A stretch of DNA of 64,000 bases from Escherichia phage EPFV3-03/2025. Each line of letters opens with the position of its first letter. Position 1 is the stretch's first letter. The notes beneath the pieces are model-generated. The model was not told where the DNA came from. It worked only from the letters and a program-made list of their open reading frames with translations, and searched no databases. Location: the sequence record PV435126.1. The stretch is one strand, 5' to 3'. Of this stretch, positions 1-64,000 are shown piece after piece. A program made the translations under genes and the position numbers.

Positions 1-29
1 CGTTTGCTCAACACGGCTCTCTCCTTTTG

Positions 30-263
30 TTAATCTTCGTAAATCAGGATCTCTGCTTTAGGTTTTCGTGCTTTCAGGTCCAGCTCTATCCAGTGCACCA
101 TAGCTGTTTCAAGAAAAACAGCCTGGATGCATCCGTCTTCAGCGTGTCCTACCAACATAACAAGATCTTCACCTTCGTCATCTTCATCACGAACATACAA
201 AATCTCTCCGGACTCAAAGTCTTTTACAACCTGATTATTAGATAATTTACGAATTTTTGCCAT
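30..263 (-). CDS. hypothetical protein (77 aa)
   Basis: ORF in co-oriented minus-strand array; no motif recognised. Confidence 0.35.
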   Translation of the reverse strand: MAKIRKLSNNQVVKDFESGEILYVRDEDDEGEDLVMLVGHAEDGCIQAVFLETAMVHWIELDLKARKPKAEILIYED

Positions 264-264
264 A

Positions 265-528
265 TCAGAAACCCTCTAAAAAGCTCTTGTAGAAAATAAT
301 CTCAGTATCTACACCAGTCACGATCTTGTCGTTCCTGATTTCATCTGTAAGATAGGTGTCAAAACGCAGAACCTGTGTGGTGTTGTCACACATCCACTCG
401 GCTGTGACCATGGCAAAAATCTTAGCATCTTCATTGTCCGGTGTGAATGTTACCACCTCACCGCATTTAAATTTTTCGATAGGCTGCGTGTTAGCTTTCG
501 GTTCTGCAATGGTGATTTTTGTGGTCAT
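265..528 (-). CDS. hypothetical protein (87 aa)
   Basis: ORF in co-oriented minus-strand array; no motif recognised. Confidence 0.35.
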   Translation of the reverse strand: MTTKITIAEPKANTQPIEKFKCGEVVTFTPDNEDAKIFAMVTAEWMCDNTTQVLRFDTYLTDEIRNDKIVTGVDTEIIFYKSFLEGF

Positions 529-794
529 TACTCTTCCTCCATAGTTTCACCAAATACTTCGATACGAGCGTCAAGCTCTGTTGCTTTCAGTTCTCCAACA
601 AAATCTTTCAGTTCTTTCTCGTCAAGATCATATGCCCACACACAAGATGAGCATGCAGATTTCACGATCAGCAGTGTAGATACACGGCCTGACTCTGTAA
701 TCATGCTCACAATGGTTCCTACAGGGAACGTGTTGATAGCTTTTTTAACTGGGCGTTCAGCTTTAATTACCACTTCTGTTGCCATAAATAACAT
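528..794 (-). CDS. hypothetical protein (88 aa)
   Basis: ORF whose stop abuts start of next ORF (coupled arrangement); no motif recognised. Confidence 0.4.
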   Translation of the reverse strand: MLFMATEVVIKAERPVKKAINTFPVGTIVSMITESGRVSTLLIVKSACSSCVWAYDLDEKELKDFVGELKATELDARIEVFGETMEEE

Positions 795-800
795 CCTCTC

Positions 801-2282
801 TTATTTGGCGTACTCGATTAATTCTACAGTTTTCCCAAAGCTTGGGATATAATTTTTATTATACCCTTCGGTGAGAACCCATAAAGTATCGTACTTTTTC
901 CACTTGTTGTCAACAGCCTTTTGTTCAAAGTTATGCTCAAAGTATAGGTCGGTCAGGACGATGACATCTTTTGCATTTGGTATGTTAGCGTCCAGATACT
1001 CGAACACGCAAGCGGCTGTTGTTCCCCATGTTGAGTGGACCTCATAGTTGATCATCTCGTCGATGTTCCCCCGAGTGTATACTTTAACCTCTCCAACCTC
1101 GGTTGACCAGCAGAACATCGTAACCTTGAACTCTTTATACAGATTGCACAACCCAGTGATCTCATTGAACATTTTCTTTAAAGTTCTTTGAGAGATCGAT
1201 CCAGAAACGTCTAGAGCCACCACAATATCTATAGTGTTTTCCGGATTACGGCCCGGAACAACAACGTGCTGATTCTTGTTTATAGCCCCAACTTTTCGCA
1301 TTGTGCTGGTCAAAGACCCAGATCGGCGACCGGGTTTTCTGTAGGTTAGTTCAGCCTTTCGTTTAGACAGCATACGTTGCTTAATGATGTCTATATAATT
1401 GATTACAGGCTTACCTCTGTTCTTGACAAACTCACGCACAGCCTCAGGGCAACGACCTCCGGAAGCCTGCATTGCTGCTTCCAACATGTCACCAGAGTCC
1501 TGCATGGCTTGATCTTTATCAGATTGGCTGATCACTGGTTGTGGCTGATCATACCCCATCGCCTTTCCAAGATCATCACTAGTGCCACCGTTACCACTCA
1601 TGTGATCATCGGTTTGTCGTTTATCTCCTTGAGAGTTCTCGCCTTTACCGTTCTTACTTTTACCACTATTCTGATCTCTTTGCTTATCAAGAACCGCATA
1701 GACGTTCTCAGCAATCCATCCATGGAACCTCATGTCACAGTAGCAACTAGCTAAGAAGCCAAAAGGCTTACCTTTTACGAACTCAGTGCTTTTCCCCTTC
1801 GGGAAGAAAACACAAGGAGGCTTGCTAAAGTCAACCACAAGACCTGTGTTGATAACGTGATCACAAGCAATATTGAACAGTTCCGGCTCAAAGCTTTTAC
1901 CACGGACCAAATGATCACAGATAATATGCCCCACCTCATGTGACAGAAGAAAGGCCACCTCTTTCACAGATTTTGGGGAATAGAAAACCTCAGCCATCTC
2001 AAACTGCTTGTCAGTCAGAGATGCTTTAAGAATGGTTTTACGCTCATCTGCCAGCCCCATAATGAACTCAGGGCTGTAGTAGATGCGTTTATGGTCTGTT
2101 GCCATAGTGGAGCACCATGTGTGGTTTTCTACGAACTGCAACCCTGACAACAGTGTGCCATAAAACGGCAGCTTTTCAAGAAGATACATGCGTGCTGCCT
2201 GCAGCATTCGCAAGGCGTCATCTTTTTGTGCGGCAATGATTTCTGAACTTCTGCTATCCATTAAAACTCCAGAAGGGGCCAA
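801..2282 (-). CDS. VWA-domain protein with HExxH metallopeptidase-like N-terminal region (493 aa)
   Basis: HEVGHIICDH zinc-peptidase-like motif; VVALDVSGSIS MIDAS-type von Willebrand A motif. Confidence 0.8.
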   Translation of the reverse strand: MAPSGVLMDSRSSEIIAAQKDDALRMLQAARMYLLEKLPFYGTLLSGLQFVENHTWCSTMATDHKRIYYSPEFIMGLADERKTILKASLTDKQFEMAEVFYSPKSVKEVAFLLSHEVGHIICDHLVRGKSFEPELFNIACDHVINTGLVVDFSKPPCVFFPKGKSTEFVKGKPFGFLASCYCDMRFHGWIAENVYAVLDKQRDQNSGKSKNGKGENSQGDKRQTDDHMSGNGGTSDDLGKAMGYDQPQPVISQSDKDQAMQDSGDMLEAAMQASGGRCPEAVREFVKNRGKPVINYIDIIKQRMLSKRKAELTYRKPGRRSGSLTSTMRKVGAINKNQHVVVPGRNPENTIDIVVALDVSGSISQRTLKKMFNEITGLCNLYKEFKVTMFCWSTEVGEVKVYTRGNIDEMINYEVHSTWGTTAACVFEYLDANIPNAKDVIVLTDLYFEHNFEQKAVDNKWKKYDTLWVLTEGYNKNYIPSFGKTVELIEYAK

Positions 2283-2294
2283 TGGCCCCTGTCA

Positions 2295-3350
2295 TTATTT
2301 AACGTGCTTGAAAATACCAGCCAACTCGGTCATTGTCATGCGAGTGGTCTTCATAAGGTCTGTCATAGCCTTCTCCATGATTGGAGATACTACCATAAAG
2401 TTACCCTTGGTGAAACCTTTATTCCAGTCGGTCACTAATAGTGGTTTAAGTCCGGCCCCGAGACGCTCACCAGTCAAAGCACAACATTTTCGGATGTATG
2501 TGCTCTTAAATTGACTGAATGACAGATCAACTTTCATACCTGCATCGTAGAACGTCTGGCAATAGAAAGTGTAAGCTTTGGCAATCTCAACATCGTCAGG
2601 CAGTGCAGGAACCTCTTCTGTAAGCTCTTCTTCGACCCCTTTAGGCTCTTTTTCCTCTTCGTAAGTCTGTTGCATCATCTCTTCAATCTCCTCTGCTACA
2701 GGCTCGTTTACAATGTCAGAAATGTGCTTGTTTGCTCCACGATTAGCCATGAAGTTTTTAAAATCCTGCATTGGTGACATATCTTCCTCCCATTCTTCGT
2801 CAAAGAGTGCTAGTTTATCCTCTTCCGTTCCATATTGCAAGATGAAATCTTCAAAAGTGTAATCACCTTTCAATTTCTCCATACGCTCTTCGCTCAGGTG
2901 GAGCATCATCTGCTGGACAATTTTTCGATCAGTTTTGTCTTTAATCAAGACTGCGGTCTTTTTATCTACCAGGCAGTCCTTTAGAGAGTTGCATCTCAAT
3001 CCCACCACACAACAATTATCAACAGCATAAGGACCTTCATCATCTATCCGCTCTAGGGAGGGGTAGAAAGGATTTCCCAGTCCGTTTTCATCTGTGTGCA
3101 TGTCGAAAGGTATAAGGGTATAGTCGCACACCCCCTCTCCTAAAAGTTTTTTACCAAATAGGAGGTATTCTTCCCATGACAGGTTGAACTCTATATCTCG
3201 TTTCCGTGCATTATTTTGTTTGCGTCTGTATTTTTTGAGCAGGCGCTCTAACTCTTCTGGTGTATAATATTTTTCAAGATTCATGAGTTGTCTCTTGTGC
3301 TCTGTAGGTGAAGAAATCTTATCAAGTGCCTCAACAGATGTCAACCTCAA
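2295..3350 (-). CDS. hypothetical protein (351 aa), possible degenerate HNH-like motif
   Basis: ERIDDEGPYAVDN...LRCNSLK resembles an HNH core with His replaced; acidic C-terminal half; function uncertain. Confidence 0.45.
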   Translation of the reverse strand: MRLTSVEALDKISSPTEHKRQLMNLEKYYTPEELERLLKKYRRKQNNARKRDIEFNLSWEEYLLFGKKLLGEGVCDYTLIPFDMHTDENGLGNPFYPSLERIDDEGPYAVDNCCVVGLRCNSLKDCLVDKKTAVLIKDKTDRKIVQQMMLHLSEERMEKLKGDYTFEDFILQYGTEEDKLALFDEEWEEDMSPMQDFKNFMANRGANKHISDIVNEPVAEEIEEMMQQTYEEEKEPKGVEEELTEEVPALPDDVEIAKAYTFYCQTFYDAGMKVDLSFSQFKSTYIRKCCALTGERLGAGLKPLLVTDWNKGFTKGNFMVVSPIMEKAMTDLMKTTRMTMTELAGIFKHVK

Positions 3351-3357
3351 AAACGTG

Positions 3358-3386
3358 TTGACTTTACCCTAAATCCACGATATAGT
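3358..3386 (+). promoter_or_regulatory. sigma70-type promoter
   Basis: -35 TTGACT 3358-3363, 17-bp spacer, -10 TATAGT 3381-3386; upstream of ORF 3427 at the divergence point. Confidence 0.5.
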
Positions 3387-3426
3387 TCACCCATTCGAAA
3401 GAAAACGAACACAGGAGTACTTAATC

Positions 3427-4326
3427 ATGGCAAATCTTAACAGCTTTAGCACTCGATGGAAACAAGATATCACAACCAATCTCTCTGCAGGCGATATCCT
3501 TTCTGCAATTTACGAGGCTTTGGATGATAAAGCTACTTCAAAATCGGTTTGTACCAACCCGTTAATTCCTATGGTAATGAAGGTGATTGAGCGTAGGTTG
3601 GTATCCGGATCTGATAAGTGGACATATCTGGATAATGGAGGCCACACTTACTCCAACGGCTATGTCGATATAAAAGTAGAATATGCGGTATCATATCGCC
3701 GGAGCGGCTCTGTAACTTTCAACTTCTCTGGTGGTTTCCGATCTCTGGCAACTTCACCTTTTGTTTCCTCAGAGGAGAAGTTTGAACTTCCGTTCCTTTG
3801 GATGATGGCTAACGCGACAGGCAAAACCCCTGTAAGCATTCGCGTAAAATACAACTACAACGGATCTAGTAAGATCTATGCTGAGAGTGTCTCAGCAAGT
3901 TTTTATTTTGTGATGGGGGATGGAATCCTCAAACATATAAAGATGTGCGATATGCATGATGTTATAAATGAAGTGACTGATAAGAATGTTCTGGTGAAGG
4001 ATCTCAACAATTTTTATACACCAGGGGACTATTACGTCAACCGTCCACTGTGCATCTTTAATGCTGCACACCCTTTAGGTGAGTATTTGATTGCCAATAG
4101 TGATATTGCCAATAACCGCTTCGAGGTAGCAAGAGTACAGAATGAGGTGTTGACATCTTGCAAGAGCGGTGATAAGTTTACCGAAGAAGAGATGGGTGTT
4201 TTAGAGATGATGGGATATAAGTGTAGCCTTTGGGTAGATGAGGTGTTTAATGACGGCATCTATGGACAGGATATTTACCCGTTAAAGAAGTATACTGATT
4301 CCAGTTTAATTTACGCGGGGATTTGA
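3427..4326 (+). CDS. hypothetical protein (299 aa)
   Basis: ORF with AGGAG 10 nt upstream of ATG; first gene of plus-strand block. Confidence 0.55.
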   Translation: MANLNSFSTRWKQDITTNLSAGDILSAIYEALDDKATSKSVCTNPLIPMVMKVIERRLVSGSDKWTYLDNGGHTYSNGYVDIKVEYAVSYRRSGSVTFNFSGGFRSLATSPFVSSEEKFELPFLWMMANATGKTPVSIRVKYNYNGSSKIYAESVSASFYFVMGDGILKHIKMCDMHDVINEVTDKNVLVKDLNNFYTPGDYYVNRPLCIFNAAHPLGEYLIANSDIANNRFEVARVQNEVLTSCKSGDKFTEEEMGVLEMMGYKCSLWVDEVFNDGIYGQDIYPLKKYTDSSLIYAGI

Positions 4327-4601
4327 CTATGATGAAGGCATGTGGTAGTGTATACTATGTGGGTGAAAATGTTCAGGCAGACAGTGTGTGGAAATCCATT
4401 AAGTCCACCACCGATGATGCCTTCTTGAGCGGGTTATGTTTCCCCAATCCCGGAGACATTCTCCCTTACCCTGGGGATTTTGTTGTCAACAAGACGGACG
4501 GTTATACCGTGTGCCTGATGGTAGAAAAAATCTTTTTAGACACTAGACACAATCACCGTCTTGTGTTAAAATTTCAAGAATGTAAAATGACAGTTGCCTA
4601 A
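4323..4601 (+). CDS. hypothetical protein (92 aa)
   Basis: ORF overlapping upstream stop by 4 nt; no motif recognised. Confidence 0.4.
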   Translation: MTMMKACGSVYYVGENVQADSVWKSIKSTTDDAFLSGLCFPNPGDILPYPGDFVVNKTDGYTVCLMVEKIFLDTRHNHRLVLKFQECKMTVA

Positions 4602-4613
4602 GGAGGCCTACCA

Positions 4614-4970
4614 ATGTCTAAAGTTACTTATCGTGCAGCTATTTACTGCAATGAGCAACCAATCAATAATGATGGTCACTGCTTTTTTAAAGAAAATCAG
4701 TTGGGCTGTATTGCCCTCCTTGATGAAGGGGAAGGTTATATGATTGCATTGACAGGGTTTGAGCCTGAAGCCTTGGAAGCCAATCTGGACTACCTGGTAG
4801 AGAAGGGTGCTGCAGACCTGGTTGCCAATGGCCTCTCCATAAGCCTTGAAGAAGTGGAGCGCTTCATGGGCAATTACCGTGTAGTGCGTGAGTTTACTAT
4901 CGAGGTGGAAACTCCGGAGTGGGGTAGCACTGAAACTAATGCTGAAGAAAAAGAAGAGGGGGTAGAATAA
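4614..4970 (+). CDS. hypothetical acidic protein (118 aa)
   Basis: ORF preceded by AAGGAGG; acidic C-terminus. Confidence 0.5.
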   Translation: MSKVTYRAAIYCNEQPINNDGHCFFKENQLGCIALLDEGEGYMIALTGFEPEALEANLDYLVEKGAADLVANGLSISLEEVERFMGNYRVVREFTIEVETPEWGSTETNAEEKEEGVE

Positions 4971-5227
4971 TGAAAGTGCAGATCTTGACTAATGCCGAGA
5001 AGATGTTTATCGAAGATACGCCTTTTGAAACTGGTGAGCTACAGTTTGTATATTTTGTTGACTTAGATAAGGTTTTTCCTGCGCTGAATCTGGGTTTGGA
5101 GAAAGTACCTTATAAAACTCTATGCCAGGTTGTCCGTGCCTTAGCCGCAGATGGGGAGTTCCACACCCTTGAAGATATCCAGACCTATGGGTATCTTGAA
5201 CTGCAACGAGAAGAAGAGGTAGACTGA
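4970..5227 (+). CDS. hypothetical protein (85 aa)
   Basis: ORF with ATGA start/stop overlap with upstream gene. Confidence 0.45.
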   Translation: MKVQILTNAEKMFIEDTPFETGELQFVYFVDLDKVFPALNLGLEKVPYKTLCQVVRALAADGEFHTLEDIQTYGYLELQREEEVD

Positions 5228-5229
5228 TA

Positions 5230-5610
5230 ATGGCCCAGTGGAAGACAACAGTTGACCTTCATGATCAGTGGTTAGGACGCATAACTGAAGACGGGAAACT
5301 GGTAGAGTGGGACAACAAGCATGTTAGCGAGTTGGCAAGTATTGTGGCTGGCAAGTTACGCTCCAAGTTCCCTGAACAACTGGATCCTGATAGTTCAAAG
5401 TTCGATCCTGAGTTGGAGGATGTTGTATACTACTTCGACACCGTGGATGACTACGATGCGTGGTTTGCAGCACTGGAGTTATACCCACAAGGATCCGCTA
5501 TGCGCCGGATGGAAGAAGATTACCCTCCGTGTGAGCAATTCAATAGTGCAATGACTTGCCTTTATGATTGGGCAGATAAGAACCTTGTCTGGATTCGGAC
5601 TGCATTTTAG
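5230..5610 (+). CDS. hypothetical protein (126 aa)
   Basis: ORF in operon-like array; no motif recognised. Confidence 0.5.
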   Translation: MAQWKTTVDLHDQWLGRITEDGKLVEWDNKHVSELASIVAGKLRSKFPEQLDPDSSKFDPELEDVVYYFDTVDDYDAWFAALELYPQGSAMRRMEEDYPPCEQFNSAMTCLYDWADKNLVWIRTAF

Positions 5611-5654
5611 TGGGTAGGGATGGCGGCAAGGATGCTGCTTAAGGAGCAGTAGAG

Positions 5655-5924
5655 ATGTTATACCAGCAGTACGAACTTCGTGCAGAAAAAGAATTAAATT
5701 TTGACAAAGATATTCACAGATATTATTATGGGAAAGTTAGAGGGCAAGCAAGAAAGTGTACTCCAACACTCTTTCATGCCAGCAGACGACTAGCTCCAGA
5801 AGAGGCAACAGCAGAAAGGGTTGCATATGGCTGGAGAGTTGCGTATGATATTGACAGATCCGATGTGATGTCTGTTTTGGAAAACTTTGAAAACACTTAC
5901 ACACAAGTAGAGGACTTTTACTAA
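5655..5924 (+). CDS. hypothetical protein (89 aa)
   Basis: ORF in operon-like array; stop overlaps next start. Confidence 0.45.
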   Translation: MLYQQYELRAEKELNFDKDIHRYYYGKVRGQARKCTPTLFHASRRLAPEEATAERVAYGWRVAYDIDRSDVMSVLENFENTYTQVEDFY

Positions 5925-7108
5925 TGTCAAGAAACGTATTCGAAAGTGGTCAAATCACTGTCCGCGAGTTGCCAGCTATTATTCAATTTGCCCAGCGTCA
6001 TAACCGATCTGTCCTGATTTTAGGACCGATGGGTGTGGGGAAGAGCCAGGTGATGAAGCAGATTGCTGATAATATGTTCGGTGAGCGAGATGACAACCTG
6101 GTTGACGTGCGGCTGTCAGATAAAGATCCTGCTGACTTGTCTGGACTGCCTATCCCTGTAGAGGCAGATGGAACTACACGCACAGTGTTTGCAATTCCAG
6201 AATTTTGGCCTGCAGACTCGGACTGGAGCGGAATTATCTTTCTGGATGAGCTTACTCATGCAGATAACTACCTGCAGAAGGTTGCAATGCAAATTATGCT
6301 CGACCACAAGTGCGGCACCTATGCATTTCCTAAGGGCTCTGTTTTTGTAGCTGCAGGTAACCGTGCTACAGATGGTGCTGTTCTTTCAGCGCTCGAAGCT
6401 CCTCTGGCTAACCGCTTTATCATTGTAGAAGTTACAAGCAATGCAGAGGTATTTATTGAGGACTACGCCTTCCTTAATGGTGTGCATTCCTCTGTAATTG
6501 GATATCTGAAAAGAGTTCCATCAGCTATCGATAATTATGAGGCTATGGCTGAGATTAATTGTCCATCTTTTGCCACACCGCGATCTTGGGTTGCTGCATC
6601 TGACATCCTGCACGATTTTGACAGCGGCATTATTTCTGACGCTATGGCTCGTGTTCTTCTGCAAGGTGCTATTGGTCACACTGCAGCGGTAGAAATCTGG
6701 ACCTACCACACCAAGAAACGAAACTTGCCAGAAATCGGTCGGATTATGGCAGGGGGTTGCAAAGAATATGTAGGTCCTAAGCAGCCAGATATCTTGTGGA
6801 TTCTTGGGTCTGAAGGCTGTATTGCTATTCGGAATATGATGGAAAATGCAAGTGTCTCAGATGAAGATCTTGTTAGCTGCGTGGCAAACTTCCTTGATTT
6901 CCTTTGGGAAAATTTCAAGGATGAGAACCGAGACTTTGTATTCTCAGTCTTTATGGCGATGATGAAACCCAACGCCCTAGGAAATGCCTTACTTATTGGT
7001 AAAGGTCGGGACAAGATCGTTGCTCAGCTGATCAAAGCATACCCGAACCTGATGAAGATTGTAAAAGAGTTTGGTGAAGAGTTTAGCGCCATTTTAGCTA
7101 AAGCTTGA
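5924..7108 (+). CDS. MoxR-like AAA+ ATPase (394 aa)
   Basis: Walker A GPMGVGKSQ, Walker B IIFLDELTHA, MoxR-like spacing and length. Confidence 0.85.
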   Translation: MSRNVFESGQITVRELPAIIQFAQRHNRSVLILGPMGVGKSQVMKQIADNMFGERDDNLVDVRLSDKDPADLSGLPIPVEADGTTRTVFAIPEFWPADSDWSGIIFLDELTHADNYLQKVAMQIMLDHKCGTYAFPKGSVFVAAGNRATDGAVLSALEAPLANRFIIVEVTSNAEVFIEDYAFLNGVHSSVIGYLKRVPSAIDNYEAMAEINCPSFATPRSWVAASDILHDFDSGIISDAMARVLLQGAIGHTAAVEIWTYHTKKRNLPEIGRIMAGGCKEYVGPKQPDILWILGSEGCIAIRNMMENASVSDEDLVSCVANFLDFLWENFKDENRDFVFSVFMAMMKPNALGNALLIGKGRDKIVAQLIKAYPNLMKIVKEFGEEFSAILAKA

Positions 7109-7117
7109 GGAGGTTGT

Positions 7118-7498
7118 ATGGCTAAAGTAGGTAAGCGGGGAAACTACTTGGTGGTATTGACAGAGGAGCCGGAGAAGGAGTACGAATGCAGCTCCACTTG
7201 CGTGATCGATATCCGAGAAAAAGATGTAGATGAAATCTGGTTTAAAATATTAGACGCTTGCGACAGCAGTGACTATTTCTTCATCTATGTCAACGATAAA
7301 GCGGGATTCTTCCATGACGATGGAGAGTTACCGTATGAAATCTATGAGCTTGTAGAGGCTTGTCATCGTGGAGATGCGGAGTTGTTTGGCCTACGGCTGA
7401 AAAGCGGTAAATTCTTCTACCAAGACGAGTGCATGAATCTTCACAACTTCGTAGAGGGAACTTGCAACGATGGAGAGATTCTGGCACACTACGACTAA
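7118..7498 (+). CDS. hypothetical protein (126 aa)
   Basis: ORF followed by intrinsic terminator. Confidence 0.5.
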   Translation: MAKVGKRGNYLVVLTEEPEKEYECSSTCVIDIREKDVDEIWFKILDACDSSDYFFIYVNDKAGFFHDDGELPYEIYELVEACHRGDAELFGLRLKSGKFFYQDECMNLHNFVEGTCNDGEILAHYD

Positions 7499-7511
7499 TT
7501 TCTAAGACCAC

Positions 7512-7538
7512 CCCCGCTTCGGCGGGGATTTTCTATTT
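7512..7538 (+). terminator. rho-independent terminator
   Basis: GC stem CCCCGC/GCGGGG with UUCG-type tetraloop, then ATTTTCTATTT. Confidence 0.7.
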
Positions 7539-7547
7539 GGAGTTATT

Positions 7548-8048
7548 GTGAAAATTAAAATCTTTGCTATTATTTTGAGCGCATTTTTATCGCTGCCTGT
7601 TGTTGCAGCACCAAAACAAAAAGTATACCACACCTGCAAGCCATCGGATACTAAGGAGAACATTCTGGCATGCAATATCTACAGGGAAGCCAGAGGAGAT
7701 GGCACGATGGGTATGCTGGCATCTGGGTTTGCCACACTAAACAGGAAATCTCACCCTAAATACCCAGACACTATAAGAAAGATTGTCTACCAACCTAACC
7801 AGTTTTCGTGGACAAACCACGGCAAAACTTTTAAGGTGACAGAAAAAGATTCATGGGATCACGCTAAAAGTCTTGCAAAGATGCTTCTAAAGGTCTATAA
7901 TAACAACCATGTTGCATACATGGCTATGGATATAACAGGTGGAGCAACACACTATCATACAACAAAAGTACGACCGGAATGGGCAAAAAAGATGCAGAGG
8001 ACAGCTCAATTCGGGAGTCATATCTACTACAAGGAGCGCAATAAATGA
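7548..8048 (+). CDS. secreted SleB-like cell wall hydrolase (166 aa)
   Basis: N-terminal signal peptide MKIKIFAIILSAFLSLPVVAAP; YREARGDG...LNR...QPNQFS matches SleB/Hydrolase_2 signature; GTG start. Confidence 0.7.
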   Translation: MKIKIFAIILSAFLSLPVVAAPKQKVYHTCKPSDTKENILACNIYREARGDGTMGMLASGFATLNRKSHPKYPDTIRKIVYQPNQFSWTNHGKTFKVTEKDSWDHAKSLAKMLLKVYNNNHVAYMAMDITGGATHYHTTKVRPEWAKKMQRTAQFGSHIYYKERNK

Positions 8049-10027
8049 TTGTAAACAGTAATGAAACTAAAGCAGTGCTAACTGGGAATTTGGAGGTCAC
8101 AAGGGGATCAATTTCTCTGAACAAAGAGACTTTTGGGTTAATCATTAAAGGGATTTATGAAGATAAGGTGCTGGCAAGCTGCCGTGAACCAATCTTCAAT
8201 GCTGTAGACTCCCATGTTGAGTCTGGACGTGGTGATGTTCCGATCATCATTCACTCCCCTACAGATCTTGAACCATACTTCTTTGTGCAGGACGTTGGCC
8301 TCGGTATGTCAGAAGAGATGGTCCGCAACACTTTCATGAACCTCGGTGAGTCAACCAAGCGCAACAGCAACGCTCTGGTAGGCAATAAAGGTGTTGGTTC
8401 AAAGGCCCCGTTCAGCATGGTGGACACTTTCGATGTAATCAGTGTGCACAATGGTGTGGAAAGCACATATCTATTGTTCTTGGATCAGGGTATCCCAAAT
8501 GTCACCAAGATCCGTGAGCGGAAGACTGAAGAGCACAACGGGGTAAAAGTTCAGTTTCATGTTAAGAAAGAGCATGTTCTGAAATATCGCACTGCTATTG
8601 CATCATGTCTGCGCTATGCAAAATTTCCGTTCACTGTCACCGATCCGATGACGAGCAAGATGCTGGAGGGAGACAAAGTAGAGGCGCAGTATTATTATGA
8701 AAAAGATGGTTGGAAGATGACCATCCTGAAGGGCTATACCAGCTCTGACGAGAGTCGTGTGGTAATGGGTCACCAACCTTACCGTTCTAAGTTCCTGGAA
8801 ACACTAACAGATTATCCTGCAATTTGTGTAGAGATCCCTATCGGAGATTGCAATATTAACCCAGGGCGTGAGTGGACCATAGAAGGTCACGACGATGGTG
8901 GATTCCAAGATCGTTTGGAAGCTTTTGTCAAAGAAGGCATTCGCCTTCGTGGAGCAGAAGTTGTTGCAGAACTGGAGACAGCAAAAACATCCTCAGAAGC
9001 ACGCGAGATGATGAAGAACAGTGGAGTGTTCGGGCACATTTTCGGCAAGAATTTTATGTATGACCGCTGGGAAGAAACAGGGTTAGGGAGTTTGGGGGAC
9101 TGCGAGATCTTCGCTGGCGGCTTAAATAAAGGCCGCATAGGTTACGCCTGCTACGGAAAGGTAGAATTCTTACGGGGAGTTTATTTAGTATTTAACGACG
9201 GAGACGGCAAATATAACCGGAATAAGTGTAACTACTTAAGCGAGATCACCGGACGCAACGTTTTCTATTGCCGGAACACGGATCTGGTAAAAGAGTTTAA
9301 AGAGGCGGCACACCATCCGTTCTTTGCAGATACGGTCAAATTGTTATCAGAGCTCCCTCGCCGACCTGTGAAGAAAGGTGAAACAAAAACTCGTTATGAG
9401 CCCGGTTATTGGGTTAAAAAACTTGAGAAGGATGGTTACTTCCGTCGTGAGCGTATTACCAAGGCAGAGTTCAGGAAGATTAAGCACTGCATACCATATG
9501 AGGGGGATATCCAACGTGGAAGTTGTTGGCTAGGTCAGATGAGTAACATCTACCAGCAAAATTATGACCGTGTGCGTGCGGCACTCCAGATCCCTGAAGG
9601 GGAAGATCTATACCTGGTATCGGAATCTCGTCTGCTTTGGACTGATCCTGATTGCCAGTATGTTACAGAGAAGAATGTGGAACATTTGTTGAAAGAGGAT
9701 GCTTGGAAATTCTTACTGACTCGCGCAGCAAATGAAACTTCATATGACAGCCTGTATAGACAGTTGGGAAAAATTATCCCTATGCAAGATTTTGGAAATT
9801 ATAAGCCACATTTCCACAAGTGGGAAGGTAACACCACGTGGAAGTACGGTGAGCTGAATCATCGTGCCAAAATCTTAATCGCCAACCGGGTTAAGTGCGG
9901 GAAGGCATATATTGCGAGACTGGAAAAGAAATATCCACTTTTGAAGCATGTAGGCTTGAAATATTGGGACACTCCTGCTATGATTGAATACCGTGAACTG
10001 ATTGATACAAAGAATAACATCAAATAA
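8045..10027 (+). CDS. Hsp90-like GHKL ATPase domain protein (660 aa)
   Basis: Bergerat-fold motifs FNAVDSHVE (N box), DVGLGMSEEMV (G1), NLGESTKRNS, GNKGVGSKAPFS (G2); C-terminal about 500 aa unassigned. Confidence 0.6.
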   Translation: MIVNSNETKAVLTGNLEVTRGSISLNKETFGLIIKGIYEDKVLASCREPIFNAVDSHVESGRGDVPIIIHSPTDLEPYFFVQDVGLGMSEEMVRNTFMNLGESTKRNSNALVGNKGVGSKAPFSMVDTFDVISVHNGVESTYLLFLDQGIPNVTKIRERKTEEHNGVKVQFHVKKEHVLKYRTAIASCLRYAKFPFTVTDPMTSKMLEGDKVEAQYYYEKDGWKMTILKGYTSSDESRVVMGHQPYRSKFLETLTDYPAICVEIPIGDCNINPGREWTIEGHDDGGFQDRLEAFVKEGIRLRGAEVVAELETAKTSSEAREMMKNSGVFGHIFGKNFMYDRWEETGLGSLGDCEIFAGGLNKGRIGYACYGKVEFLRGVYLVFNDGDGKYNRNKCNYLSEITGRNVFYCRNTDLVKEFKEAAHHPFFADTVKLLSELPRRPVKKGETKTRYEPGYWVKKLEKDGYFRRERITKAEFRKIKHCIPYEGDIQRGSCWLGQMSNIYQQNYDRVRAALQIPEGEDLYLVSESRLLWTDPDCQYVTEKNVEHLLKEDAWKFLLTRAANETSYDSLYRQLGKIIPMQDFGNYKPHFHKWEGNTTWKYGELNHRAKILIANRVKCGKAYIARLEKKYPLLKHVGLKYWDTPAMIEYRELIDTKNNIK

Positions 10028-10037
10028 GGAGACCAAG

Positions 10038-11243
10038 ATGATTTTCATCTACGAACATTTCAAAACCCGTAAAGAAGCACGAGACCGCCGTGCAGAACTT
10101 GAGAAGAAGGGTTTCACATGCGCTATTGAGAAAGGTAACACAACCTGGACACTGGCCGTGGGTGCCCCAGAGGTGTTCGATCCTGACCGTGACAGCGTTT
10201 GTTACACCCGTGAGGATTTTGAAACCCGTGAAGAGGCCCGTTTATTTCGATATGGGCTGGAAGACAACGGCAAGTACGCCATGATCTTGGATTTAGGGGA
10301 GGAGTCCTTTAAACGCTGGGGAGTGGTATACCCGCTGTGCGTTGTTCACGGTGTGGGGTTCACTGGGGTAGCAGTTAAGTCAGAAGAACCTTCGGTAGAA
10401 GTCAAAGATCCGGTTCTGGAGGTGGTGAGCAGTGTGTCTCAGCAACAGACTCGAAGCATCGAGCCTCTGGTAGTTATTTGTGGGGAACTCTTGCAGATCA
10501 CTTGCAACGAAGGCATTTTTGAAATTCGCCGCAGTGAAAGTGGGGAAGTTTACCAGAAAGTCTTCAACCATATCTCTGTTCAGGAGTATGACGAGGCAAT
10601 TGGTGAAATCCTTGTCTGGCTGGAACGCAAGAATGAGTTCACTACACTGGCAGACAACCTGATCATGAAAGATGGTAAGCTCTACTACTACGGTGTAGAG
10701 ATGCGATCTACCATTGCAAAGAAAATTGAGAAAGATTATGCAGATGGAACACTGGATGACCGCTATGTGAAATTCCTAGTTCGCCTGTTACGCAATCCGT
10801 CTGCAAAATCTGTAAACATGCTCTACGATTTTATGCAGGCAAACGACATTCAGATTGCAGAAGATGGTCGAATCATTTGCTACAAAGGGGTTCAGTTTAA
10901 CGGTAACAAGTGGGTGGATTGGCACAGCGGTAAAGTCCCACAATACCAGGGAGCTTTTGTATCCATGCCTCGTAACTTTGTAGAGGATGATCCGGAAGCT
11001 GCATGCTCTTATGGCCTGCACTGTGCCAGCAAAGAGTATGCAAAGAGCTACGGCACTGTGATGACGGTTATGGTTGACCCTGCCGATGTGGTCAGCGTAC
11101 CTTACCAACACAACAGCGCTAAGTGCCGTGCATGCCGCTACGAAATCGTAGTAGCTCCAGAATCGCGCAAAGATGGAGACCCAATCGAGTACGTGGTTGA
11201 CCGCGACGGCAACACTATCGACACTATCTACGAGGAGGCGTAA
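10038..11243 (+). CDS. hypothetical protein (401 aa)
   Basis: ORF; start moved to ATG 10038 with AGGAG upstream; no motif recognised. Confidence 0.5.
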   Translation: MIFIYEHFKTRKEARDRRAELEKKGFTCAIEKGNTTWTLAVGAPEVFDPDRDSVCYTREDFETREEARLFRYGLEDNGKYAMILDLGEESFKRWGVVYPLCVVHGVGFTGVAVKSEEPSVEVKDPVLEVVSSVSQQQTRSIEPLVVICGELLQITCNEGIFEIRRSESGEVYQKVFNHISVQEYDEAIGEILVWLERKNEFTTLADNLIMKDGKLYYYGVEMRSTIAKKIEKDYADGTLDDRYVKFLVRLLRNPSAKSVNMLYDFMQANDIQIAEDGRIICYKGVQFNGNKWVDWHSGKVPQYQGAFVSMPRNFVEDDPEAACSYGLHCASKEYAKSYGTVMTVMVDPADVVSVPYQHNSAKCRACRYEIVVAPESRKDGDPIEYVVDRDGNTIDTIYEEA

Positions 11244-12613
11244 TGGAAAAAGGGCAGTACGATGTAGGCACAGATGCTGCCCTTGTTGCAATCATGAGTG
11301 GTGAGAATGTCTTCGTAAGTGGACCTGGTGGAACCGGGAAGACATATCTTATCAACATGATCCAGTCCATGTATGGAGACTCTTGCATAACGGTTGCCCC
11401 GACAGGGGTAGCCGCTTTAAACGTTAATGGAGCAACAGCGCACCGAACTTTCGATCTTGCCGCAGGTGTGAGCATGGAGTCAGACTGGACAGCAATAAGG
11501 GCAAAAACAGCAAAGCCTCTGAAAAGCAAGGCATTTACCATCCTAATTATCGATGAAATCTCTATGATCCGTGCTGACAAGTTCATAGAGATGGATAGAA
11601 AACTCCGCTTTCTTCGGAAAAATGACAAACCTTTCGGAGGCATTCAGGTGTTATTGTTTGGAGATTTCTACCAAGCGCCTCCAGTTGTCTCTTCCATGGA
11701 GAAAGAAGCCTACTTCAACTTCTACCACACAGATCTGTGTTGCTATACAGAATCTTGGGAGGATCTTAATCTTCACAATATAGCCTTAGTAGACCAGTTC
11801 CGTCAGGAATCTGTTCGCTTCGCCACAATGTTGAACTGTGTTCGTGAAGGTCGTCGCATAAAAGAGGTTGTAGCAGAGCTTAACACTCGTTGCTATCATG
11901 GAGGTGTCCCAACAGATGCTTTGACTATCTGCGCCACCAATAAGCAAGCAGAGGAGGTGAACAGACGTTTCTATGATGCCATTCAGGCCCCAGAGAAGAC
12001 CTACATTGGTAAAATGAAGGGTAAGTTCCCTTCCACACTGCCTGTGGAGCAGGAAATGAGGCTGAAGATAGGGATGAAGGTTATGATAACCTCAAACGAT
12101 GTTGACCCTACTCACAAAGTTCCGTATTATGTCAACGGTACACGTGCCACAGTGGTAAAATTCAAGACTAAATCCGTGATAGTTGAGCTAGAAGACGGGA
12201 CACAGGTTGAAATTGAGCCGAGATTGTGGGAGAATAACGAGTACAAACCTTCCCAGAGGTACAATATTGCCGAAAGGAAGATGGAGAAGTTCATAGAGAG
12301 GGTTGTGATCGGGTCTTATGAGCAACTCCCTTTGAAATCTGGGTACGCAGTAACATCGCATAAAAGTCAAGGACTTACGCTAGATTGTTACAACCTAGAC
12401 CTCGGAAAGAACGGAGCTTTCTCTCCCGGAATGACGTATGTTGCCTTGAGTCGGGTTAAGACGATACAAGGAATAAACTTGTTGCGTCCATTAAGAGAGG
12501 TGGATATTATTGTTGACCCGCGAGTCGTAGAGTTTTATAATACAACTTTCCCTGGCTTAGACGAGAAAGTCAGGAAAGATTTTGAAACTAGAGCAGAAAA
12601 GGGGGACGTATGA
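11243..12613 (+). CDS. Pif1/RecD/Dda-type superfamily 1 DNA helicase (456 aa)
   Basis: Walker A VSGPGGTGKTYL, Walker B IIDEISM, C-terminal GYAVTSHKSQGLTLD. Confidence 0.85.
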   Translation: MEKGQYDVGTDAALVAIMSGENVFVSGPGGTGKTYLINMIQSMYGDSCITVAPTGVAALNVNGATAHRTFDLAAGVSMESDWTAIRAKTAKPLKSKAFTILIIDEISMIRADKFIEMDRKLRFLRKNDKPFGGIQVLLFGDFYQAPPVVSSMEKEAYFNFYHTDLCCYTESWEDLNLHNIALVDQFRQESVRFATMLNCVREGRRIKEVVAELNTRCYHGGVPTDALTICATNKQAEEVNRRFYDAIQAPEKTYIGKMKGKFPSTLPVEQEMRLKIGMKVMITSNDVDPTHKVPYYVNGTRATVVKFKTKSVIVELEDGTQVEIEPRLWENNEYKPSQRYNIAERKMEKFIERVVIGSYEQLPLKSGYAVTSHKSQGLTLDCYNLDLGKNGAFSPGMTYVALSRVKTIQGINLLRPLREVDIIVDPRVVEFYNTTFPGLDEKVRKDFETRAEKGDV

Positions 12614-12948
12614 GTTTGTGGAGAAATATAGTTAACTACGTGTGTGGAAATCCAAATCCTGAAGAGAAGGCTGTTGTGATTCACGATTTTACTAAAAGAT
12701 CTCGTGAAAAAGACCTCCTGCTAACAAAGGTGATCGATAAAGACCCTGTAGGGGACTGGGCAGGGTTTGCGTTTACATCTGACAAATACACCTTTAACAA
12801 AGGTGACTACCTTGTTGTGGATTTTAACGAAGACATCGAGGGTGCTGAACCTTACTATCAGACCCTTGTCGTTGCGGAGTGTGTTGAGCTCTCTGCAAAC
12901 ATGCACAGTTTGATTCTTTTTGAGCTTGACTCTGAAGACCTTCAGTAG
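12610..12948 (+). CDS. hypothetical protein (112 aa)
   Basis: ORF with ATGA overlap with helicase stop. Confidence 0.45.
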   Translation: MSLWRNIVNYVCGNPNPEEKAVVIHDFTKRSREKDLLLTKVIDKDPVGDWAGFAFTSDKYTFNKGDYLVVDFNEDIEGAEPYYQTLVVAECVELSANMHSLILFELDSEDLQ

Positions 12949-13008
12949 TAAGATGTGAGCATAAAGGGGAGGAACTCCTCCCCACAAAACTGAGGAGAGC
13001 ACCAAACG

Positions 13009-13311
13009 ATGAAGCGTTACAAACCATACACTTTTGAAATCGATTTCGAACTTGACGATATGCTCACTGTAGAAGCTCAGGCAGTTGTCCAGTTGCCAGA
13101 TCCGGAGTGCCGTGATTCTGATGTTGATTATTATGGATTTAGACAGATTACCGATTTACATGTTTACCACAACGGAGAGGAGGTGGACTTTCACCAACTC
13201 CCGAACGATCTGCGACACTCTATTTACAAACGTGCAGCCCGTGAACTAGAATCATATCTGGATGCAGCGACAACAGCAGCAGCATTTGCTGAAGAAGTAG
13301 GGGGATTCTAA
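13009..13311 (+). CDS. hypothetical protein (100 aa)
   Basis: ORF in co-oriented array. Confidence 0.45.
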   Translation: MKRYKPYTFEIDFELDDMLTVEAQAVVQLPDPECRDSDVDYYGFRQITDLHVYHNGEEVDFHQLPNDLRHSIYKRAARELESYLDAATTAAAFAEEVGGF

Positions 13312-13706
13312 TGATTACGGATGTGAAGATTATCCAATACCACTTAACCAAATTGGAAGATGCTGAAAAAGAGCTTGCAGAAGTTCTGAATAGCGGGTAT
13401 ACTTTATTGACATGCTCCTGTTCAGACACATACATTGTGTGGACACTTGCTAAGAAGGGAGAACCAGCAGGAATCTTGGTGCCAAACCCTAAGATTATTA
13501 GTGAGGTGGACGACTACTCTCAGGATGGCCTGCCAGAGTGTTGGGAAGCATGGGAAGGTGGTGAAAACCCTGCACCAGGTAAGTGGGTAAAATACAAGCT
13601 ACGTAGCGGTGCACAGTATGCTGACTACTCTGATGACCTAGACTGGAGTCACGCTTCACCAGGATCGTCTGCAAGTGCATATGATATCGTTGCTTTTCAG
13701 GAATAA
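13311..13706 (+). CDS. hypothetical protein (131 aa)
   Basis: ORF in co-oriented array. Confidence 0.45.
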   Translation: MITDVKIIQYHLTKLEDAEKELAEVLNSGYTLLTCSCSDTYIVWTLAKKGEPAGILVPNPKIISEVDDYSQDGLPECWEAWEGGENPAPGKWVKYKLRSGAQYADYSDDLDWSHASPGSSASAYDIVAFQE

Positions 13707-13718
13707 TGGGAGAGTGTT

Positions 13719-14201
13719 ATGTCAGATTTCATGTGGAAGGTAGGCTATGCCTCTCCTGAAATGTGCGAGGCCTGCTTTGTGAAAATAGGCCGCGAGGATA
13801 TCGACAAAGTGATCCTTAAGTTTCGTGATGTGTCTGTGATCGGCAACCGAGTGCTTAAGCACTTAAAGAATCTGAAGCTCACCAAGAAGAAGTTCTTCGG
13901 ACTTTTCGAAGAGAAAGTCGATGCTTGGACCCATTGCATTCAGGAAGCTAAATCTCACTATAGTGCTATCGTTACCCCAGAACGGGTAGCCAAGATGGAA
14001 GGATTTATCAACAGCACAGAGTTTGAGTGCCTAAAGGCTGCCCTTGATAGCTATCCAAAGTGCCTCAAACACCTTGACAAGTATGTAGAAAAGGATGGGG
14101 AAATGTATCTCACCCTGGACGCATACTATGAGATGCAAGAAATTTTAAATTTAGATTTGACATTGGTATCCACCGAGTATACAATAGGTATCCGGGTTTA
14201 A
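13719..14201 (+). CDS. hypothetical protein (160 aa)
   Basis: ORF followed by intrinsic terminator. Confidence 0.5.
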   Translation: MSDFMWKVGYASPEMCEACFVKIGREDIDKVILKFRDVSVIGNRVLKHLKNLKLTKKKFFGLFEEKVDAWTHCIQEAKSHYSAIVTPERVAKMEGFINSTEFECLKAALDSYPKCLKHLDKYVEKDGEMYLTLDAYYEMQEILNLDLTLVSTEYTIGIRV

Positions 14202-14209
14202 CACTAGGT

Positions 14210-14234
14210 CCTGCCCGAAAGGGTGGGGCTTTTT
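14210..14234 (+). terminator. rho-independent terminator (copy 1 of duplicated hairpin)
   Basis: CCTGCCC-GAAA-GGGTGGG stem-loop followed by GCTTTTT; same hairpin recurs at 25612. Confidence 0.65.
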
Positions 14235-14252
14235 GCATTAGGAGACAGCAAA

Positions 14253-15017
14253 TTGAAATTTATCTACAAAGAACACCACCACAAAGGTGTTGTGTGGAGT
14301 CTATTTGATGGGTCTGGTGGTGCAGTCATTGACTGGGCAAAAGCTGGGTATCTGTGCCTGTGCTTTAATGCAGAAGGTGCTGACCATGGTAGCTATGCAG
14401 AGGTGATAACCGATCATCCCAACATTCACTACGTGGATTATTGGATTGACCCGTGGTTCCCTCAAGAAACTTTTTGCATGTACCCAGCTCCAGACTTTAT
14501 TCTTGCATTTCCTCCGTGCACGCATTTAGCAGTATCAGGTGCTGCACATTTTAAGAAAAAGCTGGCTAAGGACCCCCTGATCCAAATTAATGCTGTAAAA
14601 GATGCTCGGGTTGCGGAAGAGCTGGGAGAGATCTACGATTGCCCGTGGCATGTAGAGAATCCTGTGGGTGTTATGTCCACACTGTGGCGCAAACCTGATT
14701 ACCGTTTTCACCCTTCGGATTATGGCGGGTATTTACCGGAAGATGATGTAAACCCATGGTTTCCTGAATTTATAGCTCCACGTGATGCCTATCCAAAAAT
14801 AACTTGCGGATGGATAGGTAACGGATTTATAATCCCGGCCACAAAACCTGTCCCGCAGATAGTGGATGCGGTTAGTGGTTATTCTATGCAACACGCTAAG
14901 CTAGGTGGAAAGAGTGCAAGGACGAAGATGATTCGAAGCCTTACACCACGTGGCTGGGCTAAAGCTGTATTCTTAGCAAACGAGCCTGCAGTAAGGAGCA
15001 GAATTAATGGGCAGTAA
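14253..15017 (+). CDS. DNA cytosine-5 methyltransferase-like protein (about 254 aa)
   Basis: Motif I LFDGSGG, motif IV AFPPCTHLAVSG (PC-Thr instead of PCQ), motif VI HVENPVG; start placed at TTG 14253 after AGGAG because ORF-track start lies inside the terminator. Confidence 0.5.
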   Translation: MKFIYKEHHHKGVVWSLFDGSGGAVIDWAKAGYLCLCFNAEGADHGSYAEVITDHPNIHYVDYWIDPWFPQETFCMYPAPDFILAFPPCTHLAVSGAAHFKKKLAKDPLIQINAVKDARVAEELGEIYDCPWHVENPVGVMSTLWRKPDYRFHPSDYGGYLPEDDVNPWFPEFIAPRDAYPKITCGWIGNGFIIPATKPVPQIVDAVSGYSMQHAKLGGKSARTKMIRSLTPRGWAKAVFLANEPAVRSRINGQ

Positions 15018-17085
15018 ATTCATGGCATCTGCATACAACCGTTTCGGTGAGCCAAACCCGAAAGCAACCAAATATAAAAGTGGGGGGAGTGTGAAACGAG
15101 ACTATCGTGATGAAAAAGAGGTCGAAACTGTAGAGACTGTTTTAGAAAATACTAAAATTGTCCCTGTTCCACAACAAAATATCGGACTGATGGCTGCACA
15201 ATACTTCGGTGTGCGATCAGCATTGTCTCAAGAAGATGGGGTAACGGTCACTGCAACATATTTCCCATATTACGACCGCTACGGTAATCTATCTGGCTTT
15301 AAAAAGCGCGACTGGACAATCCCTAAAGAGCAAAGGGGCCATTTCTCAGTTGTTGGCATAGTAAAGGCCAACTCTCAGATGTTTGGTCAAAAGCTGTGTG
15401 CATCCTCCAACAACCGTAAACAGATTAACGTTTGCGAGGGGGAGGGTGATGTTATTGCAGCATGGCAAGCTGCATATCAGATACAAGTGAAAGGTATTCT
15501 CACCAATGCTAAAGCCCCAGCGAAGGTGAAGCAGTGGGCTAAAGAAGTTCAAGATGGGATTGATGCAGTTATCGACGGCGGGGATCTGGCAGGAAAACCC
15601 TGCCTGCCTTTTGTTGGAATTAACTGCGGGTGTGCAAACGCCGTAGATACTTTTGCTAACAATGAGAAATTTATCCGTAGCTACGGAACAGTGGTCCTTG
15701 CAATGGACAACGATGCAGCTAACGAGGTAGAGAAGCAAAAACACGTTATCAAAGGTGTTGAGGCCACACATAATATCGCAGCATTTTTGATGGCTGATAA
15801 CGTTTACCACGTGGAATACCCTGGTGAAGTAAACGATCCTGATGGTGTAAAAGACATTCGTGACATGCTGAAGGCTAAAAAGCTGGAAGATATTGTCAAC
15901 ATGTTCCGTCACCCAGTCAAATATGTGCCTGATGCTGTATCTGATTTAGAAGACTTCTCCATTGAGTCTCTTCGTAAGAAGACTTCCAATGGCGTAGATA
16001 TCAGTGCGGAGTTCCCTAAATTGCAGAAGATGCTGAAAGGGCTCCACAAAGGCACCTTGATGATGCTGACAGGCCCATCTGGCGGTGGTAAAACAACTGT
16101 AGCCAAGAAGCTGGAACACTGTATTGCAAGATACTTGATGGATCCAACATGCCCTAAAGCTGATGACTATGAAGAGGATGATCGCCTGTGCCTGATTCAC
16201 CTTGAAGAGGATCCTGAGGAAGCAATCAACTCTCTATACGCCAACCAGCTGGGATTTGATGTTAAAGAGTTTGTTGAAGACCCCAGTCAGTTCCTTACCG
16301 ACCAGGAGCACGCTGAGATCCATCAATCTTGGGCCAAGGCCGGAAAAATTAAAGTGTTCAAGCATTTCGGCTCCATCCCTGTGGATGAGCTGATCACTAA
16401 GCTTAAACAAATGGTGTGTCTGTATCACTGCCGTTACATTGTGCTGGATCACCTGTCCATGGTGATTTCAGGGCTTAATGTTAAGGATGAGCGCAAAGAA
16501 CTTGACATGGCTATGACTCAACTAGCTGCGTTCTGTAAGCAGTTTAATGTGTTTATCTTGGTTATTGCTCACCTGAAGCGCACAGAGATTATACCTCCTA
16601 AGGATAAGGATGGGAATCCGTTGCCTTTCTGGTATCCTGTACGAAAAGAGAACCTTCGTGGTAGTGCCGGATTGGAGCAACTCAGCTGGGTAGTTGTTGG
16701 GGTAGAGGCAGAAGAGATGGTGGATCGTTCTCGTGGGCGTGTCCGACTAGTAGGTCTTAAAAACCGCCCAGCAAAAACGTTAGGTATTGCGGACACTTTG
16801 GTTATGGATCCTCACACAGGCAAGTTCCACGATGCCAGCAATTGGTATTGGGATAAAGAAATGCAGATGTTTACAGACGGAGAAGGTGGGGAGGTTGTTT
16901 GGAGACCTCAGGCTATGTTTGAGGATCAGGATCATGCAGTTGTGGAAACACCCATGGGTAAGGTTGTGGCTGATAAGGTTGTAACTCCTACTGTTACCCC
17001 AGTTGACACGCAGGAAGATCCTCAGTATGATGATCCGTCCTCTAACCACGTCCCCGGTTTTGAAGACGACGAAACACCTTTTTAA
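15007..17085 (+). CDS. Toprim primase / DnaB-like helicase fusion (692 aa)
   Basis: Toprim motifs VCEGEGD and VLAMDNDAANE; Walker A MLTGPSGGGKTT; DnaB-like C-terminal region. Confidence 0.85.
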   Translation: MGSKFMASAYNRFGEPNPKATKYKSGGSVKRDYRDEKEVETVETVLENTKIVPVPQQNIGLMAAQYFGVRSALSQEDGVTVTATYFPYYDRYGNLSGFKKRDWTIPKEQRGHFSVVGIVKANSQMFGQKLCASSNNRKQINVCEGEGDVIAAWQAAYQIQVKGILTNAKAPAKVKQWAKEVQDGIDAVIDGGDLAGKPCLPFVGINCGCANAVDTFANNEKFIRSYGTVVLAMDNDAANEVEKQKHVIKGVEATHNIAAFLMADNVYHVEYPGEVNDPDGVKDIRDMLKAKKLEDIVNMFRHPVKYVPDAVSDLEDFSIESLRKKTSNGVDISAEFPKLQKMLKGLHKGTLMMLTGPSGGGKTTVAKKLEHCIARYLMDPTCPKADDYEEDDRLCLIHLEEDPEEAINSLYANQLGFDVKEFVEDPSQFLTDQEHAEIHQSWAKAGKIKVFKHFGSIPVDELITKLKQMVCLYHCRYIVLDHLSMVISGLNVKDERKELDMAMTQLAAFCKQFNVFILVIAHLKRTEIIPPKDKDGNPLPFWYPVRKENLRGSAGLEQLSWVVVGVEAEEMVDRSRGRVRLVGLKNRPAKTLGIADTLVMDPHTGKFHDASNWYWDKEMQMFTDGEGGEVVWRPQAMFEDQDHAVVETPMGKVVADKVVTPTVTPVDTQEDPQYDDPSSNHVPGFEDDETPF

Positions 17086-17143
17086 TGTTTAACCAAGAGT
17101 GGGAGGGGTAGTACAACCGCCTCCCCTTTAAGGAGAACTGTAT

Positions 17144-20100
17144 ATGAGCATGTGGTCGTTCGATTTTGAGGCCTCTGGCTTGCTGGAAGACCCAGATCTT
17201 TATTATCACTGCGGTTTGTTTAAAGAGCTGAATAAGAACCGTTTTATGCTGTTCCTCCCCCTAAATGACCGCACACACTACTCTGAAGAGGATGTGGAGA
17301 AAGCTAAGAACTTCATTCTGGCAAAAAAGACCCTTTATACAGATTTTGAGGCTCGCATAGCAGATTTTTCAGAGTTGGAAGGCTGGCTTACAGGTAATTC
17401 AGATTGGTCACCTACGGCTTTGAACTGTCATAACTGCTACAGCTACGACTTTATGCTGATGGAAAGATTATCCGGTATTCATTTTGATATGTTCCGTGAT
17501 CCTAAATGCATGGGAACTATCAACGACCACCAGGTTAATCTGTTTGATACGTTAGCGATGAGTCGAATCTTGTGGCCTGACCGCCCTTTGCCAAAAGGTT
17601 GTCCGGACGCAGTATTCAATCCAGTTACCAAGAAAATGCAGCCTGTTGGGCCTCATGGCCTTATGGCATGGGGCTATGCCCTTGGTAACCAGAAAGTTCA
17701 AATCGATGACTGGCGTGAGCTTCCGCTGTGGAAGTATGTGGATCGTGTGTTCGAGGACGTTATCATTCAGGAGTTGCTCTGGAAGGAGTTGGTAGCTGAA
17801 TCAAAAGGTGTATTCTACGGCAAATCTGACATGCAGAACTTTATGTATGACCCTGCCAAAGAGAAGCCTAAAGGATTCAAGAAGATTACCTGGAAGAATG
17901 CATTACGCCGAGGCATGCTGCAGCATTTCCTGATGGAGCTGCAGGCTCGACAGGGTGTGTATTTCGACATAGATGGGGCTATTGCTTTACGTGACCGCTG
18001 CGATGCGTGGATGAAAGAGATCGCTGATCGTGTTGAACCACAACTTCCTTTAAAAGAGTTATCAATGTCTCAGCGGCCTAAGTTCCCTGAAAAGCCGTTT
18101 AACCAGGATGGGACAATCTCTAATAACGGTTGGAAATGGTTAAAAGACAAGCTTGGCTATCCTGTGGATATGGGTGCTTTAGAATTCAAAGCTCCGCCTA
18201 AGCGAGCCTTTACCTCCACAGGAGATGTCAGCAAAATGGGGATAAAATGGTGTGAAGAGATGGGCTGCAAAGACCCCGATAAGATGGCTGATTTCTTAAG
18301 GGGGTATATTAAAGGAACCTCTACACCGCACCCTTTACCTAAAGAACTAATGGATCAGGCAATAAGTGATCTGCAGCAGAAGCGGATGCCTGACTGCAAG
18401 ATACCTATGAAGATCAGCAACCAGGACGACATCAAGCGATACCTGATCAGTGCTGGTTGGCTCCCAACAATGTGGAGAACTAAGGATGTAACTAAAGACA
18501 GCAAGAAGAAAGCTTTACCTGATGCAGATGTTGATGCACGAGTATATGCATATATGGACGAGCTTTTGGAGTCAGAGTATTGTGACCTGATTATCAACTT
18601 CTGGAACAAAACTGATGCCAAGTTCCAGACAACCGTGCACAAGTTCCGAAGCTTCCCTAACTCAGAAAGGATTAAAAAGGAAGTGTTTGGGAAGATACGT
18701 AGAAAAGCCAGAGCGCTTATTACTTCTCCGCAACTGAAAGATACGTTTGGACACCTGTGCCCGAATCTTGAAAAATTGAACGGGGAGATGGCTAAAGATA
18801 TCGTTTTGTGGTTATCATTGCGAAACCGCAGATCGGTCCTTGATCCAATCAAGGAGGATAAGGTTGATACTGGTCTTCTTAATCATCCACGTTTGAAGAT
18901 TGACCATAAGCTTCCTGCTAAAAGTTCTGGATTAACAAACACTTCAAGACAGAAACACAGCATTTGTGCAAACATGCCTAAACCATCTCCTAAAGTGGTT
19001 ATGGGTAAAGAGATGCGTAGTCTGTGGGGTGTTCCTCCAGGATACTTTGAGATCGGTATTGACGGGTCTAACTTAGAGCAGCTTATTGGGGCTTGGGGTG
19101 CCTTTGAGTTTGACAACGGCCTGTATTATGATGTTGTAAGTAACGGCGATGCACACTGTTATTCAGGAGATACACAAATTCTCACGGAGAAAGGGTGGGT
19201 GAGGTTTGAAGATCTTGATCCGGGAACACAAGTGTTCCAGTACGATCACAACACCTCGTCGATGAACCTTGTTACTCCATTAAATTACGTTAAGCGTAGT
19301 TATTGTGGGGATATGTATCATTTCCACAACAGCAGTGTGGATTTTATGGTTACAGATCAACACAGGATGCTGACCGTGGATCACAGAAGCAATAAATTGT
19401 TTGAAGATTTGGCAAAAGACCTGAAAGCAGGTAAAGGGTCTAATTCAGGAAGAAGGTTTATCCATGCGGCAGAGTTTTATGGGAATACAACCTTATCTCC
19501 TGCCCAGGTTAATTTGCTTATTGCTATTCACGATGATGGGTACTTGCATACAAATAAGGACGGCAGCATCGTGTGCAGGATTCAGGCCGGGAAGGGCAGA
19601 AAAGTTGCAACGCTTTTAGATACTTTTTCTGCTCTAAGCCTTAGTTATGTAGAGCAGAGCGGGAAAACCACAAAAGGAGGCTTACTGGCGAGAAGGTTCC
19701 AATTCCACGTTCCGTCCTGGGTATTTGAGTTTTTGGACAGCAATAAGGATTTCACCTACAACCTGATGGACCTTGATAAAGAATCTAAAAACCTGTTTAT
19801 AGCTTCTTTATCTAACTGGGACGGGTGGGTATCTCCCGAAGGTGGAAAAGTTGCCTACTACTCTCAGGCCGAGTGCAGGAAGAAATCTGTAGAGGTTGTG
19901 TCTGCGCTGGCTACTCAGTGTGGTTTACGGAATAATACGGTGGCGATTCACAAAAAAGGTCGTTCCGTACAGCACAGAATCACGATTGGTAGCAAACAGA
20001 GAGCAGGGTTGCTGACACTATCTAAAGAGCCTGTCGGGGTGAGCGGTTCTTTGGTTTATTGCGTTACCGTCCCTTCTGGAGCAATCATTGTGAGAAGGAA

Positions 20101-20536
20101 TGGTAAAGTGGCAGTGTGCGGTAACTGTAATAACGCCAAAGCTTACTCTTCTGTAGCAGGCAAGGAGATTTCCCGTAACGATGGTAAGCCTGTCACGTAC
20201 GGTGTTATGTACGGGGCACAAAAAGATAAAGTTGCAGACATGCTGGATATCTCTCCAGAGTTGGGGCAAAGGGTAATCGATGCGCTTTGGGATGCCAACC
20301 CAGGTCTTAAGGGGCGTAAAGAGGATCTGGAGAAATTCTGGGAAGCAACAGGTAAGAAATTTATCTACTCTTTTGACGGTCATGCCATCTGGACCCGATC
20401 TAAACACTCTTTACTTAATGCATACCAACAGAATGGTGGTGCATCGTTGTGTGACTTAGTTGGGATACTCATGCACCACCAAATGGTGAAGCGTGGGTGG
20501 TACGATGAAGGTGTCCGTCGTATTATTTATTACCAT
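17144..20536 (+). CDS. family A DNA polymerase, exon 1 (contains intein)
   Basis: 3'-5' exo motif SFDFEASG; motif A-like DGSNLEQL...GDAH; T7-like motif B RNDGKPVTYGVMYGAQ after the intein; ORF lacks motif C unless spliced to exon 2. Confidence 0.9.
19157..20125 (+). mobile_element. intein (323 codons) with LAGLIDADG-like endonuclease motifs inside DNA polymerase
   Basis: Begins CYSGDTQIL (block A), TDQH (block B), LLIAIHDDGY and FIASLSNWDGW (LAGLIDADG-like), ends ...VYCVTV...RRNGKVAVCGN followed by Cys. Confidence 0.75.
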
Positions 20537-20812
20537 AAATAACATTGTGGCTTCATAGAGTAATCTATGTCGAATAACCTCTTTAACTGCGGGAAGCCTA
20601 AACCTTATGGCAAGGTAATCCGCAACGAAGCGCTCAAAAGAGCGAACGCTCAGAGGCCATTCCGAAAGGAAGTAGACCAGCAAGTGCGGTCGAAATGGGA
20701 GGATTCCTGTGGTTGCTTATCATAGGAATATGAGATGGTCCGATCCTACGTGAAAACGTATGGCTATGCACGTAATGGTGCGGGGTAGCTTAACGACCTA
20801 CCTGAACTATTG
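20537..20812 (+). mobile_element. group I intron (276 nt, no ORF) in DNA polymerase gene
   Basis: Starts after exon U (cat|), ends with G before gat; P-like aactgcgggaag 20585-20596, Q-like aatccgcaac 20617-20626, S-like gagatggtccga 20732-20743; splicing restores in-frame HDE motif C. Confidence 0.6.
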
Positions 20813-21166
20813 GATGAGTACCAACTTCAAGTCCCTGACACGCCTAAGTATAAGACTGTGTACACCTTCGACACAATTGAAGAACTGGAAGCATTTAAGG
20901 CAGAACAGGAGGCCAAACTTCATGTGTTTGACGGTCATAAGTACAAAAAGGCACGCAAGGATGAGAACGGAAACGAAGTGGTTGACAGAGACGGAAACAC
21001 GGTGTACGATCCTATTCTGAACGATGACGGAAAGCTTGAACTTATCTGGAGCCCTGTGGGTGAAATGGTGGTGCATTGCTTCTGGCAAGCTTCTAAAATG
21101 ATGGGCGTCCCGTTCCAGATCACAGGTGAATACCTGTGCGGTCGTAATTGGGGTGATTGTCACTAA
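20813..21166 (+). CDS. family A DNA polymerase, exon 2 (C-terminal 117 aa)
   Basis: Same frame as exon 1; DEYQLQV completes YYH-DE motif C; C-terminus VPFQITGEYLCGRNWGDCH resembles Pol I terminal G-NW-H. Confidence 0.7.
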   Translation, partial: DEYQLQVPDTPKYKTVYTFDTIEELEAFKAEQEAKLHVFDGHKYKKARKDENGNEVVDRDGNTVYDPILNDDGKLELIWSPVGEMVVHCFWQASKMMGVPFQITGEYLCGRNWGDCH

Positions 21167-21215
21167 TGTAAACTATCAACACATGGAAGTGTTGTTGAGC
21201 AAAGAGGAGACTTTT

Positions 21216-21500
21216 ATGGTAGTAGAACCGACAAAAACATTTACCTCCATGACTATTCCTGTTATTATGCAGGTAGAGTGCGTTCAGGTGTCCCAAGTGT
21301 GGCCAGGTACTAAAATTCCAACAGGGCCTGATTTCTTCCAGGTTGGAAAGGTGTACAATGTATGGAAGGCACCGGATTGTTACCCTTTCATTAAAGATGA
21401 CCGTGGAATGTTATGGTATCTGGGAAATGATTTGACACTACATCTTGGAAATGCTATTATTGCAGTGTTCCGGCTCAACAAGAAGGGGGCAGATCAATGA
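21216..21500 (+). CDS. hypothetical protein (94 aa), KDDxG-W paralogue family
   Basis: Start moved to ATG 21216 after AAGAGGAG; contains IKDDRGMLWYL. Confidence 0.45.
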   Translation: MVVEPTKTFTSMTIPVIMQVECVQVSQVWPGTKIPTGPDFFQVGKVYNVWKAPDCYPFIKDDRGMLWYLGNDLTLHLGNAIIAVFRLNKKGADQ

Positions 21501-21724
21501 CAACTTTGGTTAAAGCTACGTTTGTAGAAGAAAAGATGACAGGCTTGTCATTCTTTAAAGAAGGAAAGACCTACAAGGTTTATTACGATAAGGATCGCGG
21601 AAACAATATGATCGAAGACGAGGAAGGTATTTCCTGGTATATCTCTCACCTGGCAAATGGTGAGTATCATATCTATGGAACCACCCTACTTGCCAAGTTT
21701 GTAGCTGCTGAAGAGGATCTATGA
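21497..21724 (+). CDS. hypothetical protein (75 aa), KDDxG-W paralogue family
   Basis: IEDEEGISWYI motif; ATGA overlap with neighbours. Confidence 0.45.
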   Translation: MTTLVKATFVEEKMTGLSFFKEGKTYKVYYDKDRGNNMIEDEEGISWYISHLANGEYHIYGTTLLAKFVAAEEDL

Positions 21725-21915
21725 AAGTAAAGTATCTGGCTGAAGGTATGAGTAGGTATTTTACCCTTGGAGAAGAGTATTGGCCCTTTACGGAAAATGG
21801 AGATGTATACGTGAAGGATGACCAAGGTGTGCCGTGGTTTCTGCACCATAATGGGTTGGGGTATTCCATCTACTGCGGTGCAGTGAACAACACAACCCTT
21901 GCAGAGTTTGTCTAG
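21721..21915 (+). CDS. hypothetical protein (64 aa), KDDxG-W paralogue family
   Basis: VKDDQGVPWFL motif. Confidence 0.45.
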   Translation: MKVKYLAEGMSRYFTLGEEYWPFTENGDVYVKDDQGVPWFLHHNGLGYSIYCGAVNNTTLAEFV

Positions 21916-21925
21916 AGGAGGCAGA

Positions 21926-22297
21926 ATGTTAGTAAAAGGTACCCACACAGTCAAGCAACGTATTGAGGTTGAGATTGATGATTGTGAGCTGAAGCATATC
22001 TTACGGTCGTGCTCCAACGTTTTGCTCCTCAGTATTCTCCAGGAGCGAGCGGAGAACGAGTTCTTAAATGCACTGGCAGGCCGTCCTGGGGACTTCTGTG
22101 TGCGTAAGCGTGAAGATCATAAGTCATGGTTGTGGGAAATCGATGCCGACTGGGATTACCACAAAAATGAGGGCATAGATGAGCCTATTCGTGAATTGAC
22201 AGATAAAGAGATTCAGATGTACAATGAAGTTTGTCATTGGGCAAAACGCCAACAAATTTACCTCGACCCTGCGTGGATGATTGAAAATAGCCATTGA
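21926..22297 (+). CDS. hypothetical protein (123 aa)
   Basis: Start moved to ATG 21926 after GAGGAGG. Confidence 0.45.
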   Translation: MLVKGTHTVKQRIEVEIDDCELKHILRSCSNVLLLSILQERAENEFLNALAGRPGDFCVRKREDHKSWLWEIDADWDYHKNEGIDEPIRELTDKEIQMYNEVCHWAKRQQIYLDPAWMIENSH

Positions 22298-22322
22298 CAA
22301 GAAGTAAGATTGGGTATAAGAT
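22294..22322 (+). promoter_or_regulatory. sigma70-type promoter
   Basis: -35 TTGACA 22294-22299, 17-bp spacer, -10 TAAGAT 22317-22322. Confidence 0.4.
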
Positions 22323-22373
22323 GCTTCACACAAACAGAGAGTTTATTTTTAAATAATTAAGGAGACTGCTAAG

Positions 22374-22628
22374 ATGAAAATCACTTTGAAGCCAGAATGT
22401 GTTGCAAATGACCGAGCTTTTAAAGATTGCACAATCGGTGCAATTTATGAAGCAGAGTTTTGTGAGAACCCTCTGGTAAAAGCCCTTCTGGAAGAAGGGG
22501 CACCTTTATCACAAGAAGAACTTGATGAGTTGGAAAACTCAGCCCAGTGCCTTACCTTTAAAGATGATGAAGGAGATTCTGTCTGGTGCACTGTTAACGA
22601 AGTAGTTTTTGTAAAACCTGAGCATTAA
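22374..22628 (+). CDS. hypothetical protein (84 aa), paralogue of 22692..22964
   Basis: LKPECVANDRAFKDCT...FKDDEGDSVWCT parallels the next ORF. Confidence 0.5.
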   Translation: MKITLKPECVANDRAFKDCTIGAIYEAEFCENPLVKALLEEGAPLSQEELDELENSAQCLTFKDDEGDSVWCTVNEVVFVKPEH

Positions 22629-22631
22629 TAC

Positions 22632-22660
22632 TTGACAACATCGATAGGGCCTAATACAAT
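22632..22660 (+). promoter_or_regulatory. sigma70-type promoter
   Basis: -35 TTGACA 22632-22637, 17-bp spacer, -10 TACAAT 22655-22660. Confidence 0.5.
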
Positions 22661-22691
22661 GGCTCTATCAAAACGGAAGGGGACCACAACA

Positions 22692-22964
22692 ATGACCAAA
22701 CAGTATCAACGAATTAAAGCCAAGGTTAAGCCAGATTACTTAGAGAAGGACTCTGCTTTTCGGGACTGCACTGCAGATAAAGTTTACACAGGTGCTGTTC
22801 TGTTAAACGATAAATTTGAAGTGGATGGGCTTGGCAAAGAGGCTACTATCAAGGATGACCAGGGAGATTATGTTTGCTGCACCACACGCGAGCTAGAAAT
22901 CTTAGAATACTTCGGTGAAATCTTCACCTCTCTTGATGATTACTTAGATGACGAGGCAGAGTGA
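22692..22964 (+). CDS. hypothetical protein (90 aa), paralogue of 22374..22628
   Basis: Start at ATG 22692; VKPDYLEKDSAFRDCT...IKDDQGDYVCCT. Confidence 0.5.
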   Translation: MTKQYQRIKAKVKPDYLEKDSAFRDCTADKVYTGAVLLNDKFEVDGLGKEATIKDDQGDYVCCTTRELEILEYFGEIFTSLDDYLDDEAE

Positions 22965-23365
22965 TGAAAAACATTTGGGATATCAATATCTTTGAAGCCT
23001 CTGAGCTTGACGGTGCCGATGGGGTTATTATAGTTTCTGATGGAAAGGCAACACTGACCTCTGGACTGACCTATGAGGACACTACCTACGCATTGGGCGA
23101 TCTTGCCTTGTTGAAATCAACAGGCGACTCTCTGGAAGAACGTCTGCAAGGATTTGCCTTTAAAGAAGGCACAAACACCACACTGATGTGCACTACACGC
23201 ACTGTTCAGTTGGGCAACGGGGTATATATGGTCATTGCAGTGTGCCCCAAATTCAGCAACATTAATAAAGATGATGCTGACGCTGTCAACGACGTGGTTG
23301 TCCTATTCGTGGGTGACGCTATGGCAGATCTGATGAATGCAGGAGAAGCAGCAAATGAAGACTGA
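22961..23365 (+). CDS. hypothetical protein (134 aa)
   Basis: ORF with ATGA overlap with upstream gene. Confidence 0.45.
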   Translation: MMKNIWDINIFEASELDGADGVIIVSDGKATLTSGLTYEDTTYALGDLALLKSTGDSLEERLQGFAFKEGTNTTLMCTTRTVQLGNGVYMVIAVCPKFSNINKDDADAVNDVVVLFVGDAMADLMNAGEAANED

Positions 23366-23657
23366 AAACATTACACCAGAAGGATTCCTGAAAGTATACC
23401 GTGAACTATTGTATACCACAGAGGATAGTGTTCTAGAGTACCCAGAATATCTTTTGCTATATAAGTATCTGCAGGAAGCTGGTGAAAATCTTCCAATTAG
23501 CGCAGAAGGGGGTCCAAACTGGGTCTACAGTGCATGGAGAAAGGTTGACATTCTCCCAGATCCCGGTAAAGATATGGTAGTTTGGCAGCTTATCAACAAC
23601 ATCGGGATTCCAATCTTTGATGAAGCTGTTAAAATCTATTTTGAACTTGACGATTAA
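23355..23657 (+). CDS. hypothetical protein (100 aa)
   Basis: Start moved to ATG 23355 after AGGAGAAG. Confidence 0.45.
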   Translation: MKTENITPEGFLKVYRELLYTTEDSVLEYPEYLLLYKYLQEAGENLPISAEGGPNWVYSAWRKVDILPDPGKDMVVWQLINNIGIPIFDEAVKIYFELDD

Positions 23658-23674
23658 TATCAGGAGACCTTAAG

Positions 23675-23920
23675 ATGGCTGAAGTAGTTGCTCGTGCAGG
23701 ACAGAAAGTGCGTTGTGTTGAAGTGGGTTTTGGTGGCAAAGGGTGTCAAAACTTGACTCAAGGTAAGGAATACACTGTTGTTTCTGGCGGTGGTGACAAA
23801 AGTATTGTGTTCGATGACCATATTCTGGATGTTGAAAACTTTGAAATAATTGACGATGATGGTGATCCAATCACCTGCCTGCTGGACGGGAATTGGGGAA
23901 CTTTTGAAGTGATTGGCTAA
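23675..23920 (+). CDS. hypothetical protein (81 aa)
   Basis: ORF in co-oriented array. Confidence 0.45.
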   Translation: MAEVVARAGQKVRCVEVGFGGKGCQNLTQGKEYTVVSGGGDKSIVFDDHILDVENFEIIDDDGDPITCLLDGNWGTFEVIG

Positions 23921-23957
23921 CAAATACCTGTTGTAATTTACAGAAGGAGATGCTAAA

Positions 23958-24368
23958 ATGGTGTCTCCTTTATGTTGTTCAAATAAAATCGGAGATTCCA
24001 TAATGGAACAAATGAACGATCAAGCGTCGGTTGCGATGAACGAGCAAGAACAACCTCAAGAATTTTTCTTAGGGTTAAGCAAAGATCAGGTGTCTCTCCT
24101 GCTAGTGCTCTCTTCTTTCATGGGGAGACTTCAGGAGCTCACACAACAACCAGAGGCTGAACAATTATTTCAGGCTCTGCGCGAAGAAGAAAAATATCGT
24201 CGTTTGGATTATGCCTTAGGTTGGGTAGCTCAGCAACGAGATATGCTAATGGCCCTTTCTGGGACGACAAGTTTTGCAATGGGCCTGTTGGCTCAAGTGC
24301 AAGACAAATTAATTCAAGCAGGGTTTGCACACACAGCAAACACCAACGAAGAACAAGGAGACAAATAA
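23958..24368 (+). CDS. hypothetical protein (136 aa)
   Basis: ORF preceded by AAGGAG. Confidence 0.45.
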   Translation: MVSPLCCSNKIGDSIMEQMNDQASVAMNEQEQPQEFFLGLSKDQVSLLLVLSSFMGRLQELTQQPEAEQLFQALREEEKYRRLDYALGWVAQQRDMLMALSGTTSFAMGLLAQVQDKLIQAGFAHTANTNEEQGDK

Positions 24369-25594
24369 TGAGCGTTATTCAACAATTTGCCAACCCGATG
24401 AATCCGCGTGAAACTGTTTTACTGGCTCACGGTATGATTAAACGTGTCAGCATCAAACCTATCAAAGGTGCTGATCCTACAACAGGTATTAAAACCACTG
24501 TGTGGCAAGGTAAGAAAATCGAGTCCAGTCACACCATCTCTTTACTGATTTCTGAACTGGATTCTTCTGATAACCTACTTCAAGGTGGTGAAGAAGTTTG
24601 GATCAGCATGGGTGATAAATTGCTCAAACCAGGTCATCAAGATTCCGTCTCTGTTAAAATTGATGACAAGTGGGAAACAGTAACGCCGGGATGGATCGTA
24701 AATATCCCTTTAAAGGCAAATGAGCATAACGGTAAGACCTACTACAAAGGCTCATTGGCTAAAATGGTTAAGCTGGGGGCAGGAGAGGCTCCAGCAGCAC
24801 CACAGCAACAAAAACAGCAACAAGGCACACAATCACAAGGCCAGAAGCAGAAACCTCAGCAGAATGCCAATCAGGACGTTTTACGCATCTATGGTGATGT
24901 GACTCAGATTGTTGGCAATGTGGTTACTGTCAATGACCACAAGATCGGTGAAGGTGCTATGGTTGTCTCCGATGAGCAGCTTAAAGACCTGATAGTTGGC
25001 GGTCGTGTTGCAGCTATTGTTGACAAAGACACCGGGAATATTATCAGCGGCTTTAAGGCCTACCCACCTAAAGCAGAGAACGGCACTCAAGGTTCTGGTG
25101 GCAAGCGTAAATCCTCTTACGACCCTATTGGTGTAGAGACGGGGCACAGCATCAATGCGTTGCAAATCATCCTAGATCGCGGATTCAAGGTTGACAGCCC
25201 TTTAGATGTGGCTAAAACATTGCACGTGGTCACCATCGAGCTTAAGAAAGAGTACGCTCAAGCCACCAACCGGACCGAAGATGAAGTAGGTGCCAGTGTT
25301 GGTAACGCGGTATTGAACGCTTGTCGCCGTATTGACAAGAAAACGAAAGTTGATGATTTTGCAGCAGCAATTACTGCAGAGGCAAAAGATGTCTTGACTA
25401 ATCTTGCTGAACCGTTGTATGATTGGATCAAGAACGGTGCTGGAGCCACTGACCATCAAGAGCCTCAAGCTGCCAAACAGGAAGGCGCTCCACAGCAAAA
25501 CACTGTAGACGCCCCTCCTGTAGATGATGACGGAGATGACCCGATGGATCAGAATCCAGCACAGTATGACTTCTGTGATGACATACCTTTTTAA
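24368..25594 (+). CDS. SSB-like protein with canonical SSB C-terminal tip (408 aa)
   Basis: Ends ...YDFCDDIPF (bacterial SSB-Ct DDIPF motif); Gln-rich linker; start at ATG 24368 after AAGGAG; N-terminal fold not verified. Confidence 0.6.
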   Translation: MSVIQQFANPMNPRETVLLAHGMIKRVSIKPIKGADPTTGIKTTVWQGKKIESSHTISLLISELDSSDNLLQGGEEVWISMGDKLLKPGHQDSVSVKIDDKWETVTPGWIVNIPLKANEHNGKTYYKGSLAKMVKLGAGEAPAAPQQQKQQQGTQSQGQKQKPQQNANQDVLRIYGDVTQIVGNVVTVNDHKIGEGAMVVSDEQLKDLIVGGRVAAIVDKDTGNIISGFKAYPPKAENGTQGSGGKRKSSYDPIGVETGHSINALQIILDRGFKVDSPLDVAKTLHVVTIELKKEYAQATNRTEDEVGASVGNAVLNACRRIDKKTKVDDFAAAITAEAKDVLTNLAEPLYDWIKNGAGATDHQEPQAAKQEGAPQQNTVDAPPVDDDGDDPMDQNPAQYDFCDDIPF

Positions 25595-25611
25595 CATCTA
25601 GTTAACATAGC

Positions 25612-25637
25612 CCTGCCCGAAAGGGTGGGGCATTTTT
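25612..25637 (+). terminator. rho-independent terminator (copy 2 of duplicated hairpin)
   Basis: CCTGCCC-GAAA-GGGTGGG stem-loop then GCATTTTT; identical hairpin to 14210. Confidence 0.65.
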
Positions 25638-25656
25638 GTATAAGGAGATCTGAAAA

Positions 25657-26073
25657 ATGACACTAGAAGATATCATTGTTAAACCTGAGAACTATGACCA
25701 ATACAATCTATCAACTCAATCTGTAGATCTTGGATGCGCCACTGTCAGTGCGTGGCTGGTTAACGGAAAAGAGCTGGATAAATGCTTAGAAGCTCACATG
25801 ACTGTTAACAAGTTCCTGGATGAAAATACTCACTGGCTGGAAGGTGCAGGTGTATACGCTTCGTGGCTGGAGAGCATGGGATTTGACTACCAGTCTGAAG
25901 AAGGGTGGTGGAGCTATTTAGCTATCTGTCCAGAGACGTTGAAATGCTTCATGAAATATTCTGAAGATTTGGAGTACCGGGCGGTGGTTGATAGTGCTAT
26001 TGCCCGTTATAGCCGCAAACCTTTTTCCCACGACATTAAAACTGTGGAAGAATTTGTTGAAGTTTTCTGTTGA
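25657..26073 (+). CDS. hypothetical protein (138 aa)
   Basis: ORF preceded by AAGGAG. Confidence 0.5.
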   Translation: MTLEDIIVKPENYDQYNLSTQSVDLGCATVSAWLVNGKELDKCLEAHMTVNKFLDENTHWLEGAGVYASWLESMGFDYQSEEGWWSYLAICPETLKCFMKYSEDLEYRAVVDSAIARYSRKPFSHDIKTVEEFVEVFC

Positions 26074-26098
26074 CACAGGTTGGAAGGTGTGCAATTAT
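26070..26098 (+). promoter_or_regulatory. possible sigma70-type promoter
   Basis: -35 TTGACA 26070-26075; weak -10 AATTAT 26093-26098. Confidence 0.3.
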
Positions 26099-26169
26099 AA
26101 CCTTGCAGAGCTGGAGGGTGTGATGAACGAAGAAAACTGGGATGTGTAACTAACAGGAGGCCACTGCCC

Positions 26170-26367
26170 ATGATTTATCGAATCCGTGTAAGAGAAGATG
26201 CACCAGGCTGTTACTTTGACTGGCGTGGGTGGTGGTTTCTCCACCCGATGGATGGACTCACAGATAGAATGCTGGATGCTGCCCTTTATACAGATACAGA
26301 CATAGAATATAATCTCTATCTGAAGGACGGTATAGATAACGGTCTATTTGAAGCAATTCCTGTGTAA
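26170..26367 (+). CDS. hypothetical protein (65 aa)
   Basis: ORF preceded by AGGAGG. Confidence 0.4.
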   Translation: MIYRIRVREDAPGCYFDWRGWWFLHPMDGLTDRMLDAALYTDTDIEYNLYLKDGIDNGLFEAIPV

Positions 26368-26435
26368 GAGGATGTGATAGCCATGTTTTATGATCTTCCT
26401 ATAGCGCCACCACCTGTTGAACCCGGAGAACTAAG

Positions 26436-26861
26436 ATGACCTATGAAATGCCAAAACTGATTCGTGATGATGCCCAAAACGCTCACACCATTATTATGGG
26501 CAAACGCATGGATATTATTTGTCATAAAGATTTCTGGGAAGGAAGTTACTTCACAGAGTATTTTGGTAAACTGGACAATGGTCTGCTGATCCAGTTCTAC
26601 ACCGATGCGGAAAACAACATTCACTGGGAGTTCGAAACTGAAGATATTCATAAACTTTTCACCTTCCTCGGTATTAAGGTTGAGGCCAAGTTTGAAGAAG
26701 GCGAGTGCGACGATTGTGGATTCTACGAGGTAACAGATTTCTATCTCCCAAGTGGTGAGAACCTTTACTATGAAAGCCACTTCGGCAACTCAAATATGCC
26801 ACAAGGTTGGGATGAGTTTTTTGAAATTGCGGAAGAGGAGCTGGCATACCGTGATTATTGA
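26436..26861 (+). CDS. hypothetical protein (141 aa)
   Basis: ORF whose stop overlaps the start of the macro-domain gene. Confidence 0.5.
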   Translation: MTYEMPKLIRDDAQNAHTIIMGKRMDIICHKDFWEGSYFTEYFGKLDNGLLIQFYTDAENNIHWEFETEDIHKLFTFLGIKVEAKFEEGECDDCGFYEVTDFYLPSGENLYYESHFGNSNMPQGWDEFFEIAEEELAYRDY

Positions 26862-27309
26862 TACTGTAGAGGGAGATTTAATCTCCCTTTTTAAGAGCGG
26901 TGCTGGTCACCTGATCCACGGTTGTAACTGCTTCCACACAATGGGCAAGGGGATAGCAAAACAGATTGCCCGTGAGTTCCCTCAAGCATTGGCAGCTGAC
27001 AAAGAGACCAGACACGGTTGCCTAAGTAAACTGGGTGCGTTCTCCCGATGGGAGCACTTATCTCCGAGAGGTATTGTCTACGGAATCAATCTGTATACTC
27101 AGTTCTACCCAGGACCTAATGCTGAATATTTCTCAATCCTGAAAGGCTTTGAGCTAGTCAATGAGGTATTCAGTGGATCGACTTTACCATTCTACATCCC
27201 TAAGATCGGGTGCGGCATAGGCGGTTTGAAGTGGGAGCACGTAGAGGACGTTATTAACCTTGCCACTTTTGATATGAATATTATCGTGGTGGAGTACAAA
27301 AAGTGTTGA
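26851..27309 (+). CDS. macro-domain (ADP-ribose binding/processing) protein (152 aa)
   Basis: HGCNCFHTMGKGIAKQI and IPKIGCGIGGLKWE resemble the two glycine-rich macro-domain motifs; GTG start 26851 after GAAGAGGAG. Confidence 0.55.
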   Translation: MIIDTVEGDLISLFKSGAGHLIHGCNCFHTMGKGIAKQIAREFPQALAADKETRHGCLSKLGAFSRWEHLSPRGIVYGINLYTQFYPGPNAEYFSILKGFELVNEVFSGSTLPFYIPKIGCGIGGLKWEHVEDVINLATFDMNIIVVEYKKC

Positions 27310-27334
27310 CAGCGGGTTTTTGAGATGGTATAGT
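27306..27334 (+). promoter_or_regulatory. sigma70-type promoter
   Basis: -35 TTGACA 27306-27311, 17-bp spacer, -10 TATAGT 27329-27334. Confidence 0.5.
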
Positions 27335-27362
27335 CACCACAACGATTGAGAGAGGGAGCACT

Positions 27363-27533
27363 ATGGAGACTAAAATCTTAATTCTGGCTGTGATAGATAC
27401 AACCGAAGGGGCTGTGTTCGAATCTGCAGGAGGGTATTTCTACCTACCCTACGGAAAAAGAACTGCTGAACCAGGTAGAGATTCAATCATCAAAGTGTTC
27501 CCGTGTGCTTTCTGGCTGGAGATTTTGGTATAA
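27363..27533 (+). CDS. hypothetical small protein (56 aa)
   Basis: ORF below ORF-track cutoff, downstream of promoter 27306 with GAGAGGGAG upstream. Confidence 0.3.
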   Translation: METKILILAVIDTTEGAVFESAGGYFYLPYGKRTAEPGRDSIIKVFPCAFWLEILV

Positions 27534-27559
27534 GATTGCAGAGGATTTGGGAGAGAATT

Positions 27560-27754
27560 ATGAGAAACAAGAGAGAGCTTTACTCTGGCGAGTGGATAAA
27601 CGATCAACAGGTTGGAGAGGTAACCTGCTTCCGGTGTTTTACTCGGTACAATCTTAAAACTGCACCAAAAAGTGTTCCAAAGACTGATGGTTATTACATA
27701 AAAGAGCCTCATTGCCCGAAATGTAAATGCCGAGTATACTGGAGTAACCTGTAA
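27560..27754 (+). CDS. hypothetical zinc-ribbon protein (64 aa)
   Basis: CFRC...CPKCKC cysteine pairs; start at ATG 27560. Confidence 0.45.
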   Translation: MRNKRELYSGEWINDQQVGEVTCFRCFTRYNLKTAPKSVPKTDGYYIKEPHCPKCKCRVYWSNL

Positions 27755-27758
27755 AAGA

Positions 27759-27786
27759 TTGACATCTGAAAACTACAGTGTATAAT
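27759..27786 (+). promoter_or_regulatory. sigma70-type promoter (consensus)
   Basis: -35 TTGACA 27759-27764, 16-bp spacer, -10 TATAAT 27781-27786. Confidence 0.6.
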
Positions 27787-27817
27787 ATACGCACAGACTA
27801 ACAGAGAGCGACGTATT

Positions 27818-28009
27818 ATGGTAATTTTTAACCGGGATGGCATCATAGTTAGACAGCACCCCTTCCTTGAATACTATCAAATTGAGCAATGGTGCTACGG
27901 AGATTGCAGTCACTCCTATGGGCAAAGTTGGGGATATCGCACAGTTTTTGAATCAACAGACCTTGACAAAGTAAGACAGAAAGTTTTAGAACTTATTAAC
28001 AACAAGTGA
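27818..28009 (+). CDS. hypothetical protein (63 aa)
   Basis: ORF downstream of consensus promoter. Confidence 0.45.
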   Translation: MVIFNRDGIIVRQHPFLEYYQIEQWCYGDCSHSYGQSWGYRTVFESTDLDKVRQKVLELINNK

Positions 28010-28019
28010 GTATCGTGCC

Positions 28020-28352
28020 ATGGTAACATTGGAAAGACGTAAAGCTATCGCCGCCACACTGGCAGACATCTTTTGGGATTGCAACTTAAAAGATACCCGA
28101 AATTGTGGCGCATCTGTAGATGTATTATTCCCACGGCCCACCATTGTTGCTATGGGAAACCTGTTAAACGTAGTGTACGGAGCATGGGACAAAGAAGGTG
28201 GATTCTATATCTGGCAACCTGACTACGGAGCCTGGAAAGAGGTAAGGGGTGCGGATGACTTTGGGCCTACAGTTGCTAAGATGGATGGCTGGGAAATTTA
28301 TGTTGGAAACGACATGAGGCTGAAAGGCGAGATTGTTTACTGGTTACCTTAA
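28020..28352 (+). CDS. hypothetical protein (110 aa)
   Basis: ORF in co-oriented array. Confidence 0.45.
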   Translation: MVTLERRKAIAATLADIFWDCNLKDTRNCGASVDVLFPRPTIVAMGNLLNVVYGAWDKEGGFYIWQPDYGAWKEVRGADDFGPTVAKMDGWEIYVGNDMRLKGEIVYWLP

Positions 28353-28372
28353 GAAAGTGCAGGAGATAAAGT

Positions 28373-28618
28373 ATGAACAAAGGGTGGACATTTGTAGACG
28401 GCGTTAAAAACATGCCTCTAGGAAAGTATATCGTAGCCATGACTGATGAGGATGGCAATGTAGATTTCGGAGCTTGCGAGGTTGTTCTTGCAGGGTCTGG
28501 TAACTATGTGGACAAAACTGGGATAATTAACGGTCAGTTCTACTTTGATCACAACCCTGTTGTAGCGTATATGGCTATGCCAGAGTTCAAGTTCCCAAAG
28601 GGGGGTGCCGATGTTTAA
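28373..28618 (+). CDS. hypothetical protein (81 aa)
   Basis: ORF preceded by AGGAG. Confidence 0.45.
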   Translation: MNKGWTFVDGVKNMPLGKYIVAMTDEDGNVDFGACEVVLAGSGNYVDKTGIINGQFYFDHNPVVAYMAMPEFKFPKGGADV

Positions 28619-28805
28619 GCTTAAATCTGCATGGAACATTGCTGTAGGTGATGAGATCCGCATTCCAGGTGGTAAAACTATTATGAAAATATCTCGTATC
28701 GAGTACGAAGGTGACCGTGTATTCCACATCTTTGCAGAAGATGGTCGAGAAATTTATATACAGGCAGGCTCACACATCTATATTCGTAAATGGGATGACA
28801 AATGA
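28605..28805 (+). CDS. hypothetical protein (66 aa)
   Basis: ORF overlapping neighbours at both ends. Confidence 0.4.
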   Translation: MPMFKLKSAWNIAVGDEIRIPGGKTIMKISRIEYEGDRVFHIFAEDGREIYIQAGSHIYIRKWDDK

Positions 28806-29131
28806 CAGAGATCATCATTTCAACTGCAGGATATGTATTCCTGACAATCATTGCGCTGATCATCTTGGTGGTGGTGTATGGATTTGTTATCCTGCCTATT
28901 CTTGAGACATTTAGTTTGTGTCGGTGTTGGAGAAAGGCTTACGGACCACAGCCGTGGAGAGACTGGCCCCACCTGTTACGCATAGCGTTCTCTTATGCCT
29001 ATGATCACTCCAGTAGTGCATGCATAACCGGGTATCACGCCCACAACTGGAACTGGGAAGGGCTGGGGAGATGGAGTGTTATAAAAACTATACCTCTACG
29101 CATGTACAAGCCTAAAAACAAAGATAGTTGA
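28802..29131 (+). CDS. hypothetical membrane protein (109 aa)
   Basis: N-terminal hydrophobic stretch YVFLTIIALIILVVVYGFVILPIL. Confidence 0.45.
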   Translation: MTEIIISTAGYVFLTIIALIILVVVYGFVILPILETFSLCRCWRKAYGPQPWRDWPHLLRIAFSYAYDHSSSACITGYHAHNWNWEGLGRWSVIKTIPLRMYKPKNKDS

Positions 29132-29134
29132 TAC

Positions 29135-29431
29135 TTGAAAATCCCTGGCACATCAAGTATAAGGGGGATTTCTAAAATGGATTTCCTCCTTTTGATATTT
29201 TACCTAGCCGGATATTTTAAAATTCCTAGAAAATCAGAAAATGGATCGAAAACTAAAATGGATTTTTTCAAGACAGGCACGATAAGCTGCGCTGCTCATT
29301 CTATCATTCGCACCGTACTCCAAATCACCGTTCCAGATTTTCCGCACACACTCTCGCCCTTCTACCAGAACTTTCCCAACTTACCTTCGGCCTTTTATGA
29401 CAATAAGTTAATTATTATCAGTAAGTTTTGA
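29135..29431 (+). CDS. hypothetical protein (98 aa), doubtful
   Basis: ORF-track ORF with non-ATG start; low-complexity; adjacent to repeat region. Confidence 0.25.
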   Translation: MKIPGTSSIRGISKMDFLLLIFYLAGYFKIPRKSENGSKTKMDFFKTGTISCAAHSIIRTVLQITVPDFPHTLSPFYQNFPNLPSAFYDNKLIIISKF

Positions 29432-29444
29432 TACATCTCTCTCA

Positions 29445-29625
29445 GTACTCGATCTGTTTTTCATTTCAAAGATTGGATTTTCTGAAAAATTTTCTCGATA
29501 AATTTTTCGGTACTCGATCTGTTTTTCGTTTTCTGAATCAGATTTTCTGGAAATCGTTCCGGCGCTCGACCTGAAATTTTTGGGGACGAAATCGATTTTT
29601 CGTTTTCAGAAACGGATTTTTAAAA
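29445..29625. repeat. AT-rich degenerate tandem repeats (about 65-bp unit, 3-4 copies)
   Basis: Units beginning gtactcgatctgtttttc at 29445 and 29510, degenerate copies near 29565 and 29590. Confidence 0.6.
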
Positions 29626-29734
29626 TTTCTATATGGGAATATTTTAGGAGGTATTATTTTATATAGAATTGTCACGGTAGGTAATTAGCATGCTAACTAA
29701 ATTTATGAAATGCGAAAAGTTCTCATTTAGAATT

Positions 29735-29753
29735 TTGAATGATAATCATTCTC
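29735..29753. promoter_or_regulatory. Fur-box-like site 1
   Basis: ttgaatgataatcattctc matches 15/19 of Fur consensus GATAATGATAATCATTATC. Confidence 0.3.
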
Positions 29754-29985
29754 GTTTGCAGAATAACGGGCACCCCCGGTGATTGTCTCCCGGCCCCTAC
29801 TGCCCCGGCTTGTTATTATAGTATCACACAGGACAAAGAAAGCAAGAAGTTTTTGCATAAATTTTTAGACGATAATGATAATCGTTCTCATTTCATGCAG
29901 CGCCCATCCCCGGTGGTTGTCTCCCCCGTCACCGGTGCCTGCCGTCCTTTCGATATGTATATTGTGCCACCTGGCGGGGCCGCTG
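29738..29985. repeat. two copies of an about 110-bp direct repeat (29738-29845 and 29871-29985)
   Basis: Each copy: gataatc(a/g)ttctc..gcag..ccccggtg(a/g)ttgtctccc..tat(t)at..ac. Confidence 0.6.
29871..29889. promoter_or_regulatory. Fur-box-like site 2
   Basis: gataatgataatcgttctc matches 17/19 of Fur consensus; overlaps a possible -10 downstream of TTGCAT 29854-29859. Confidence 0.35.
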
Positions 29986-30102
29986 TCAACACTTTTCAAA
30001 AAAAAAAATTCTAACCTGATGCGCTAACCGCTGCAACCTGGCGGGGCCAGCCTGGTGGGCCTACGCTATAGGATAGGCAACAATTGAAGAGGAGGTACAA
30101 AA

Positions 30103-30279
30103 ATGAAAGGTAATAGGATCCCCCTGGAAAATGTAGCTATTAATAACGCTGAGGCTATCGCCCTGGTTGAAAAGGCTATGGCGGGAGCGTTGGAACATAA
30201 AGAAGAGTACGAAAAAATGATGGTCAACCTAGCAGGGGCGGCGGCTGGAGAATTCTACCCAAAAAATAATTTTAACTAG
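30103..30279 (+). CDS. hypothetical small protein (58 aa)
   Basis: ORF below track cutoff; GAAGAGGAGG upstream of ATG 30103. Confidence 0.4.
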   Translation: MKGNRIPLENVAINNAEAIALVEKAMAGALEHKEEYEKMMVNLAGAAAGEFYPKNNFN

Positions 30280-30282
30280 TGG

Positions 30283-30311
30283 TTGACAGCTCGGACAGTT
30301 TTTGTTATTCT
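30283..30311 (+). promoter_or_regulatory. sigma70-type promoter
   Basis: -35 TTGACA 30283-30288, 17-bp spacer, -10 TATTCT 30306-30311. Confidence 0.45.
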
Positions 30312-30364
30312 TATCCTCGCAAGGTGAACAACACCACACTAATCAACAGAGAGGATAAAAAATC

Positions 30365-30562
30365 ATGAACGCCTACGGAATTAAAGTACGTCGCAGCACT
30401 CGCCAGGTGGTCACCGATCAAATGATTTGCCAGGTGGATGTGACCATCAACAACGGGCAAGGCCTTTATAAATTCCGTCGCGGTCAGAGCTATACCCGGC
30501 AACAGCTTAATCGTTGCGCCCTGACAAAAGGCCAGATCAACCACTGGTTTAATAAAAAATAA
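30365..30562 (+). CDS. hypothetical protein (65 aa)
   Basis: ORF with conserved leader agaggataaaaaatcATG. Confidence 0.5.
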   Translation: MNAYGIKVRRSTRQVVTDQMICQVDVTINNGQGLYKFRRGQSYTRQQLNRCALTKGQINHWFNKK

Positions 30563-30565
30563 GTA

Positions 30566-30594
30566 TTGACATATAGGCCGACACCAAATACACT
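30566..30594 (+). promoter_or_regulatory. sigma70-type promoter
   Basis: -35 TTGACA 30566-30571, 17-bp spacer, -10 TACACT 30589-30594. Confidence 0.45.
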
Positions 30595-30626
30595 AAAAGC
30601 ACAAAAGACACTGAGAGGATAAAATC

Positions 30627-31025
30627 ATGAAAACCACCACCTTTAATTTTGATAATGCGGACTTTTCTTTTTCTGATGTCAATAACTGCCGCCGTGATCG
30701 TGGATTTTACAAGGCCTATAATCTGGTGGGCCTGGATGATGACAATAATTTGCACGAAGTAGCTGAGATCCGGTATTATGCCGCCGCCAGCGGGAACACT
30801 CATTACTGCGTTTTTTGGATACACGACAACAAGAACAATAAGTACGGCTATACTGGCGGCAAGGCGAGCGGACACGGTTATGATAAAGCCAACGCAGCAC
30901 TTGAGAGCGCATTAAATGCTATGGGGATCACTGCCGACGGCTGGATCTACGAAGAAGAGTTTTTGTCGGCACTTGCTGACCGCCTGGGCTATAAAAAGCA
31001 CATTGTGACATGTGCCCACGAATAA
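30627..31025 (+). CDS. hypothetical protein (132 aa)
   Basis: ORF with conserved leader gagaggataaaatcATG. Confidence 0.5.
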   Translation: MKTTTFNFDNADFSFSDVNNCRRDRGFYKAYNLVGLDDDNNLHEVAEIRYYAAASGNTHYCVFWIHDNKNNKYGYTGGKASGHGYDKANAALESALNAMGITADGWIYEEEFLSALADRLGYKKHIVTCAHE

Positions 31026-31031
31026 AAATCA

Positions 31032-31059
31032 TTGACACGCTGCAAAATTCAAGTAAACT
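31032..31059 (+). promoter_or_regulatory. possible sigma70-type promoter
   Basis: -35 TTGACA 31032-31037; -10-like TAAACT 31054-31059; followed by leader hairpin ggcggga..tcccgcc. Confidence 0.35.
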
Positions 31060-31107
31060 AGGCACAAAAGGCGGGAATGTCTCCCGCCAACATAAAGGAA
31101 AAAGATC

Positions 31108-31512
31108 ATGAATAAGAACGTACGCCGCATCATGAACGAGCTGGCAAACGATGAAAAAATTATTGACATGCATTTGATCAACATTTGCCGCCGTTGTGTA
31201 ACATACAACAACCGCGCCGCAAAAGCGCGTGAGATGAACGCAAAAGGCACCTTAAAGCCATTTCAGGTGGTGGTAAAGGCCATTAAAGATGTAACTAATA
31301 CGGCAAACCAGGCACAGGAGAACACCAACGAGAGTACCAATATTGATCCGGCTTACATCATGAAACGGATCCGGATCTGTAAGAATAAAGAGCAGATATA
31401 TAACGTCATAGATTGGTTGGATTCTATGGGCGACGTGGTGTACAACAGGTTTTCTGCAGCTATTGAGATCCAGCTTGACAGGTTGGACGGGAAAGTACTG
31501 AAAACTTATTAA
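31108..31512 (+). CDS. hypothetical protein (134 aa)
   Basis: ORF in small-gene array. Confidence 0.5.
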   Translation: MNKNVRRIMNELANDEKIIDMHLINICRRCVTYNNRAAKAREMNAKGTLKPFQVVVKAIKDVTNTANQAQENTNESTNIDPAYIMKRIRICKNKEQIYNVIDWLDSMGDVVYNRFSAAIEIQLDRLDGKVLKTY

Positions 31513-31513
31513 G

Positions 31514-31559
31514 TTTATTTTTAGATGGCCTTGACTCCAGGGCCATCAATAAAGTAAAC
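31514..31559 (+). repeat. promoter-embedded palindromic repeat, copy 1
   Basis: tttatttttaGATGGCCttgactccagGGCCATCaataaagtaaac; 7-bp inverted repeat flanking TTGACT. Confidence 0.6.
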
Positions 31560-31592
31560 TAGTCTCAACTAAGCGAAAAAGGGGGCTTTAAG

Positions 31593-31712
31593 ATGAGCAC
31601 TACACGCCCATACACAAAGGTAACTATTATCGTTTGCGTTGTCGGTTACATCCTGGCGCAAATGTTAATGAGTAGCGCCAACAGTTTTGCAAAATTTTTC
31701 TTAAATTTTTAA
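31593..31712 (+). CDS. hypothetical small hydrophobic peptide (39 aa)
   Basis: ATG 31593 after AAGGGGG; TIIVCVVGYILAQMLM hydrophobic core; below track cutoff. Confidence 0.35.
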   Translation: MSTTRPYTKVTIIVCVVGYILAQMLMSSANSFAKFFLNF

Positions 31713-31740
31713 TTGACAAGCTAACCCAAATCAGTATACT
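31713..31740 (+). promoter_or_regulatory. sigma70-type promoter
   Basis: -35 TTGACA 31713-31718, 16-bp spacer, -10 TATACT 31735-31740. Confidence 0.55.
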
Positions 31741-31795
31741 TAAACACGTAAACGGGAAAACTTCCCAAAACACAAAAAAAAAAGGAGAAAACACC

Positions 31796-32137
31796 ATGAC
31801 TACTATGACCGCCGCAGAAAAAGCTATGCAGATCGCCGCGCTGAAAAAACAGATCGCAGACCTTGAGAACAAGATCGATAACTTTGAAATCGACGAGGAC
31901 AAGTACGACGAAAACTATGATGACTGGTTAGACGAGATCTACGGCGAAATTATGATCGGTAACATTTCTTTTCTTCCGTCGCGTATCCTCAAGGAGTTAG
32001 ATCCTATCGCTTACCGCTGCGGATTTAGCGACTACATCGACAGCTTGGATATTGAGGACGATGAAGAATATCAAGAATTGCAGGCAGAGCTGGAAGAAGT
32101 GAAAGAGGAGCTTTCAGAGCTGGAAGAAAACGAGTAA
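31796..32137 (+). CDS. hypothetical highly acidic protein (113 aa)
   Basis: Asp/Glu-rich throughout with coiled-coil-like heptads. Confidence 0.5.
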   Translation: MTTMTAAEKAMQIAALKKQIADLENKIDNFEIDEDKYDENYDDWLDEIYGEIMIGNISFLPSRILKELDPIAYRCGFSDYIDSLDIEDDEEYQELQAELEEVKEELSELEENE

Positions 32138-32139
32138 AA

Positions 32140-32185
32140 TTTATTTTTAGATGGCCTTGACTCTAGGGCCATCAATAAAGTAAAC
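32140..32185 (+). repeat. promoter-embedded palindromic repeat, copy 2
   Basis: tttatttttaGATGGCCttgactctagGGCCATCaataaagtaaac; upstream of ORF 32226. Confidence 0.6.
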
Positions 32186-32225
32186 TTTACACTGTTAACA
32201 CTGAACTGATGAGGAGTTAAAACCC

Positions 32226-32471
32226 ATGGCAGCACTAATCACAAAATATTATGCGCCCACCAACACCAAAAGCGCCCGTATCATGGTAAAAGGCTTCGGA
32301 CGTAAAAAGGTTTACGCCTGGGACTATTCCCTAGATATGGAAGACAATTATACCAACGTAATGACCGATTTTATTAATGATCTGAATAAACAGATCTTAA
32401 CCGACTACAAAGTGACCGATATTGCTTACATAGGTGAAGGCGGGATCTGTTTTGTAGGCATTGTGAAATAG
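32226..32471 (+). CDS. hypothetical protein (81 aa)
   Basis: ORF preceded by GAGGAG. Confidence 0.5.
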   Translation: MAALITKYYAPTNTKSARIMVKGFGRKKVYAWDYSLDMEDNYTNVMTDFINDLNKQILTDYKVTDIAYIGEGGICFVGIVK

Positions 32472-32472
32472 T

Positions 32473-32520
32473 TATTTTTTCGGTGGTCCTGGTTGCAGGG
32501 CCATCTATAAAGATAATTTA
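32473..32520 (+). repeat. promoter-embedded palindromic repeat, degenerate copy
   Basis: ttattttttcggtggtcctggttgcagGGCCATCtataaagataattta; upstream of ORF 32548. Confidence 0.4.
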
Positions 32521-32547
32521 TTAACACCATGAAAGGAGAAAGTACAC

Positions 32548-32901
32548 ATGATTAGCGGGGCTAGTTTTATTATTGGCGCTATTGCTACGGCTTTAATTGT
32601 AAACAAGATCCAGGATAAAAAGGAAAGAGGAAGTACCGCCCTTGCAGAATATCCATTTTGGACATTTAACGATAACGAAGATTATATTATAAAGTATAAA
32701 AATAAAGAAGGCGACCAAGTAACACCGCGACCGATCCCGGCTTACAAAATGCAGGAAACACTATACCGCTTGGAGGCGGGGGGCGCAAAAATTGTTGACT
32801 TTTGGGGATACGACCACACAGATCAGGAAGTTATAAAGCGCCGTATCCGGGCTATTCAGGCCAATATTGAGGTTAACAAGGGGGGAATATATGAAAATTA
32901 A
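32548..32901 (+). CDS. hypothetical protein with N-terminal hydrophobic segment (117 aa)
   Basis: MISGASFIIGAIATALIV hydrophobic N-terminus. Confidence 0.5.
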   Translation: MISGASFIIGAIATALIVNKIQDKKERGSTALAEYPFWTFNDNEDYIIKYKNKEGDQVTPRPIPAYKMQETLYRLEAGGAKIVDFWGYDHTDQEVIKRRIRAIQANIEVNKGGIYEN

Positions 32902-33088
32902 TTTCGAGAAAATTGTAAAGCGCCCTCATGATTCCGAAGAGTTGCCAGAACGCCGACAGCGCAACAATAAACTGAATAGGCCAAAAAGGTTTGGGAAGAT
33001 CTGGCGGAATCATTATGATCGTAAATTGCCCGGCCTACTTTTGGAACGTGAACGACAGGCAGAACGATACCGCCATAAAGACAAATAA
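32891..33088 (+). CDS. hypothetical basic protein (65 aa)
   Basis: Start at ATG 32891 after GGGGG; Arg/Lys-rich; followed by terminator. Confidence 0.4.
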   Translation: MKINFEKIVKRPHDSEELPERRQRNNKLNRPKRFGKIWRNHYDRKLPGLLLERERQAERYRHKDK

Positions 33089-33096
33089 CAACCAAC

Positions 33097-33126
33097 GCCC
33101 CGCCATTGTGCGGGGCTTTTTATTTC
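33097..33126 (+). terminator. rho-independent terminator
   Basis: GCCCCGC-cattgt-GCGGGGC stem-loop followed by TTTTTATTT. Confidence 0.75.
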
Positions 33127-33247
33127 TATCCTACGAATAGCGCCCCTGGTTGGCCCTGTAAGCGCCAAAAAGGCCCCCACCTATGCAATCGCCCCCCTTT
33201 AACCTGAAAGCATCGCCTAGGGCCGTTTTATAGCGTTAAAAATATCA

Positions 33248-33275
33248 TTGACATCGTCAACAGGTTAGCTATAAT
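33248..33275 (+). promoter_or_regulatory. sigma70-type promoter (consensus)
   Basis: -35 TTGACA 33248-33253, 16-bp spacer, -10 TATAAT 33270-33275. Confidence 0.6.
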
Positions 33276-33307
33276 AACCACATCAAAGAGAGAAAGGAGT
33301 AAACGCC

Positions 33308-33568
33308 ATGCGTAAATTAAAAAATTTTGATAAAGTTGATGTTATCCTGAATAATTTTTACTACTGCAACAACAAGGCTATTTGGTGGCGTGATAGTTCC
33401 ACCGATAAAGTCAGGGCGCGCTTTCTCCAAGGTCACTGGCAAGGCCGCCCAGTGATTAAAATCATGGGGCAATTGGTAGCGTTTAAAAATTGCCGCCGTG
33501 TTGATGACGTTGAAGAGATTTTAAACATTTTGCGCCACAATAATTTAAAAAATAGTGTTGACAAGTAA
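33308..33568 (+). CDS. hypothetical protein (86 aa)
   Basis: ORF downstream of consensus promoter. Confidence 0.5.
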   Translation: MRKLKNFDKVDVILNNFYYCNNKAIWWRDSSTDKVRARFLQGHWQGRPVIKIMGQLVAFKNCRRVDDVEEILNILRHNNLKNSVDK

Positions 33569-33585
33569 ATCTCAATAAGTATAAT
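33558..33585 (+). promoter_or_regulatory. sigma70-type promoter (consensus)
   Basis: -35 TTGACA 33558-33563, 16-bp spacer, -10 TATAAT 33580-33585; followed by leader hairpin ggcgggaaaacttcccgcc. Confidence 0.6.
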
Positions 33586-33642
33586 TAAACACACAGGCGG
33601 GAAAACTTCCCGCCACTAACAAAGAAAACAGGAGAAAATATC

Positions 33643-34266
33643 ATGACCACCGTTAACATTACCACAGGTTACAATTTACCTTTCGACGTGCTGACCGACG
33701 AACAAAAAGAAAAAGCCATTGAAATGGTACGCGAAAGAGAAGAACACAGCGGGGATAATTTTTTTGCAGAAAGCGTAATTGAACACTATAAAGAATATGT
33801 CTTTCCAGAGTACGGCCTTGAAGATACCGAAGTACATTGGTCCGGCTTTTGGTGTCAAGGCGATGGCGCATCGATCAGTGCTGAAAATGTAGACTTAGAA
33901 AAATTCTTGCGTAAAGTCAAGGCCCTGACCAAGTTCAGATCAATTCGTCACTTGTTCGGCACAATGCACGATGGCGAACTATCCGCCAGTATTGAACGCG
34001 ACAAGTACAGCCATTACAGCCATGAAAACACTGTAAGCGGGTACATTGATACCACATGGCTAGATCTGACCGCTAAACAAGAAAACAAAGTGGAAGACCT
34101 GGAAGAACTGATCACCGAGACGGTACGGGAGCTATCCCGCAAGGTTTACGTAGACCTGGAGCAAGCCTATCTTGAACAATTCACTACCGAAAACCTGATC
34201 GGCCTTATCGAGGCCAATGATTGGCGGTTTGATGTGGATGAATATGGCGAGATGACTTTTTCATAA
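33643..34266 (+). CDS. hypothetical protein (207 aa)
   Basis: ORF downstream of consensus promoter; acidic. Confidence 0.55.
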   Translation: MTTVNITTGYNLPFDVLTDEQKEKAIEMVREREEHSGDNFFAESVIEHYKEYVFPEYGLEDTEVHWSGFWCQGDGASISAENVDLEKFLRKVKALTKFRSIRHLFGTMHDGELSASIERDKYSHYSHENTVSGYIDTTWLDLTAKQENKVEDLEELITETVRELSRKVYVDLEQAYLEQFTTENLIGLIEANDWRFDVDEYGEMTFS

Positions 34267-34274
34267 ATAAAGTG

Positions 34275-34302
34275 TTGCAATAACCTAAAAACCTGCTATA
34301 TT
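34275..34302 (+). promoter_or_regulatory. sigma70-type promoter
   Basis: -35 TTGCAA 34275-34280, 16-bp spacer, -10 TATATT 34297-34302; leader hairpin gggggcaagacgtttgccccc follows. Confidence 0.45.
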
Positions 34303-34356
34303 AAAACTCAAGGGGGCAAGACGTTTGCCCCCACACAAAACAAAGAGGAAAACATC

Positions 34357-34737
34357 ATGAAAAACACTACTAAAGCTATTGACACCGTCATGTTTAACCT
34401 GGTTACCTTTCGCGAGGATATGAAAGATCTTCCACGTGAAACAGTGTGCGATCACATTGAAAACTATCGCAAACTAATCAAAGAGTTGCCTTTAAAACGT
34501 GATCAGTATGCGGCTAATGCCATGCTTAATGCCATGATCAAAAAGATGATCCAGTGTGATTTAACTCTGGCCTATGACTATGCGGGTGGTCGTTTTGCAG
34601 TATACAATCAGCCCGTGCCAGGTATGGGCACCACCGAAGAATTGCACGCGCTCAATCTAAAACAAGACGTGTGGGATAGTATGCCTCGCGTGGTGGTGTG
34701 GGCAGAAAGCGGAAAGATTTACGGCGATAATTTTTAA
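34357..34737 (+). CDS. hypothetical protein (126 aa)
   Basis: ORF followed by intrinsic terminator. Confidence 0.5.
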   Translation: MKNTTKAIDTVMFNLVTFREDMKDLPRETVCDHIENYRKLIKELPLKRDQYAANAMLNAMIKKMIQCDLTLAYDYAGGRFAVYNQPVPGMGTTEELHALNLKQDVWDSMPRVVVWAESGKIYGDNF

Positions 34738-34746
34738 TCAGGTAAC

Positions 34747-34773
34747 AGGCGGCATATTTGCCGCCTTATTGTT
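34747..34773 (+). terminator. rho-independent terminator
   Basis: AGGCGGC-atattt-GCCGCCT stem-loop followed by TATTGTT. Confidence 0.6.
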
Positions 34774-34801
34774 AAACAGAACTGCAAAAGAGGTACATAG
34801 A

Positions 34802-35173
34802 ATGGAATTTATTATTTTGGCTGTATTGGTTGCCTTGTTTAACGCCTGGATCGCTGGCAAGATGGGTAGATCCGCCTTTTTATGGTTTATTATATCTATT
34901 TTCCTGGGGGTGGTTGCAACTATTGTATTGGTTATCCTTGCAATTGTTGACAAGGGGAATAATAGAAAGGGTAAAGTATTTTCAGACCTGTACGACGCTC
35001 AAACGTTTGTCAACGCCTATTATAGTGATCTTCCGGTCTCCTTGCGTTGCAGCCTTGCACAACAAGTTTTCGATGAAGCTAAAACCAGAGATCAAGCCCA
35101 TGAGATATGTTTAACTGAGGCGGATCGCCTATTTGAGAGGAATAGAAAATATGTGGGCCAACCGTTTAAATAA
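34802..35173 (+). CDS. hypothetical membrane protein (123 aa)
   Basis: Start at ATG 34802 (ORF-track start lies in terminator); two hydrophobic helices. Confidence 0.5.
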   Translation: MEFIILAVLVALFNAWIAGKMGRSAFLWFIISIFLGVVATIVLVILAIVDKGNNRKGKVFSDLYDAQTFVNAYYSDLPVSLRCSLAQQVFDEAKTRDQAHEICLTEADRLFERNRKYVGQPFK

Positions 35174-35396
35174 TGCCATGTTAATTAATCCCTTTAGTGA
35201 AGATTTGAAGCCAGCCGCCTGGCGTGACGGATTCAATAACGAACGCTTTATTTTCAGGCCTGATCTTGAGGAATTTTATAACAATGGATCGAACAACAGC
35301 GGAGATAATTTTTCTTGTGATGTGCGTGGTGATGGTACTCCTGGGGGCCATTGTAAACCACGTCACTACTACCAGAAGGGAAGGGGGAGACGATGA
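35151..35396 (+). CDS. hypothetical protein (81 aa)
   Basis: Start at ATG 35151 after GAGAGG; overlaps upstream gene end. Confidence 0.4.
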   Translation: MWANRLNNAMLINPFSEDLKPAAWRDGFNNERFIFRPDLEEFYNNGSNNSGDNFSCDVRGDGTPGGHCKPRHYYQKGRGRR

Positions 35397-35512
35397 CACC
35401 CAAGGATAAGCCCCGCACCGATAAGGTGCGCCGCGTTATGGTATGGCTTGAGATTATCGCCCTTGAAATATTGCTGGGCGTAGGGATGTACTTTATCGCT
35501 GTAAGTAACTAA
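35393..35512 (+). CDS. hypothetical small membrane peptide (39 aa)
   Basis: ATGA overlap with upstream stop; VMVWLEIIALEILLGVGMYFIAV; followed by terminator. Confidence 0.35.
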   Translation: MTPKDKPRTDKVRRVMVWLEIIALEILLGVGMYFIAVSN

Positions 35513-35516
35513 GAAC

Positions 35517-35543
35517 GGCCCCCGATCATGGGGGCCTATCTTT
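35517..35543 (+). terminator. rho-independent terminator
   Basis: GGCCCCC-gatcat-GGGGGCC stem-loop followed by TATCTTT. Confidence 0.65.
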
Positions 35544-35648
35544 AAAAAAAATTCTTCCGGGGTGTTGCAATCCGGTCCGGAATGTGGATAATAACAATCA
35601 ACGGGGAGCTAATCCCCACCACCACAAAAACCAGAAAGGAGAAACAAA

Positions 35649-35849
35649 ATGAGCAACAATATCCGCGTTATTAACTTCAAAAAAGAAGAAAAAATTGCCG
35701 TGCTGATTGACGGTCAAGAAATCTTCAAGGGCGACTATGAAGATCATCAAACGGCGATTAGTATCACTCGCGTAATTGGTTATCATAATTTCTACCCCCA
35801 AGGCGCTGAGGCAGCAGTTAAACGAATCAAAGAGATTGTAGGCCTGTAA
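35649..35849 (+). CDS. hypothetical protein (66 aa)
   Basis: ORF preceded by AAGGAG. Confidence 0.5.
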   Translation: MSNNIRVINFKKEEKIAVLIDGQEIFKGDYEDHQTAISITRVIGYHNFYPQGAEAAVKRIKEIVGL

Positions 35850-35851
35850 AA

Positions 35852-35897
35852 TTTATTTTTAGATGGCCTTGACTTCAGGGCCATCAATAAAGTAAAT
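35852..35897 (+). repeat. promoter-embedded palindromic repeat, copy 3
   Basis: tttatttttaGATGGCCttgacttcagGGCCATCaataaagtaaat; upstream of ORF 35941. Confidence 0.6.
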
Positions 35898-35940
35898 TTA
35901 AACCCTGTTAAAATAATCAGTGCAAAAAGGAGCAATGATC

Positions 35941-36240
35941 ATGTTTATACCCGCCAATAATCTTTATTTCTTTGATGGTCAGATCGTAGACGGCGTGGAA
36001 GTTGAGATCACTGGGTGCCTCGGCGGTCAGGTTATGACTTTTCGGAATAATGCCTTTGATGATTCTCGTATCGTTATGAGAATGGAAGTTACGAAGCTGG
36101 ACGACAAGAAAGTACTTATTGACTATTCTGTGAAAGATCATCCAGACTACCACATGATCTATGGTGATTTGTGCATTGTTGACCGTGACAAAGTGGGCGG
36201 CATTGTGATCGCTATTGTGAACGATGTTTTCTCTGTATAG
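35941..36240 (+). CDS. hypothetical protein (99 aa)
   Basis: Start at ATG 35941, 8 nt after AAGGAG. Confidence 0.5.
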   Translation: MFIPANNLYFFDGQIVDGVEVEITGCLGGQVMTFRNNAFDDSRIVMRMEVTKLDDKKVLIDYSVKDHPDYHMIYGDLCIVDRDKVGGIVIAIVNDVFSV

Positions 36241-36301
36241 TTCCGGCAAATGATGCAAAATAAGGCCCCTAGCAGGGCCTGCAGCGATATAATCACATAA
36301 A

Positions 36302-36332
36302 GGCTATGCGGTTGCATGGCCTTTATTATTTT
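36302..36332 (+). terminator. rho-independent terminator
   Basis: GGCTATGC-ggtt-GCATGGCC stem-loop followed by TTTATTATTTT. Confidence 0.6.
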
Positions 36333-36464
36333 AGCGTTACAGCGGCCCCCAAGGCGCTTAAAAATTCTTTAAAGAAGTACTTGCATCAAGCCCTACAATA
36401 TGGATAATAGGACGTGTCAGGGGGGCGGCCCCAATCATTAACCGGATAGATAGGAGTTAAAACC

Positions 36465-36749
36465 ATGGCTATTGTTACCGCTGGCGATGTAGTAGAAATG
36501 GAAGCAAAATACTTAAAAGCGGGTATGCATATCTTACGGAATGATCAAGAGTTATTATTAACGATGGTCGACTATAATCCCGGCCAGGATTATCCAAGCA
36601 TCGACTACTTTTTTGAGTATGTTGATGAAGAATTAAAAGAGGATGAGGCCTATTGCGGTGAGTTCTGCAATTTCTTTTGTCCTGATGAGGTTGTAAAGGT
36701 TATCTATCAACCTGGCGTAGCTTTCCCGCTGCACGCTATCAATAAATAA
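36465..36749 (+). CDS. hypothetical protein (94 aa)
   Basis: ORF preceded by TAGGAG. Confidence 0.5.
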   Translation: MAIVTAGDVVEMEAKYLKAGMHILRNDQELLLTMVDYNPGQDYPSIDYFFEYVDEELKEDEAYCGEFCNFFCPDEVVKVIYQPGVAFPLHAINK

Positions 36750-36814
36750 ACCTGGCGGGGCCGAAAAGGCCCCTACAGCATAAAATCATAAAAAATAAAG
36801 AGAGGCAAATCATC

Positions 36815-37048
36815 ATGATGGAACAAATTAAACGCGCTGAGGCTATTAATGGCAATGTGATCTATTTTGTCAGCAAAAACGAAAAAGGCGTACCATATGC
36901 GGCGGTAATAGTACAGCCTGACGGAGATTATTGGTTTACTGTATACGGATCTTATTCTTTTGGGCGTCCAGTGCATGATAAAATTTTGAAAGTAGCGAAC
37001 CCCACCGGGAAGAATATCACGGCAGAAAAATTTTTTGAAAAGTGTTGA
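36815..37048 (+). CDS. hypothetical protein (77 aa)
   Basis: ORF with leader aagagaggcaaatcatcATG. Confidence 0.5.
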   Translation: MMEQIKRAEAINGNVIYFVSKNEKGVPYAAVIVQPDGDYWFTVYGSYSFGRPVHDKILKVANPTGKNITAEKFFEKC

Positions 37049-37075
37049 CATGACCATATAAAACTGTAGTATATA
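37045..37075 (+). promoter_or_regulatory. possible sigma70-type promoter
   Basis: -35 TTGACA 37045-37050; -10-like TATATA 37070-37075 with long spacer. Confidence 0.3.
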
Positions 37076-37123
37076 AATCAAAGGGGGCAACAAGCCCCAC
37101 CAACCACAAAGAGGATAAAAATC

Positions 37124-37303
37124 ATGGCTATTATTGCAAAAACTGAGATCGTAGGCTTAGATTCTATTCTCCTCGCATATGAGGAAGCTATAGAAATGTA
37201 TGTGGTTTCCTATGGTGAGTATATCCGTGAATATAAATCTATTGATCTGGCTTTTGAATGTTATATTCGCCAGGTAAATAAAGCATATGATGATTATCGT
37301 TAA
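37124..37303 (+). CDS. hypothetical protein (59 aa)
   Basis: ATG 37124 with leader aaagaggataaaaatcATG; below track cutoff. Confidence 0.45.
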   Translation: MAIIAKTEIVGLDSILLAYEEAIEMYVVSYGEYIREYKSIDLAFECYIRQVNKAYDDYR

Positions 37304-37394
37304 AATAGTTTGGCAACAAACAACCATCTAACAAAGCATAATACATAAGGTGGTAGAATGATCCTCCACCCGGAACAAAGAAGAGGTAAACACC

Positions 37395-37640
37395 ATGAAA
37401 AGCAATAAAGGTTATAACGGTTACAAAAACAAAACTCATTGGAATGTAAGCCTTTGGATTAATAACGATGAGTCATTGTACCGGTTGGCCCAAAGCTTTA
37501 TTAACGCTAATGCTAATCGTAATGATGCGGCGCGGGATATGATGCTTTTTCTGGAGCTAACCGGACAAGATAAGACCCCGGACGGCTTCAAGTACAGCAC
37601 TACGGCGATCCGCGCCGCTATGGTTGGAATGAAACACTAA
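37395..37640 (+). CDS. hypothetical protein (81 aa)
   Basis: ORF with leader agaggtaaacaccATG. Confidence 0.5.
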   Translation: MKSNKGYNGYKNKTHWNVSLWINNDESLYRLAQSFINANANRNDAARDMMLFLELTGQDKTPDGFKYSTTAIRAAMVGMKH

Positions 37641-37824
37641 TAGCCGCCTTACCCTGGGGCCGTGGCAGCGGCCCTATGAATAAGGTTACTAACAGAAGAG
37701 AATAAACACCATGAAACAAAAATTAATTGATGCTGTGATCCTGGTTATTGCCCTGGGTATTGGCCTGATTGCAACCATGGCTAATGTGATCTTGTCTTCC
37801 AACGGTATCGGGTGAGGTTGACAA

Positions 37825-38040
37825 ATGATCACTAACAAAACAGGCAAAACAGAATTTTTACGCAACTTACAGATCGGCAAGCCTGAGATCTGGTACTGCA
37901 CTAAAACACCGCGTGACGAAATGAAAGACTTCACCGCCACGCTGAAGCGGGTAAAGATATCCATTACGCAGAAAAAAGCCTTGATAGTGGTGGAAGGTGA
38001 GATCCCTCAAGCCGTTGTTATAGTTGAGCGTACAGCATAG
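37825..38040 (+). CDS. hypothetical protein (71 aa)
   Basis: ORF in small-gene array. Confidence 0.45.
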   Translation: MITNKTGKTEFLRNLQIGKPEIWYCTKTPRDEMKDFTATLKRVKISITQKKALIVVEGEIPQAVVIVERTA

Positions 38041-38129
38041 TTTAATCTATACCGTACGCCCCATTAACTAACAAAGCATAAACAGGCGGCGGTAACCGCC
38101 TTAAACGCAGCAGAAAGAGGATAGACAAC

Positions 38130-38414
38130 ATGAAAAAGATGATCGCAGTGGTTGCCCTGGTTATTGGACTTAATGCGCCTGTAATGGCTAAAGAGCTGGC
38201 AAAAGAGGTAGATCTAACTGATATCCATGCCGTCAATCAAATCGGTGTTACTTATCGGTTATGCCTTGCCGCAAAAACTTTCCAGGACGGCACAACAGAG
38301 TACTACGGATTCGAAGGCATCCGGTGCGGTGAGCTTGCTCGCGACCTTAAGGAAGATCCAGACCTGGAGGATCTGCCGATAACCGTAAACGGGAAAACTT
38401 ACGTGAACCGTTAA
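38130..38414 (+). CDS. hypothetical secreted protein (94 aa)
   Basis: Signal-peptide-like N-terminus MKKMIAVVALVIGLNAPVMA. Confidence 0.5.
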   Translation: MKKMIAVVALVIGLNAPVMAKELAKEVDLTDIHAVNQIGVTYRLCLAAKTFQDGTTEYYGFEGIRCGELARDLKEDPDLEDLPITVNGKTYVNR

Positions 38415-38416
38415 CC

Positions 38417-38551
38417 ATGAGAAAGATAATTATTACCATGGGGATCGTGGCGGCAATGTTGGCGATCTTTCCCTTTATGGTTAGGTATGTGCTGATCGGT
38501 GTTGTCCTGGTAGTCAGCGATCTGGTGTTATATATTAACTCATTGTTTTAG
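38417..38551 (+). CDS. hypothetical small membrane peptide (44 aa)
   Basis: ATG 38417 immediately after upstream stop; single hydrophobic helix. Confidence 0.35.
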   Translation: MRKIIITMGIVAAMLAIFPFMVRYVLIGVVLVVSDLVLYINSLF

Positions 38552-38559
38552 GTGCGATA

Positions 38560-38751
38560 ATGACAGCAGAAGAAGTTAAAAAAGTACTGGCGGTACTGCG
38601 TTATCATAATCATTGCAAGGTGAAGAATGATCCTGATTATCTTGATTCATCCCTTGAAGAGGATACACTACAAGCCATAAGCAACATGCAAGAATTGCTT
38701 AAGCGTATGACAGAGAAAAACCGACCGGACTATATAGGCGAAAAAGTATAA
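38560..38751 (+). CDS. hypothetical protein (63 aa)
   Basis: ORF in small-gene array. Confidence 0.45.
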   Translation: MTAEEVKKVLAVLRYHNHCKVKNDPDYLDSSLEEDTLQAISNMQELLKRMTEKNRPDYIGEKV

Positions 38752-38880
38752 TCTTTATAAACCATAAAACAGGGCTTGTAATGGTCCTGTTTTTTGTTAT
38801 ACTTGTTTCACGGGTGGCACCTGGCGACGGGGGGAGACAATCACCGGTGGTGCCTGTTATATAAAAAACTATAAAAACCG

Positions 38881-38909
38881 TTGACATCTGCCAGGTGGTG
38901 GGGTAACAT
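38881..38909 (+). promoter_or_regulatory. sigma70-type promoter
   Basis: -35 TTGACA 38881-38886, 17-bp spacer, -10 TAACAT 38904-38909. Confidence 0.45.
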
Positions 38910-38963
38910 TTATCTTGAAGGGGCAAAAGTGCCCACACAACAACCAGAAGAGAGGAAAACGCC

Positions 38964-39236
38964 GTGTCAAGCTGGATTAACCAAGAAGTCGAATCACGTT
39001 TTAATGCTATTTGGGATCTCATCGAAAAAGAGGACGGAACATCAAGCCCCTACCTTAATAATCTTGAATTCCATTTTGTGGAAGCGATGAACGCAGAACA
39101 TGATCACGAAGGCGGCGCGGATGAGTTCGCTAAAGGGTATGGCTTCACCAATGCCAACGAAATGATCGAGGCGGTTGTACTCCAGGCTGAGGAAGATTAT
39201 CAATTAAAAACACTTGAATTTTGCCGCCGTAAGTAA
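38964..39236 (+). CDS. hypothetical protein (90 aa)
   Basis: GTG start after AGAGAGG. Confidence 0.45.
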   Translation: MSSWINQEVESRFNAIWDLIEKEDGTSSPYLNNLEFHFVEAMNAEHDHEGGADEFAKGYGFTNANEMIEAVVLQAEEDYQLKTLEFCRRK

Positions 39237-39297
39237 TAAGATAATGACACGGGCCAAAAGGCCCACCAAACCAGAACCCCATAAAGAGGTAAACATC

Positions 39298-39561
39298 ATG
39301 AAACGTCTTGATCAGCTCAAACTAGTTCAGTACATGGCCTACAAAGTTCTTGAAGTCCAAAAAGGTAGCAAAAAAGAGGTTTGCGAGAAAGCATATAAGA
39401 TCTTTACCCGTAAAAAAGATGATTGGATGTTACGCCAGACCAAAAAGGCTGACATCTTGGGGTACCTGGAAGAAGAGATCCGGCTTGAAGAGCAAGAAGA
39501 GATCCGCCGCAGTGAGGCAGATTATCAGGCAGCTTGGGAAAGCTGGATGAGCAACAAATAA
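39298..39561 (+). CDS. hypothetical protein (87 aa)
   Basis: Start at ATG 39298 with leader aagaggtaaacatcATG. Confidence 0.5.
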   Translation: MKRLDQLKLVQYMAYKVLEVQKGSKKEVCEKAYKIFTRKKDDWMLRQTKKADILGYLEEEIRLEEQEEIRRSEADYQAAWESWMSNK

Positions 39562-39628
39562 TACAACAAGTTACGGTCAGGGGGGGCAATAAAGCCCCTT
39601 GATCACATAAAAATTATGCTATCCCTGG

Positions 39629-39657
39629 TTGACAGGGATCGGCAGTTTTGCTATATT
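39629..39657 (+). promoter_or_regulatory. sigma70-type promoter
   Basis: -35 TTGACA 39629-39634, 17-bp spacer, -10 TATATT 39652-39657. Confidence 0.55.
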
Positions 39658-39706
39658 CTTTTTTGAAGGGAAGTTGTAAGAAAATTAACTAAGAGGTAAA
39701 AACACC

Positions 39707-40126
39707 ATGAACATTAAATCTAATAATCCGGCATATAGCTTTGATAACGCTTTTTGTCACGGTCCGGCGGCGAAAGGATTCGAAATCGATGGTAAACTAA
39801 TTATTGTCAATGTTGACGGGGAAGAGGTTGCAGTATATCCGGTGGCAGACGTTAAAAGCCGTCTACAATGCCGCATGGATGTTACCGCCTATCAGCTTGA
39901 TCCGGTCCGCATAGTTGCCCTGGTCCTGGAAGAAGAAATTAAAGCAATGCACCACAGCAACAAGTTTATTGGTGACGCTCAAGATAATATGAAGGTATGC
40001 CGCCATAAAGTTAATGAAGTGCTTAAAGAATATGGCTTTAAAGATCTGATGATCAAACGTGAGGAAAAATTCCGCTACCGTAACGACCTGGCAAATCGGA
40101 TTTTTGAAATATACGAATCATTATAA
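39707..40126 (+). CDS. hypothetical protein (139 aa)
   Basis: Last gene of plus-strand block; followed by terminator. Confidence 0.55.
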   Translation: MNIKSNNPAYSFDNAFCHGPAAKGFEIDGKLIIVNVDGEEVAVYPVADVKSRLQCRMDVTAYQLDPVRIVALVLEEEIKAMHHSNKFIGDAQDNMKVCRHKVNEVLKEYGFKDLMIKREEKFRYRNDLANRIFEIYESL

Positions 40127-40144
40127 TTTTTTAACTGAATTATC

Positions 40145-40170
40145 AAGGGGCTTAGGCCCCTTTCTTTTTG
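40145..40170 (+). terminator. rho-independent terminator
   Basis: AAGGGG-cttagg-CCCCTT stem-loop followed by TCTTTTTG. Confidence 0.65.
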
Positions 40171-40779
40171 TCTGCTCTTCCCCATACCATAAACGGCCCT
40201 ACCTGACAAGTGGAATAATTGACGAGCCATCAATCCCGCACACTGTACAAATATACATGTAAAATAGCTATTGCATAACCTTTCATTGTGTGGTAGCGGT
40301 GCTATTTTTACCCGTTTTCTCTCCCAAAATTGCACGTAATGCAGCTATTGCACAAAATTTAACCTGATGCACATCTTCAGTATACTGTCAACAATTAAAA
40401 ATCTTTATAAGTCATACACTTACACAAACCAAAAAGCGTGTCCTACGTGAAAAATCGGGTGTAACTATAGCCGACAGATCTCAGAATCCACGTACAATCA
40501 CCATTCTATAGCCTGCAAAGTATTTATTCCAACCACAGAATAACGGAATAGTCAATACTTGTATAAAATAATTATTCGTGTAAACTGCATAACATAAATC
40601 TTCTCATGTGTCAACATTTTTCGTAAACAGTCCGAAATTGTCACGATAGGTTACTATAATCAGAGAAATCTTTAGTCGTCTAATGTTTACTGTACATAAC
40701 TATACTGACTGGAATCATTAGATGACTAAGAGAAAGATAAGAAATAATTAACAATGTAATTGTTTTATCTGCAACAATA

Positions 40780-41170
40780 AGGCAACTATGCAAACGAATG
40801 GCATGGCGCGACGGAGTCGCGACATAATATAAAAGCAGTAACCATCACCCCCGTGATAGTTTGTCTGCAATCTATTAATCAGATCATAGTTGCCTTGTAT
40901 TTAGTTAATCATGACATAACAAGCAGGGCAACTATAGATCTTCTAATAGTTGCCCTGCTTTTATATTATGTCATATATTATTAACTTGTCAATTGTCACC
41001 TTGCTAATTGTTTTCATGCAAACGAATGTCATGGCTTATCATCTCTGTGTAAACTGTCAATGTGTAAACAGTCTACGCAGGAACAATCTATACGTGAACA
41101 GTGAAACATGAAATAATAACAGTCGTTATTGTGTCGAAAGTGTCGTATTGTGTGACATTGTGTCAGACAA
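40780..41170. repeat. iteron/inverted-repeat cluster in non-coding region
   Basis: GGCAACTAT motif 4 times (40782, 40887 rc, 40927, 40946 rc) incl. perfect 15-bp inverted repeat 40921-40935/40946-40960; direct repeats tgcaaacgaatgNcatggc (40790, 41015), gtgtaaacNgtc x2, TTGTGTC x4. Confidence 0.7.
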
Positions 41171-42691
41171 GTTTTTCTCCTCTTTGTCAAGTGCTGCATG
41201 GAAAATTTACAATCTGGTATGGTAGCATTTTTGCGGCCCCGTTTACATGCATGAGTGTATGTATAATCCTTGTTGTGTGGGCGTTTAGACGTCTGGACGG
41301 TCAGAAGTCCGCAGGTTAATATCTAATCTATTGGTCGCTAACTATATCCACCACAAATAATAAGAAATACAATTGTTATATTCGTAAACAGTAACCCATG
41401 TTATCAATCCCTGTATGTATCGCCAGTGGTGCGCATAATGGGTATTATGTTAAATTGCCCGTAATGATAACGATTCTCACAATGATAAGTATTCTCATTC
41501 ATCCACACAAAATAGCTTGCAAATGTTGTGCCACTGTGTGAACGGCCTCGCCTATTAATTTGCCTCACTGCCCCGATATTTGAGAATTGTTATAAGAATG
41601 AGAAGTATTCCCATTCCGTCCGCCTGGCAGCACTCCAGTCGCTACCGGCTCCTGACAGGGTAGCACTCCTGTAGGACAAGCACAAAATCTGGGCATAACT
41701 GGACCTGTTCAGATATTTCTGGCTGACTCTTCAGGTCTGTGTGGGAAAAGCCAACCTCTCCGGCGGGGCAGGGGGGGTCTGCATGGCAGATTTCACCTGG
41801 AGCGAAACCCTTAAGGGTAAGATGGGGTGGTATTACAGGAAAAATTGCAGGTCAATTAAAAAATTTACGTGGTGTATGAAGCCCTCTTCAGGCAGGGCGT
41901 GTATTATGGGATGAAACCCTCTTCAGGTGATGATATTTGTGGGTGTGATATTTGCTGGAAAGCCAGATATGACGGGGCTCCCGGCGGGGATGGGGTAGTA
42001 CAGGCAGGGAAAATGTGGGGATGTGGTGTGGTAAATTGATCAGGCAGGTAGGATATGGAATATGTTACAAGTATGTTAAATATGGAGGTAGGATATTTGT
42101 AAGATTTGTGTGTAAAATCAAATACTTATGTGGTGTTGTGGTATTTTCTATAAATAATTCAAGTTTAATAGGTGATATTTGTCTCCATCTACTTTGTGTG
42201 GTAAACAGATTCTAATTGAATTGGTTTACAAGTGTATATAAAGTATACAAATTAAAGATATAAGAAACCCCCCTCCCCCCTTCGGCTACCATTCACCTTT
42301 TCCTCTGACTGGTACTTAAACACTTATTCAGACTCTTCAGGTTATCACCCATATATCATATGGCAGTGACTGGTGTCCTCCGGCCCCTCTTTCGTCACCC
42401 GTCCGCTTCGCCATGCTAATGCCATAGCTAACTGTTCGGTTGTTCACCCTGTTCACTCAGGTGTATCTCCATACCCCTTCAAACCGAAGAGAACAGAAAA
42501 CCCGAATTACTCGGTAAAAGAAAAGAGAAGAACTTAATTTTATCAGGATAGGCAAGAATGTCAAGGCATGACTGCTCACTAAACAAGCAAACAGTCATGT
42601 GTGGGAGGTAAGTGATTGTGGTGGTAGGAAATTTAGTTGAAAGATGTGTTATAGGTGCTTCCAGCACTTTAGCCTGGCAGCTAATTGTGTG

Positions 42692-42907
42692 TCAGTCCAG
42701 CGGTTCATCCTCTACTTCACTGAAATCAATGTTCATGGTCTCTTCCCAACCATCGATCTCAGCACAAGAGTGGAGTTCTTTAGGGTTTACTCCCAAAGCC
42801 TCAGCAACAGAGTCTATATTTAACACCTCTGGCAGGTATGATTCATCGAATTCAAGGTAAATCAGGCCACGAGTGTTGTCAGCTCCACCAAATATTTCTA
42901 TCTTCAT
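42692..42907 (-). CDS. hypothetical acidic protein (71 aa)
   Basis: Last ORF of minus-strand block. Confidence 0.4.
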   Translation of the reverse strand: MKIEIFGGADNTRGLIYLEFDESYLPEVLNIDSVAEALGVNPKELHSCAEIDGWEETMNIDFSEVEDEPLD

Positions 42908-43027
42908 AAAATCTCCTCTGGGAATGAGAGTGTGAACAGGATTATACGTTCCAATGCACTGGAATTTATATACGTTTGCCTCTTCAGGCCATGCTTTAGC
43001 ATGATAAACTTGTGTGGGCTCGGTGCT

Positions 43028-43363
43028 TCATAGTCTGCCACCTCTGAACTCTTCGTTCTCAGGCATGATAGAGAACCAGATGGCTATGATGTCCTCCCAC
43101 GTCAGGTCATCAGCCTCAGGGTCCACCTGGGACGGAGATAGAGAATCCTCAGAATTGAAGTTTTTCTCTGCGGTCGCTTCTTCAGATGTCTCTTTAGGTG
43201 CATGTGTGTTGGTCATGTTCCACCCGTGAGTATTCCGGCAACAGCCGCTATGGACGTAATGATCATCAGGATCACCACCAAAACCTCGGACAATGTTTTC
43301 ATTGCGTATTCCATATTCTTCAAACGATGTGAGGATACTATCACAGGAGCTGTAATGTGTCAA
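43028..43363 (-). CDS. hypothetical acidic protein (111 aa)
   Basis: ORF in co-oriented minus-strand array. Confidence 0.45.
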   Translation of the reverse strand: MTHYSSCDSILTSFEEYGIRNENIVRGFGGDPDDHYVHSGCCRNTHGWNMTNTHAPKETSEEATAEKNFNSEDSLSPSQVDPEADDLTWEDIIAIWFSIMPENEEFRGGRL

Positions 43364-43575
43364 CAGAAACGCCGCGAGGGTTGGTTAAAATCCGAGCGTA
43401 TGGTGATTTGGGTCAAAACGGACGTGCGTTCTCGCTACGCTCGAAATAGAGAGTTGTTTGTAAGCAGCTCTTAAACGCTCTGTAATGATATTAACTACCT
43501 AAGGTATGGAATCGTGCACCAGATAAAGAAAAGGACGCCACAGAGCGTCCTAGGTGCCTTAAATTTGATATTTTG

Positions 43576-43887
43576 CTATACCCATGAGGGCTTGTCTAGG
43601 TTGGAGTAGCTGAAGGGGGTCAAAAGGTGACTGTCAAAATCTTTCAAACTGTCCAAGTCTTTTTCCTCGTCCTGACACCATCTGTGCCTGCATTTATTGT
43701 TGTAGTGCATGGAATGCATAGCGTTCTGCAACTTAACAGGTACAAGTGATTCAGGAGTAGATAGAATTGTTGGGTATGCCAGGACTATCTCAAACAATGG
43801 AAACACATCGAAACTGAAGTCTATTTCTGCTGAGGTTGCTGGCATATAGGAGTATTTAGCTGTCGTTGTAGACATAATCCACCTCAC
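43576..43887 (-). CDS. hypothetical protein (103 aa)
   Basis: ORF in co-oriented array. Confidence 0.45.
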   Translation of the reverse strand: MRWIMSTTTAKYSYMPATSAEIDFSFDVFPLFEIVLAYPTILSTPESLVPVKLQNAMHSMHYNNKCRHRWCQDEEKDLDSLKDFDSHLLTPFSYSNLDKPSWV

Positions 43888-44210
43888 ACAGGCTTGATAA
43901 TACCTTCACCGAATAACTCTTCATATTTAATCTTATCAGGATCCCACTCCTGGATAATTTCGAAGACAATATCCAGCCCAGGGATAATCACTTCTCCGGT
44001 ATCAAGTCTGGCAAGAACAAAACCGGAAGGTTGAATGGTTTCCCAGTTGCGACGATTAGAATAGATAACTTCGAAAATATCGCCAACCGCAATCTGTTGA
44101 TCAAGGTGTTCAAGATTCTCTTTCATATAAACGCAGCGTATTTTCCGTGCAGGCCACAGGCCCCCTGCATCACGTTTATTTAGCTCTTTTACAGTAATCG
44201 GCATTAGCAT
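43884..44210 (-). CDS. hypothetical protein (108 aa)
   Basis: ORF with ATGA overlap with downstream gene. Confidence 0.45.
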   Translation of the reverse strand: MLMPITVKELNKRDAGGLWPARKIRCVYMKENLEHLDQQIAVGDIFEVIYSNRRNWETIQPSGFVLARLDTGEVIIPGLDIVFEIIQEWDPDKIKYEELFGEGIIKPV

Positions 44211-44263
44211 TTCTGATCTTCTCCATAGATAGTAAAAAGAGGGGCCAAGACCCCTCTTCGTTG

Positions 44264-44569
44264 TTATTCTGCAGAGCGTTTGAACAGAATGTCTGCTTCA
44301 GACATGTGCTCAACCTCTTCTTCGATTTTAGCTCGACGTTTTTCAGCTTCGTAGCGGATATCGAATTCGGTAGCCACCAATGACTTGATAAACTTAGGAG
44401 AATACAGGTGATCCTGTTTCTCGACAAGAATAATATCCTTGATAGCGTCTTTCAGATCTTTAATCTGAAGCTGAAGTTCCACCAGCTCTTCAATTGTTTT
44501 ACGGAGGCGATCACGCTCTGCAGTGTCAGAAGGCAGAGAGGTGAACAGTTCAACTTTAGATTTAGCCAT
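44264..44569 (-). CDS. hypothetical protein (101 aa)
   Basis: ORF in co-oriented array. Confidence 0.45.
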   Translation of the reverse strand: MAKSKVELFTSLPSDTAERDRLRKTIEELVELQLQIKDLKDAIKDIILVEKQDHLYSPKFIKSLVATEFDIRYEAEKRRAKIEEEVEHMSEADILFKRSAE

Positions 44570-44597
44570 AGTAAGAGTCTCCTTATATTGTTTTAAA

Positions 44598-44849
44598 TTA
44601 ACGTTCTACAAAAATACCATTCAGTTCGATAACCAGGAATTTCTGATCTTCACTATCGTCACGTGCTAGCACCTCACAGACGTAACGGTCATCTCCGTCA
44701 TCATCACAGTCAAATACAAGGCTGAGGACTTTATCATGATAAATCTTCGACACTACTGCCTCGTAAGTATTGCCGATTGTGAATCCAAGATAATCCCCGA
44801 TGCATTTGACAACAACATGGTCGCCAGCATTTAAGTCAATCTTCGTCAT
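44598..44849 (-). CDS. hypothetical protein (83 aa)
   Basis: Start moved to ATG 44849 after AAGGAG. Confidence 0.45.
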   Translation of the reverse strand: MTKIDLNAGDHVVVKCIGDYLGFTIGNTYEAVVSKIYHDKVLSLVFDCDDDGDDRYVCEVLARDDSEDQKFLVIELNGIFVER

Positions 44850-45004
44850 TACTGTGCTCCTTGGGTGATAATATGGTATGTAAAACTTTAACCAGAGATG
44901 TGAATAACGCCCCAAAACACACAGATAGCGCTAAAACGGATAAGGCCATCATTAAAGCTTCAGTAAAATCAGTCATTCCTCACCTCTTGTTAGTAACTAT
45001 ACTA

Positions 45005-45268
45005 TCATTTATCTTCGCCGTCAAGAACTTTTTTAAATATCTCAGGAATATCTCCTGTTCTTAGATAGCTCATGACCTCCCAAGGTTTCCACTTGAACTT
45101 CTTGCACAGTAAGGCAGCCGAGATCGTCTCGTTGCGAAAAGAAAGGATATTAATATCCCACTCTGAGAACCCCAATTTCCGAAGAGTGGCTATAGAAATC
45201 CTCACAGCAACCCAACAAGAGAGGCACGCAACAAACGCCACTGCCACAACCCACATCAGGATGTTCAT
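45005..45268 (-). CDS. hypothetical membrane-anchored protein (87 aa)
   Basis: N-terminal hydrophobic helix ILMWVVAVAFVACLSCWVAV. Confidence 0.45.
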   Translation of the reverse strand: MNILMWVVAVAFVACLSCWVAVRISIATLRKLGFSEWDINILSFRNETISAALLCKKFKWKPWEVMSYLRTGDIPEIFKKVLDGEDK

Positions 45269-45357
45269 ACAGCCCCCTTAATGAAATACAAGGCATAGTG
45301 TTAAGGTTGCTACCCAGCAAATAATTAACAGTGCCGTTGCAACCTTGGCAAGATTTA

Positions 45358-45645
45358 TCATAGTGTCTCTAAAATTTCATACCCTTCGGGTCGGAAAACA
45401 AGCCACTCAGGTGCTCCATTTGGTCGATACGCTTTATACAGAACAACCTGATCTCGGCACATGCACATGGCTACATAGTTTTCATCAACACCTGCCTCCT
45501 GCATTGCATCTTCTTCTCCGGCAACAGCCTTGCTTACAACTTCCTTGGTAGGCAGGTGGGCGATCAGCTCGTCACCATCGTTAATTCCAAAATGACTGAG
45601 TTCTCCATTGGTATCTTTAATCTTGATCTTAACCAAATCTTTCAT
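45358..45645 (-). CDS. hypothetical protein (95 aa)
   Basis: ORF in tandem small-gene array. Confidence 0.45.
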   Translation of the reverse strand: MKDLVKIKIKDTNGELSHFGINDGDELIAHLPTKEVVSKAVAGEEDAMQEAGVDENYVAMCMCRDQVVLYKAYRPNGAPEWLVFRPEGYEILETL

Positions 45646-45974
45646 TAGTCTTCCTCCAGGTTCAAAGGTCCTAAGATTTCATATGCTAGATTAGAAGTTA
45701 CCAGAGGGTCTTCTGCATCTTTAGTATTATACCATCCGTGAATAACCAGAGTCCCACTTTGCTTCATGTCTAACTGGAACTGTTCTGCCGTTTCCTCATC
45801 CATCTCCAAGATCTCCATGAGGTATTTGATGTTAGGAAGGTATGCAGCTGTTACAGTCCCCTCTACCAGGCCTTCAGGCCAACCTACATCCGGATGACAA
45901 GTAGGGACCAGAGAGGTCAGCTTGATAGTGTATGCTTTTTCTGCACGAGCCTTCAGTAACGGATCAATTTTCAT
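45645..45974 (-). CDS. hypothetical protein (109 aa)
   Basis: ORF in tandem small-gene array. Confidence 0.45.
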   Translation of the reverse strand: MKIDPLLKARAEKAYTIKLTSLVPTCHPDVGWPEGLVEGTVTAAYLPNIKYLMEILEMDEETAEQFQLDMKQSGTLVIHGWYNTKDAEDPLVTSNLAYEILGPLNLEED

Positions 45975-46324
45975 TATTCTTCCTCCTCTTCGGTGCCTGC
46001 TTCCAGTAGTAAGTTAAGAACATCTTCAGCAGAAGGTTCGTAGAACTCTTGGCCTTCGTTGTCGATGATGCGATAGTCATCACCCCGAATAATCAGAGGA
46101 TCGTCATCAAAACCTTCAAGACCTTTAACAACGACAACACGGTCGATTGCCATCATTGTAAGAACTTTATCGACATCTTCCTCTGCTACACCATACTGCA
46201 GCAGAATGTCTTTGGTAGGAGGGACAGCATCCACCACAACACCGTTACCAAAACCTTCCGGAAGTTTAGCTAAAATATCTTCCGGAACCACATTCATATC
46301 AAAACCTGTGATCTCTACTTTCAT
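45974..46324 (-). CDS. hypothetical highly acidic protein (116 aa)
   Basis: Strongly acidic, ends GTEEEEE. Confidence 0.5.
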   Translation of the reverse strand: MKVEITGFDMNVVPEDILAKLPEGFGNGVVVDAVPPTKDILLQYGVAEEDVDKVLTMMAIDRVVVVKGLEGFDDDPLIIRGDDYRIIDNEGQEFYEPSAEDVLNLLLEAGTEEEEE

Positions 46325-46585
46325 TTACAGAACCTCTTCGTCAACTACTTCATAAAAATGGCTTGGGATTGCAATGGCGTTCTCGCCTTCACCTAAGAAC
46401 ACTGTCCCACTAACGATTAACATTAGAAGAACGTCTGCGATACCTTCCTCGGGGACGTTGCCAAAACCTTTAATCAGCTCGTAGGTTGGAAGATTTACCT
46501 CTAAGATGTCACCATCTTTGGAGCGGAAATCAACACCATCCTGAATCTCTGCCGTTTCAAGGTTTTTCAATTTAATCTTCATCAA
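46325..46585 (-). CDS. hypothetical protein (86 aa)
   Basis: N-terminus MMKIKLKNL and C-terminus YEVVDEEVL shared with neighbouring small ORFs. Confidence 0.45.
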   Translation of the reverse strand: MMKIKLKNLETAEIQDGVDFRSKDGDILEVNLPTYELIKGFGNVPEEGIADVLLMLIVSGTVFLGEGENAIAIPSHFYEVVDEEVL

Positions 46586-46661
46586 TCAGTCTCCTGTCTT
46601 GTTAAGATGAAGGTATTATTGCACACAGGGTTGGTGTTGTCAACACCTGTGTGGAATAAAA

Positions 46662-47057
46662 TTACTGAAACAGTGCAGATAAATTACCTTCTGGTGGGAA
46701 CTTATCTGCCAAGAACGGAGTCAGAACAGTGGCCTTCTGAAGATCTGGAGTCCACTCGTTGTTCAGAACATCCCAGTAGTACGCAATGTTGCTGTGTGGG
46801 TGCCGCATTACGAACTTTTTCCCTTCGTAGTCAGTTGAAACCTCTACAGAAGAAATAACAACAGAATCTTCAAGAGTTTCTTCATAGAAAGATCCACCCT
46901 CGAATTTCCAACGAGATGCAAGAGCTCCTGCCTTAAACGCTGCAGATAACGGACTGTCGGCAAGAACATACATTTCTTGCACTCTGTCGCTACGATCTTT
47001 GCTTCTTACGTTGTATACAGTATCTGAGCTATACTCAACACGGTATAGACTTACCAT
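46662..47057 (-). CDS. hypothetical protein (131 aa), paralogue of 48860..49258
   Basis: Shares HP-S..YYW..WTP segment with 48860..49258. Confidence 0.5.
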   Translation of the reverse strand: MVSLYRVEYSSDTVYNVRSKDRSDRVQEMYVLADSPLSAAFKAGALASRWKFEGGSFYEETLEDSVVISSVEVSTDYEGKKFVMRHPHSNIAYYWDVLNNEWTPDLQKATVLTPFLADKFPPEGNLSALFQ

Positions 47058-47389
47058 TACCGCACCTCCTCAATAACTTCCACATCTGAACCTACCACAA
47101 ATGCAAAAGGGCAGGTTTCATGAAAGACATCCGGATCGCCGCCAAGCTTGCTAACTATTTCTCCACCACTAATAAACACAAGCTCACCGATATTCATCAG
47201 ATTGCTGAAATAGTATCCATAATGATTAAAGAATGCAGCAGGGTCAGGCAGACTAGTAGCCTCAAGCTCTACATCGGTTGAGATTACTTTCTTATCATAC
47301 CCTCTGGCCTTTTGAGATGCAAGATCTGCAGAATCCTCAGGCGACCGGAGATGCACAGGAATTGTTTCACCAATAAAGCGTACTTTCAT
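47057..47389 (-). CDS. hypothetical protein (about 110 aa)
   Basis: Start moved to internal ATG (MKVRFIGE); C-terminus VGSDVEVIEEVR. Confidence 0.45.
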   Translation of the reverse strand: MKVRFIGETIPVHLRSPEDSADLASQKARGYDKKVISTDVELEATSLPDPAAFFNHYGYYFSNLMNIGELVFISGGEIVSKLGGDPDVFHETCPFAFVVGSDVEVIEEVR

Positions 47390-47393
47390 ATTC

Positions 47394-47657
47394 TCACCCA
47401 ACAACCATAGCTTCAAAAGGGGTCATAAACGAATAAACAGCATTATCATCTGCTTCAGGAAATGCCCCCAAAGACTTCATGTCTGAGCCCTTGACAAATA
47501 CAAGGTTCTGATCAAAAGCTTCTTGTGGATCAATCCGATACATATTTCGTAGGGTATCACTTACCTCATCATCAAGAGGCGAGTATGCTGTGCACGTTTT
47601 TCCAATCAAGCTTTGAGAATCAGGGTATCCACCTGAAGTTTTAAAATAAACAATCAT
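47394..47657 (-). CDS. hypothetical protein (87 aa), GxDLxxAGA-like family
   Basis: VFVKGSDMKSLGAFPE resembles the shared motif of family at 49271/49515/53168. Confidence 0.45.
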   Translation of the reverse strand: MIVYFKTSGGYPDSQSLIGKTCTAYSPLDDEVSDTLRNMYRIDPQEAFDQNLVFVKGSDMKSLGAFPEADDNAVYSFMTPFEAMVVG

Positions 47658-47745
47658 ACAGTATCACCTCTGGTAAGAGATGGGGATTCCTTTCCCACAA
47701 ATAATTACAAACCTTTCTTGTCGAGGAAGTATGGCTAACCCAAGA

Positions 47746-48015
47746 TTACTCCTCTACAACCTCATACACATCCGGAGTTACAATCAACTCTTCTCCGTTG
47801 CCTGGAGCAACAAACACTACCAAACCTTCCGGTGTGTGCTTTTTAGCCATCTCGATGACATCTTCTCGCAGAGCTGGCTCCATCAAATCAAAACCTTCAC
47901 CCAGAGCATCACGAACCACCTTCATGTAGTCCACTGGTTGTGCTTCAACGATCATGCCTTCAACCAGTCCGCAGTTTTTGTCTGCCAGCTCAGTTTTGAA
48001 TAATTTAATTTTCAT
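47746..48015 (-). CDS. hypothetical protein (89 aa)
   Basis: N-terminus MKIKLFKT and C-terminus YEVVEE as in neighbouring small ORFs. Confidence 0.5.
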   Translation of the reverse strand: MKIKLFKTELADKNCGLVEGMIVEAQPVDYMKVVRDALGEGFDLMEPALREDVIEMAKKHTPEGLVVFVAPGNGEELIVTPDVYEVVEE

Positions 48016-48152
48016 TTAGAGGTCTCCTCAATTATTTGATATTAATAGCCGTAACCTAACACATTAACTACAACTGCGATTGCAAACATAATTTCAAAGC
48101 ATGCAATCTCTACATTTGGGACTAATTTCTTAATCATACCCATTGTAGCACC

Positions 48153-48470
48153 TCAATCCCAAAAGTCAATCTTTACTTTACCTTTTCCCTTACCTTTCTT
48201 TCCACCGCATTTAGCCAACTGGCGTGCTGCAACATCCACCATACGGTCAGTTGCCTCGTAAGCATCGCTACCTTTAGCTTTGGCGATAACTTCTTTCCCA
48301 GAATTGTCAAAAATAAAAGCCATAACTTCCTGGTGATCATTTTCAACTTTTACACTCACACGTGCATAGTTGGCAGATGGGTGCAAACGCTCCAGTTTGG
48401 ACATTTTGTGGGAAATGAAAGACACCATACCTTCAGTGATCTCTACGTTGCCAGTGATTTCAATCTGCAT
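48153..48470 (-). CDS. hpf: ribosome hibernation promoting factor (HPF/YfiA-family) homologue (105 aa)
   Basis: MQIEITGNVEITEGM..KLERL...VSVKVEN and GSDAYEATDRMVDVAARQLAK align along the length with E. coli HPF (MQLNITGNNVEITEAL...VVLKVEK...GQDMYAAIDGLIDKLARQLTK), recalled from memory. Confidence 0.75.
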   Translation of the reverse strand: MQIEITGNVEITEGMVSFISHKMSKLERLHPSANYARVSVKVENDHQEVMAFIFDNSGKEVIAKAKGSDAYEATDRMVDVAARQLAKCGGKKGKGKGKVKIDFWD

Positions 48471-48551
48471 AACGTGCTCCTTTTAAAGAAGAGGGAACCA
48501 AACCCTCTTTGAAAATAATGATACTAAAGATCAAATGTTGTGTCAACAGTT

Positions 48552-48842
48552 TTACAGCTTGTCGTCGATAGTTTTTAAAATATCTACTGCAAGATCTGCC
48601 ATTTTACGAACATACTCTGCAAACTCAACAGGATCCTTGATCAATGAGTTCACAGGGTCGTACCCTAGAGCGTTCAAAATGGCTGCAGCATCTACAACCT
48701 TCTCATCATTTGCGAAGATCTCTCCGTCAAACTTGTAGGTCCATTTTGAGTCAATCTTGGCAGGGAAGGATTGGTCAACGCTTGTTACACCATCCTTTTT
48801 AAACGCTCCGGGGTTATCAGTGTCCAGAACTAAATCCATCAT
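48552..48842 (-). CDS. hypothetical protein (96 aa)
   Basis: ORF in co-oriented array. Confidence 0.45.
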   Translation of the reverse strand: MMDLVLDTDNPGAFKKDGVTSVDQSFPAKIDSKWTYKFDGEIFANDEKVVDAAAILNALGYDPVNSLIKDPVEFAEYVRKMADLAVDILKTIDDKL

Positions 48843-48859
48843 GTTAGTACCTCACTGTT

Positions 48860-49258
48860 TCAGTTTAGCTTTTCTTCAACAACCCCATAACTTGGGGCAG
48901 AGTCAAGAGCTTTCTGGTTTAAAAGTGGCGTAGCAGAATCTGCAAACGGTGTCCAAGTTTTTGTTCTGGCATTCCAGTAATGCTTCACTCTAGAATCTGG
49001 ATGCACTATAACAAAAACTTTTTCACTTGTCAACACATTAATTTCTTCCACACCCTTGCTGATAATTTCTCCGTCATATCCTCCGGTCTGGTATCCTTCG
49101 TACCAGGTTCTTGCATAGGCATAGCCAGCCTGCCAGCATGCAGCCTCCTCCGAGGTGGAGACTACGTAGAAGTCTTTCTCAAATTCTGGGATACGCCCTT
49201 GCTTTACGCTCCAAGCTCCGCGAATTTTCATTGTAACTTTGAACAGTTTGTTTTTCAC
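48860..49258 (-). CDS. hypothetical protein (132 aa), paralogue of 46662..47057
   Basis: VIVHPDSRVKHYWNARTKTWTP parallels VMRHPHSNIAYYWDVLNNEWTP. Confidence 0.5.
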   Translation of the reverse strand: MKNKLFKVTMKIRGAWSVKQGRIPEFEKDFYVVSTSEEAACWQAGYAYARTWYEGYQTGGYDGEIISKGVEEINVLTSEKVFVIVHPDSRVKHYWNARTKTWTPFADSATPLLNQKALDSAPSYGVVEEKLN

Positions 49259-49270
49259 AACGGTTACCTA

Positions 49271-49525
49271 TTACAGCTCTACAATATCTGCATCTGACCC
49301 TGCCCCAAAGGCATAATAGGACTCTTTCCCGAAATAATATTCAGGTGCACCAGCGGCGATCAGGTCTGATCCTAAGATAAACACCACGTTGTGGCCTACA
49401 TAACTATGATGTTGCCGCACAGGATCATCCCACGGTAACCCTTCAAAGTATACCGCAGGAACGACCTTTCCCTTCAGGAAGGATTGTCCCAAGTAGACGT
49501 TAGAATCAAGAATTTTAACCTTCAT
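49271..49525 (-). CDS. hypothetical protein (84 aa), GxDLxxAGA family
   Basis: MKVKILDSNVYLGQ...ILGSDLIAAGA...DIVEL. Confidence 0.5.
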   Translation of the reverse strand: MKVKILDSNVYLGQSFLKGKVVPAVYFEGLPWDDPVRQHHSYVGHNVVFILGSDLIAAGAPEYYFGKESYYAFGAGSDADIVEL

Positions 49526-49742
49526 GATCGTCCTCCACTATCTCTACATCCTCACCTAGGGCAAAGTTGTAGGTCCACTGACTGTCAAAGCAGTCCTGAG
49601 ATGCACCAGCGGCAATAAGATCTGCTCCTTTTATTTTTAAAAGGTCAGGGTAATCTTCGTTAGGGACAGCAGTAAACACTTTTCCTACTAAAGGCTCCTG
49701 ACCAATATAGAAGCTTGAATCTAAAACTTTAACTTTCATCAA
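49515..49742 (-). CDS. hypothetical protein (75 aa), GxDLxxAGA family
   Basis: MMKVKVLDSSFYIGQ...IKGADLIAAGA...EIVEDD; tandem to 49271..49525. Confidence 0.5.
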   Translation of the reverse strand: MMKVKVLDSSFYIGQEPLVGKVFTAVPNEDYPDLLKIKGADLIAAGASQDCFDSQWTYNFALGEDVEIVEDDHEG

Positions 49743-50026
49743 CGGTCTCCATCAGGTGGTTGTGGGACGTAAACACTGTTACGAATATCGTCCGCAGTAT
49801 AGTAATAAGTGTCTCCAACCCTATCTCTGGCTGCAATGTACTCTGCTATACCAATAAGTGCCATTGATTTGGTGGCGTATCTTCCCAACTCGTTAGCTCC
49901 CCAGTAGAATTTAGACCAATAGGGAATAAGACCGAACAAATATACCTTTTGACGAACTTCCCAGTAAGTGCCTTTCCCGACAAGTTTAAACTCGACTTCA
50001 CCACTGTTAATCTTTTTCATTATCAA
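49739..50026 (-). CDS. hypothetical protein (95 aa)
   Basis: ORF with ATGA overlap. Confidence 0.45.
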   Translation of the reverse strand: MIMKKINSGEVEFKLVGKGTYWEVRQKVYLFGLIPYWSKFYWGANELGRYATKSMALIGIAEYIAARDRVGDTYYYTADDIRNSVYVPQPPDGDR

Positions 50027-50319
50027 TCTCCCTCCACCGTGGTCGGATTGTCAGTAAGAAATTGAGCATTAGCTGGAGGCACACCTGACATTTTCCACAC
50101 AACCATAAGTTTGTAACCCGGAACCCTATTAAGTGCAGATCGAGTAGAGTTTGTGCACGTATACTTTCGCTTTCCAAACCCGTTCTCCATCATAATCCAG
50201 TACCCAGTATCTTTGTCACCAGGTATCGGTAGACCACCTTCATCAACCCACTGAATGGACCACGGCACGATGGCTACAGCTTTATATTTAAACTTTTTAA
50301 ACCACTCAAAAAGTTTCAT
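50023..50319 (-). CDS. hypothetical protein (98 aa)
   Basis: ORF with ATGA overlap. Confidence 0.45.
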   Translation of the reverse strand: MKLFEWFKKFKYKAVAIVPWSIQWVDEGGLPIPGDKDTGYWIMMENGFGKRKYTCTNSTRSALNRVPGYKLMVVWKMSGVPPANAQFLTDNPTTVEGD

Positions 50320-50414
50320 AATTCAGCCCCGCATAGACATAATCACTATAAACAGGCAAATAATAAATCCGAATGCCACGCCACCCATAAACGTTAATAT
50401 TGATGCAATCATAG

Positions 50415-50600
50415 TCAATCAGCCTCGCTTGGCAACTCTTCTACCTTAACATGCCGAAAAGTGTTACCGTAATGGTTGATCCATGACATCAGCTCGCTTT
50501 CTTGCTCTTCCTCTGGGATGAACTCTCGAATGCTGACAAGTTTTAAGAAAACCCAATCACAATCTGCACCCATTCTACCAGACAGGCAATAGTGCTTCAT
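50415..50600 (-). CDS. hypothetical protein (61 aa)
   Basis: ORF in co-oriented array. Confidence 0.35.
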   Translation of the reverse strand: MKHYCLSGRMGADCDWVFLKLVSIREFIPEEEQESELMSWINHYGNTFRHVKVEELPSEAD

Positions 50601-50618
50601 AAAACCCTCCCGCCTGGT

Positions 50619-50813
50619 TTAGAATATTGCTTCTTCCATTGCACCTGAGAGCAACAAAGAGGTGATCTGGCTAACATTCATCTCAGACTCTACTTCCTCC
50701 CCTTTGAAAGGTTCGCGGCAGAATAGGACTGTTTCAGGACTTTTACTTCGAACAATATAATACAAATCATTCAATGTGTTGTAGTAATAAGTGTTAAAAC
50801 GTAAGTTTTTCAT
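50619..50813 (-). CDS. hypothetical protein (64 aa)
   Basis: ORF in co-oriented array. Confidence 0.35.
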   Translation of the reverse strand: MKNLRFNTYYYNTLNDLYYIVRSKSPETVLFCREPFKGEEVESEMNVSQITSLLLSGAMEEAIF

Positions 50814-51097
50814 TTTCTAGTCCCCTTCTTAGATTTTTGTGTAGAAACGCTTTCTGCAATACGAGACAAACGTTCTTCTGAAGCCTTGCCTATTCCAGGT
50901 TTTTTGAGTGGATTATCTTTATGACCACAATCCAATTGGATATTGGATACCTCTCCAACCTTGTAAGTCAATTCTAGCAAAAGGTTGTCGTCCTTGTCAA
51001 ATGTTCTTACGATAAATTTTTTATCGTTCTCCTGAACTTCATATCTGGTACCTGCAGTATACAGCATGGTGCCATCAGCATAGGATATCCAGATCAT
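50810..51097 (-). CDS. hypothetical protein (95 aa)
   Basis: ORF with ATGA overlap at both ends. Confidence 0.45.
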   Translation of the reverse strand: MIWISYADGTMLYTAGTRYEVQENDKKFIVRTFDKDDNLLLELTYKVGEVSNIQLDCGHKDNPLKKPGIGKASEERLSRIAESVSTQKSKKGTRK

Positions 51098-51459
51098 TGA
51101 GCCTCCTTCTGCTGCAACAGCATTAACTCTTTGTTAGAGATCTTTACTGCTGTTTTTATTGTTCCGTCTTTACGGAACCACGACCAGAACTCTACAGTGT
51201 CCCCACTATCAAGCAAAGCATACCCGTGGTAGAAGTCTTTGTCCTTAGACAGTTTCTCATCTATGTCTGCATCGACACATTCGTGATCCATAGCATTTTG
51301 CCTGAATGCATCGGTTATGCCAATGCACGCCTTGCTCTCAAGACTGGTATATCCGGTATCTTTTAATTCGGTTTCCCAAACCCAGTATCCTGCAAAAGCT
51401 ACGACAGTTACCAGCCCCATAGCAGCTACCAACTTTAATACCGATTTAATCTTTGCCAT
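51094..51459 (-). CDS. hypothetical membrane-anchored or secreted protein (121 aa)
   Basis: N-terminal hydrophobic segment LKLVAAMGLVTVVAFAGYWVW. Confidence 0.45.
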   Translation of the reverse strand: MAKIKSVLKLVAAMGLVTVVAFAGYWVWETELKDTGYTSLESKACIGITDAFRQNAMDHECVDADIDEKLSKDKDFYHGYALLDSGDTVEFWSWFRKDGTIKTAVKISNKELMLLQQKEAQ

Positions 51460-51519
51460 TCTCTCTACCTCTTTCTTAACTTATTTAACTATGGCACATC
51501 CTTTGTGCCTCATTGCACA

Positions 51520-51981
51520 CTACTTAAACAACAATTCAAAATAGTGAAAAATTAACAGAAGTTGAATTACGCCCAGCACAACGGCAAGTATGTTAATCTT
51601 AGAATCAAAAAACTTCTTAACTTTTACTCTAAAAGGTTCCTTAATGTCCTTTACGATCCTATCTATAGATGACCTCATATCTCTGATTACCATCCTGAAC
51701 ATTAAAGACGGATGATCCTTCTCTGTAACGGAATCGAAAACATACTCTCTTTGATCATAAGGGCCGCCAGCTCTGCGTATTAACCTCTCCACAGAGACCT
51801 CGAACGTCACACCTGTAACGTAATCATCTATGACAAGTAGTGACGGGTCTTTACCATCAAGAGGCATCAAAGTTATCTTTCCAGATTTTGTTAAAATTTC
51901 TCCTTTTTCAAGTAAGGTGTACCAATGCTCTCTGCCAAGGCTGTTGAGGCACGTTTTTACATATTTAACAAACATCGTCAC
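51520..51981 (-). CDS. hypothetical protein with C-terminal hydrophobic helix (153 aa)
   Basis: C-terminal ILAVVLGVIQLLLIFHYF. Confidence 0.45.
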   Translation of the reverse strand: MTMFVKYVKTCLNSLGREHWYTLLEKGEILTKSGKITLMPLDGKDPSLLVIDDYVTGVTFEVSVERLIRRAGGPYDQREYVFDSVTEKDHPSLMFRMVIRDMRSSIDRIVKDIKEPFRVKVKKFFDSKINILAVVLGVIQLLLIFHYFELLFK

Positions 51982-52181
51982 CCCTCATCGCACGTCTGAT
52001 ATAACCACTCTATGAAATCTTGATACCATTCGCCCTCTGAGCGCTCCGTAGGCCAATAATCTTCACCCTCTCGTGCATTAAAATCTGAGTATTCAACTTT
52101 CCACTCCTTTACCAGCTCGTGGAGAAGGTTTTCAGCCTGCTCTAAAGATTTATTTTTTACCATTGCTGTCTCCTTTTTCAA
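51978..52181 (-). CDS. hypothetical protein (67 aa)
   Basis: ORF with ATGA overlap. Confidence 0.4.
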   Translation of the reverse strand: MKKETAMVKNKSLEQAENLLHELVKEWKVEYSDFNAREGEDYWPTERSEGEWYQDFIEWLYQTCDEG

Positions 52182-52382
52182 GATAGTTATACATCAGAAC
52201 TGCACCACCTAAGATGGCTACCAGTAACAATATCCCAGATAGCATCTCAATAAACATGGCTTGAAACACTGAAAGGTCTCCCTAAATTAACGCACCATTT
52301 TAAATACATGCTCTTTTCCCATAAAGGTGCCTGGCTAAGATCTGCGTAGAACGCAATCTCTTTAAGAACAGTATAGATAGTT

Positions 52383-52610
52383 TTAGGTGCGGTCTCCATC
52401 CCTACTCTCCTTCCGGATATTCTTGTAGTAATCGACTAGGCACATTATTACGATGAAGATAACAACAGGCCAAAAAGGTGCAGCAGTGATGATGGTGATA
52501 AAATCATCAAACTTCACCCTTCGTCTGGACACGATGCATATACCTGTCAAGAATACCGCTGTTATAACGGATATTACCAAGTAACCTATTAGCACAACAT
52601 TTATACTCAT
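52383..52610 (-). CDS. hypothetical membrane protein (75 aa)
   Basis: Two hydrophobic helices. Confidence 0.4.
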   Translation of the reverse strand: MSINVVLIGYLVISVITAVFLTGICIVSRRRVKFDDFITIITAAPFWPVVIFIVIMCLVDYYKNIRKESRDGDRT

Positions 52611-52640
52611 TAGCCCTCCCTTTGTAGGTTAAATTTTATA

Positions 52641-53171
52641 CTACAGATGGTTGCTTATGGTGTCAAGAAAATTATCCCGTTCTTTCTTGGAGTTTTCACG
52701 GGTGTAGCTGAAAAACATATCTAGAATAACCTTATTGATATATTCCAGCTCCTCTGTGTTCAGGTACTTAGCAGGATCTACAATGACATCCCAAGTCTCA
52801 TACAGACCGCACTCATGATAACCCCAACGCTGCTCAATTGTCAAGCTGAGCGGCAAATCTTTACCGTCACAAACAACCTTCCATCTACAAATGCTGGTAT
52901 CTGGGCACACCTGTGTACGGTATACCTGTACAAAATCCAATCTGAATTTGAGGTACTCGTCATACAATTTAAGCACAAAGCTCTCGATTTGTGGAGACAC
53001 TTTTGCAGCAAACTGTGCGTATTTATACTTGCACTGGATGATCTTTCTGCGTTTTGCAGTTAAATTTTTTGCAGCCAGTTGTTCTTCAGTGTATCTCCAC
53101 CGATCAACAAACGCAACAGGGTCTTTGTCCCCATAAAGGTCTTCCCAGTTAATCAGAAGCATACCTGTCAC
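52641..53171 (-). CDS. hypothetical protein (176 aa)
   Basis: ORF in co-oriented array. Confidence 0.5.
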   Translation of the reverse strand: MTGMLLINWEDLYGDKDPVAFVDRWRYTEEQLAAKNLTAKRRKIIQCKYKYAQFAAKVSPQIESFVLKLYDEYLKFRLDFVQVYRTQVCPDTSICRWKVVCDGKDLPLSLTIEQRWGYHECGLYETWDVIVDPAKYLNTEELEYINKVILDMFFSYTRENSKKERDNFLDTISNHL

Positions 53172-53401
53172 TCCTCCACAACTTCAAGACCTTTACCGCC
53201 TCGCTCTGGCAGATTACTTAAAGACAGGTAATACGTATAGTCAGGAGAGATCCTGCCAGACTCTGCACCTGCAGATAGTAAATCTTTTCCCTTAACCATG
53301 ACAACATTATCGTTTGCAGATAGTCGTTTTGCTTCCACAATTTTACCAACGCAGTCAACCAAGGAAGGGTACCCTAAATCTGTAAGAAATTTAACTTTCA
53401 T
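53168..53401 (-). CDS. hypothetical protein (77 aa), GxDLxxAGA family
   Basis: MKVKFLTDLGY...VKGKDLLSAGA...LEVVEE. Confidence 0.5.
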   Translation of the reverse strand: MKVKFLTDLGYPSLVDCVGKIVEAKRLSANDNVVMVKGKDLLSAGAESGRISPDYTYYLSLSNLPERGGKGLEVVEE

Positions 53402-53440
53402 GCTACCTCCTACTTCTACCGTCCCTGGTAAGATAAATTA

Positions 53441-53839
53441 TTACTGAACAAAGCGCGGAGCTGGGAAGGATAACTCTTCTAAAGAGAAGATTTCATTCCC
53501 CACAATCCATGTTGCAGGATCATCTGGGTTGACTGGATAGATAATCATCACCTCGTCAGTGTTACATACCCGCTTTTTACCTGTGGAGTCATCAGCAACC
53601 AGCATGCGCGGTTCTTCAGAAATGCACAAGTATCCTCCTCGGCCCACTGTTCCTTCCACAGGATCTTGTCCTTTGATCACGATGATTATCTTCTCTCCTG
53701 AGGCGATATTACCTTGCACACTCACCGTTTGACCAACCTTGGATGTGCCAATCTTAGTGACTTCGAACATTACATCCCGAATTACTGTTGCATAATCGCC
53801 AGACACTTTCTTACCTTCTTTAGTGATCTCAATCTTCAT
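53441..53839 (-). CDS. hypothetical protein (132 aa)
   Basis: ORF in co-oriented array. Confidence 0.5.
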   Translation of the reverse strand: MKIEITKEGKKVSGDYATVIRDVMFEVTKIGTSKVGQTVSVQGNIASGEKIIIVIKGQDPVEGTVGRGGYLCISEEPRMLVADDSTGKKRVCNTDEVMIIYPVNPDDPATWIVGNEIFSLEELSFPAPRFVQ

Positions 53840-54075
53840 ACACTGGGCTCCTTAAATGAATCTATGTAATCAATTAAATCCCAAGCATCCCTATGACCTG
53901 TCAGAGGGTATACTTCTCCAAGAGGGATCATAGCAATAAGTCTATCAAAAACCCAGTCTGGACGCAACATTTTATGATGATATTCCCACTCACCTTCTAC
54001 AGACTTTTTCTGAGTGATCAGAATCTCTGTGTAGTGTTTTGCCTGTCTTGAGTAGATTGAAAATGACTTGTACAT
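53836..54075 (-). CDS. hypothetical protein (79 aa)
   Basis: ORF with ATGA overlap. Confidence 0.4.
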   Translation of the reverse strand: MYKSFSIYSRQAKHYTEILITQKKSVEGEWEYHHKMLRPDWVFDRLIAMIPLGEVYPLTGHRDAWDLIDYIDSFKEPSV

Positions 54076-54112
54076 AGATGACCCCCCCTCTTGTTGAAAA
54101 CAAAATACACTA

Positions 54113-54397
54113 CTACCAGGTTACTGTCAAGTAGGCAACCGTGTTATTTTTCTCCGGAGAGATGCCAACAACATCCACCTGCAGACCTCCTGCCCTCAAA
54201 TCCCCAACGATGTGTGGGAAGTAGTCTGAGAGGTGCGATGGGAGATTTATCGAAAATCCGCATCCCAGAAAGCCTGCTAACGCTTTATTTTGTATCTCCC
54301 CTACAATCGCATCATAAATGGAGTTAAGCTCGTCAGGGAGCGTTACAGGGCGTTTTAGCGCTAACTGGTGCAACTTGTCCTTAGCACTCATTTTCAT
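54113..54397 (-). CDS. hypothetical protein (94 aa)
   Basis: Start moved to ATG 54397 giving ATGA overlap with methyltransferase stop. Confidence 0.45.
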   Translation of the reverse strand: MKMSAKDKLHQLALKRPVTLPDELNSIYDAIVGEIQNKALAGFLGCGFSINLPSHLSDYFPHIVGDLRAGGLQVDVVGISPEKNNTVAYLTVTW

Positions 54398-54927
54398 TTC
54401 AGGTCTACCTCTGGAGGTGCCAACCACATAAATGGCGGCAGGTCTAAACGGTTCTTCTTGTCCCACACAAAATATGCATATGCTTGCCCGTCAGTTCTGC
54501 CATTTGATTGGAATGATGGACGCTTAGATATTGTGATCACAGTGGTAGGTGCATTATCAAGCCACCATTCAAATCTGGCTTTGCTTTCCAGAAAATTAAG
54601 ACGCAAAAGCATAATAACTACGTCAGCATCTTTCAACGCCTTGTCTACAAACTCACGAGCCAGGCTGTACGGTGGGTTGGTGATAATACAGTCAACATGG
54701 TTGTATTCTGTATTCAGATAGTCAACACCTTCTTGGATTTCTCCCCATGCAGATCCTAACGGCATACGGGAGTAGAACACACCTGAGGCGCTATTTCTGC
54801 AAGGCTCTAGGTAGGTCCAGTCTTCTGGGAACGGAATAAGGTCATACAGCCCTTCTGCACACCACTCCGGTGTCACATACTCGTCGTAAGCGTTACGTTG
54901 TTCATCAGGTTTTCTAGCACAAGTCAT
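54394..54927 (-). CDS. putative DNA N6-adenine methyltransferase, phage Dam-like (177 aa)
   Basis: TPEW...LEPC...CIITNPPYS catalytic NPPY motif. Confidence 0.5.
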   Translation of the reverse strand: MTCARKPDEQRNAYDEYVTPEWCAEGLYDLIPFPEDWTYLEPCRNSASGVFYSRMPLGSAWGEIQEGVDYLNTEYNHVDCIITNPPYSLAREFVDKALKDADVVIMLLRLNFLESKARFEWWLDNAPTTVITISKRPSFQSNGRTDGQAYAYFVWDKKNRLDLPPFMWLAPPEVDLK

Positions 54928-54978
54928 GCAAATCTCCAGATCATAAAAGCCCTCCGAAGAGGGCTTTAGAATTAATGT

Positions 54979-56028
54979 TTAAGCTTCTTCGACAATTCCT
55001 GCACCCAGGATTTTTTCATTGAGCTCTTTTGCTGTTTTAATAATATTGTCCACCAGACGCTTGCGGGTCTTATCTTTAACCTGAACTTCTTCACCTCCGT
55101 TCAGGGTGGTTTTCAATTGGGACAAAATGTCCTGAAGCTCTACCACAGAGAATCGCTGCAGATCTTCCGAGGTAATCTCACCAAGTGCAATCTTAACGGT
55201 CTCACCGCTCTCCATCTGTAGATTCAGGAACACAGTGTGAACATCACCTTTCACACCATTTGCTTTTGCAGACTCAACAGCATGAACCAGCTCGTCCAGA
55301 GATGTGCATTGGTGAATCTCTGGCAGGCCTGCTTCACCTAGCACACCTTCTTCATCACTTTTTGCCAAAAGCTTTTTCGGTTTCTGTCCATTCTGAATGC
55401 GCTGAATGTTTTCATCGTCCAGAATGATAGCACCAGTTCGAGATGCCAGCTCTTCTCCATCTAACCACACTTCGCCACCAGCTGTGATGGATGCGATTTC
55501 ATCTTCTGTTAACACCCCACCGTAGTATTTTTCAATCAGGCGTTCAAAACGTTTCTTCCAGTAGTTGATCTGGGTATTCATGTTCACACCGTTACCATAG
55601 GTGCCACCTTGATAGTAGTGGAACATAAATTCTGTGTCCGGAGCTACAGTTCGTTCTTTGCAACCCAGCCATAAGATTGTTCCTGCCGAGCAGCACATCC
55701 CTTCAGCGTGTACAACAACGCTTGCCTGAGACTCGCGGAATGCCTGCAAATACGCCATAGCAATGTGAACGCAACCACCGGGGCTGTTAATGATTACACG
55801 GATACTTTCTTCTGGCTGTGCCATACGAATTGTTTGCAAACGGGACATATGATCCTGCAAATCTTCAAGATCGTCAATATAAAGAACGTGGTCAACAACA
55901 GGTGTTGGGTAGCTGTATGTTTCCATAATACCACCCGGCATACCAAACATTTTGTTACTCATAGGTTCGAAACCGTTCTGTTTTTCTTTCATGCCGTGTA
56001 CCATGGTGCTGCGAGGTGTTAAATTCAT
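54979..56028 (-). CDS. ClpP-family serine protease with C-terminal extension (349 aa)
   Basis: IRVIINSPGG, GMCCSAGTIL (Ser nucleophile) and FMFHYYQGG (His) parallel ClpP INSPGG / GQAASMGAFLL / VMIHQPLGG. Confidence 0.75.
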   Translation of the reverse strand: MNLTPRSTMVHGMKEKQNGFEPMSNKMFGMPGGIMETYSYPTPVVDHVLYIDDLEDLQDHMSRLQTIRMAQPEESIRVIINSPGGCVHIAMAYLQAFRESQASVVVHAEGMCCSAGTILWLGCKERTVAPDTEFMFHYYQGGTYGNGVNMNTQINYWKKRFERLIEKYYGGVLTEDEIASITAGGEVWLDGEELASRTGAIILDDENIQRIQNGQKPKKLLAKSDEEGVLGEAGLPEIHQCTSLDELVHAVESAKANGVKGDVHTVFLNLQMESGETVKIALGEITSEDLQRFSVVELQDILSQLKTTLNGGEEVQVKDKTRKRLVDNIIKTAKELNEKILGAGIVEEA

Positions 56029-56088
56029 GAGAAATCCTTAATATTGGAAGTTGAAAGCTATTTATTTAAACCTGATTCACATTTACCT

Positions 56089-56400
56089 TTATTTAGCAAT
56101 CACTATAGAATACTTACGATTGTCAGAAGCATCACAGCTCAATGATTGCCAGTCTACCACATACCACGTATCATTGTCAACAATTACTTTATCGCCTGTT
56201 CTGTAGCAGGTGCTGCTTTCAATAATCCTAGACTCGATAAAGAATCTGTGTCGGCGCTCACGTAGCAACGCTAAGTTGATTATATTACCACCACTGTCCT
56301 TGGTCCACACATTCTTGGATCCTTTATTTGCCAAAATTGTCTCGCCGTTATATACAAACAGGCAGTATATTTTATTCAGTCTCTCTTGTATTGTAGCCAT
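56089..56400 (-). CDS. hypothetical protein (103 aa)
   Basis: Start moved to ATG 56400 after AAGGAGAAGG and downstream of promoter 56431-56459. Confidence 0.45.
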   Translation of the reverse strand: MATIQERLNKIYCLFVYNGETILANKGSKNVWTKDSGGNIINLALLRERRHRFFIESRIIESSTCYRTGDKVIVDNDTWYVVDWQSLSCDASDNRKYSIVIAK

Positions 56401-56430
56401 ACTGTGTCCTTCTCCTTGTTTTGTCCAATA

Positions 56431-56459
56431 ATAATATCTAAAGCTCACCTGTTTGTCAA
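56431..56459 (-). promoter_or_regulatory. sigma70-type promoter (minus strand)
   Basis: -35 TTGACA (rc of 56454-56459), 17-bp spacer, -10 TATTAT (rc of 56431-56436). Confidence 0.5.
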
Positions 56460-56503
56460 CAACTGTTTTAGATATTTAAGGGTGGAATAACCACCCTTCT
56501 GTA

Positions 56504-57292
56504 TTACTCGGAAACAGGAGTCCAAATATGATTTGCACGATCCTCAATAAGATTGAGTGCAATCTGACGGCCTAACCCGGAACGAACGACATCGTCTGGA
56601 CTATCAAAGCTAATCATTCCAACCTCAGGATCTGGATGACGCGTAAAGAAATCTGTCACCCATGCAAGGCCAGATTTACCAGGGATGTCACGTTGGCTGT
56701 TATCGCCCATAATTACAAGGGTGGCCTGATCAGAGATCCTTGTGATAATTGACAACATTTCTTCAGGATTGGTTTGCTGTGCTTCATCAATAAGGACAAA
56801 GCATCGTTCATCAAAACTACGACCACGAATGCTTTCAACCTCACAAATCTCGATACGGCTGTTCTGACCGTCCCCAAGCATTGCTGCAAAAGCACCTTTG
56901 CCAACACGACGACAAATCGTGTCCATCATGCTTCTAAGATAGGGCCACAGTTTCTGCATTGCATTTCCAGGTTTAAATCCTGAAGTCTTTCCTGTCTGAA
57001 CGTAAGGGCGTGCAACAATGATCTTATCAATCTCGTTCTTGCGCAGAAGATCCCCCGCATATGCAGATGCCATGAATGTCTTACCGGATCCAAACACACC
57101 GTTTACAATGATAATCTTACGCGACCCTAGATAATCAAGATACTTTTGCTGCTTTTTATTCATTGGTCGGAGAGCTGGAGCGGTGTGCTCTCGTTCGTCA
57201 GCAAATTTTTCAGCAGCCTTACGCAGGCGATCAGATTTGCGAGCCTCTCTAGCTTCATCACGCATGCGTTTTGTTTCTTTAGCTCGACCCAT
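56504..57292 (-). CDS. phoH: PhoH-like ATPase (262 aa)
   Basis: Walker A GVFGSGKTFMA; VLIDEAQQT; PhoH-like conserved C-terminal region. Confidence 0.85.
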   Translation of the reverse strand: MGRAKETKRMRDEAREARKSDRLRKAAEKFADEREHTAPALRPMNKKQQKYLDYLGSRKIIIVNGVFGSGKTFMASAYAGDLLRKNEIDKIIVARPYVQTGKTSGFKPGNAMQKLWPYLRSMMDTICRRVGKGAFAAMLGDGQNSRIEICEVESIRGRSFDERCFVLIDEAQQTNPEEMLSIITRISDQATLVIMGDNSQRDIPGKSGLAWVTDFFTRHPDPEVGMISFDSPDDVVRSGLGRQIALNLIEDRANHIWTPVSE

Positions 57293-57330
57293 GTTGGGAC
57301 TCCTTTCAGATTGAGATGTGCCAAGTACTT

Positions 57331-57681
57331 TTACTGCAATAGTTTTTCAATAGCCGCTTCCATGCTGCTTGCAACAGCCTGAACTCGGATATTCATCTCT
57401 TCTTGGTGGATCAGCTCCTTAAGCTCTTTAATGGTAAATTCTTTAGAGAAACCTTCCACCATAATCTTGTGTAAGGCTTCTTGCGTATCTACCTGCAAGA
57501 ACTTTTCCAGTTTGTTGGCAGAGGCTTCTAAATCAGCCCGAATACGAGGGTCATCTGTGCGATTCAGCATCAGGCGTAAGCCATCAAGATTAGTAGAAAT
57601 AGCGTCTGCATGTTGAGTAACTAACCGTGGCAAAATGAGATCTACAAACTTATTAGCCAAATCGATACGTTCTTGTGTCAC
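57331..57681 (-). CDS. hypothetical protein (116 aa)
   Basis: GTG start overlapping stop of upstream small peptide ORF. Confidence 0.45.
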   Translation of the reverse strand: MTQERIDLANKFVDLILPRLVTQHADAISTNLDGLRLMLNRTDDPRIRADLEASANKLEKFLQVDTQEALHKIMVEGFSKEFTIKELKELIHQEEMNIRVQAVASSMEAAIEKLLQ

Positions 57682-57791
57682 TGTTGCACCCCCTCTTCAT
57701 CCTCATGATGTTTCTTTTCACGCTTGTGTTTTTTCTTAAGCTCAAGCGCAATCTCTTTTTTGTACGCCTTCTTCAAGGCCTTTTTAGCCAT
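57678..57791 (-). CDS. hypothetical small basic peptide (37 aa)
   Basis: ATG 57791 after GAGGAGG; Lys-rich; GTGA overlap with next gene; downstream of promoter 57821-57850. Confidence 0.35.
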   Translation of the reverse strand: MAKKALKKAYKKEIALELKKKHKREKKHHEDEEGVQQ

Positions 57792-57820
57792 TTGGCACCT
57801 CCTCTGCTTTCATTACGCTA

Positions 57821-57850
57821 ATTATAACCAACTTAACAAGACTTTGTCAA
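57821..57850 (-). promoter_or_regulatory. sigma70-type promoter (minus strand)
   Basis: -35 TTGACA (rc of 57845-57850), 18-bp spacer, -10 TATAAT (rc of 57821-57826). Confidence 0.5.
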
Positions 57851-57853
57851 CAA

Positions 57854-58327
57854 TTAGTCAACCTGAACCCAACCGCCTGCTACCTTTTTAAACATTCTTT
57901 GGTTATCGCTGCCTCGGAATGGTTTCTTGGTTGGTAAATCTTTTACATACTTTCCATCAATGACGATATCAGCCAGTTTAAGAACATCACTAGAGATATG
58001 CTCAAATGTGAACCCAGTATACACAAGAATAGTTTTCTTGTCACCAAACTTTTCCTTAATTCTCCTCATAAGGTCAATAATACCTGGCTCATTATAAGTA
58101 GCCAAAGGCTCTCCACCAAGTAAAGAAATACCGCATACAGATTCATTGTCTAAATCCAACAAAATTTTCTGCAAATCTTCTTCGGTGAACTCTCTTCCTT
58201 TATCTTTTGACCAAAATGCTTGATTAAAGCAACCAGGACAAGCGTGTGGGCACCCAGATACCCACAAAGCTGTCCTAATACCTGGTCCCTCGGTGTAAGA
58301 TATCTCTGTATACCCGACAATATTCAT
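57854..58327 (-). CDS. nrdG: anaerobic ribonucleotide reductase activating protein NrdG (radical SAM)
   Basis: MNIVGY...EGPGIRTALWVSGCPHACPGCFN matches NrdG N-terminal CxxxCxxC cluster; start taken at ATG 58327. Confidence 0.85.
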   Translation of the reverse strand: MNIVGYTEISYTEGPGIRTALWVSGCPHACPGCFNQAFWSKDKGREFTEEDLQKILLDLDNESVCGISLLGGEPLATYNEPGIIDLMRRIKEKFGDKKTILVYTGFTFEHISSDVLKLADIVIDGKYVKDLPTKKPFRGSDNQRMFKKVAGGWVQVD

Positions 58328-58440
58328 ACATACTCCGCATCGCATTTAGGACAATGCCAAATAAAATCGTCCAGTGCCTTACACCAACGAAGATTGCAAT
58401 GACAACCACACTTGCAAATTTTATAAATACCTGTAGACAT
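58324..58440 (-). CDS. hypothetical Cys-rich small peptide (38 aa)
   Basis: ATG 58440 after AGGAGG; CKCGCHC...HCPKC; ATGA overlap with nrdG start. Confidence 0.35.
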   Translation of the reverse strand: MSTGIYKICKCGCHCNLRWCKALDDFIWHCPKCDAEYV

Positions 58441-58503
58441 ACTGCACCTCCTAGTTTACTGTGTAACAACAATATGCCACATCCTTGTGACTTTTGTCAA
58501 GTA

Positions 58504-59466
58504 TCAGCAACCACAACTTCCGTAGTGCTTAACCCGTTCTATAACCTCCGCTTGCTTACCTTTATTGTAAGGACGAGAGTTTGGACTGGACAGATACCCG
58601 GATACGCGTCTGATCACACTGATCGTTCCTTCTTCATGGTTTCCACATTCTGGGCATACAAAGCCTTTAGCTGTTGCACTGAACTCACCAGAGAATCCAC
58701 ACTTAAGACATTTATCCACAGGCTGGTTAATACCAAAATACATAATGTGTTTATATCCGAAATCAACAAGAGCTTCCAAAGCATCTAAGTTGTTTTTCAG
58801 ATTTGGTGTCTCTATGTACCCAATGTTGCCACCAGAGGAGATCATAGCAAAACCTTCCTCATACTTCCACTTATCAAAAGGCGAGCTATTGATCCATACT
58901 GGCTGATGGAAACTGTTGGTGAGGTATTCATGCTCGTGCTTCAACACTTCTGGGTATTCACGATCCAGACAGGTTGCAGCTTTATAGCATAAACTCTCAG
59001 AAGGTGTGCCGTACAAGCTAAATGCTAGTCCACTTTCCTTCTTGTATCGCTCACAAGCATCTTTCATGTGCTGAAGGATTCCAAGAGCTAAAGCCTTGTC
59101 ACCCTCTCTGCCCAAAATCTGACAGGTTTCATACACACCAATATACCCAATACTGATGGAAGCGTACCCGTCATAGAAGAGTTTATCGATACTCTCTTCA
59201 GGATCCAGGCGAGCAAGAGCTCCTTCACACCACATGATAGGGTTCTGCCCTGCCTTTGTTCCTTTTAGACGGTTAACCCTTACAAGGTGAGCCTCATATG
59301 CCAAATCCAAATATTCGTCAAGAACTGCAAAGAAATCAACACCTTCCGTTTTAGCTTTTGCCGCAATCATTGGTAGGTTAAGGCTAACAACACCCAAGTT
59401 GAATCTGCCAAGGTATTTCTCCTCGCCTGTTACAGGGTCGCTATATTTCGATAAGAAACTTCTACA
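58504..59466 (-). CDS. nrdD: anaerobic ribonucleoside-triphosphate reductase NrdD, exon 2
   Basis: Begins CRSFLSKYSD...GRFNLGVVSLNLP; C-terminal glycyl-radical motif RRVSGYL and Cys cluster. Confidence 0.85.
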   Translation of the reverse strand, partial: CRSFLSKYSDPVTGEEKYLGRFNLGVVSLNLPMIAAKAKTEGVDFFAVLDEYLDLAYEAHLVRVNRLKGTKAGQNPIMWCEGALARLDPEESIDKLFYDGYASISIGYIGVYETCQILGREGDKALALGILQHMKDACERYKKESGLAFSLYGTPSESLCYKAATCLDREYPEVLKHEHEYLTNSFHQPVWINSSPFDKWKYEEGFAMISSGGNIGYIETPNLKNNLDALEALVDFGYKHIMYFGINQPVDKCLKCGFSGEFSATAKGFVCPECGNHEEGTISVIRRVSGYLSSPNSRPYNKGKQAEVIERVKHYGSCGC

Positions 59467-60228
59467 CATTATGTTCAAGGTGGTTCGCAAGGCCACCCCC
59501 GCACCTTTACGTGCTGCTGCATGTCCCCATGCAGATCAGACTATATCTTCACACTTAGTGTGTCTACCATTTCGAGTGTCATCAGCTTACACCCTACACC
59601 GCTACATTCATCACGGTTAGTCGTTAGGCATTTCGTAACAGAACTCGTAATCATAGTTATTAGGTGCACCACGTTTCAGGATAGCAGATATTCTTTTTCT
59701 ATCTATTCCTAAAACATCAGCACAACATCTCAGACTCTTAAAGTGAATAACCACACCAGTTAATTTGTGGGTGGCTTTCACCCCGTGACATCTTGTGTAA
59801 AAAGCATAACAGTTGTTGTCGTATCCTTCTTGAGTATTGTCTGGGCAAGCTCCCCACTCAAGGTTGTATACGCTGTTATCTTTCCTGTTGTCACCTTTGT
59901 GCTTAACATATGGTAAATTGTCTGGATTTGGTAAAAACGCTTCAGCAACAAGTCTGTGAACCCTTAGGCAAACAGTCTTTTTGTTCTTGCGTATCCTGAC
60001 AAGACGGTAACCTGTGTTTATCTCTTCCCACGAATGAATAATTCTTTCATTTTCGTATCGGGTGCAATAAACATTGCCCATCTCGTCAATTTCATAACCT
60101 TCAAAATCACGAATTTGTTTTCTCATTTCAGGACTCCTCTTAGTCAGGAGTTCTGTTACGTTTAGCACGGGATTGTCCGTTCTGGAGTTTCCCCGTTTAG
60201 ATAGATTTTACATGAGCAGTTATAGTTT
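59467..60228 (-). mobile_element. group I intron in nrdD carrying an HNH homing endonuclease ORF
   Basis: Exon 1 ends ...TSMG (after U), exon 2 begins CRSFL (after G); S-like element aagatatagtct (rc of 59538-59549); splice joins two halves of a full-length NrdD. Confidence 0.65.
59617..60126 (-). CDS. HNH homing endonuclease (intron-encoded, 169 aa)
   Basis: VHRLVAEAF...NP...VKHKGDNRKDNSVYNLEWG HNH motif; ATG 60126 after AAGAGGAG. Confidence 0.8.
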   Translation of the reverse strand: MRKQIRDFEGYEIDEMGNVYCTRYENERIIHSWEEINTGYRLVRIRKNKKTVCLRVHRLVAEAFLPNPDNLPYVKHKGDNRKDNSVYNLEWGACPDNTQEGYDNNCYAFYTRCHGVKATHKLTGVVIHFKSLRCCADVLGIDRKRISAILKRGAPNNYDYEFCYEMPND

Positions 60229-61389
60229 ACCCATGCTTGTTACTTTGCCGTCTGTTGAACCTGTCACTTTACGATTCAGCGGAACAGAAACAAAGTCAGG
60301 ATAAATCCGCTCTGCAGAACATTCTAGAGCCAATCGTTTCAAATCGTAGTTAGGATCCCCAGGGTTCATGTTGACACCCTCCTCTAAGAAGAACAGCACT
60401 TTAGGGAACACAGGTGTGATCCGTTCTTCACCAAGACCCATTTTGTGAACTTTCAAGTAGTTTTTGGTAATCATTCTACCAAAGACCGAGGTATCTAGCC
60501 CTAAACTTAATGTGATGAATGGAGTTTGCCCGTTGACAGAAGTTAACGTATTGATTTGGTAGAGCAAAGTTTGCATACTATCAAACACGTCTTTATCTGT
60601 CATTTGCATTGCAACAGTCTCAGCATCTGGCAACCAATGTTCCTGACAAAATTTAAGGTTCTTCTCGTAGGTTGCTTCAGCATACTGTGCCAGATAATGA
60701 TCAATATGGCTCATGGTCTGACCACCATATTGAGCACTAGCTACTGCACTAGAGATTTGGCTAAGGATTGTTGTTGCAACCCCTATTGACTTCGGCTTAC
60801 TGACATGGGCGTTGCCAATGTTGAATCCGTTTTCCAGCATATCCGGATAATTTACCAAACAACAGTTTGTTAACGGACTGATCAGGTAGTCAAGATCATG
60901 CACATGGATGAAGCCTTTGTTGTGCTCTTCGGAGACACGGTCTGGCAGGATCTGTGTTGATGCAAGATGTTTGCTAAGGATTCCTGCAAGCAGGTCACGA
61001 TGAGTGTGTACATGATTAGTAGGCTTATTTGCGTTTTCTTTTGTAAATTCATCACAAGTACGATCCAAGAAGCCGCTAATATCTGCAAGCAGTTTTCCAC
61101 CTGCCTCTCTGTTATTATCCCTTGTCTGTCTATACTGGATGTATTCTCTGGCTGCACATTTTAAACCCATATCCATAAGAGCATCTTCAACAAGGATATG
61201 GATATTTTTTACAGAGATCGTGCACTGGTCAGTTGGCAGATTGTTGGCAACAACTTCATTAACCGCACAGGCAATCCGGTAAGCTTCTTCTTCAGTATGT
61301 CCAGACTCAAGTAAGGCGGACTCTGCCGCCTTGATCACCTTAATTCCGTTATAAAACTCTTCTCTACCGTCCCGTTTTACAACTTTCAC
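60229..61389 (-). CDS. nrdD: anaerobic ribonucleoside-triphosphate reductase NrdD, exon 1
   Basis: N-terminal ATP-cone-like MKVVKRDGREEFYNGIKV; ends ...KVTSMG at the splice site. Confidence 0.85.
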
Positions 61390-61664
61390 TTTTTCTCTCC
61401 AAAACCATTCTTAACAAAAGAGATGAAATCGTCAGCACCACCTATGTGGATACTGTCAAGGTTGCTTTCCAAGAAGATCTGAGGCAACGTTCTGGGAACA
61501 AATGGGCTACACTTCTCGATAAGCTCTTCTTTTGTGTATCCTTCACCTAGCGTCTTGTATACGAAAGGTATGCCTTTACTGACTGCAAATTCTTTTGCTC
61601 TTACACAATGTGGGCAGTTATCCTTACCGTAAATGATGATGAAAAAAGATTTTTCGCAGCTCAT
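61386..61664 (-). CDS. glutaredoxin/thioredoxin-like protein (92 aa)
   Basis: CPHC active-site motif near N-terminus (IIIYGKDNCPHCVRAK); sits between nrdD and nrdB. Confidence 0.7.
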   Translation of the reverse strand: MSCEKSFFIIIYGKDNCPHCVRAKEFAVSKGIPFVYKTLGEGYTKEELIEKCSPFVPRTLPQIFLESNLDSIHIGGADDFISFVKNGFGEKK

Positions 61665-61667
61665 ATA

Positions 61668-62756
61668 TTAAAACTCCCAAATTTCTTCTTCAGCGTCGTT
61701 AACAGTTGTGTTGACGCGGTAGTCAGTGTTCGACATTTCTTGGTTCGCCGTCTGTTGCAATGAAGGTTTCATCCACACCTGCATAAACGGTAGCGGGTCC
61801 TTTGTTGGCGGCACAAAGTCTTTGTCGATGTCGTAATAATCATAAATCGGTGAGCAGTTATAGTCAACCCATTCTTTAAGCAACGGTGAATTAAGACCTA
61901 TAATCGCTCTTCCTTCGCTGAAAATATAGTCACTCCAACCGTACTCCTTGGTCCGCACTTCGTCAAGAATTTCTTTTAACTCACCCTTAATCTCAAGAAA
62001 GCTTTGCTCCCATGCAGGATCATCAAGCAGGATATCGATGATAGCAAAATCACCTTTCGAATGCAGCATTTCATCAAGCATAATTTTTTGAACAAGTTGT
62101 GCCACTTGAACAAAAATACCTTGCTCAGCTACTGCGAACGTACATGCAAAACTTGCAATAAACTCAATACTTTCTAGAGCTAAAAGTGCAAAAAGTGCTC
62201 TAAGGATACATTTCCGTACAACATCTTCTTCAACACTGGAAGGATCCAGTCGGTATTTTGCACCAATAACCTCAAGCTCTTGCATATATTTGACAATAAC
62301 TCCAGATCTGCTCAGCACGTTCTGGTTTTCCTGAATCTCTTCTATAATCTCGCGAGCATTAGGAAGGCATTGTCTAACAATCTCTGAGTAAGTTAGTGCA
62401 TGAAGAACCTCAATCTCAGACTGCTTCATCAACAAGGTGAAAAGCTCACTGTTGGTGATAAATGGTGAAAACAGACAAATGATAGATCTTGCTGCAACAC
62501 TGTCTGCCTCCCATTGCCACATCAGTGTCTGCACCATCACATCGTAAGTTGACTTTGAGCATGTTACGAAATCAGAAATAGACTGTGACAAATCTACTTC
62601 GTCCTCTGCCCAATCTTGTTCTTTTTGTTTTTTGTATAGTTCAAACAGCTGTGGATACTTTTTGTTAATAGAGTCGTACATCCCCATCTGCTGTCCTAGA
62701 AACAGCGGATAATCACCAGTTTTATGAGCAGTGTTCTCAGTATTAAATACGGACAT
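61668..62756 (-). CDS. nrdB: ribonucleotide reductase class Ia beta subunit NrdB (362 aa)
   Basis: N-terminal similarity to NrdB; paired with nrdA upstream. Confidence 0.9.
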   Translation of the reverse strand: MSVFNTENTAHKTGDYPLFLGQQMGMYDSINKKYPQLFELYKKQKEQDWAEDEVDLSQSISDFVTCSKSTYDVMVQTLMWQWEADSVAARSIICLFSPFITNSELFTLLMKQSEIEVLHALTYSEIVRQCLPNAREIIEEIQENQNVLSRSGVIVKYMQELEVIGAKYRLDPSSVEEDVVRKCILRALFALLALESIEFIASFACTFAVAEQGIFVQVAQLVQKIMLDEMLHSKGDFAIIDILLDDPAWEQSFLEIKGELKEILDEVRTKEYGWSDYIFSEGRAIIGLNSPLLKEWVDYNCSPIYDYYDIDKDFVPPTKDPLPFMQVWMKPSLQQTANQEMSNTDYRVNTTVNDAEEEIWEF

Positions 62757-62794
62757 TATTCTACCTCTAAAATGGGGCCGAAGCCCCTTTTAAA

Positions 62795-64000
62795 TTACAG
62801 TGCACAACTTTCGCAATACGGATCTTCAACTGAACTATCTGCAATCAAAGGATAGTTCTTTCTTGTTTCATCTTCAGCCTGTTTCTTCGCGTGAAGCTCC
62901 TCTGTCAAAGAGTCACCAGCACCAACCCTAGAGTTTAAGTAATACCATGTCTTCATCCCGAATTTAGTAGCACGGATAAGATACCCAAGCTGCTCCTTCA
63001 TTGAAATTTTACCATCTTTCAACTTGGTGTAATCAATATATAGGTCAGCACTGATTGCCTGTCCTGTGAATTTTTGAATCACAGCATACATATCAATCAT
63101 GTCGTTAGTATCAACGTCCCAAGCCGAGGTATAATACTCTTTCAGTTCATCATATTCAGGAACGATAAACAGCACCTGTCCTTGTGGCGACTTTTTAAAG
63201 ATAATGTGCTCACGGACAGGATAAACCCCGTTAGTTGTGTTTGTTGCCAACGAGGAGCTTTCATTAGGCATATATGCTTCAAGAACGCTATTACGTAGTC
63301 CACCGTTTTCAATAATTTCTTTACGTAACCCTTCCCAATCCTGCTTAAGAGAAGGATCTTTCACCACACTATCGACCTCTTTGTTATAAGTGTCGATTGG
63401 TAACCAACCCTCTGGGTATTTTGTTTTATGCATCCACTCGCAGACACCACGCTCTTTTGCCAATCGTAAACTTGCCTTATGCAAGCTGTAGCTGTGAAGC
63501 TCTGCAAGATCGTGAACAAGCTGTTTACTTTCAGGAGACCCGTAAGCAACCTTGTGGCTGGCAATAAAATGTGCAATATTGGTAAGGCCAACCCCGATGG
63601 ATCTGCGTTTTTTAACAGTGCTCTCCATATTTTCATACGGATATGTCATGATTTCCATAACATTGTCAATCATAAGCACAGTGTAGTATGCAACATCCTC
63701 ATACTCCTCTGGGGTAACCCTTCCAGCTACAAGGGATGATAGGAAGCACAATGCAACCTCACCATCATCAGCATCGTACTTGAAGATATTACGCATATCT
63801 GAATAGCCTTTTGTCGGAAGGGCTATCTCTGCACACAGATTACTTGAATAGATTACATCTTTAAAAGGTGTATGCCTATTCATCTCATCTGTCCAGTACA
63901 CATACAGCCTGCCTACCTCGGTACGCTGCGTGATCAGTTCAACAGCAAGGTCTCTAGCACGGATCCATGTTTTAGGAATGCTGTCATCTTTAGCGATACG
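62795..64000 (-). CDS. nrdA: ribonucleotide reductase class Ia alpha subunit NrdA, C-terminal part (5' end outside window)
   Basis: SSNLCAEIALPT active-site segment; C-terminal ...CESCAL; frame open to window edge. Confidence 0.9.
   Translation of the reverse strand, partial: RIAKDDSIPKTWIRARDLAVELITQRTEVGRLYVYWTDEMNRHTPFKDVIYSSNLCAEIALPTKGYSDMRNIFKYDADDGEVALCFLSSLVAGRVTPEEYEDVAYYTVLMIDNVMEIMTYPYENMESTVKKRRSIGVGLTNIAHFIASHKVAYGSPESKQLVHDLAELHSYSLHKASLRLAKERGVCEWMHKTKYPEGWLPIDTYNKEVDSVVKDPSLKQDWEGLRKEIIENGGLRNSVLEAYMPNESSSLATNTTNGVYPVREHIIFKKSPQGQVLFIVPEYDELKEYYTSAWDVDTNDMIDMYAVIQKFTGQAISADLYIDYTKLKDGKISMKEQLGYLIRATKFGMKTWYYLNSRVGAGDSLTEELHAKKQAEDETRKNYPLIADSSVEDPYCESCAL

Follow-up and report, generated by a model that had tools for sequence, protein, structure and literature searches.

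The characterized MoxR-vWA systems are represented by CbbQO, NorQD and RavA-ViaA; NorQD, like CoxDE and the chelatase BchID, carries out cofactor insertion or maturation of metalloenzymes. In viruses, a pair composed of a MoxR AAA+ ATPase and of a vWA protein with an N-terminal metallopeptidase domain was described in the group 2.2 jumbo phages (Iyer et al. 2021, Viruses 13:63; PMC7824862). In coliphage N4, the proteins gp24 and gp25, the latter containing a vWFA domain, are encoded by two of the 14 genes that make up the core of the N4-like phages, both of them of the middle class (PMC4193335). The proteins p618 (MoxR) and p892 (vWA) of the Acidianus two-tailed virus are the precedent for a chaperone of virion (tail) development (PMC7824862, PMC7159879). 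The sequence-only reading of the present locus held that the function of such pairs is poorly defined in phages, which is accurate: the only proposal on record comes from comparative genomics (PMC7824862), and no experimental paper on the interaction, the ATPase activity or the peptidase activity of any family member was found in the literature.

The window, i.e. the whole 64-kb stretch of DNA that was analyzed, belongs to a Vequintavirus, an rV5-like E. coli phage (137-kb non-jumbo myovirus) with 97.7% identity to phage YP-6. It contains both open reading frames that had been reported, the VWA frame at 801-2282 on the minus strand and the ATPase frame at 5924-7108 on the plus strand, and they are indeed neither adjacent nor co-oriented. 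Each family HMM recovers one open reading frame in the window (5e-160 and 1e-181), and the identification of the two genes is therefore beyond chance. Both are single-copy genes, in the window as well as in every phage record, and no second vWA or MoxR gene that could act as an alternative partner was detected within the 64 kb. The pair is surrounded by the genes rIIA/rIIB, Dda helicase, primase/helicase and DNA polymerase, a region of early/middle replication functions, and a prohead-protease-like gene is localized separately at 54979-56028. The two genes are separated by 3.64 kb that include one leftward and six rightward genes (Table 1). The spacing of 3.6 kb given by the sequence-only reading is confirmed, but its description as wholly unknown genes does not hold, since a divergent promoter-like junction is found there. 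The leftward gene is Srd/anti-sigma-like; it opens the leftward arm, precedes the VWA gene in all the split genomes and is syntenic in PVP-SE1 (gp218) and in the related contig L007. Among the six rightward genes, only the ORF 5230-5610 is kept in Seunavirus and L007.

Table 1. Features of the locus and their positions in the window.
Feature	Position	Strand	Remarks
DUF2201-type gene (zincin-like N-domain and vWA/MIDAS C-domain)	801..2261	-	Pfam, PHROGs, GenBank, AF2
C-terminal vWA domain, aa ~350-490	813..1235	-	complete MIDAS
N-terminal zincin-like peptidase domain, aa ~18-205	1668..2231	-	motif and profile
Palindromic GC hairpin (AGGGGCCATTGGCCCCT)	2274..2290		between the stop codon of the upstream gene and the VWA start
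First gene of the leftward arm	2295..3284	-	GenBank "anti-sigma factor", PHROGs "HNH endonuclease"
Divergent junction, back-to-back sigma70-like promoter matches	3316..3386		10/12 each, consensus matches only
Minus-strand promoter match	3344-3316	-	TTGACA-17-TAAGAT with TG
Plus-strand promoter match	3358-3386	+	TTGACT-17-TATAGT
Six small/unknown genes of the rightward arm, from the junction to the ATPase gene	3427..5924	+	
Internal sigma70-like promoter match	5701..5729	+	TTGACA-17-TATTAT, 11/12; consensus match only
MoxR-clade AAA+ ATPase, 394 aa	5924..7108	+	helical C-terminal extension
Terminator-like GC hairpin and T-run	7512..7527	+	one gene downstream of the ATPase

The VWA protein displays, in N-to-C order, the domains PF13203 (DUF2201_N; E 4.4e-28, 99.1 bits for a cutoff of 23.2) and PF09967 (DUF2201 VWA-like; E 3.6e-11, 43.7 bits for a cutoff of 26.4), both above the gathering scores, and it belongs to the DUF2201 family. 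All the 66 listed homologues match PF13203 and all except one match PF09967 too; the gene also matches phrog_1314 (3e-122), and the AF2 model has a pLDDT of 81.3. The question whether the protein is CobT-like or of the DUF2201 type is thus answered by Pfam in favor of the latter. A CobS/CobT cobaltochelatase-type pair was rejected: the partner is of the DUF2201 type, and no match to the CobT or CobS models was obtained in Pfam or NCBIfam at E <= 0.1. The maximal frame, starting at TTG 2282, codes for 493 aa (this numbering is used here) and the frame starting at ATG 2261 codes for 486 aa. The latter start is the likelier one, because GGAG is localized five nucleotides upstream, the 486-aa product is that of the GenBank records and of P0121, and TTG 2282 lies inside the GC hairpin. 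On the minus strand, the hairpin is followed by TCTGGAGTTTTAATG, which contains the Shine-Dalgarno sequence and the VWA start codon.

The N-terminal domain includes the signature HEVGH (H115-E116-x-x-H119, nt 1926-1940), in agreement with the HExxH region noticed earlier, followed by H124 (nt 1911-1913) and D141. The residues H115, E116, H119, H124 and D141 are invariant across 27 diverse homologues, including the protein of the window. Compared with the PDB, the profile of this domain recovers the minimal zincin MJ1213 (E 1.2e-3) and the M48 peptidases BepA and HtpX (0.03-0.3), and the regions aligned (E 1e-3 to 0.3) are the edge strand and the helix with the HExxH motif. From the motif and these weak profile links, we predict a zincin metallopeptidase. 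The domain differs from the M48 peptidases and from the minimal zincins by the spacing of the third ligand (HExxHxxxxH), by its solubility and by its fusion to a vWA domain. Membership of the peptidase family M48 was not retained, as PF01435 (14.9 bits for a threshold of 20.3) misses the threshold and spans the HExxH helix alone. In the C-terminal domain, the DxSxS...T...D motif of the MIDAS is complete (D358-x-S360-x-S362, nt 1197-1211; T421; D445) and is carried by a Rossmann-like vWA fold.

The ATPase contains intact Walker A (G34-S41, nt 6023-6046), Walker B (D108-E109, nt 6245-6250) and sensor-1 (N146) motifs, and R147, R164 and P219-R220 are likewise conserved. The residues G37, G39, K40, S41, D108, E109, N146, R147, R164 and R220 are invariant in 24 sequences. 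All its Pfam matches are below threshold (AAA_5, 17.0 for 22; bpMoxR, 15.8 for 27), and no AAA_3 match was detected; relatives at 35% identity have precomputed, weak AAA_3/AAA_5 matches. The nearest solved relatives are modules of the MoxR/midasin/dynein type, with CbbQ and NorQ as the closest folds. In the DSSP assignment of the AF2 model, beta2 and beta3 are separated by the strands 76-81/84-89, which may correspond to the helix-2 insert beta-hairpin of the MoxR family, and beta4 is preceded by a short hairpin (129-134), a candidate for the pre-sensor-1 hairpin. The protein is a divergent MoxR-clade AAA+ ATPase, an assignment established indirectly, below the Pfam gathering thresholds; the earlier term MoxR-type ATPase is supported by the intact motifs, the nearest solved relatives and the coupling with a vWA-partner gene. 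The ternary systems that Kaur et al. are said to have described in 2020 reportedly combine a bpMoxR-type ATPase, a third component (VMAP, beta-propeller or FtsH) and effector domains. A VMAP/bpMoxR vWA-MoxR ternary conflict system was rejected for the window, given the sub-threshold bpMoxR match and since no third gene conserved across the lineages was found. With PADLOC, the vWA protein has no match and the ATPase is matched at the P-loop level only.

The DUF2201 gene immediately follows the ATPase gene and shares its strand in 66 of the 68 informative viral contigs and in 53 of the 71 informative bacterial loci. This adjacency supports the earlier statement that the two proteins are the usual parts of a MoxR-VWA system, the opposite of unrelated families with no known partnership. 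A DUF2201 gene is absent within 10 kb at 17 bacterial ATPase loci, which indicates that the ATPase can exist without a DUF2201 partner nearby. The module has been found in 586-789 phage records (Vequintavirinae, N4-like phages as gp24/gp25, jumbo phages) and also in Campylobacterota; in bacteria it stands alone, without conserved neighbors. In N4-like phages, PBECO4 and aquatic contigs, its neighbors are genes for RNA polymerase II, dCTP deaminase, thymidylate synthase and 5'-3' exonuclease, and no neighbor family is common to all lineages.

The jumbo-phage pair of Iyer et al. has the same two-protein architecture as the pair of the window, and from the description in that paper we infer that both belong to one family (examples ASV44729.1/ASV44728.2). 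Homologues of both proteins were detected with the family HMMs in PBECO4 (E 1e-107/2e-84) and SCTP-2 (7e-96/2e-79). The genes of PBECO4 are adjacent and co-oriented, unlike those of the window; in SCTP-2 they are on one strand with two genes between them. In the N4-like phage Bas96 (Schitoviridae), the ATPase (HMM 6.7e-45) is directly followed by the DUF2201 protein (HMM 1.2e-88), and a match in EE36phi1 is annotated "N4 gp24-like". Homology with the gp24/gp25 type is thus found through Bas96, the adjacent order being lost in the window; with about 350 and 390 aa, the N4-like counterparts are shorter, and they are devoid of the insertions specific to Vequintavirinae. Identity with CbbQ-CbbO (Rubisco activase) and NorQ-NorD (NO-reductase maturation) is only 17-19%; CbbO and NorD have no peptidase domain, and their clients, Rubisco and NorB, are absent from phages. 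Among the solved structures, the eukaryotic AAA_5 protein midasin/Rea1, which has a MIDAS domain of its own, is the best relative by sequence profile (E 6e-11 to 4e-10), and this MIDAS domain is also one of those matched structurally by the vWA domain of the window. Midasin nevertheless consists of one giant polypeptide in which six AAA modules are fused; it is involved in ribosome biogenesis and has no peptidase. The Acidianus two-tailed virus also encodes a MoxR-vWA pair, but this virus is archaeal and its vWA protein lacks a peptidase domain.

The pair is split in Vequintavirus, in Seunavirus and in L007, and unsplit in Certrevirus and in L008. The split is a derived state confined to part of Vequintavirinae, a lineage-specific rearrangement; the layout is unusual, as the sequence-only reading held, and the pair itself ordinary. 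Identities to Seunavirus and Certrevirus are 49/35% for the ATPase and 45/35% for the VWA protein, and the divergence of the two proteins is congruent. Both genes are kept in the split genomes examined (the window, L001, L006, L007, L166 and L169), and the 9-kb region that includes them is covered to at least 80% in 113 of the 124 matching records. Calculated for three pairs by means of a simple Nei-Gojobori script, dN/dS is of 0.011-0.061 for the ATPase gene and 0.023-0.027 for the VWA gene, i.e. strong purifying selection on both. For the ORFs between the junction and the ATPase gene it ranges from 0 to 0.44, above the values of the focal genes for most ORFs in the most divergent comparison.

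The divergent promoter-like junction plausibly drives both arms, as judged from its consensus matches. The equivalent junction of PVP-SE1 contains an 11/12 leftward match, annotated as a promoter in that record. The internal match is localized 195 bp upstream of the ATPase start, and the hairpin downstream of the ATPase gene is probably the end of the rightward unit. In total, 25 promoter matches were counted in the region, for 18.1 +/- 3.5 in shuffles (about 2 standard deviations above). The sigma70-like divergent matches and the middle-class N4 homologues suggest that the pair acts ahead of replication or in the course of it, and not at the late stage of morphogenesis.

We consider, with a probability of about 0.7, that the VWA protein and the ATPase are two subunits of one conserved phage/bacterial module that act together in trans, the DUF2201 gene having been relocated in part of Vequintavirinae. 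Its ancestral place would have been immediately after the ATPase gene, from where it would have moved to the other arm of the divergent promoter region. By analogy with CbbQO, NorQD, RavA-ViaA and midasin, the ATPase would assemble into a hexameric ring and bind the vWA protein; the MIDAS site would take hold of one particular client protein by an acidic residue, and the client would be remodeled by ATP hydrolysis. The fused zincin domain may then cut the client, or the ring may gate the access to the peptidase. That each protein instead acts alone or with another partner since the split appears very improbable: the two genes lie in separate transcription units, one on each strand, and some bacterial ATPase homologues have no DUF2201 gene nearby, but the split genomes retain both genes under very low dN/dS, the motifs relevant to interaction are all intact and the window offers no other vWA or MoxR gene as partner.

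As for the function of the two-subunit module, a role in virion morphogenesis, where it would chaperone and proteolytically process structural proteins, has been proposed in print by Iyer et al. for jumbo phages, with the pair of the Acidianus two-tailed virus as the analogue (PMC7824862), and some virion-protein genes are close to the gp24/gp25 homologues in roseophage RPP1 (PMC4193335). The position of the pair outside the structural module and apart from the prohead-protease-like gene, its nucleotide-metabolism and replication neighbors in other phages, the middle-class transcription of the N4 homologues and the sigma70-type promoter matches argue against this role, which seems to us rather unlikely. 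The early/middle position and the host sigma70-type matches would suit a machine aimed at a host protein, a takeover or counter-defense protease in which the MIDAS captures, the AAA+ ring unfolds or extracts and the peptidase cleaves. The Srd/anti-sigma-like gene that starts the leftward arm is consistent with it, and so is the occurrence of the module as a core element of virulent phages that differ widely and, in bacteria, on its own. This reading nonetheless seems rather unlikely as well: no target was identified, there are no matches to defense/anti-defense models, dN/dS values of 0.01-0.06 contrast with the usual fast evolution of counter-defense genes, and the target would have to be conserved across E. 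coli, Pseudomonas, Vibrio and marine roseobacters. In its most specific form, which is doubtful, virulent phages would use an ATP-driven, MIDAS-targeted protease in early/mid infection against a conserved host protein or complex, and the move of the vWA gene beside an anti-sigma-like early gene would reflect selection to express the adaptor-protease earlier or to tune its expression separately. The widespread core module would then be a host-takeover device and not a virion-assembly chaperone. Cofactor insertion or complex maturation for a phage enzyme of replication or nucleotide metabolism could explain why, in unrelated phages, the pair is found beside genes for thymidylate synthase, dCTP deaminase and thymidylate kinase, and CbbQ and NorQ are the closest solved folds. 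The strictly conserved HExxH peptidase site would however be superfluous for cofactor insertion, gene neighborhood in phages mostly mirrors expression timing and the neighbors are not shared between lineages, which makes this function improbable.

As a feature of the genome, the locus changes little: the earlier observation is real, correctly read and already known, both genes being already named in GenBank for rV5-like phages and the type of pair published (Iyer et al. 2021). Its value is that of a pointer to a module that is core in N4-like phages, Vequintavirinae and several jumbo phages, and for none of whose members a client or a phenotype has been established by experiment. The natural split occurs in a tractable E. 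coli phage with relatives in the BASEL collection, and each subunit can be knocked down separately without polar effects on the other, so that the joint action of the subunits and their target can be tested. Concerning the annotations, the VWA gene is labeled "VWA-like domain-containing protein" or "putative metallopeptidase domain" in GenBank, and the vWA-peptidase protein is widely misannotated as "HNH endonuclease".

Both open reading frames (ORFs) that a sequence-only reading had proposed as a non-adjacent, non-co-oriented MoxR-VWA pair, of poorly defined function in phages, were found at the coordinates listed in the table. They lie on opposite strands, 3.64 kb apart, with one leftward and six rightward genes between them. 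The check proposed for the VWA protein, CobT-like or DUF2201 type, was decided by Pfam in favour of the latter, with scores above gathering for DUF2201_N ("putative metallopeptidase domain"; E-value 4.4e-28, 99 bits for a cutoff of 23) and for DUF2201 ("VWA-like domain"; E-value 3.6e-11, 44 bits for a cutoff of 26). NCBIfam gave nothing useful for either protein, and the CobS/CobT identity of the pair was dropped on the Pfam and NCBIfam results. Single-sequence searches of the PDB gave no matches for the VWA protein and only P-loop-level Clp/Hsp100 matches for the ATPase; they were replaced by profile and fold searches.

Features of the window discussed in the text
Feature	Coordinates	Strand	Details
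VWA gene (DUF2201 type)	801-2282	-	493-aa maximal ORF
Perfect GC-rich palindromic hairpin	2274-2290		AGGGGCCATTGGCCCCT
Gene upstream of the VWA gene	2295-3350	-	probable start ATG 3284
Junction, back-to-back sigma70-like matches	3316-3386	both	10/12 each; leftward with extended -10 TG
Small ORF before the ATPase	5655-5924	+	89 aa; stop overlaps ATPase start (ATGA)
Sigma70-like match	5701-5729		11/12; inside the small ORF
AAA+ ATPase	5924-7108	+	394 aa
Strong terminator-like hairpin	7512-7527		one gene beyond the ATPase
DNA polymerase ORF	17144-20542	+	1132 aa
Protease-like ORF	54979-56028	-	349 aa
NrdD-like ORFs (two)	58504-59496; 60220-61389	-	N- and C-terminal parts

In the predicted structure of the VWA protein (pLDDT 81.3), a helical N-domain is joined through a disordered linker (~209-235) to a C-terminal alpha/beta domain. 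This last domain matches the integrin I-domains, BatB, BchD, the midasin MIDAS and NorD of the NorQD complex. The residues H115, E116, H119, H124 and D141 of the peptidase-like domain and the full MIDAS of the vWA domain (D358, S360, S362, T421 and D445) are invariant in 27 diverse homologues and intact in the window protein (numbering of the maximal ORF). A profile of the N-domain only matches the minimal zincin MJ1213 (E-value 1.2e-3) and, with E-values of 0.03-0.3, the M48 peptidases BepA and HtpX; the alignment spans the edge strand and the HExxH helix. The sequence of the N-domain is consistent with a catalytically competent zincin, and membership of M48 is not consistent with the profile results. 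The protein is widely misnamed "HNH endonuclease" (PHROG 1314 and many RefSeq/GenBank records, including PVP-SE1 gp216, PBECO4, APECc02 and DSS3phi2), and "DNA repair ATPase" and "anti-sigma factor" are its names in other records; these three labels were rejected, no nuclease or ATPase domain being detectable. The true start of the gene is probably ATG 2261, because GGAG is found 5 nt upstream and the resulting product of 486 aa is that of GenBank and of protein entry P0121. The alternative start TTG 2282 falls within the GC hairpin. This hairpin is located between the stop codon of the upstream gene and the start of the VWA gene, with the Shine-Dalgarno sequence immediately after it; it may act in attenuation, RNA processing or stabilisation.

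Concerning the AAA+ ATPase, every Pfam model fell below threshold, AAA_5 and bpMoxR included. About 5,700 relatives were detected; those outside its own clade share 33-36% identity across ~85% of the length (E-value about 1e-43), and their precomputed matches to AAA_3 (MoxR proper) and AAA_5 are weak. An alignment of 24 sequences reveals the invariant residues G34-S41 (Walker A), D108-E109 (Walker B), N146, R147, R164 and P219-R220. The profile of this alignment has midasin as best solved relative (E-value 6e-11 to 4e-10), the next family being p97 (about 3e-5). The AlphaFold model (pLDDT 81.5) suggests a beta-hairpin separating beta2 from beta3 and a smaller one ahead of beta4, which would fit the helix-2-insert clade. 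Because the relatives, the invariant motifs, the midasin profile match and the modelled hairpins agree, we accept the protein as a predicted MoxR-clade ATPase even with Pfam scores below threshold. Both proteins carry insertions specific to Vequintavirinae and present in no other homologue: the ATPase has one of ~25 aa within its C-terminal helical domain (alignment columns ~360-385), and the VWA protein has one of ~37-50 aa that immediately precedes the HExxH helix (columns ~100-150).

The reading of the two genes as a MoxR-VWA pair is supported, and the gene neighbourhood in relatives is the strongest evidence. In large uncultivated phage contigs, the nearest ATPase homologue outside Vequintavirinae is followed directly by a DUF2201_N+DUF2201 gene, and the DUF2201 protein of the bacterium Sulfurivermis fontis is encoded directly downstream of an AAA_5 ATPase. 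With the ATPase profile we collected 80 viral and 80 bacterial loci, which were then searched using the HMMs of the two families. A viral locus counted as informative when 1.5 kb or more of sequence followed the ATPase. In 66 of the 68 such loci the DUF2201 gene comes immediately after it, on the same strand; the other two, one Vequintavirus contig and one related 147-kb contig, are both split between strands. The 71 informative bacterial loci, mostly from Campylobacterota MAGs, comprise 53 adjacent pairs, one other arrangement and 17 loci where the DUF2201 gene is absent within up to 10 kb of the ATPase homologue. These 17 loci include Sulfurovum/Campylobacterales MAGs (L087, L101, L104, L105, L117, L122 and L136). 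The order ATPase then DUF2201 is also found in the N4-like coliphage Bas96, in the jumbo phage PBECO4 and, with two genes in between, in Salicola phage SCTP-2. By tblastn, 789 phage records contain the ATPase and 586 the VWA protein; both are single-copy per record and occur in the same phage groups. Neither family has a second copy in the 64-kb window. The conserved-neighbour analysis detected no third component: no neighbour is common to more than 13 of 52 bacterial loci, and a single syntenic aquatic phage group dominates the viral set, so that shared neighbours there are a sign of relatedness.

Over its first 9 kb, the window is 97.7% identical to Escherichia phage YP-6 and 93-97% identical to more than 100 rV5/FV3-like Vequintavirus phages. 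Sixteen "Campylobacter phage" records (MG0656xx) display ~94% identity over the whole 9 kb; their host label, Campylobacter jejuni, is unexpected for an rV5-like coliphage. Public records already name the genes "MoxR ATPase" and "VWA-like domain-containing protein" or "putative metallopeptidase domain", and the module and its annotation are known. What is new is, on one hand, that the window pair belongs to the same family as N4 gp24/gp25 and the jumbo-phage pair and, on the other hand, the history of the split.

The layout of the window is shared by the Salmonella phage PVP-SE1 (Seunavirus) and by contig L007, with the VWA gene after an "anti-sigma-like" gene on the leftward arm and the ATPase on the rightward arm. 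In Pectobacterium phage DU_PP_IV (Certrevirus, Vequintavirinae) and in contig L008, the VWA gene follows the ATPase on the same strand, with two tiny ORFs or 40 bp in between. The split is a derived, lineage-specific state, common to Vequintavirus and Seunavirus and absent from Certrevirus. Identities to Seunavirus and Certrevirus are 49% and 35% for the ATPase and 45% and 35% for the VWA protein; this parallel divergence argues for a relocation inside the genome and not for a replacement by a foreign copy. The Vequintavirinae-specific insertions are present also in the unsplit Certrevirus-like members. From the junction to the ATPase, gene conservation is poor even when Vequintavirus is compared with Seunavirus, which indicates a region of gene flux. 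The dN/dS ratios (Nei-Gojobori, simple own script) were calculated from three pairs, the window against three other Vequintaviruses, with up to 6% nucleotide divergence. They are 0.011-0.061 for the ATPase and 0.023-0.027 for the VWA gene, and 0.05-0.38 for most small ORFs between them (most divergent comparison). Both halves are thus under strong constraint while flanking a single divergent promoter-like junction, also a new observation. In PVP-SE1 the corresponding junction contains a leftward match of 11/12, annotated as promoter by the authors of the record. The promoter-like sites are consensus matches only, 25 in the whole region for 18.1 +/- 3.5 in shuffles.

The fastest-evolving ORF of the region is the small one before the ATPase (dN/dS 0.38; 86% nucleotide identity to bov10K2), named "ATPase" or "MoxR ATPase" in PHROG 13164 and some records and without domain match. 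In split genomes, the relocated VWA gene always comes after a gene which GenBank names "anti-sigma factor" or "anti-termination" and PHROG 3118 "HNH endonuclease"; the first ~100 aa of its product match PHROGs for endonuclease VII, Srd anti-sigma and "decoy of sigma70", and Pfam gave no match.

A literature search, Vequintavirus transcriptomics included, found no experimental study of the pair or of any family member. CbbQO, NorQD and RavA-ViaA are characterised MoxR-vWA systems, and midasin is also used as an analogue. By analogy, the ATPase would form a hexameric ring binding the vWA protein, whose MIDAS site would grip an acidic residue of a client protein; the client would be remodelled through ATP hydrolysis and then processed by the fused zincin domain (see also PMC7159879). 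Iyer et al., who reported pairs of this type from group 2.2 jumbo phages, proposed a role in virion assembly and proteolytic processing, by analogy with proteins of the Acidianus two-tailed virus (PMC7824862); SCTP-2 carries ASV44xxx accessions, and their example accession numbers are not among these. An earlier role, in host takeover or in maturation of a replication or nucleotide-metabolism complex, fits somewhat better with the genomic position and with the timing of the N4 homologues. The ATPase is followed by genes for a SleB-like hydrolase, rIIA, rIIB, a Dda-like helicase, a methyltransferase, a primase/helicase and the DNA polymerase, an early/middle part of the genome and not a structural module. 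The N4 homologues gp24 and gp25 belong to the set of only 14 genes that form the core of N4-like phages, and they are middle-class transcripts (PMC4193335). PADLOC gave no defence-system relationship for the pair. The pair belongs to a very widespread, highly conserved phage module.

Elsewhere in the window, the protease-like ORF matches "ATP-dependent protease" and head-maturation-protease PHROGs (ClpP-like) and sits in a minus-strand block with nucleotide-metabolism (RNR) genes; these matches make it a further candidate for the processing of virion proteins. An internal stretch of the DNA polymerase (~664-1000) matches PHROGs labelled PhoH, thymidylate synthase and ribonucleotide reductase, the usual sequence signature of an intein or homing-endonuclease insertion. 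The two parts of the NrdD-like anaerobic ribonucleotide reductase abut in the profile (4-392 and 392-714) and are ~720 bp apart in the window, a gap that is probably an intron or homing-endonuclease insertion.

Follow-up and report, generated by a model that had tools for sequence, protein, structure and literature searches.

We consider it very probable that two adjacent genes of Escherichia phage EPFV3-03/2025 are the rIIA and rIIB orthologs of an rV5-like E. coli myophage (genus Vequintavirus), and that together they form a counter-defense module that is conditionally required. The genes lie in a 64,000-nucleotide stretch of the phage DNA (PV435126.1), which was analyzed as a whole and is referred to here as the window. 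[quoted passage not shown] The module would allow the phage to complete infection in cells that carry abortive infection systems of the Rex type, such as lambda RexAB.

The pair is already known and among the most familiar in phages: near-identical genomes carry the annotation, and functional tests exist for a relative whose proteins are 95-97% identical. The first-pass annotation had called the 401-aa partner uncharacterized and had matched neither protein to a familiar phage replication protein. PHROG profiles, BLASTP to T4 and the annotations of the near-identical genomes overturn that view.

Identity, relatives and genetic context of the pair

Both proteins belong to the rII families, and several searches agree on this. 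The 660-residue protein matched the PHROG profile phrog_612 ("RIIA lysis inhibitor", E = 1.5e-123), with residues 1-658 falling on profile positions 1-724 of 725. BLASTP aligned it with T4 rIIA (NP_049616) at 28% identity (E = 4e-21), over the first 198 residues only. When the same protein was used as a tblastn query, 2,876 phage records matched, and those that are annotated mostly call the product rIIA. For the 401-residue protein, BLASTP gave 37% identity to T4 rIIB over 204 aa (E = 9e-40), and residues 132-373 matched phrog_609 ("RIIB lysis inhibitor", E = 2.9e-61). A Foldseek search of BFVD with rIIB returned 31 matches at E ≤ 0.001, the best at about 1e-53, and nearly all of the named ones were rIIB; homologs of rIIB carry the precomputed Pfam family PF26926. 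A sequence search of the PDB with rIIB returned nothing at E ≤ 1.

Both proteins are nearly identical to those of phage EdH4 (Vequintavirus murica; MK327930), which is classified in the genus Vequintavirus. EdH4_00063 shares 97% identity with rIIA (642/660) and EdH4_00062 shares 95% with rIIB (381/401); the lengths, 660 and 401 aa, are the same, and the differences amount to a few dozen substitutions. The gene order hydrolase-rIIA-rIIB-helicase is also the same in EdH4, which has, a few genes downstream, an extra adenine-methylase gene that the window lacks.

Over the 5.2-kb stretch around the pair, DNA identity is 97.8% with Escherichia phage YP-6 and 92-97.5% with many further genomes, which are about 136-140 kb long. 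Megablast with this stretch matched 120 records, 83 of which span at least 80% of it; among the records listed, one is named Vequintavirinae sp. Some near-identical records call the genes "rIIA protector / rIIA lysis inhibitor" and "rIIB lysis inhibitor" (rIIA is annotated as such in HMD-6, SYGMH1 and others), and other near-identical records use "ATP-binding protein", "SPOR domain-containing protein" or "hypothetical protein" for the pair. The locus by itself matters little, being a near-identical copy of one annotated in more than 100 sequenced Vequintavirus genomes. Some 70 years after Benzer, the rII family itself keeps its general interest.

The 660-aa open reading frame (8045-10027, plus strand) exists as first described. 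Its start codon shares bases with the stop of the hydrolase gene before it (ATGA), and an AAGGAG lies 8 nt upstream of this ATG. For the second frame, which runs to 11243 on the plus strand, a mechanical ORF list had given a TTG start at 10002 (413 aa); this was dropped in favor of the ATG at 10038, which yields 401 aa and has an AAGGAG Shine-Dalgarno sequence 7 nt upstream. At 660 and 401 codons, the two frames far exceed the length expected by chance. With its stop ending at 10027 and the rIIB ATG at 10038 on the same strand, rIIA lies immediately upstream of rIIB; the genes are tightly coupled, in an arrangement like that of co-transcribed genes.

The run of same-strand genes begins with the hydrolase, which has a signal-peptide-like N-terminus and matches phrog_938 (endolysin, E = 1.9e-27), and extends to small ORFs past the helicase. 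Two terminator-like hairpins flank it (Table 1). Judged by their sequence, the upstream one is probably the boundary of the transcription unit and the downstream one is probably the end of the run, and putative terminators are annotated in EdH4 at sites equivalent to both. The neighbors named in the first-pass annotation, a secreted hydrolase and a Pif1/RecD helicase, were borne out by matches to Pfam Hydrolase_2 and PIF1; the link to the helicase is a matter of synteny in the Vequintavirinae.

Table 1. Coordinates of the genes, protein domains and flanking hairpins in the window
Feature	Position	Strand	Basis or remark
Terminator-like GC-rich hairpin	7512..7527	+	CCCCGCTTCGGCGGGG, then a T-run; consensus match only
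Cell-wall hydrolase (SleB/CwlJ-type, Pfam Hydrolase_2)	7548..8048	+	Pfam E = 2.7e-19
rIIA (660 aa)	8045..10027	+	phrog_612; BLASTP to T4 rIIA; EdH4_00063
rIIA residues 1-190, GHKL (Bergerat-fold) ATPase domain	8045..8614	+	E48/N52/D55, D83xG85xG87, G113/G116xG118
rIIA residues ~191-285, second, transducer-like domain	8615..8899	+	Y246, R275-E276
rIIA residues 286-660, lineage-variable alpha/beta C-terminal region	8900..10024	+	Confidently modeled
rIIB (401 aa)	10038..11243	+	BLASTP to T4 rIIB; phrog_609; EdH4_00062
rIIB residues 1-103, two tandem beta-alpha-beta-beta units, SPOR-like	10038..10346	+	(S/T)R-x-EAR motif
rIIB residues 104-141, low-confidence linker	10347..10460	+	pLDDT 23-30; length and sequence variable among homologs
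rIIB residues 142-401, conserved rIIB core	10461..11240	+	Part common to T4 rIIB
Dda/Pif1-like SF1 helicase	11243..12613	+	Pfam PIF1 E = 1.8e-33; phrog_325 Dda-like helicase E = 1.1e-110
Strongest downstream terminator-like hairpin	14206..14231	+	11 pairs, 6 GC

Domain organization of rIIA and rIIB

The first-pass annotation had read the 660-aa frame as carrying a full set of Bergerat-fold motifs, and these proved to be real. In an alignment of 14 divergent rIIA proteins, T4 included, the N-box residues R47, E48, N52 and D55 are invariant, as are the G1 motif D83-x-G85-x-G87, the G2 residues G113 and G116-x-G118, and also S103, K105 and G166. Pfam HATPase_c_3 matches residues 50-147 above its cut-off (E = 1.8e-8). 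The AlphaFold2 model, which drew on 23 homologs and has a mean pLDDT of 83, superposes on two-domain GHL ATPase modules over the N-terminal ~290 residues only. The earlier structural picture, in which a GHKL ATPase that falls in the Hsp90/MORC/GyrB class shares one operon with a partner protein, is correct.

In the second region of rIIA, Y246 and R275-E276 are invariant in the 14 proteins, the latter as part of a P-G/S-R-E motif that T4 rIIA has too. This invariant R-E motif in a transducer-like domain is only mildly new. For residues 286-660 we sought a family or fold assignment and obtained none.

The resemblance of rIIA to the GHL modules of Hsp90/TRAP1, GyrB/ParE, MutL, MORC and Topo VI-B amounts to an identity of only 10-16%. 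rIIA lacks the TOPRIM, Hsp90 middle and C-terminal, MutL endonuclease and CW/coiled-coil domains that are features of the GHL families and, unlike them, has a C-terminal region of its own and a dedicated partner, rIIB. Identity as an Hsp90 chaperone was rejected, with NCBIfam HSP90 scoring 17.8 bits against a cut-off of 455 and a PDB phmmer match to TRAP1 at an E of about 0.1. So was identity as the ATPase subunit of a type II topoisomerase (GyrB/ParE/T4 gp39-type): neither TOPRIM nor DNA-cleavage domains were found, and only the generic GHL module is common. The first-pass annotation had held that its proposal would fall if the pair were homologous to a topoisomerase subunit or a chaperone. 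The models of those families fail on rIIA; the novelty of the pair is removed because it is homologous to a different, already characterized family.

The T4 type members are 725 aa (rIIA) and 312 aa (rIIB), and their genes are likewise adjacent, A then B. T4 rIIA has the GHKL N-terminal domain and, in the second domain, the Y/R-E invariants in common with its window counterpart, whereas BLAST gives no alignment for the C-terminal ~375 aa. The rIIB proteins share the C-terminal core, for which solved structures offer no analogue, which is again only mildly new. The N-terminus is HTH-like in T4 and in the window consists of two SPOR-like repeats followed by a disordered linker. The neighbors differ as well, being the topoisomerase gene 60 and denB in T4 but the hydrolase and the helicase in the window.

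The SPOR profile match of the rIIB N-terminus is marginal, and the model shows the beta-alpha-beta-beta unit twice; set beside the SPOR domains of RlpA, FtsN and DamX, the resemblance is weak, and a low-confidence loop lies between the two units. A Pfam-type profile search found no HTH in the window rIIB, whereas the T4 N-terminus has weak matches to HTH_7 (E = 5.6e-5) and HTH_28. Because N-termini vary across the rIIB family, the missing HTH does not exclude membership. A SPOR-like duplication in place of the T4 HTH in Vequintavirinae rIIB is only mildly new, and our literature search for rIIB in combination with a SPOR domain found no paper. As for export, the N-terminus of rIIB, MIFIYEHFKTRKEARDRR, is charged and contains no signal peptide. 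No transmembrane segment is conserved; hydropathy over 19 residues peaks at 1.68, in a non-conserved stretch. That stretch, residues 95-113, was considered as a membrane anchor and rejected, since it is not conserved among homologs.

Counter-defense function and its alternatives

The functional evidence comes from relatives. In a knockdown study whose text pools five phages, EdH4 among them, knockdown of rIIA/rIIB caused a growth defect only with RexAB (PMC11879866). Transposon insertions in T4 rIIA and rIIB are likewise depleted only when RexAB is present (bioRxiv 10.1101/2025.11.20.689424), and according to the literature both T4 genes are needed against RexAB. T6 rIIB alone suffices to trigger a Lysobacter CARD/gasdermin defense system (bioRxiv 10.1101/2023.05.28.542683). 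The window pair would, by analogy with the EdH4 relatives in this literature, have the same Rex-dependent phenotype, the one by which rII is defined; because it is nearly identical to the tested EdH4 pair, its function can be regarded as known, to the extent that a study pooling five phages defines it. Of the role first suggested for the pair, "DNA-manipulating or anti-defence", the second half is supported by the RexAB knockdowns (PMC11879866) and the first half is not, no DNA-processing domain having been detected. PADLOC, which was used to consider the pair as defense-system proteins, yielded no match with rIIB and just two negligible ones with rIIA (12.7 bits), and this assignment was rejected.

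From its motifs and its model, rIIA is predicted to be catalytically active, as an ATPase in the GyrB/Hsp90/MutL/MORC (GHL) class. It probably dimerizes and clamps upon ATP binding, and its second, transducer-like domain may provide the nucleotide with the invariant R275. We propose that the conserved C-terminal core of rIIB is the part that binds rIIA and that the variable N-terminus of rIIB, here the two SPOR-like repeats, may provide lineage-specific targeting; the variable C-terminus of rIIA could make lineage-specific contacts. The rIIA-rIIB complex would then prevent, or not provoke, the activation of Rex-type abortive infection.

Lysis timing or envelope integrity is another possible task for the pair, with rIIA and rIIB acting together with the co-transcribed secreted hydrolase and the SPOR-like repeats recognizing peptidoglycan. 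This would fit the database names ("lysis inhibitor / membrane integrity protector"), the overlap of the hydrolase stop with the rIIA start, the conservation of the order hydrolase-rIIA-rIIB in the Vequintavirinae, and the SPOR-like N-terminus of rIIB. We nevertheless think it very unlikely. The SPOR assignment is marginal, T4 rIIB has an HTH rather than SPOR-like repeats, and rIIB has neither a signal peptide nor a transmembrane segment that would place a SPOR domain in the periplasm; because it has no export signal, a periplasmic peptidoglycan-binding role is doubtful. Moreover, the machinery proper of lysis inhibition is T/RI/RIII, and the rapid-lysis plaques formed by T4 rII mutants are regarded as a secondary effect.

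It is highly improbable that the pair is instead a DNA-manipulating or replication module, in which a topoisomerase- or MORC-like ATPase clamp and a 401-aa accessory protein would work with the adjacent Dda/Pif1-like helicase. The likeness of rIIA to topoisomerases is confined to the generic GHL ATPase module, where TRAP1/Hsp90 scores are at least as high, and profile and structure searches detected no TOPRIM, DNA-gate, nuclease, DNA-binding or other DNA-processing domain in the pair. The position of the helicase beside the rII pair is synteny conserved within the subfamily Vequintavirinae: the adjacency is kept across Vequintavirus, Mydovirus and Seunavirus, but T4 rII genes do not adjoin a helicase. 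Finally, rII family members are not needed where Rex is absent: the knockdown study reports this for five phages taken together, the near-identical EdH4 among them, and the finding already goes most of the way to refuting this reading.

Barely credible is the reading in which rIIB acts as a transcription factor and dampens the expression of phage genes under ATP-dependent control by rIIA, a role proposed for T4-type rIIB from its N-terminal HTH. In its favor, rIIB appears among the specific transcription factors listed by Iyer et al. (PMC7824862), and the T4 N-terminus has weak HTH matches. Against it, SPOR-like repeats take the place of the HTH in the window rIIB, so that the role cannot be general and a single function, if the family has one, cannot depend on the HTH. 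Conservation is confined to the C-terminal core, where there is no DNA-binding signature.

Possible modularity and coupling of rII complexes

In the Vequintavirinae, a tandem SPOR-like (RNP-like) module stands in place of the T4-type N-terminal HTH of rIIB. Within the counter-defense reading this could mean, although we consider it unlikely, that rII complexes are modular, combining a conserved engine (the rIIA GHL ATPase and the rIIB core) with exchangeable targeting heads. If so, the heads would direct the rII complex to different cellular sites or defense systems, and the target range of Vequintavirus rII would differ from that of T4 rII. The two-domain GHL module with its R-E motif, the rIIB core and the swap from HTH to SPOR-like repeats are small leads on RexAB neutralization rather than discoveries. 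The conserved linkage to a secreted hydrolase and a Dda-like helicase may, in addition, reflect a functional connection.

Natural fusions of rIIA and rIIB exist and support physical coupling of the two proteins in the main, counter-defense reading. The fold matches of rIIB include one such protein from RB43 ("RIIA-RIIB", 1,049 aa), and in phrog_609, a profile of 1,055 positions, rIIA matches the N-terminal end and rIIB the C-terminal end.

Natural fusions of rIIA and rIIB

In Escherichia phage RB43, the two proteins exist as a natural rIIA-rIIB fusion of 1,049 aa (BFVD entry Q56C47). The window's rIIA and rIIB also both match a single PHROG family, phrog_609 (1,055 profile positions), the former at the N-terminal end of the profile and the latter at the C-terminal end. 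The existence of natural fusions, together with one family that matches both proteins, argues that rIIA and rIIB form one physical unit.

A database protein of different composition, P0005 (498 aa, from an ENA contig of 3,323 bases), joins TPR repeats to a C-terminal rIIB core. This core is 99% identical to the window's rIIB across 55% of the query; P0005 is probably a chimera produced by assembly or gene calling, rather than a true fusion.

A conserved block and a distinctive rIIB N-terminus

rIIA and rIIB lie within a block of four genes, in the order cell-wall hydrolase, rIIA, rIIB and Dda/Pif1-like helicase. The block is common to three Vequintavirinae genera (Vequintavirus, Mydovirus and Seunavirus), and its order is kept across them despite protein identity as low as ~36-40%. 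T4, in contrast, lacks this arrangement.

The two systems also differ at the start of rIIB: where T4 rIIB has a helix-turn-helix, the window's protein carries a SPOR-like beta-alpha-beta-beta unit, duplicated in tandem over residues 1-103, with an (S/T)R-x-EAR motif in the units. These tandem units are kept among Vequintavirinae-type rIIB proteins down to 37% identity. No export signal was found in the window's rIIB.

Features of the four-gene block and its surroundings
Feature	Location	Strand	Note
Four-gene block	window 7548-12613
Four-gene block	L006 (Vequintavirinae locus) 4301-9531
Four-gene block	L007 (Vequintavirinae locus) 2082-7384
Tandem SPOR-like units	window 10038-10346
MoxR-like AAA+ ATPase	window 5924-7108	+	phrog_1297, E 2e-110
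DUF2201_N metallopeptidase-like + VWA-like protein	window 801-2282	-
Adenine-methylase gene (putative)	EdH4 locus L005 3088-4413		1.3 kb
Matching intergenic spot	window 12949-13008
GC hairpin	window 12983-12966	-
264-aa ORF	window 14223-15017	+	GTG start

Neighboring genes

The MoxR-like ATPase and the DUF2201_N/VWA-like gene, divergently transcribed and a few kb apart, are a MoxR-VWA type pairing; GenBank relatives name the latter product 'anti-sigma factor'.

The Vequintavirus EdH4 has a putative adenine-methylase gene between the small ORFs that follow the helicase. It is absent from the window, where a GC hairpin lies at the matching spot, and its presence or absence resembles a polymorphism by insertion or deletion within the Vequintaviruses.

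Phage HMD-6 labels the 264-aa ORF 'DNA cytosine methyltransferase', with a shorter CDS (765 bases). The window's ORF had no Pfam match at E<=0.001, and the evidence behind the label may be weak.

Follow-up and report, generated by a model that had tools for sequence, protein, structure and literature searches.

Two orphan DNA methyltransferase-like genes of a Vequintavirus coliphage: a predicted short Dcm-like cytosine-C5 enzyme and a likely N6-adenine enzyme

The stretch analysed here, 64,000 nucleotides of Escherichia phage EPFV3-03/2025 (PV435126.1; hereafter the window), derives from a Vequintavirus, i.e., an rV5/FV3-like E. coli myovirus (about 120 Vequintavirus records match in megablast at 90-97% identity), and carries two methyltransferase genes on opposite strands, designated here A and B (Table 1). 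Gene A does contain the C5-methyltransferase motifs I, IV and VI that a preliminary description, made from the sequence alone, had read in it (FDGSGG, PPCT and ENP), and gene B likewise bears the NPPY motif noted there. Nearly every one of the roughly 120 records matched by megablast contains both genes, which are core genes of Vequintavirus, at about 115 genomes, where both evolve under strong purifying selection (dN/dS at most 0.04; gene A, 0-0.016; gene B, 0.018-0.04). They are near-identical to genes deposited in more than 100 Vequintavirus records and already named in several of these, with sister-genome annotations reading "Dcm-like C5 cytosine methyltransferase" for A and "putative N6 adenine methyltransferase" for B; we take both for ordinary orphan phage DNA methyltransferases, already known.

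Gene A lies within the replication module, where its 3' end overlaps the ATG of the downstream primase/helicase gene (15007) by 11 nt. The promoter match upstream of it is homologous in place to promoter P231 as annotated in the rV5 record. A longer reading frame beginning at a GTG at 14223 was considered and rejected: we chose the TTG at 14253 because a good ribosome-binding site precedes it and the codon is kept in FV3, rV5 and Aya, whereas the GTG sits within the terminator-like hairpin. The same 765-nt coding sequence is annotated in FV3.

Table 1. Positions (window coordinates) of the two methyltransferase genes, their motifs and adjoining elements
Feature	Position	Strand	Remarks
Empty site of a third methyltransferase	12949..13008	+	gap from ATG to ATG relative to FV3 and rV5
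Sigma-70-like promoter match, TTGACA-17-TACAAT	14157..14185	+	11/12; upstream of gene A; consensus match only
Terminator-like hairpin, then T run	14206..14231	+	between upstream ORF and gene A
Shine-Dalgarno AGGAG	14240..14244	+	8 nt 5' of the TTG start; read from the sequence
Gene A, short Dcm-like cytosine-C5 methyltransferase (predicted)	14253..15017	+	254 aa; TTG start, TAA stop
Gene A motif I, FDGSGG	14304..14321	+	aa 18-23; AdoMet-binding loop after strand 1; aligns with M.HaeIII FSGAGG
Gene A motif IV, PPCT	14511..14522	+	aa 87-90; Cys89 presumed catalytic nucleophile; aligns with the PC of M.HaeIII and DNMT3B
Gene A motif VI, ENP	14655..14663	+	aa 135-137; Glu135
Gene A YPKI	14790..14801	+	Lys182 before strand 7, where the canonical motif VIII Arg-x-Arg would be
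Gene A variable loop	14832..14900	+	aa 194-216, from alignments; likely target-recognition element (putative role)
Gene A TPRG	14943..14954	+	motif IX-like (cf. canonical "LTPRE"); leads into C-terminal helix
Gene B, minimal gamma-class amino-methyltransferase (predicted)	54394..54927	-	177 aa; ATG start; TGA stop overlaps the next ORF's ATG
Gene B motif IV, NPPY (within TNPPYS)	54667..54678	-	aa 84-87
Gene B motif I region, LEPC(RNSASG)	54799..54810	-	aligns with LEPACAHG of M.TaqI
Gene B N-terminal YVTP	54868..54879	-	motif X-like "TP"; gamma-class order X-I-IV

Homology searches place gene A in phrog_757 (E 4e-87, aa 10-261 of the 264-aa ORF) and, by its sequence relatives, among the Dcm-like C5 DNA methyltransferases of phages, a large family whose members are short (220-260 aa). 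Its homologues number 3551 clusters, the family comprises 2024 clusters/representatives at 50% identity, and members occur in 1503 phage records. Curated models largely pass the family over: gene A itself gives no match to Pfam PF00145 even at E values up to 10 and none to any NCBIfam model, and of 24 relatives 17 match PF00145 weakly, the best at E 1.3e-6. The short length remarked upon earlier is a family norm, arising because the target-recognition region is cut to some 40-60 residues. The Pro-Cys-Thr motif had been described as unusual and is nothing of the kind within this family, since Thr follows Pro-Cys in 89 of 101 diverse representatives and PPCT is found in 117 of the best 120 homologues.

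The presumed catalytic positions are conserved across the same 101 representatives. Cys89 is retained in 98 of them and the motif VI Glu in 100, and Cys89, Glu135, Asn136, Pro137 and Lys182 all fall between 93 and 99%. Motif VIII (Gln-x-Arg-x-Arg) has no Arg-x-Arg counterpart in gene A; Lys182 at that place is 98% conserved, and the residue after it is Lys or Arg in most relatives and Ile here. Further toward the C terminus, IRSLTPRG resembles motif IX (R-x-L-T-x-R-E), with its R233 conserved at 67% in the family and replaced elsewhere by Leu, Met, Glu or Lys, while no canonical Gly-Asn of motif X is recognizable in gene A, alignments placing G234-F/W235 before the last helix. Gene A departs from the broader family consensus at one residue, N39 in motif II, where 92 of the 101 representatives have Asp; all residues invariant in a 24-sequence alignment are present. 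The AlphaFold2 model (pLDDT 89) has a class I AdoMet-dependent fold in the C5-methyltransferase arrangement.

The most informative relative is bas06_0055 of phage KarlJaspers (Bas06), a 236-aa FPPCT protein with 54% identity to gene A over its full length (E 2e-86), whose C82, E128, K175 and K176 map in the alignment to C89, E135, K182 and I183. The KarlJaspers genome is 95.4% identical to that of phage K42, whose Dcm raised 5-methylcytosine (5mC) on retron msDNA by LC-MS, an effect lost in a control with C82, E128, K175 and K176 mutated jointly; the same study proposed a functional equivalent of motif VIII for the K42 enzyme and assumed, rather than determined, a CCWGG specificity (bioRxiv 10.1101/2023.08.16.553469). 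The 5mC result is restated in a later paper. The specificity assumed for K42 Dcm is not transferable to gene A because the variable loops of the two enzymes differ. By the standard C5 mechanism, the target cytosine would be flipped out and attacked at C6 by Cys89 of PPCT, Glu135 of ENP would protonate its N3, and the AdoMet methyl group would pass to C5 to yield 5-methylcytosine.

It had been suggested that the variant motif IV might denote altered chemistry. Examples would be transfer of a carboxymethyl group from carboxy-AdoMet, a compound that E. coli makes, or action on a non-DNA substrate. Such a possibility could be entertained given that the Gly-Asn of canonical motif X is missing from gene A and that an Arg, R233 of TPRG, stands before its last helix, reminiscent of the phage DNA cytosine C5-carboxymethyltransferase CmoX (PDB 8yf3), which combines an SPPC motif with an Arg at the position of HhaI Asn304 that selects carboxy-AdoMet and usually has CmoA as a neighbor (PMC12783734). 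We regard it as very improbable. An essential cofactor-selecting residue should be more constant than R233, ordinary enzymes vary at the third motif position (PCN in DNMT3B), PPCT is common throughout the family, and the LC-MS analysis of the K42 homologue, performed in E. coli MG1655, found 5mC. The idea is unsupported, as K42 Dcm, kin to the PPCT-bearing KarlJaspers homologue, is reported to make that ordinary product.

Gene B matches phrog_799 (E 8e-67), and its protein is at least 99% identical in 108 phage records. A profile of 27 homologues, among which T83, N84, P85 and P86 are invariant, matches M.TaqI (E 0.0013) with the TP, LEPxxxxG and NPPY elements in register, and the fold is that of a gamma-class, TaqI-like catalytic domain with the motif order X (TP), I, IV (NPPY). 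Motif I reads LEPCxGxG in distant relatives and carries a two-residue insertion in the glycine loop in Vequintavirus. Its earlier designation as phage Dam-like holds only loosely: there is a weak match to PF05869 (Dam; E 0.001), but at 19.2 bits it stays below the cut-off of 28.1, as does that to TIGR01712 (16.1 bits against 97), and the fold is the TaqI-like one. The 177 residues amount to a Rossmann domain only, with no target-recognition domain.

For gene B, N6-adenine methylation of DNA is the likeliest activity, a substrate assignment that draws on its best sequence and fold matches, which are to DNA adenine methyltransferases, on the M.TaqI-like layout of its N-terminal TP and NPPY, and on the early region of a P2-like phage of Aeromonas, where a homologue is found two genes away from a canonical C5 DNA methylase. 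Phages are known to encode small adenine DNA methyltransferases that have no separate recognition domain (the T1 Dam type, Pfam PF05869). Against these observations stands the prospect, which we judge unlikely, that the protein methylates RNA (m6A in rRNA or tRNA) or protein so as to tune host translation: not only does it consist of the catalytic domain with nothing to recognize a target, but its gene adjoins a ClpP-like protease gene and lies near a PhoH-like protein gene rather than among replication genes, and it is labeled a tRNA or rRNA methylase in some records. No conserved partner gene of B was found in its contexts in three other phage groups.

The absence of an adjacent restriction endonuclease candidate, as first reported, is borne out by ten neighboring ORFs (the four that precede gene A and six small ones around gene B), in which no nuclease family is recognizable; none has a Pfam family, and their matches are confined to PHROGs of unknown function and to weak, non-nuclease hits. 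The two genes accordingly appear to stand alone, or "orphan," with no recognizable partner, although small neighbors of unknown function might still hide a nuclease. FV3 and rV5 encode a third methyltransferase, a type III Mod-like adenine enzyme of about 441-447 aa that is absent here and leaves the empty site listed in Table 1. Unlike the nearly invariant genes A and B, it behaves as a gain/loss cassette.

The analysis establishes to which families the two proteins belong, how they fold, that their motifs are conserved, and that the genes are orphans under purifying selection; beyond this, we infer that both proteins are catalytically active on DNA targets of their own and act against restriction. 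We consider it probable that A is a short Dcm-like C5 enzyme and B a likely N6-adenine enzyme, both shielding phage DNA from some restriction. In the most probable role, the two would methylate phage DNA at particular short sites, outpacing host enzymes, and methylation there would stop some of the host's restriction enzymes from acting. Given its place in the replication module and its overlap with the primase/helicase gene, gene A would be expressed during phage DNA synthesis. Such self-methylation, proposed in the preliminary description, is plausible, yet plating data from the BASEL study report the Vequintavirinae to be "exceptionally susceptible" to the restriction-modification systems tested (PMC8594841). 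This susceptibility argues against broad protection by the two genes, and any protection would be limited to sites that BASEL did not probe. The window itself gives no pointer to a target: among 24 palindromic or methylation-related sites counted, none shows strong avoidance or enrichment that would reveal one, with CCWGG at 0.82 of expectation and GATC at 0.99. On methylomes or restriction digests of rV5-like phages, the literature yielded predictions only, plus an XbaI digest of rV5.

The same susceptibility lends some weight to a possible though less probable scenario in which both enzymes are active but were selected for something other than restriction evasion, be it the marking of replicated DNA for packaging, replication or mismatch handling, expression timing, or interference with host systems. 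The embedding of gene A in the replication operon, overlapping the primase/helicase start, is compatible with this, as is the action of K42 Dcm, a family member, on non-phage DNA in the form of retron msDNA. Anti-restriction genes, moreover, are often variable, whereas A and B are nearly invariant across the genus and differ in this from the Mod-like third methyltransferase, which is gained and lost. However, direct evidence for any of these alternatives was not found, K42 mutants without dcm are viable escapers, so that the gene is dispensable for K42 growth, and the BASEL panel covers few recognition sites, such that protection could operate elsewhere. Two further and rather improbable readings would have B as a minimal m6A enzyme acting on host rRNA or tRNA, or targeted by a phage partner, rather than as a sequence-specific Dam-like DNA enzyme, and the gene A family, with its Lys for Arg-x-Arg and no motif X, as stripped-down C5 enzymes of very short or relaxed specificity. 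If either of these two readings were true, the core methyltransferases of these very common coliphages would have a purpose other than classical site protection, and a non-classical role of this kind would fit the restriction sensitivity reported for Vequintavirinae.

Restriction sensitivity (PMC8594841) could also be taken to mean that one gene, or both, has decayed into an inactive relic or encodes a purely structural DNA-binding protein, a notion to which the missing canonical motifs VIII and X of gene A, its Asn in place of the motif II Asp of 92 of 101 relatives, and the insertion in the motif I loop of gene B might add. We give it very little credence: the catalytic residues are intact, the dN/dS values are those of genes under constraint, the gene B protein is nearly unchanged in the 108 records mentioned above, and the KarlJaspers homologue shares the motif II Asn (CFNYDD) while its K42 relative is active.

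The discovery value of the locus is small, as the genes are already deposited and the cytosine enzyme belongs to a family with a characterized member. What emerges for gene A is that "PCT" marks the short Dcm-like enzymes of phages, a very large family largely missed by Pfam and NCBIfam, and is not a sign of new chemistry; for gene B, the lack of a recognition domain makes a small puzzle. The Vequintavirus group is widely used in typing and therapy. Phage methylation of this kind can, as a known side effect, trigger retron-type defenses, and the ability of family members to trigger the Eco1-type retron defense bears on host range.

In light of the characterized systems, gene A stands closest to the Dcm of K42 (Drexlerviridae) and KarlJaspers, the trigger of retron Ec86 (Eco1), with which it shares the family, the size class (254 vs. 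236 aa), the FPPCT, ENP, YxK and TPRG elements and the status of an orphan gene in a lytic coliphage. It differs in the loop before the GGKS element (GYSMQHAKL, of the "GYSxQHxKLGG" type, against DNPGWAKT, of the "DNPGWxKxGG" type), in having Ile for the second Lys of the KK pair (KI), and in coming from a myovirus rather than a siphovirus. With M.HhaI and M.HaeIII (PF00145), gene A shares motif I FxGxG, the motif IV Pro-Cys, the motif VI Glu-Asn-x and a DYG-like stretch, all in the same order. It is, however, shorter than these enzymes by 70-75 residues, has a far smaller recognition domain, PCT for PCQ, Lys182 for the motif VIII Arg-x-Arg and no Gly-Asn motif X, and falls below every Pfam and NCBIfam threshold. 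Comparison of the gene A family profile with M.HhaI (the query identical to PDB 10mh), alone or with 120 HhaI homologues, was not significant; this HhaI profile is shallow, its homologues all being more than 70% identical, and a sensible alignment was confined to motifs I, IV, VI and the DYG stretch, the C-terminal half being unreliable.

The catalytic domains of DNMT3A and DNMT3B resemble gene A in their short recognition loop and in a residue other than Gln after Pro-Cys, as seen in alignment, but identity is 12%, the DNMT3 enzymes are eukaryotic, oligomeric and equipped with regulatory domains, and a specific evolutionary link is not indicated. From CmoX it is set apart by FPPC in place of SPPC, by the poor conservation of its lone candidate Arg and by the 5mC product of its characterized relative. 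Gene B, for its part, follows the motif order of M.TaqI but has neither the 170-residue C-terminal recognition domain of that enzyme nor the S subunit used by type I M subunits. In size and motif it is like the small phage proteins of PF05869/TIGR01712 (T1/HP1 type; about 170 aa with (D/N)PPY); curated thresholds leave it outside these families, and one relative (P0203) carries the PF05869 domain.

By megablast, three stretches of the window are 90-97% identical to about 120 Vequintavirus records; these E. coli myoviruses, among them rV5 and FV3, have genomes of ~137 kb. Gene A lies in the order rIIB, helicase, small ORFs, gene A, primase/helicase and DNA polymerase, and the gene B locus adjoins a ClpP-like protease and a PhoH-like protein. 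Both reading frames of the preliminary description are confirmed together with their motifs (FDGSGG, PPCT and ENP in gene A, NPPY in gene B). The first opens at a TTG codon with AGGAG 8 nt 5' of it, a start kept in FV3, rV5 and Aya, and an identical 765-nt coding sequence is annotated in the FV3 and rV5 records; a longer frame from GTG at 14223 was rejected, as it begins within a terminator-like hairpin. Directly 5' of the gene stands a strong sigma-70-like promoter match (TTGACA-17-TACAAT) with a terminator-like hairpin less than 20 nt 3' of it, an arrangement that would be odd if both were functional; at the corresponding site in rV5, its record has an annotated promoter, P231.

Features of the two methyltransferase-like genes and their surroundings; conservation is over 101 diverse gene A representatives
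Feature	Position	Strand	Description
Gene A	14253-15017	+	254 aa
FDGSGG	gene A aa 18-23		
Motif II position	gene A aa 39 (14367-14369)		Asp in 92/101
PPCT	gene A aa 87-90		
Cys89			97% conserved
Thr90			88% conserved
ENP	gene A aa 135-137		
Glu135			99% conserved
Asn136			93% conserved
Pro137			98% conserved
Lys182			98% conserved
Promoter match and hairpin	14157-14231		sigma-70-like match, then terminator-like hairpin
Gene B	54394-54927	-	177 aa, TNPPYS
ORF 3' of gene B	54113-54397		94 aa, phrog_12158, unknown function
Stop/start overlap	54394-54397		TGA of gene B, ATG of next ORF
Small ORF	13009-13311		100 aa, unknown function
Third methyltransferase missing	12949-13008		
DNA polymerase ORF	17144-20542		1132 aa
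Polymerase insertion	19157-20125		323 aa, in frame
HNH endonuclease gene missing	~20601-20671		

Pfam and NCBIfam searches with the gene A protein gave no match; in PHROGs it falls into phrog_757 'DNA methyltransferase' (E 4e-87). Its homologues form 3551 clusters among 5.8 billion proteins, nearly all of 220-260 aa, and PPCT occurs in 117 of the 120 best, PPCD in the remaining 3. An exhaustive profile search of 50%-identity representatives returned 2024 proteins at E<=0.001 and 201 at E<=1e-30, and by tblastn the family is present in 1503 phage records, including Vequintavirus, Drexlerviridae, Dhillonvirus, RB49-like phages, Stephanstirmvirinae and Klebsiella Webervirus-type phages, e.g. KP36. 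PF00145 is matched weakly by 17 of 24 close relatives (best E 1.3e-6); against PDB sequences the family profile finds C5-methyltransferases only, at non-significant E-values with motifs I and IV in register, and profile-profile comparison with HhaI gave no useful result. From a confident AlphaFold2 model (pLDDT 89, pTM 0.89), gene A is predicted to comprise a C5-methyltransferase catalytic domain plus ~55-65 more residues; the short length reflects a very small recognition region, made up of an insertion of 20 residues behind the DYGG stretch and ~40 residues ahead of IRSLTPRG. At the motif II position, where strand 2 ends, Asn is found in the enterobacterial-phage clade, to which both this phage and the KarlJaspers homologue belong.

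Gene B belongs to phrog_799 'DNA methyltransferase' (E 8e-67, PHROGs), and its Pfam matches are all sub-threshold (EcoRI_methylase, E 4e-4; Dam PF05869, E 1e-3; Eco57I). Its homologues, 312 clusters mainly of 160-230 aa, conserve D-x-Y-x-TP, LEPCxGxG, D-x-IITNPPYS and LLRLNFLES, as well as KRPSF and TD-x3-Y-x-W-x-x-W. The earlier label 'phage Dam-like' is only loosely correct, given that the Dam match falls below threshold and that the family profile instead matches M.TaqI (E 0.0013), in an alignment that brings together TP, motif I and NPPY. Structural matches include type I M subunits, MmeI, PacII, BseCI and CamA, on which basis gene B is predicted to be a bare gamma-class catalytic domain devoid of a recognition domain. 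rRNA m6A methyltransferases come nearly level in the same comparison (METTL5 13.0, ErmC' 12.8, DIMT1/KsgA 11-12); in a P2-like Aeromonas phage a gene B homologue is located two genes away from a canonical C5 DNA methylase, and we consider DNA adenine methylation the most likely activity. Under GenBank MG0656xx, 16-39 'Campylobacter phage' records with Campylobacter jejuni as host are >91% DNA-identical to E. coli Vequintavirus, and a 35-kb one among them encodes a gene B protein with 100% identity; the records are unannotated, and their stated host seems doubtful.

Ten small ORFs flanking the two genes gave no match in Pfam, and in PHROGs only unknown-function families or weak non-nuclease matches, so that the proposed lack of a nuclease partner stands and both genes hold as orphans as far as sequence tells. 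The overlap of the gene B stop with the next start points to translational coupling; in the three other phage groups examined, the relatives of gene B had no evident homologous partner beside them. The 100-aa ORF upstream of gene A weakly matches phrog_1573 (E 5e-5), a 138-position family labelled 'DNA methyltransferase', a label that is probably annotation carry-over because the ORF is too small for such an enzyme. A third methyltransferase (~441-447 aa, type III Mod-like adenine; compare L001:2986-4388 in a comparison sequence), present in FV3, rV5 and many relatives, is missing from the window exactly, from its own ATG to the next gene's ATG, and also from about 1/4 to 1/3 of the Vequintavirus records listed. 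The intergenic stretches on both sides of the FV3 cassette are similar and bear hairpins (GGGGAGG...CCTCCCC), and could mediate its gain or loss. Relative to the FV3 polymerase, the insertion in the DNA polymerase begins with Cys, ends in Gly-Asn followed by Cys, and matches Pfam Hint_2 (E 6e-5, below the gathering score); it looks like an intein, possibly containing a homing-endonuclease domain. Just 3' of its polymerase gene, FV3 encodes a free-standing HNH endonuclease (compare L001:11015-11659) that the window lacks, and mobile elements around the polymerase thus differ between the two phages.

When window genes were compared with their counterparts in FV3, rV5 and Aya, the last of these more distant, gene A showed 39-54 synonymous and 0-4 non-synonymous differences (dN/dS 0-0.016) and gene B a dN/dS of 0.018-0.04; the gene B protein is at least 99% identical in 108 phage records, and both appear to be functional core genes. 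Self-methylation against restriction, the possible role named in the preliminary description, is the textbook reading for orphan phage methyltransferases, and the placement of gene A in the replication operon fits it. Vequintavirinae are nevertheless 'exceptionally susceptible' to the BASEL restriction-modification panel and were concluded to be without effective protection (PMC8594841), which argues against broad anti-restriction protection; site-limited protection by genes A and B is possible, because the panel covers few sites. The gene A family also has a documented cost, in that methylation can trigger retron Eco1 (bioRxiv 10.1101/2023.08.16.553469; PMC12916289). Sister genomes name gene A 'Dcm-like C5 cytosine methyltransferase' or 'DNA cytosine methyltransferase' and gene B 'putative N6 adenine methyltransferase', and the same pair was found by HHpred in related Vequintavirinae genera (PMC7344957; PMC11370258); the finding is therefore known already, both in kind and in instance.

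PCT had been taken as a possible sign of altered chemistry, a reading we do not uphold: Thr is the family norm, the residue after Pro-Cys varies in undoubted enzymes (DNMT3B PCN, HaeIII PCQ by alignment), and a relative from phage K42 is reported to make 5mC. According to a preprint, all K42 mutants escaping retron Ec86 carry hits in the 711-bp dcm gene, expression of K42 Dcm raises C5-cytosine methylation of msDNA by LC-MS, and C82A/E128A/K175A/K176A K42 Dcm gives no such rise (bioRxiv 10.1101/2023.08.16.553469), a result repeated as accepted in a later paper (PMC12916289). The K42 genome is 95.4% identical to KarlJaspers/Bas06 (bioRxiv 10.1101/2023.08.16.553469), whose 711-bp gene bas06_0055 bears the annotation 'Dcm-like C5 cytosine methyltransferase'. 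The bas06_0055 product shares 54% identity with gene A along the full length (E 2e-86) and has FPPCT; its C82, E128, K175 and K176 align with C89, E135, K182 and I183 of gene A. Because 8yf3 matched, we further considered a CmoX-like use of carboxy-AdoMet, of which the defining feature is Arg in place of HhaI Asn304 (PMC12783734), but the sole candidate in gene A, R233, is only 67% conserved among the 101 representatives, and the K42 enzyme yielded 5mC in E. coli.

For gene A as a C5-cytosine methyltransferase, the K42 comparison is less informative about the target: CCWGG was assumed for K42 Dcm by analogy with host Dcm, its sole support being a mutated msDNA site (bioRxiv 10.1101/2023.08.16.553469). 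Site counts in the window offer no clue (CCWGG 0.82 of expectation, GATC 0.99), and methylome data were not found in the literature on rV5-like phages. Across the family, the loop preceding the conserved GGKS element exists in two types, 'GYSxQHxKLGG' in gene A and other Vequintavirinae and 'DNPGWxKxGG' in K42/KarlJaspers; if this loop reads DNA, as we infer, the two enzymes may differ in their targets.
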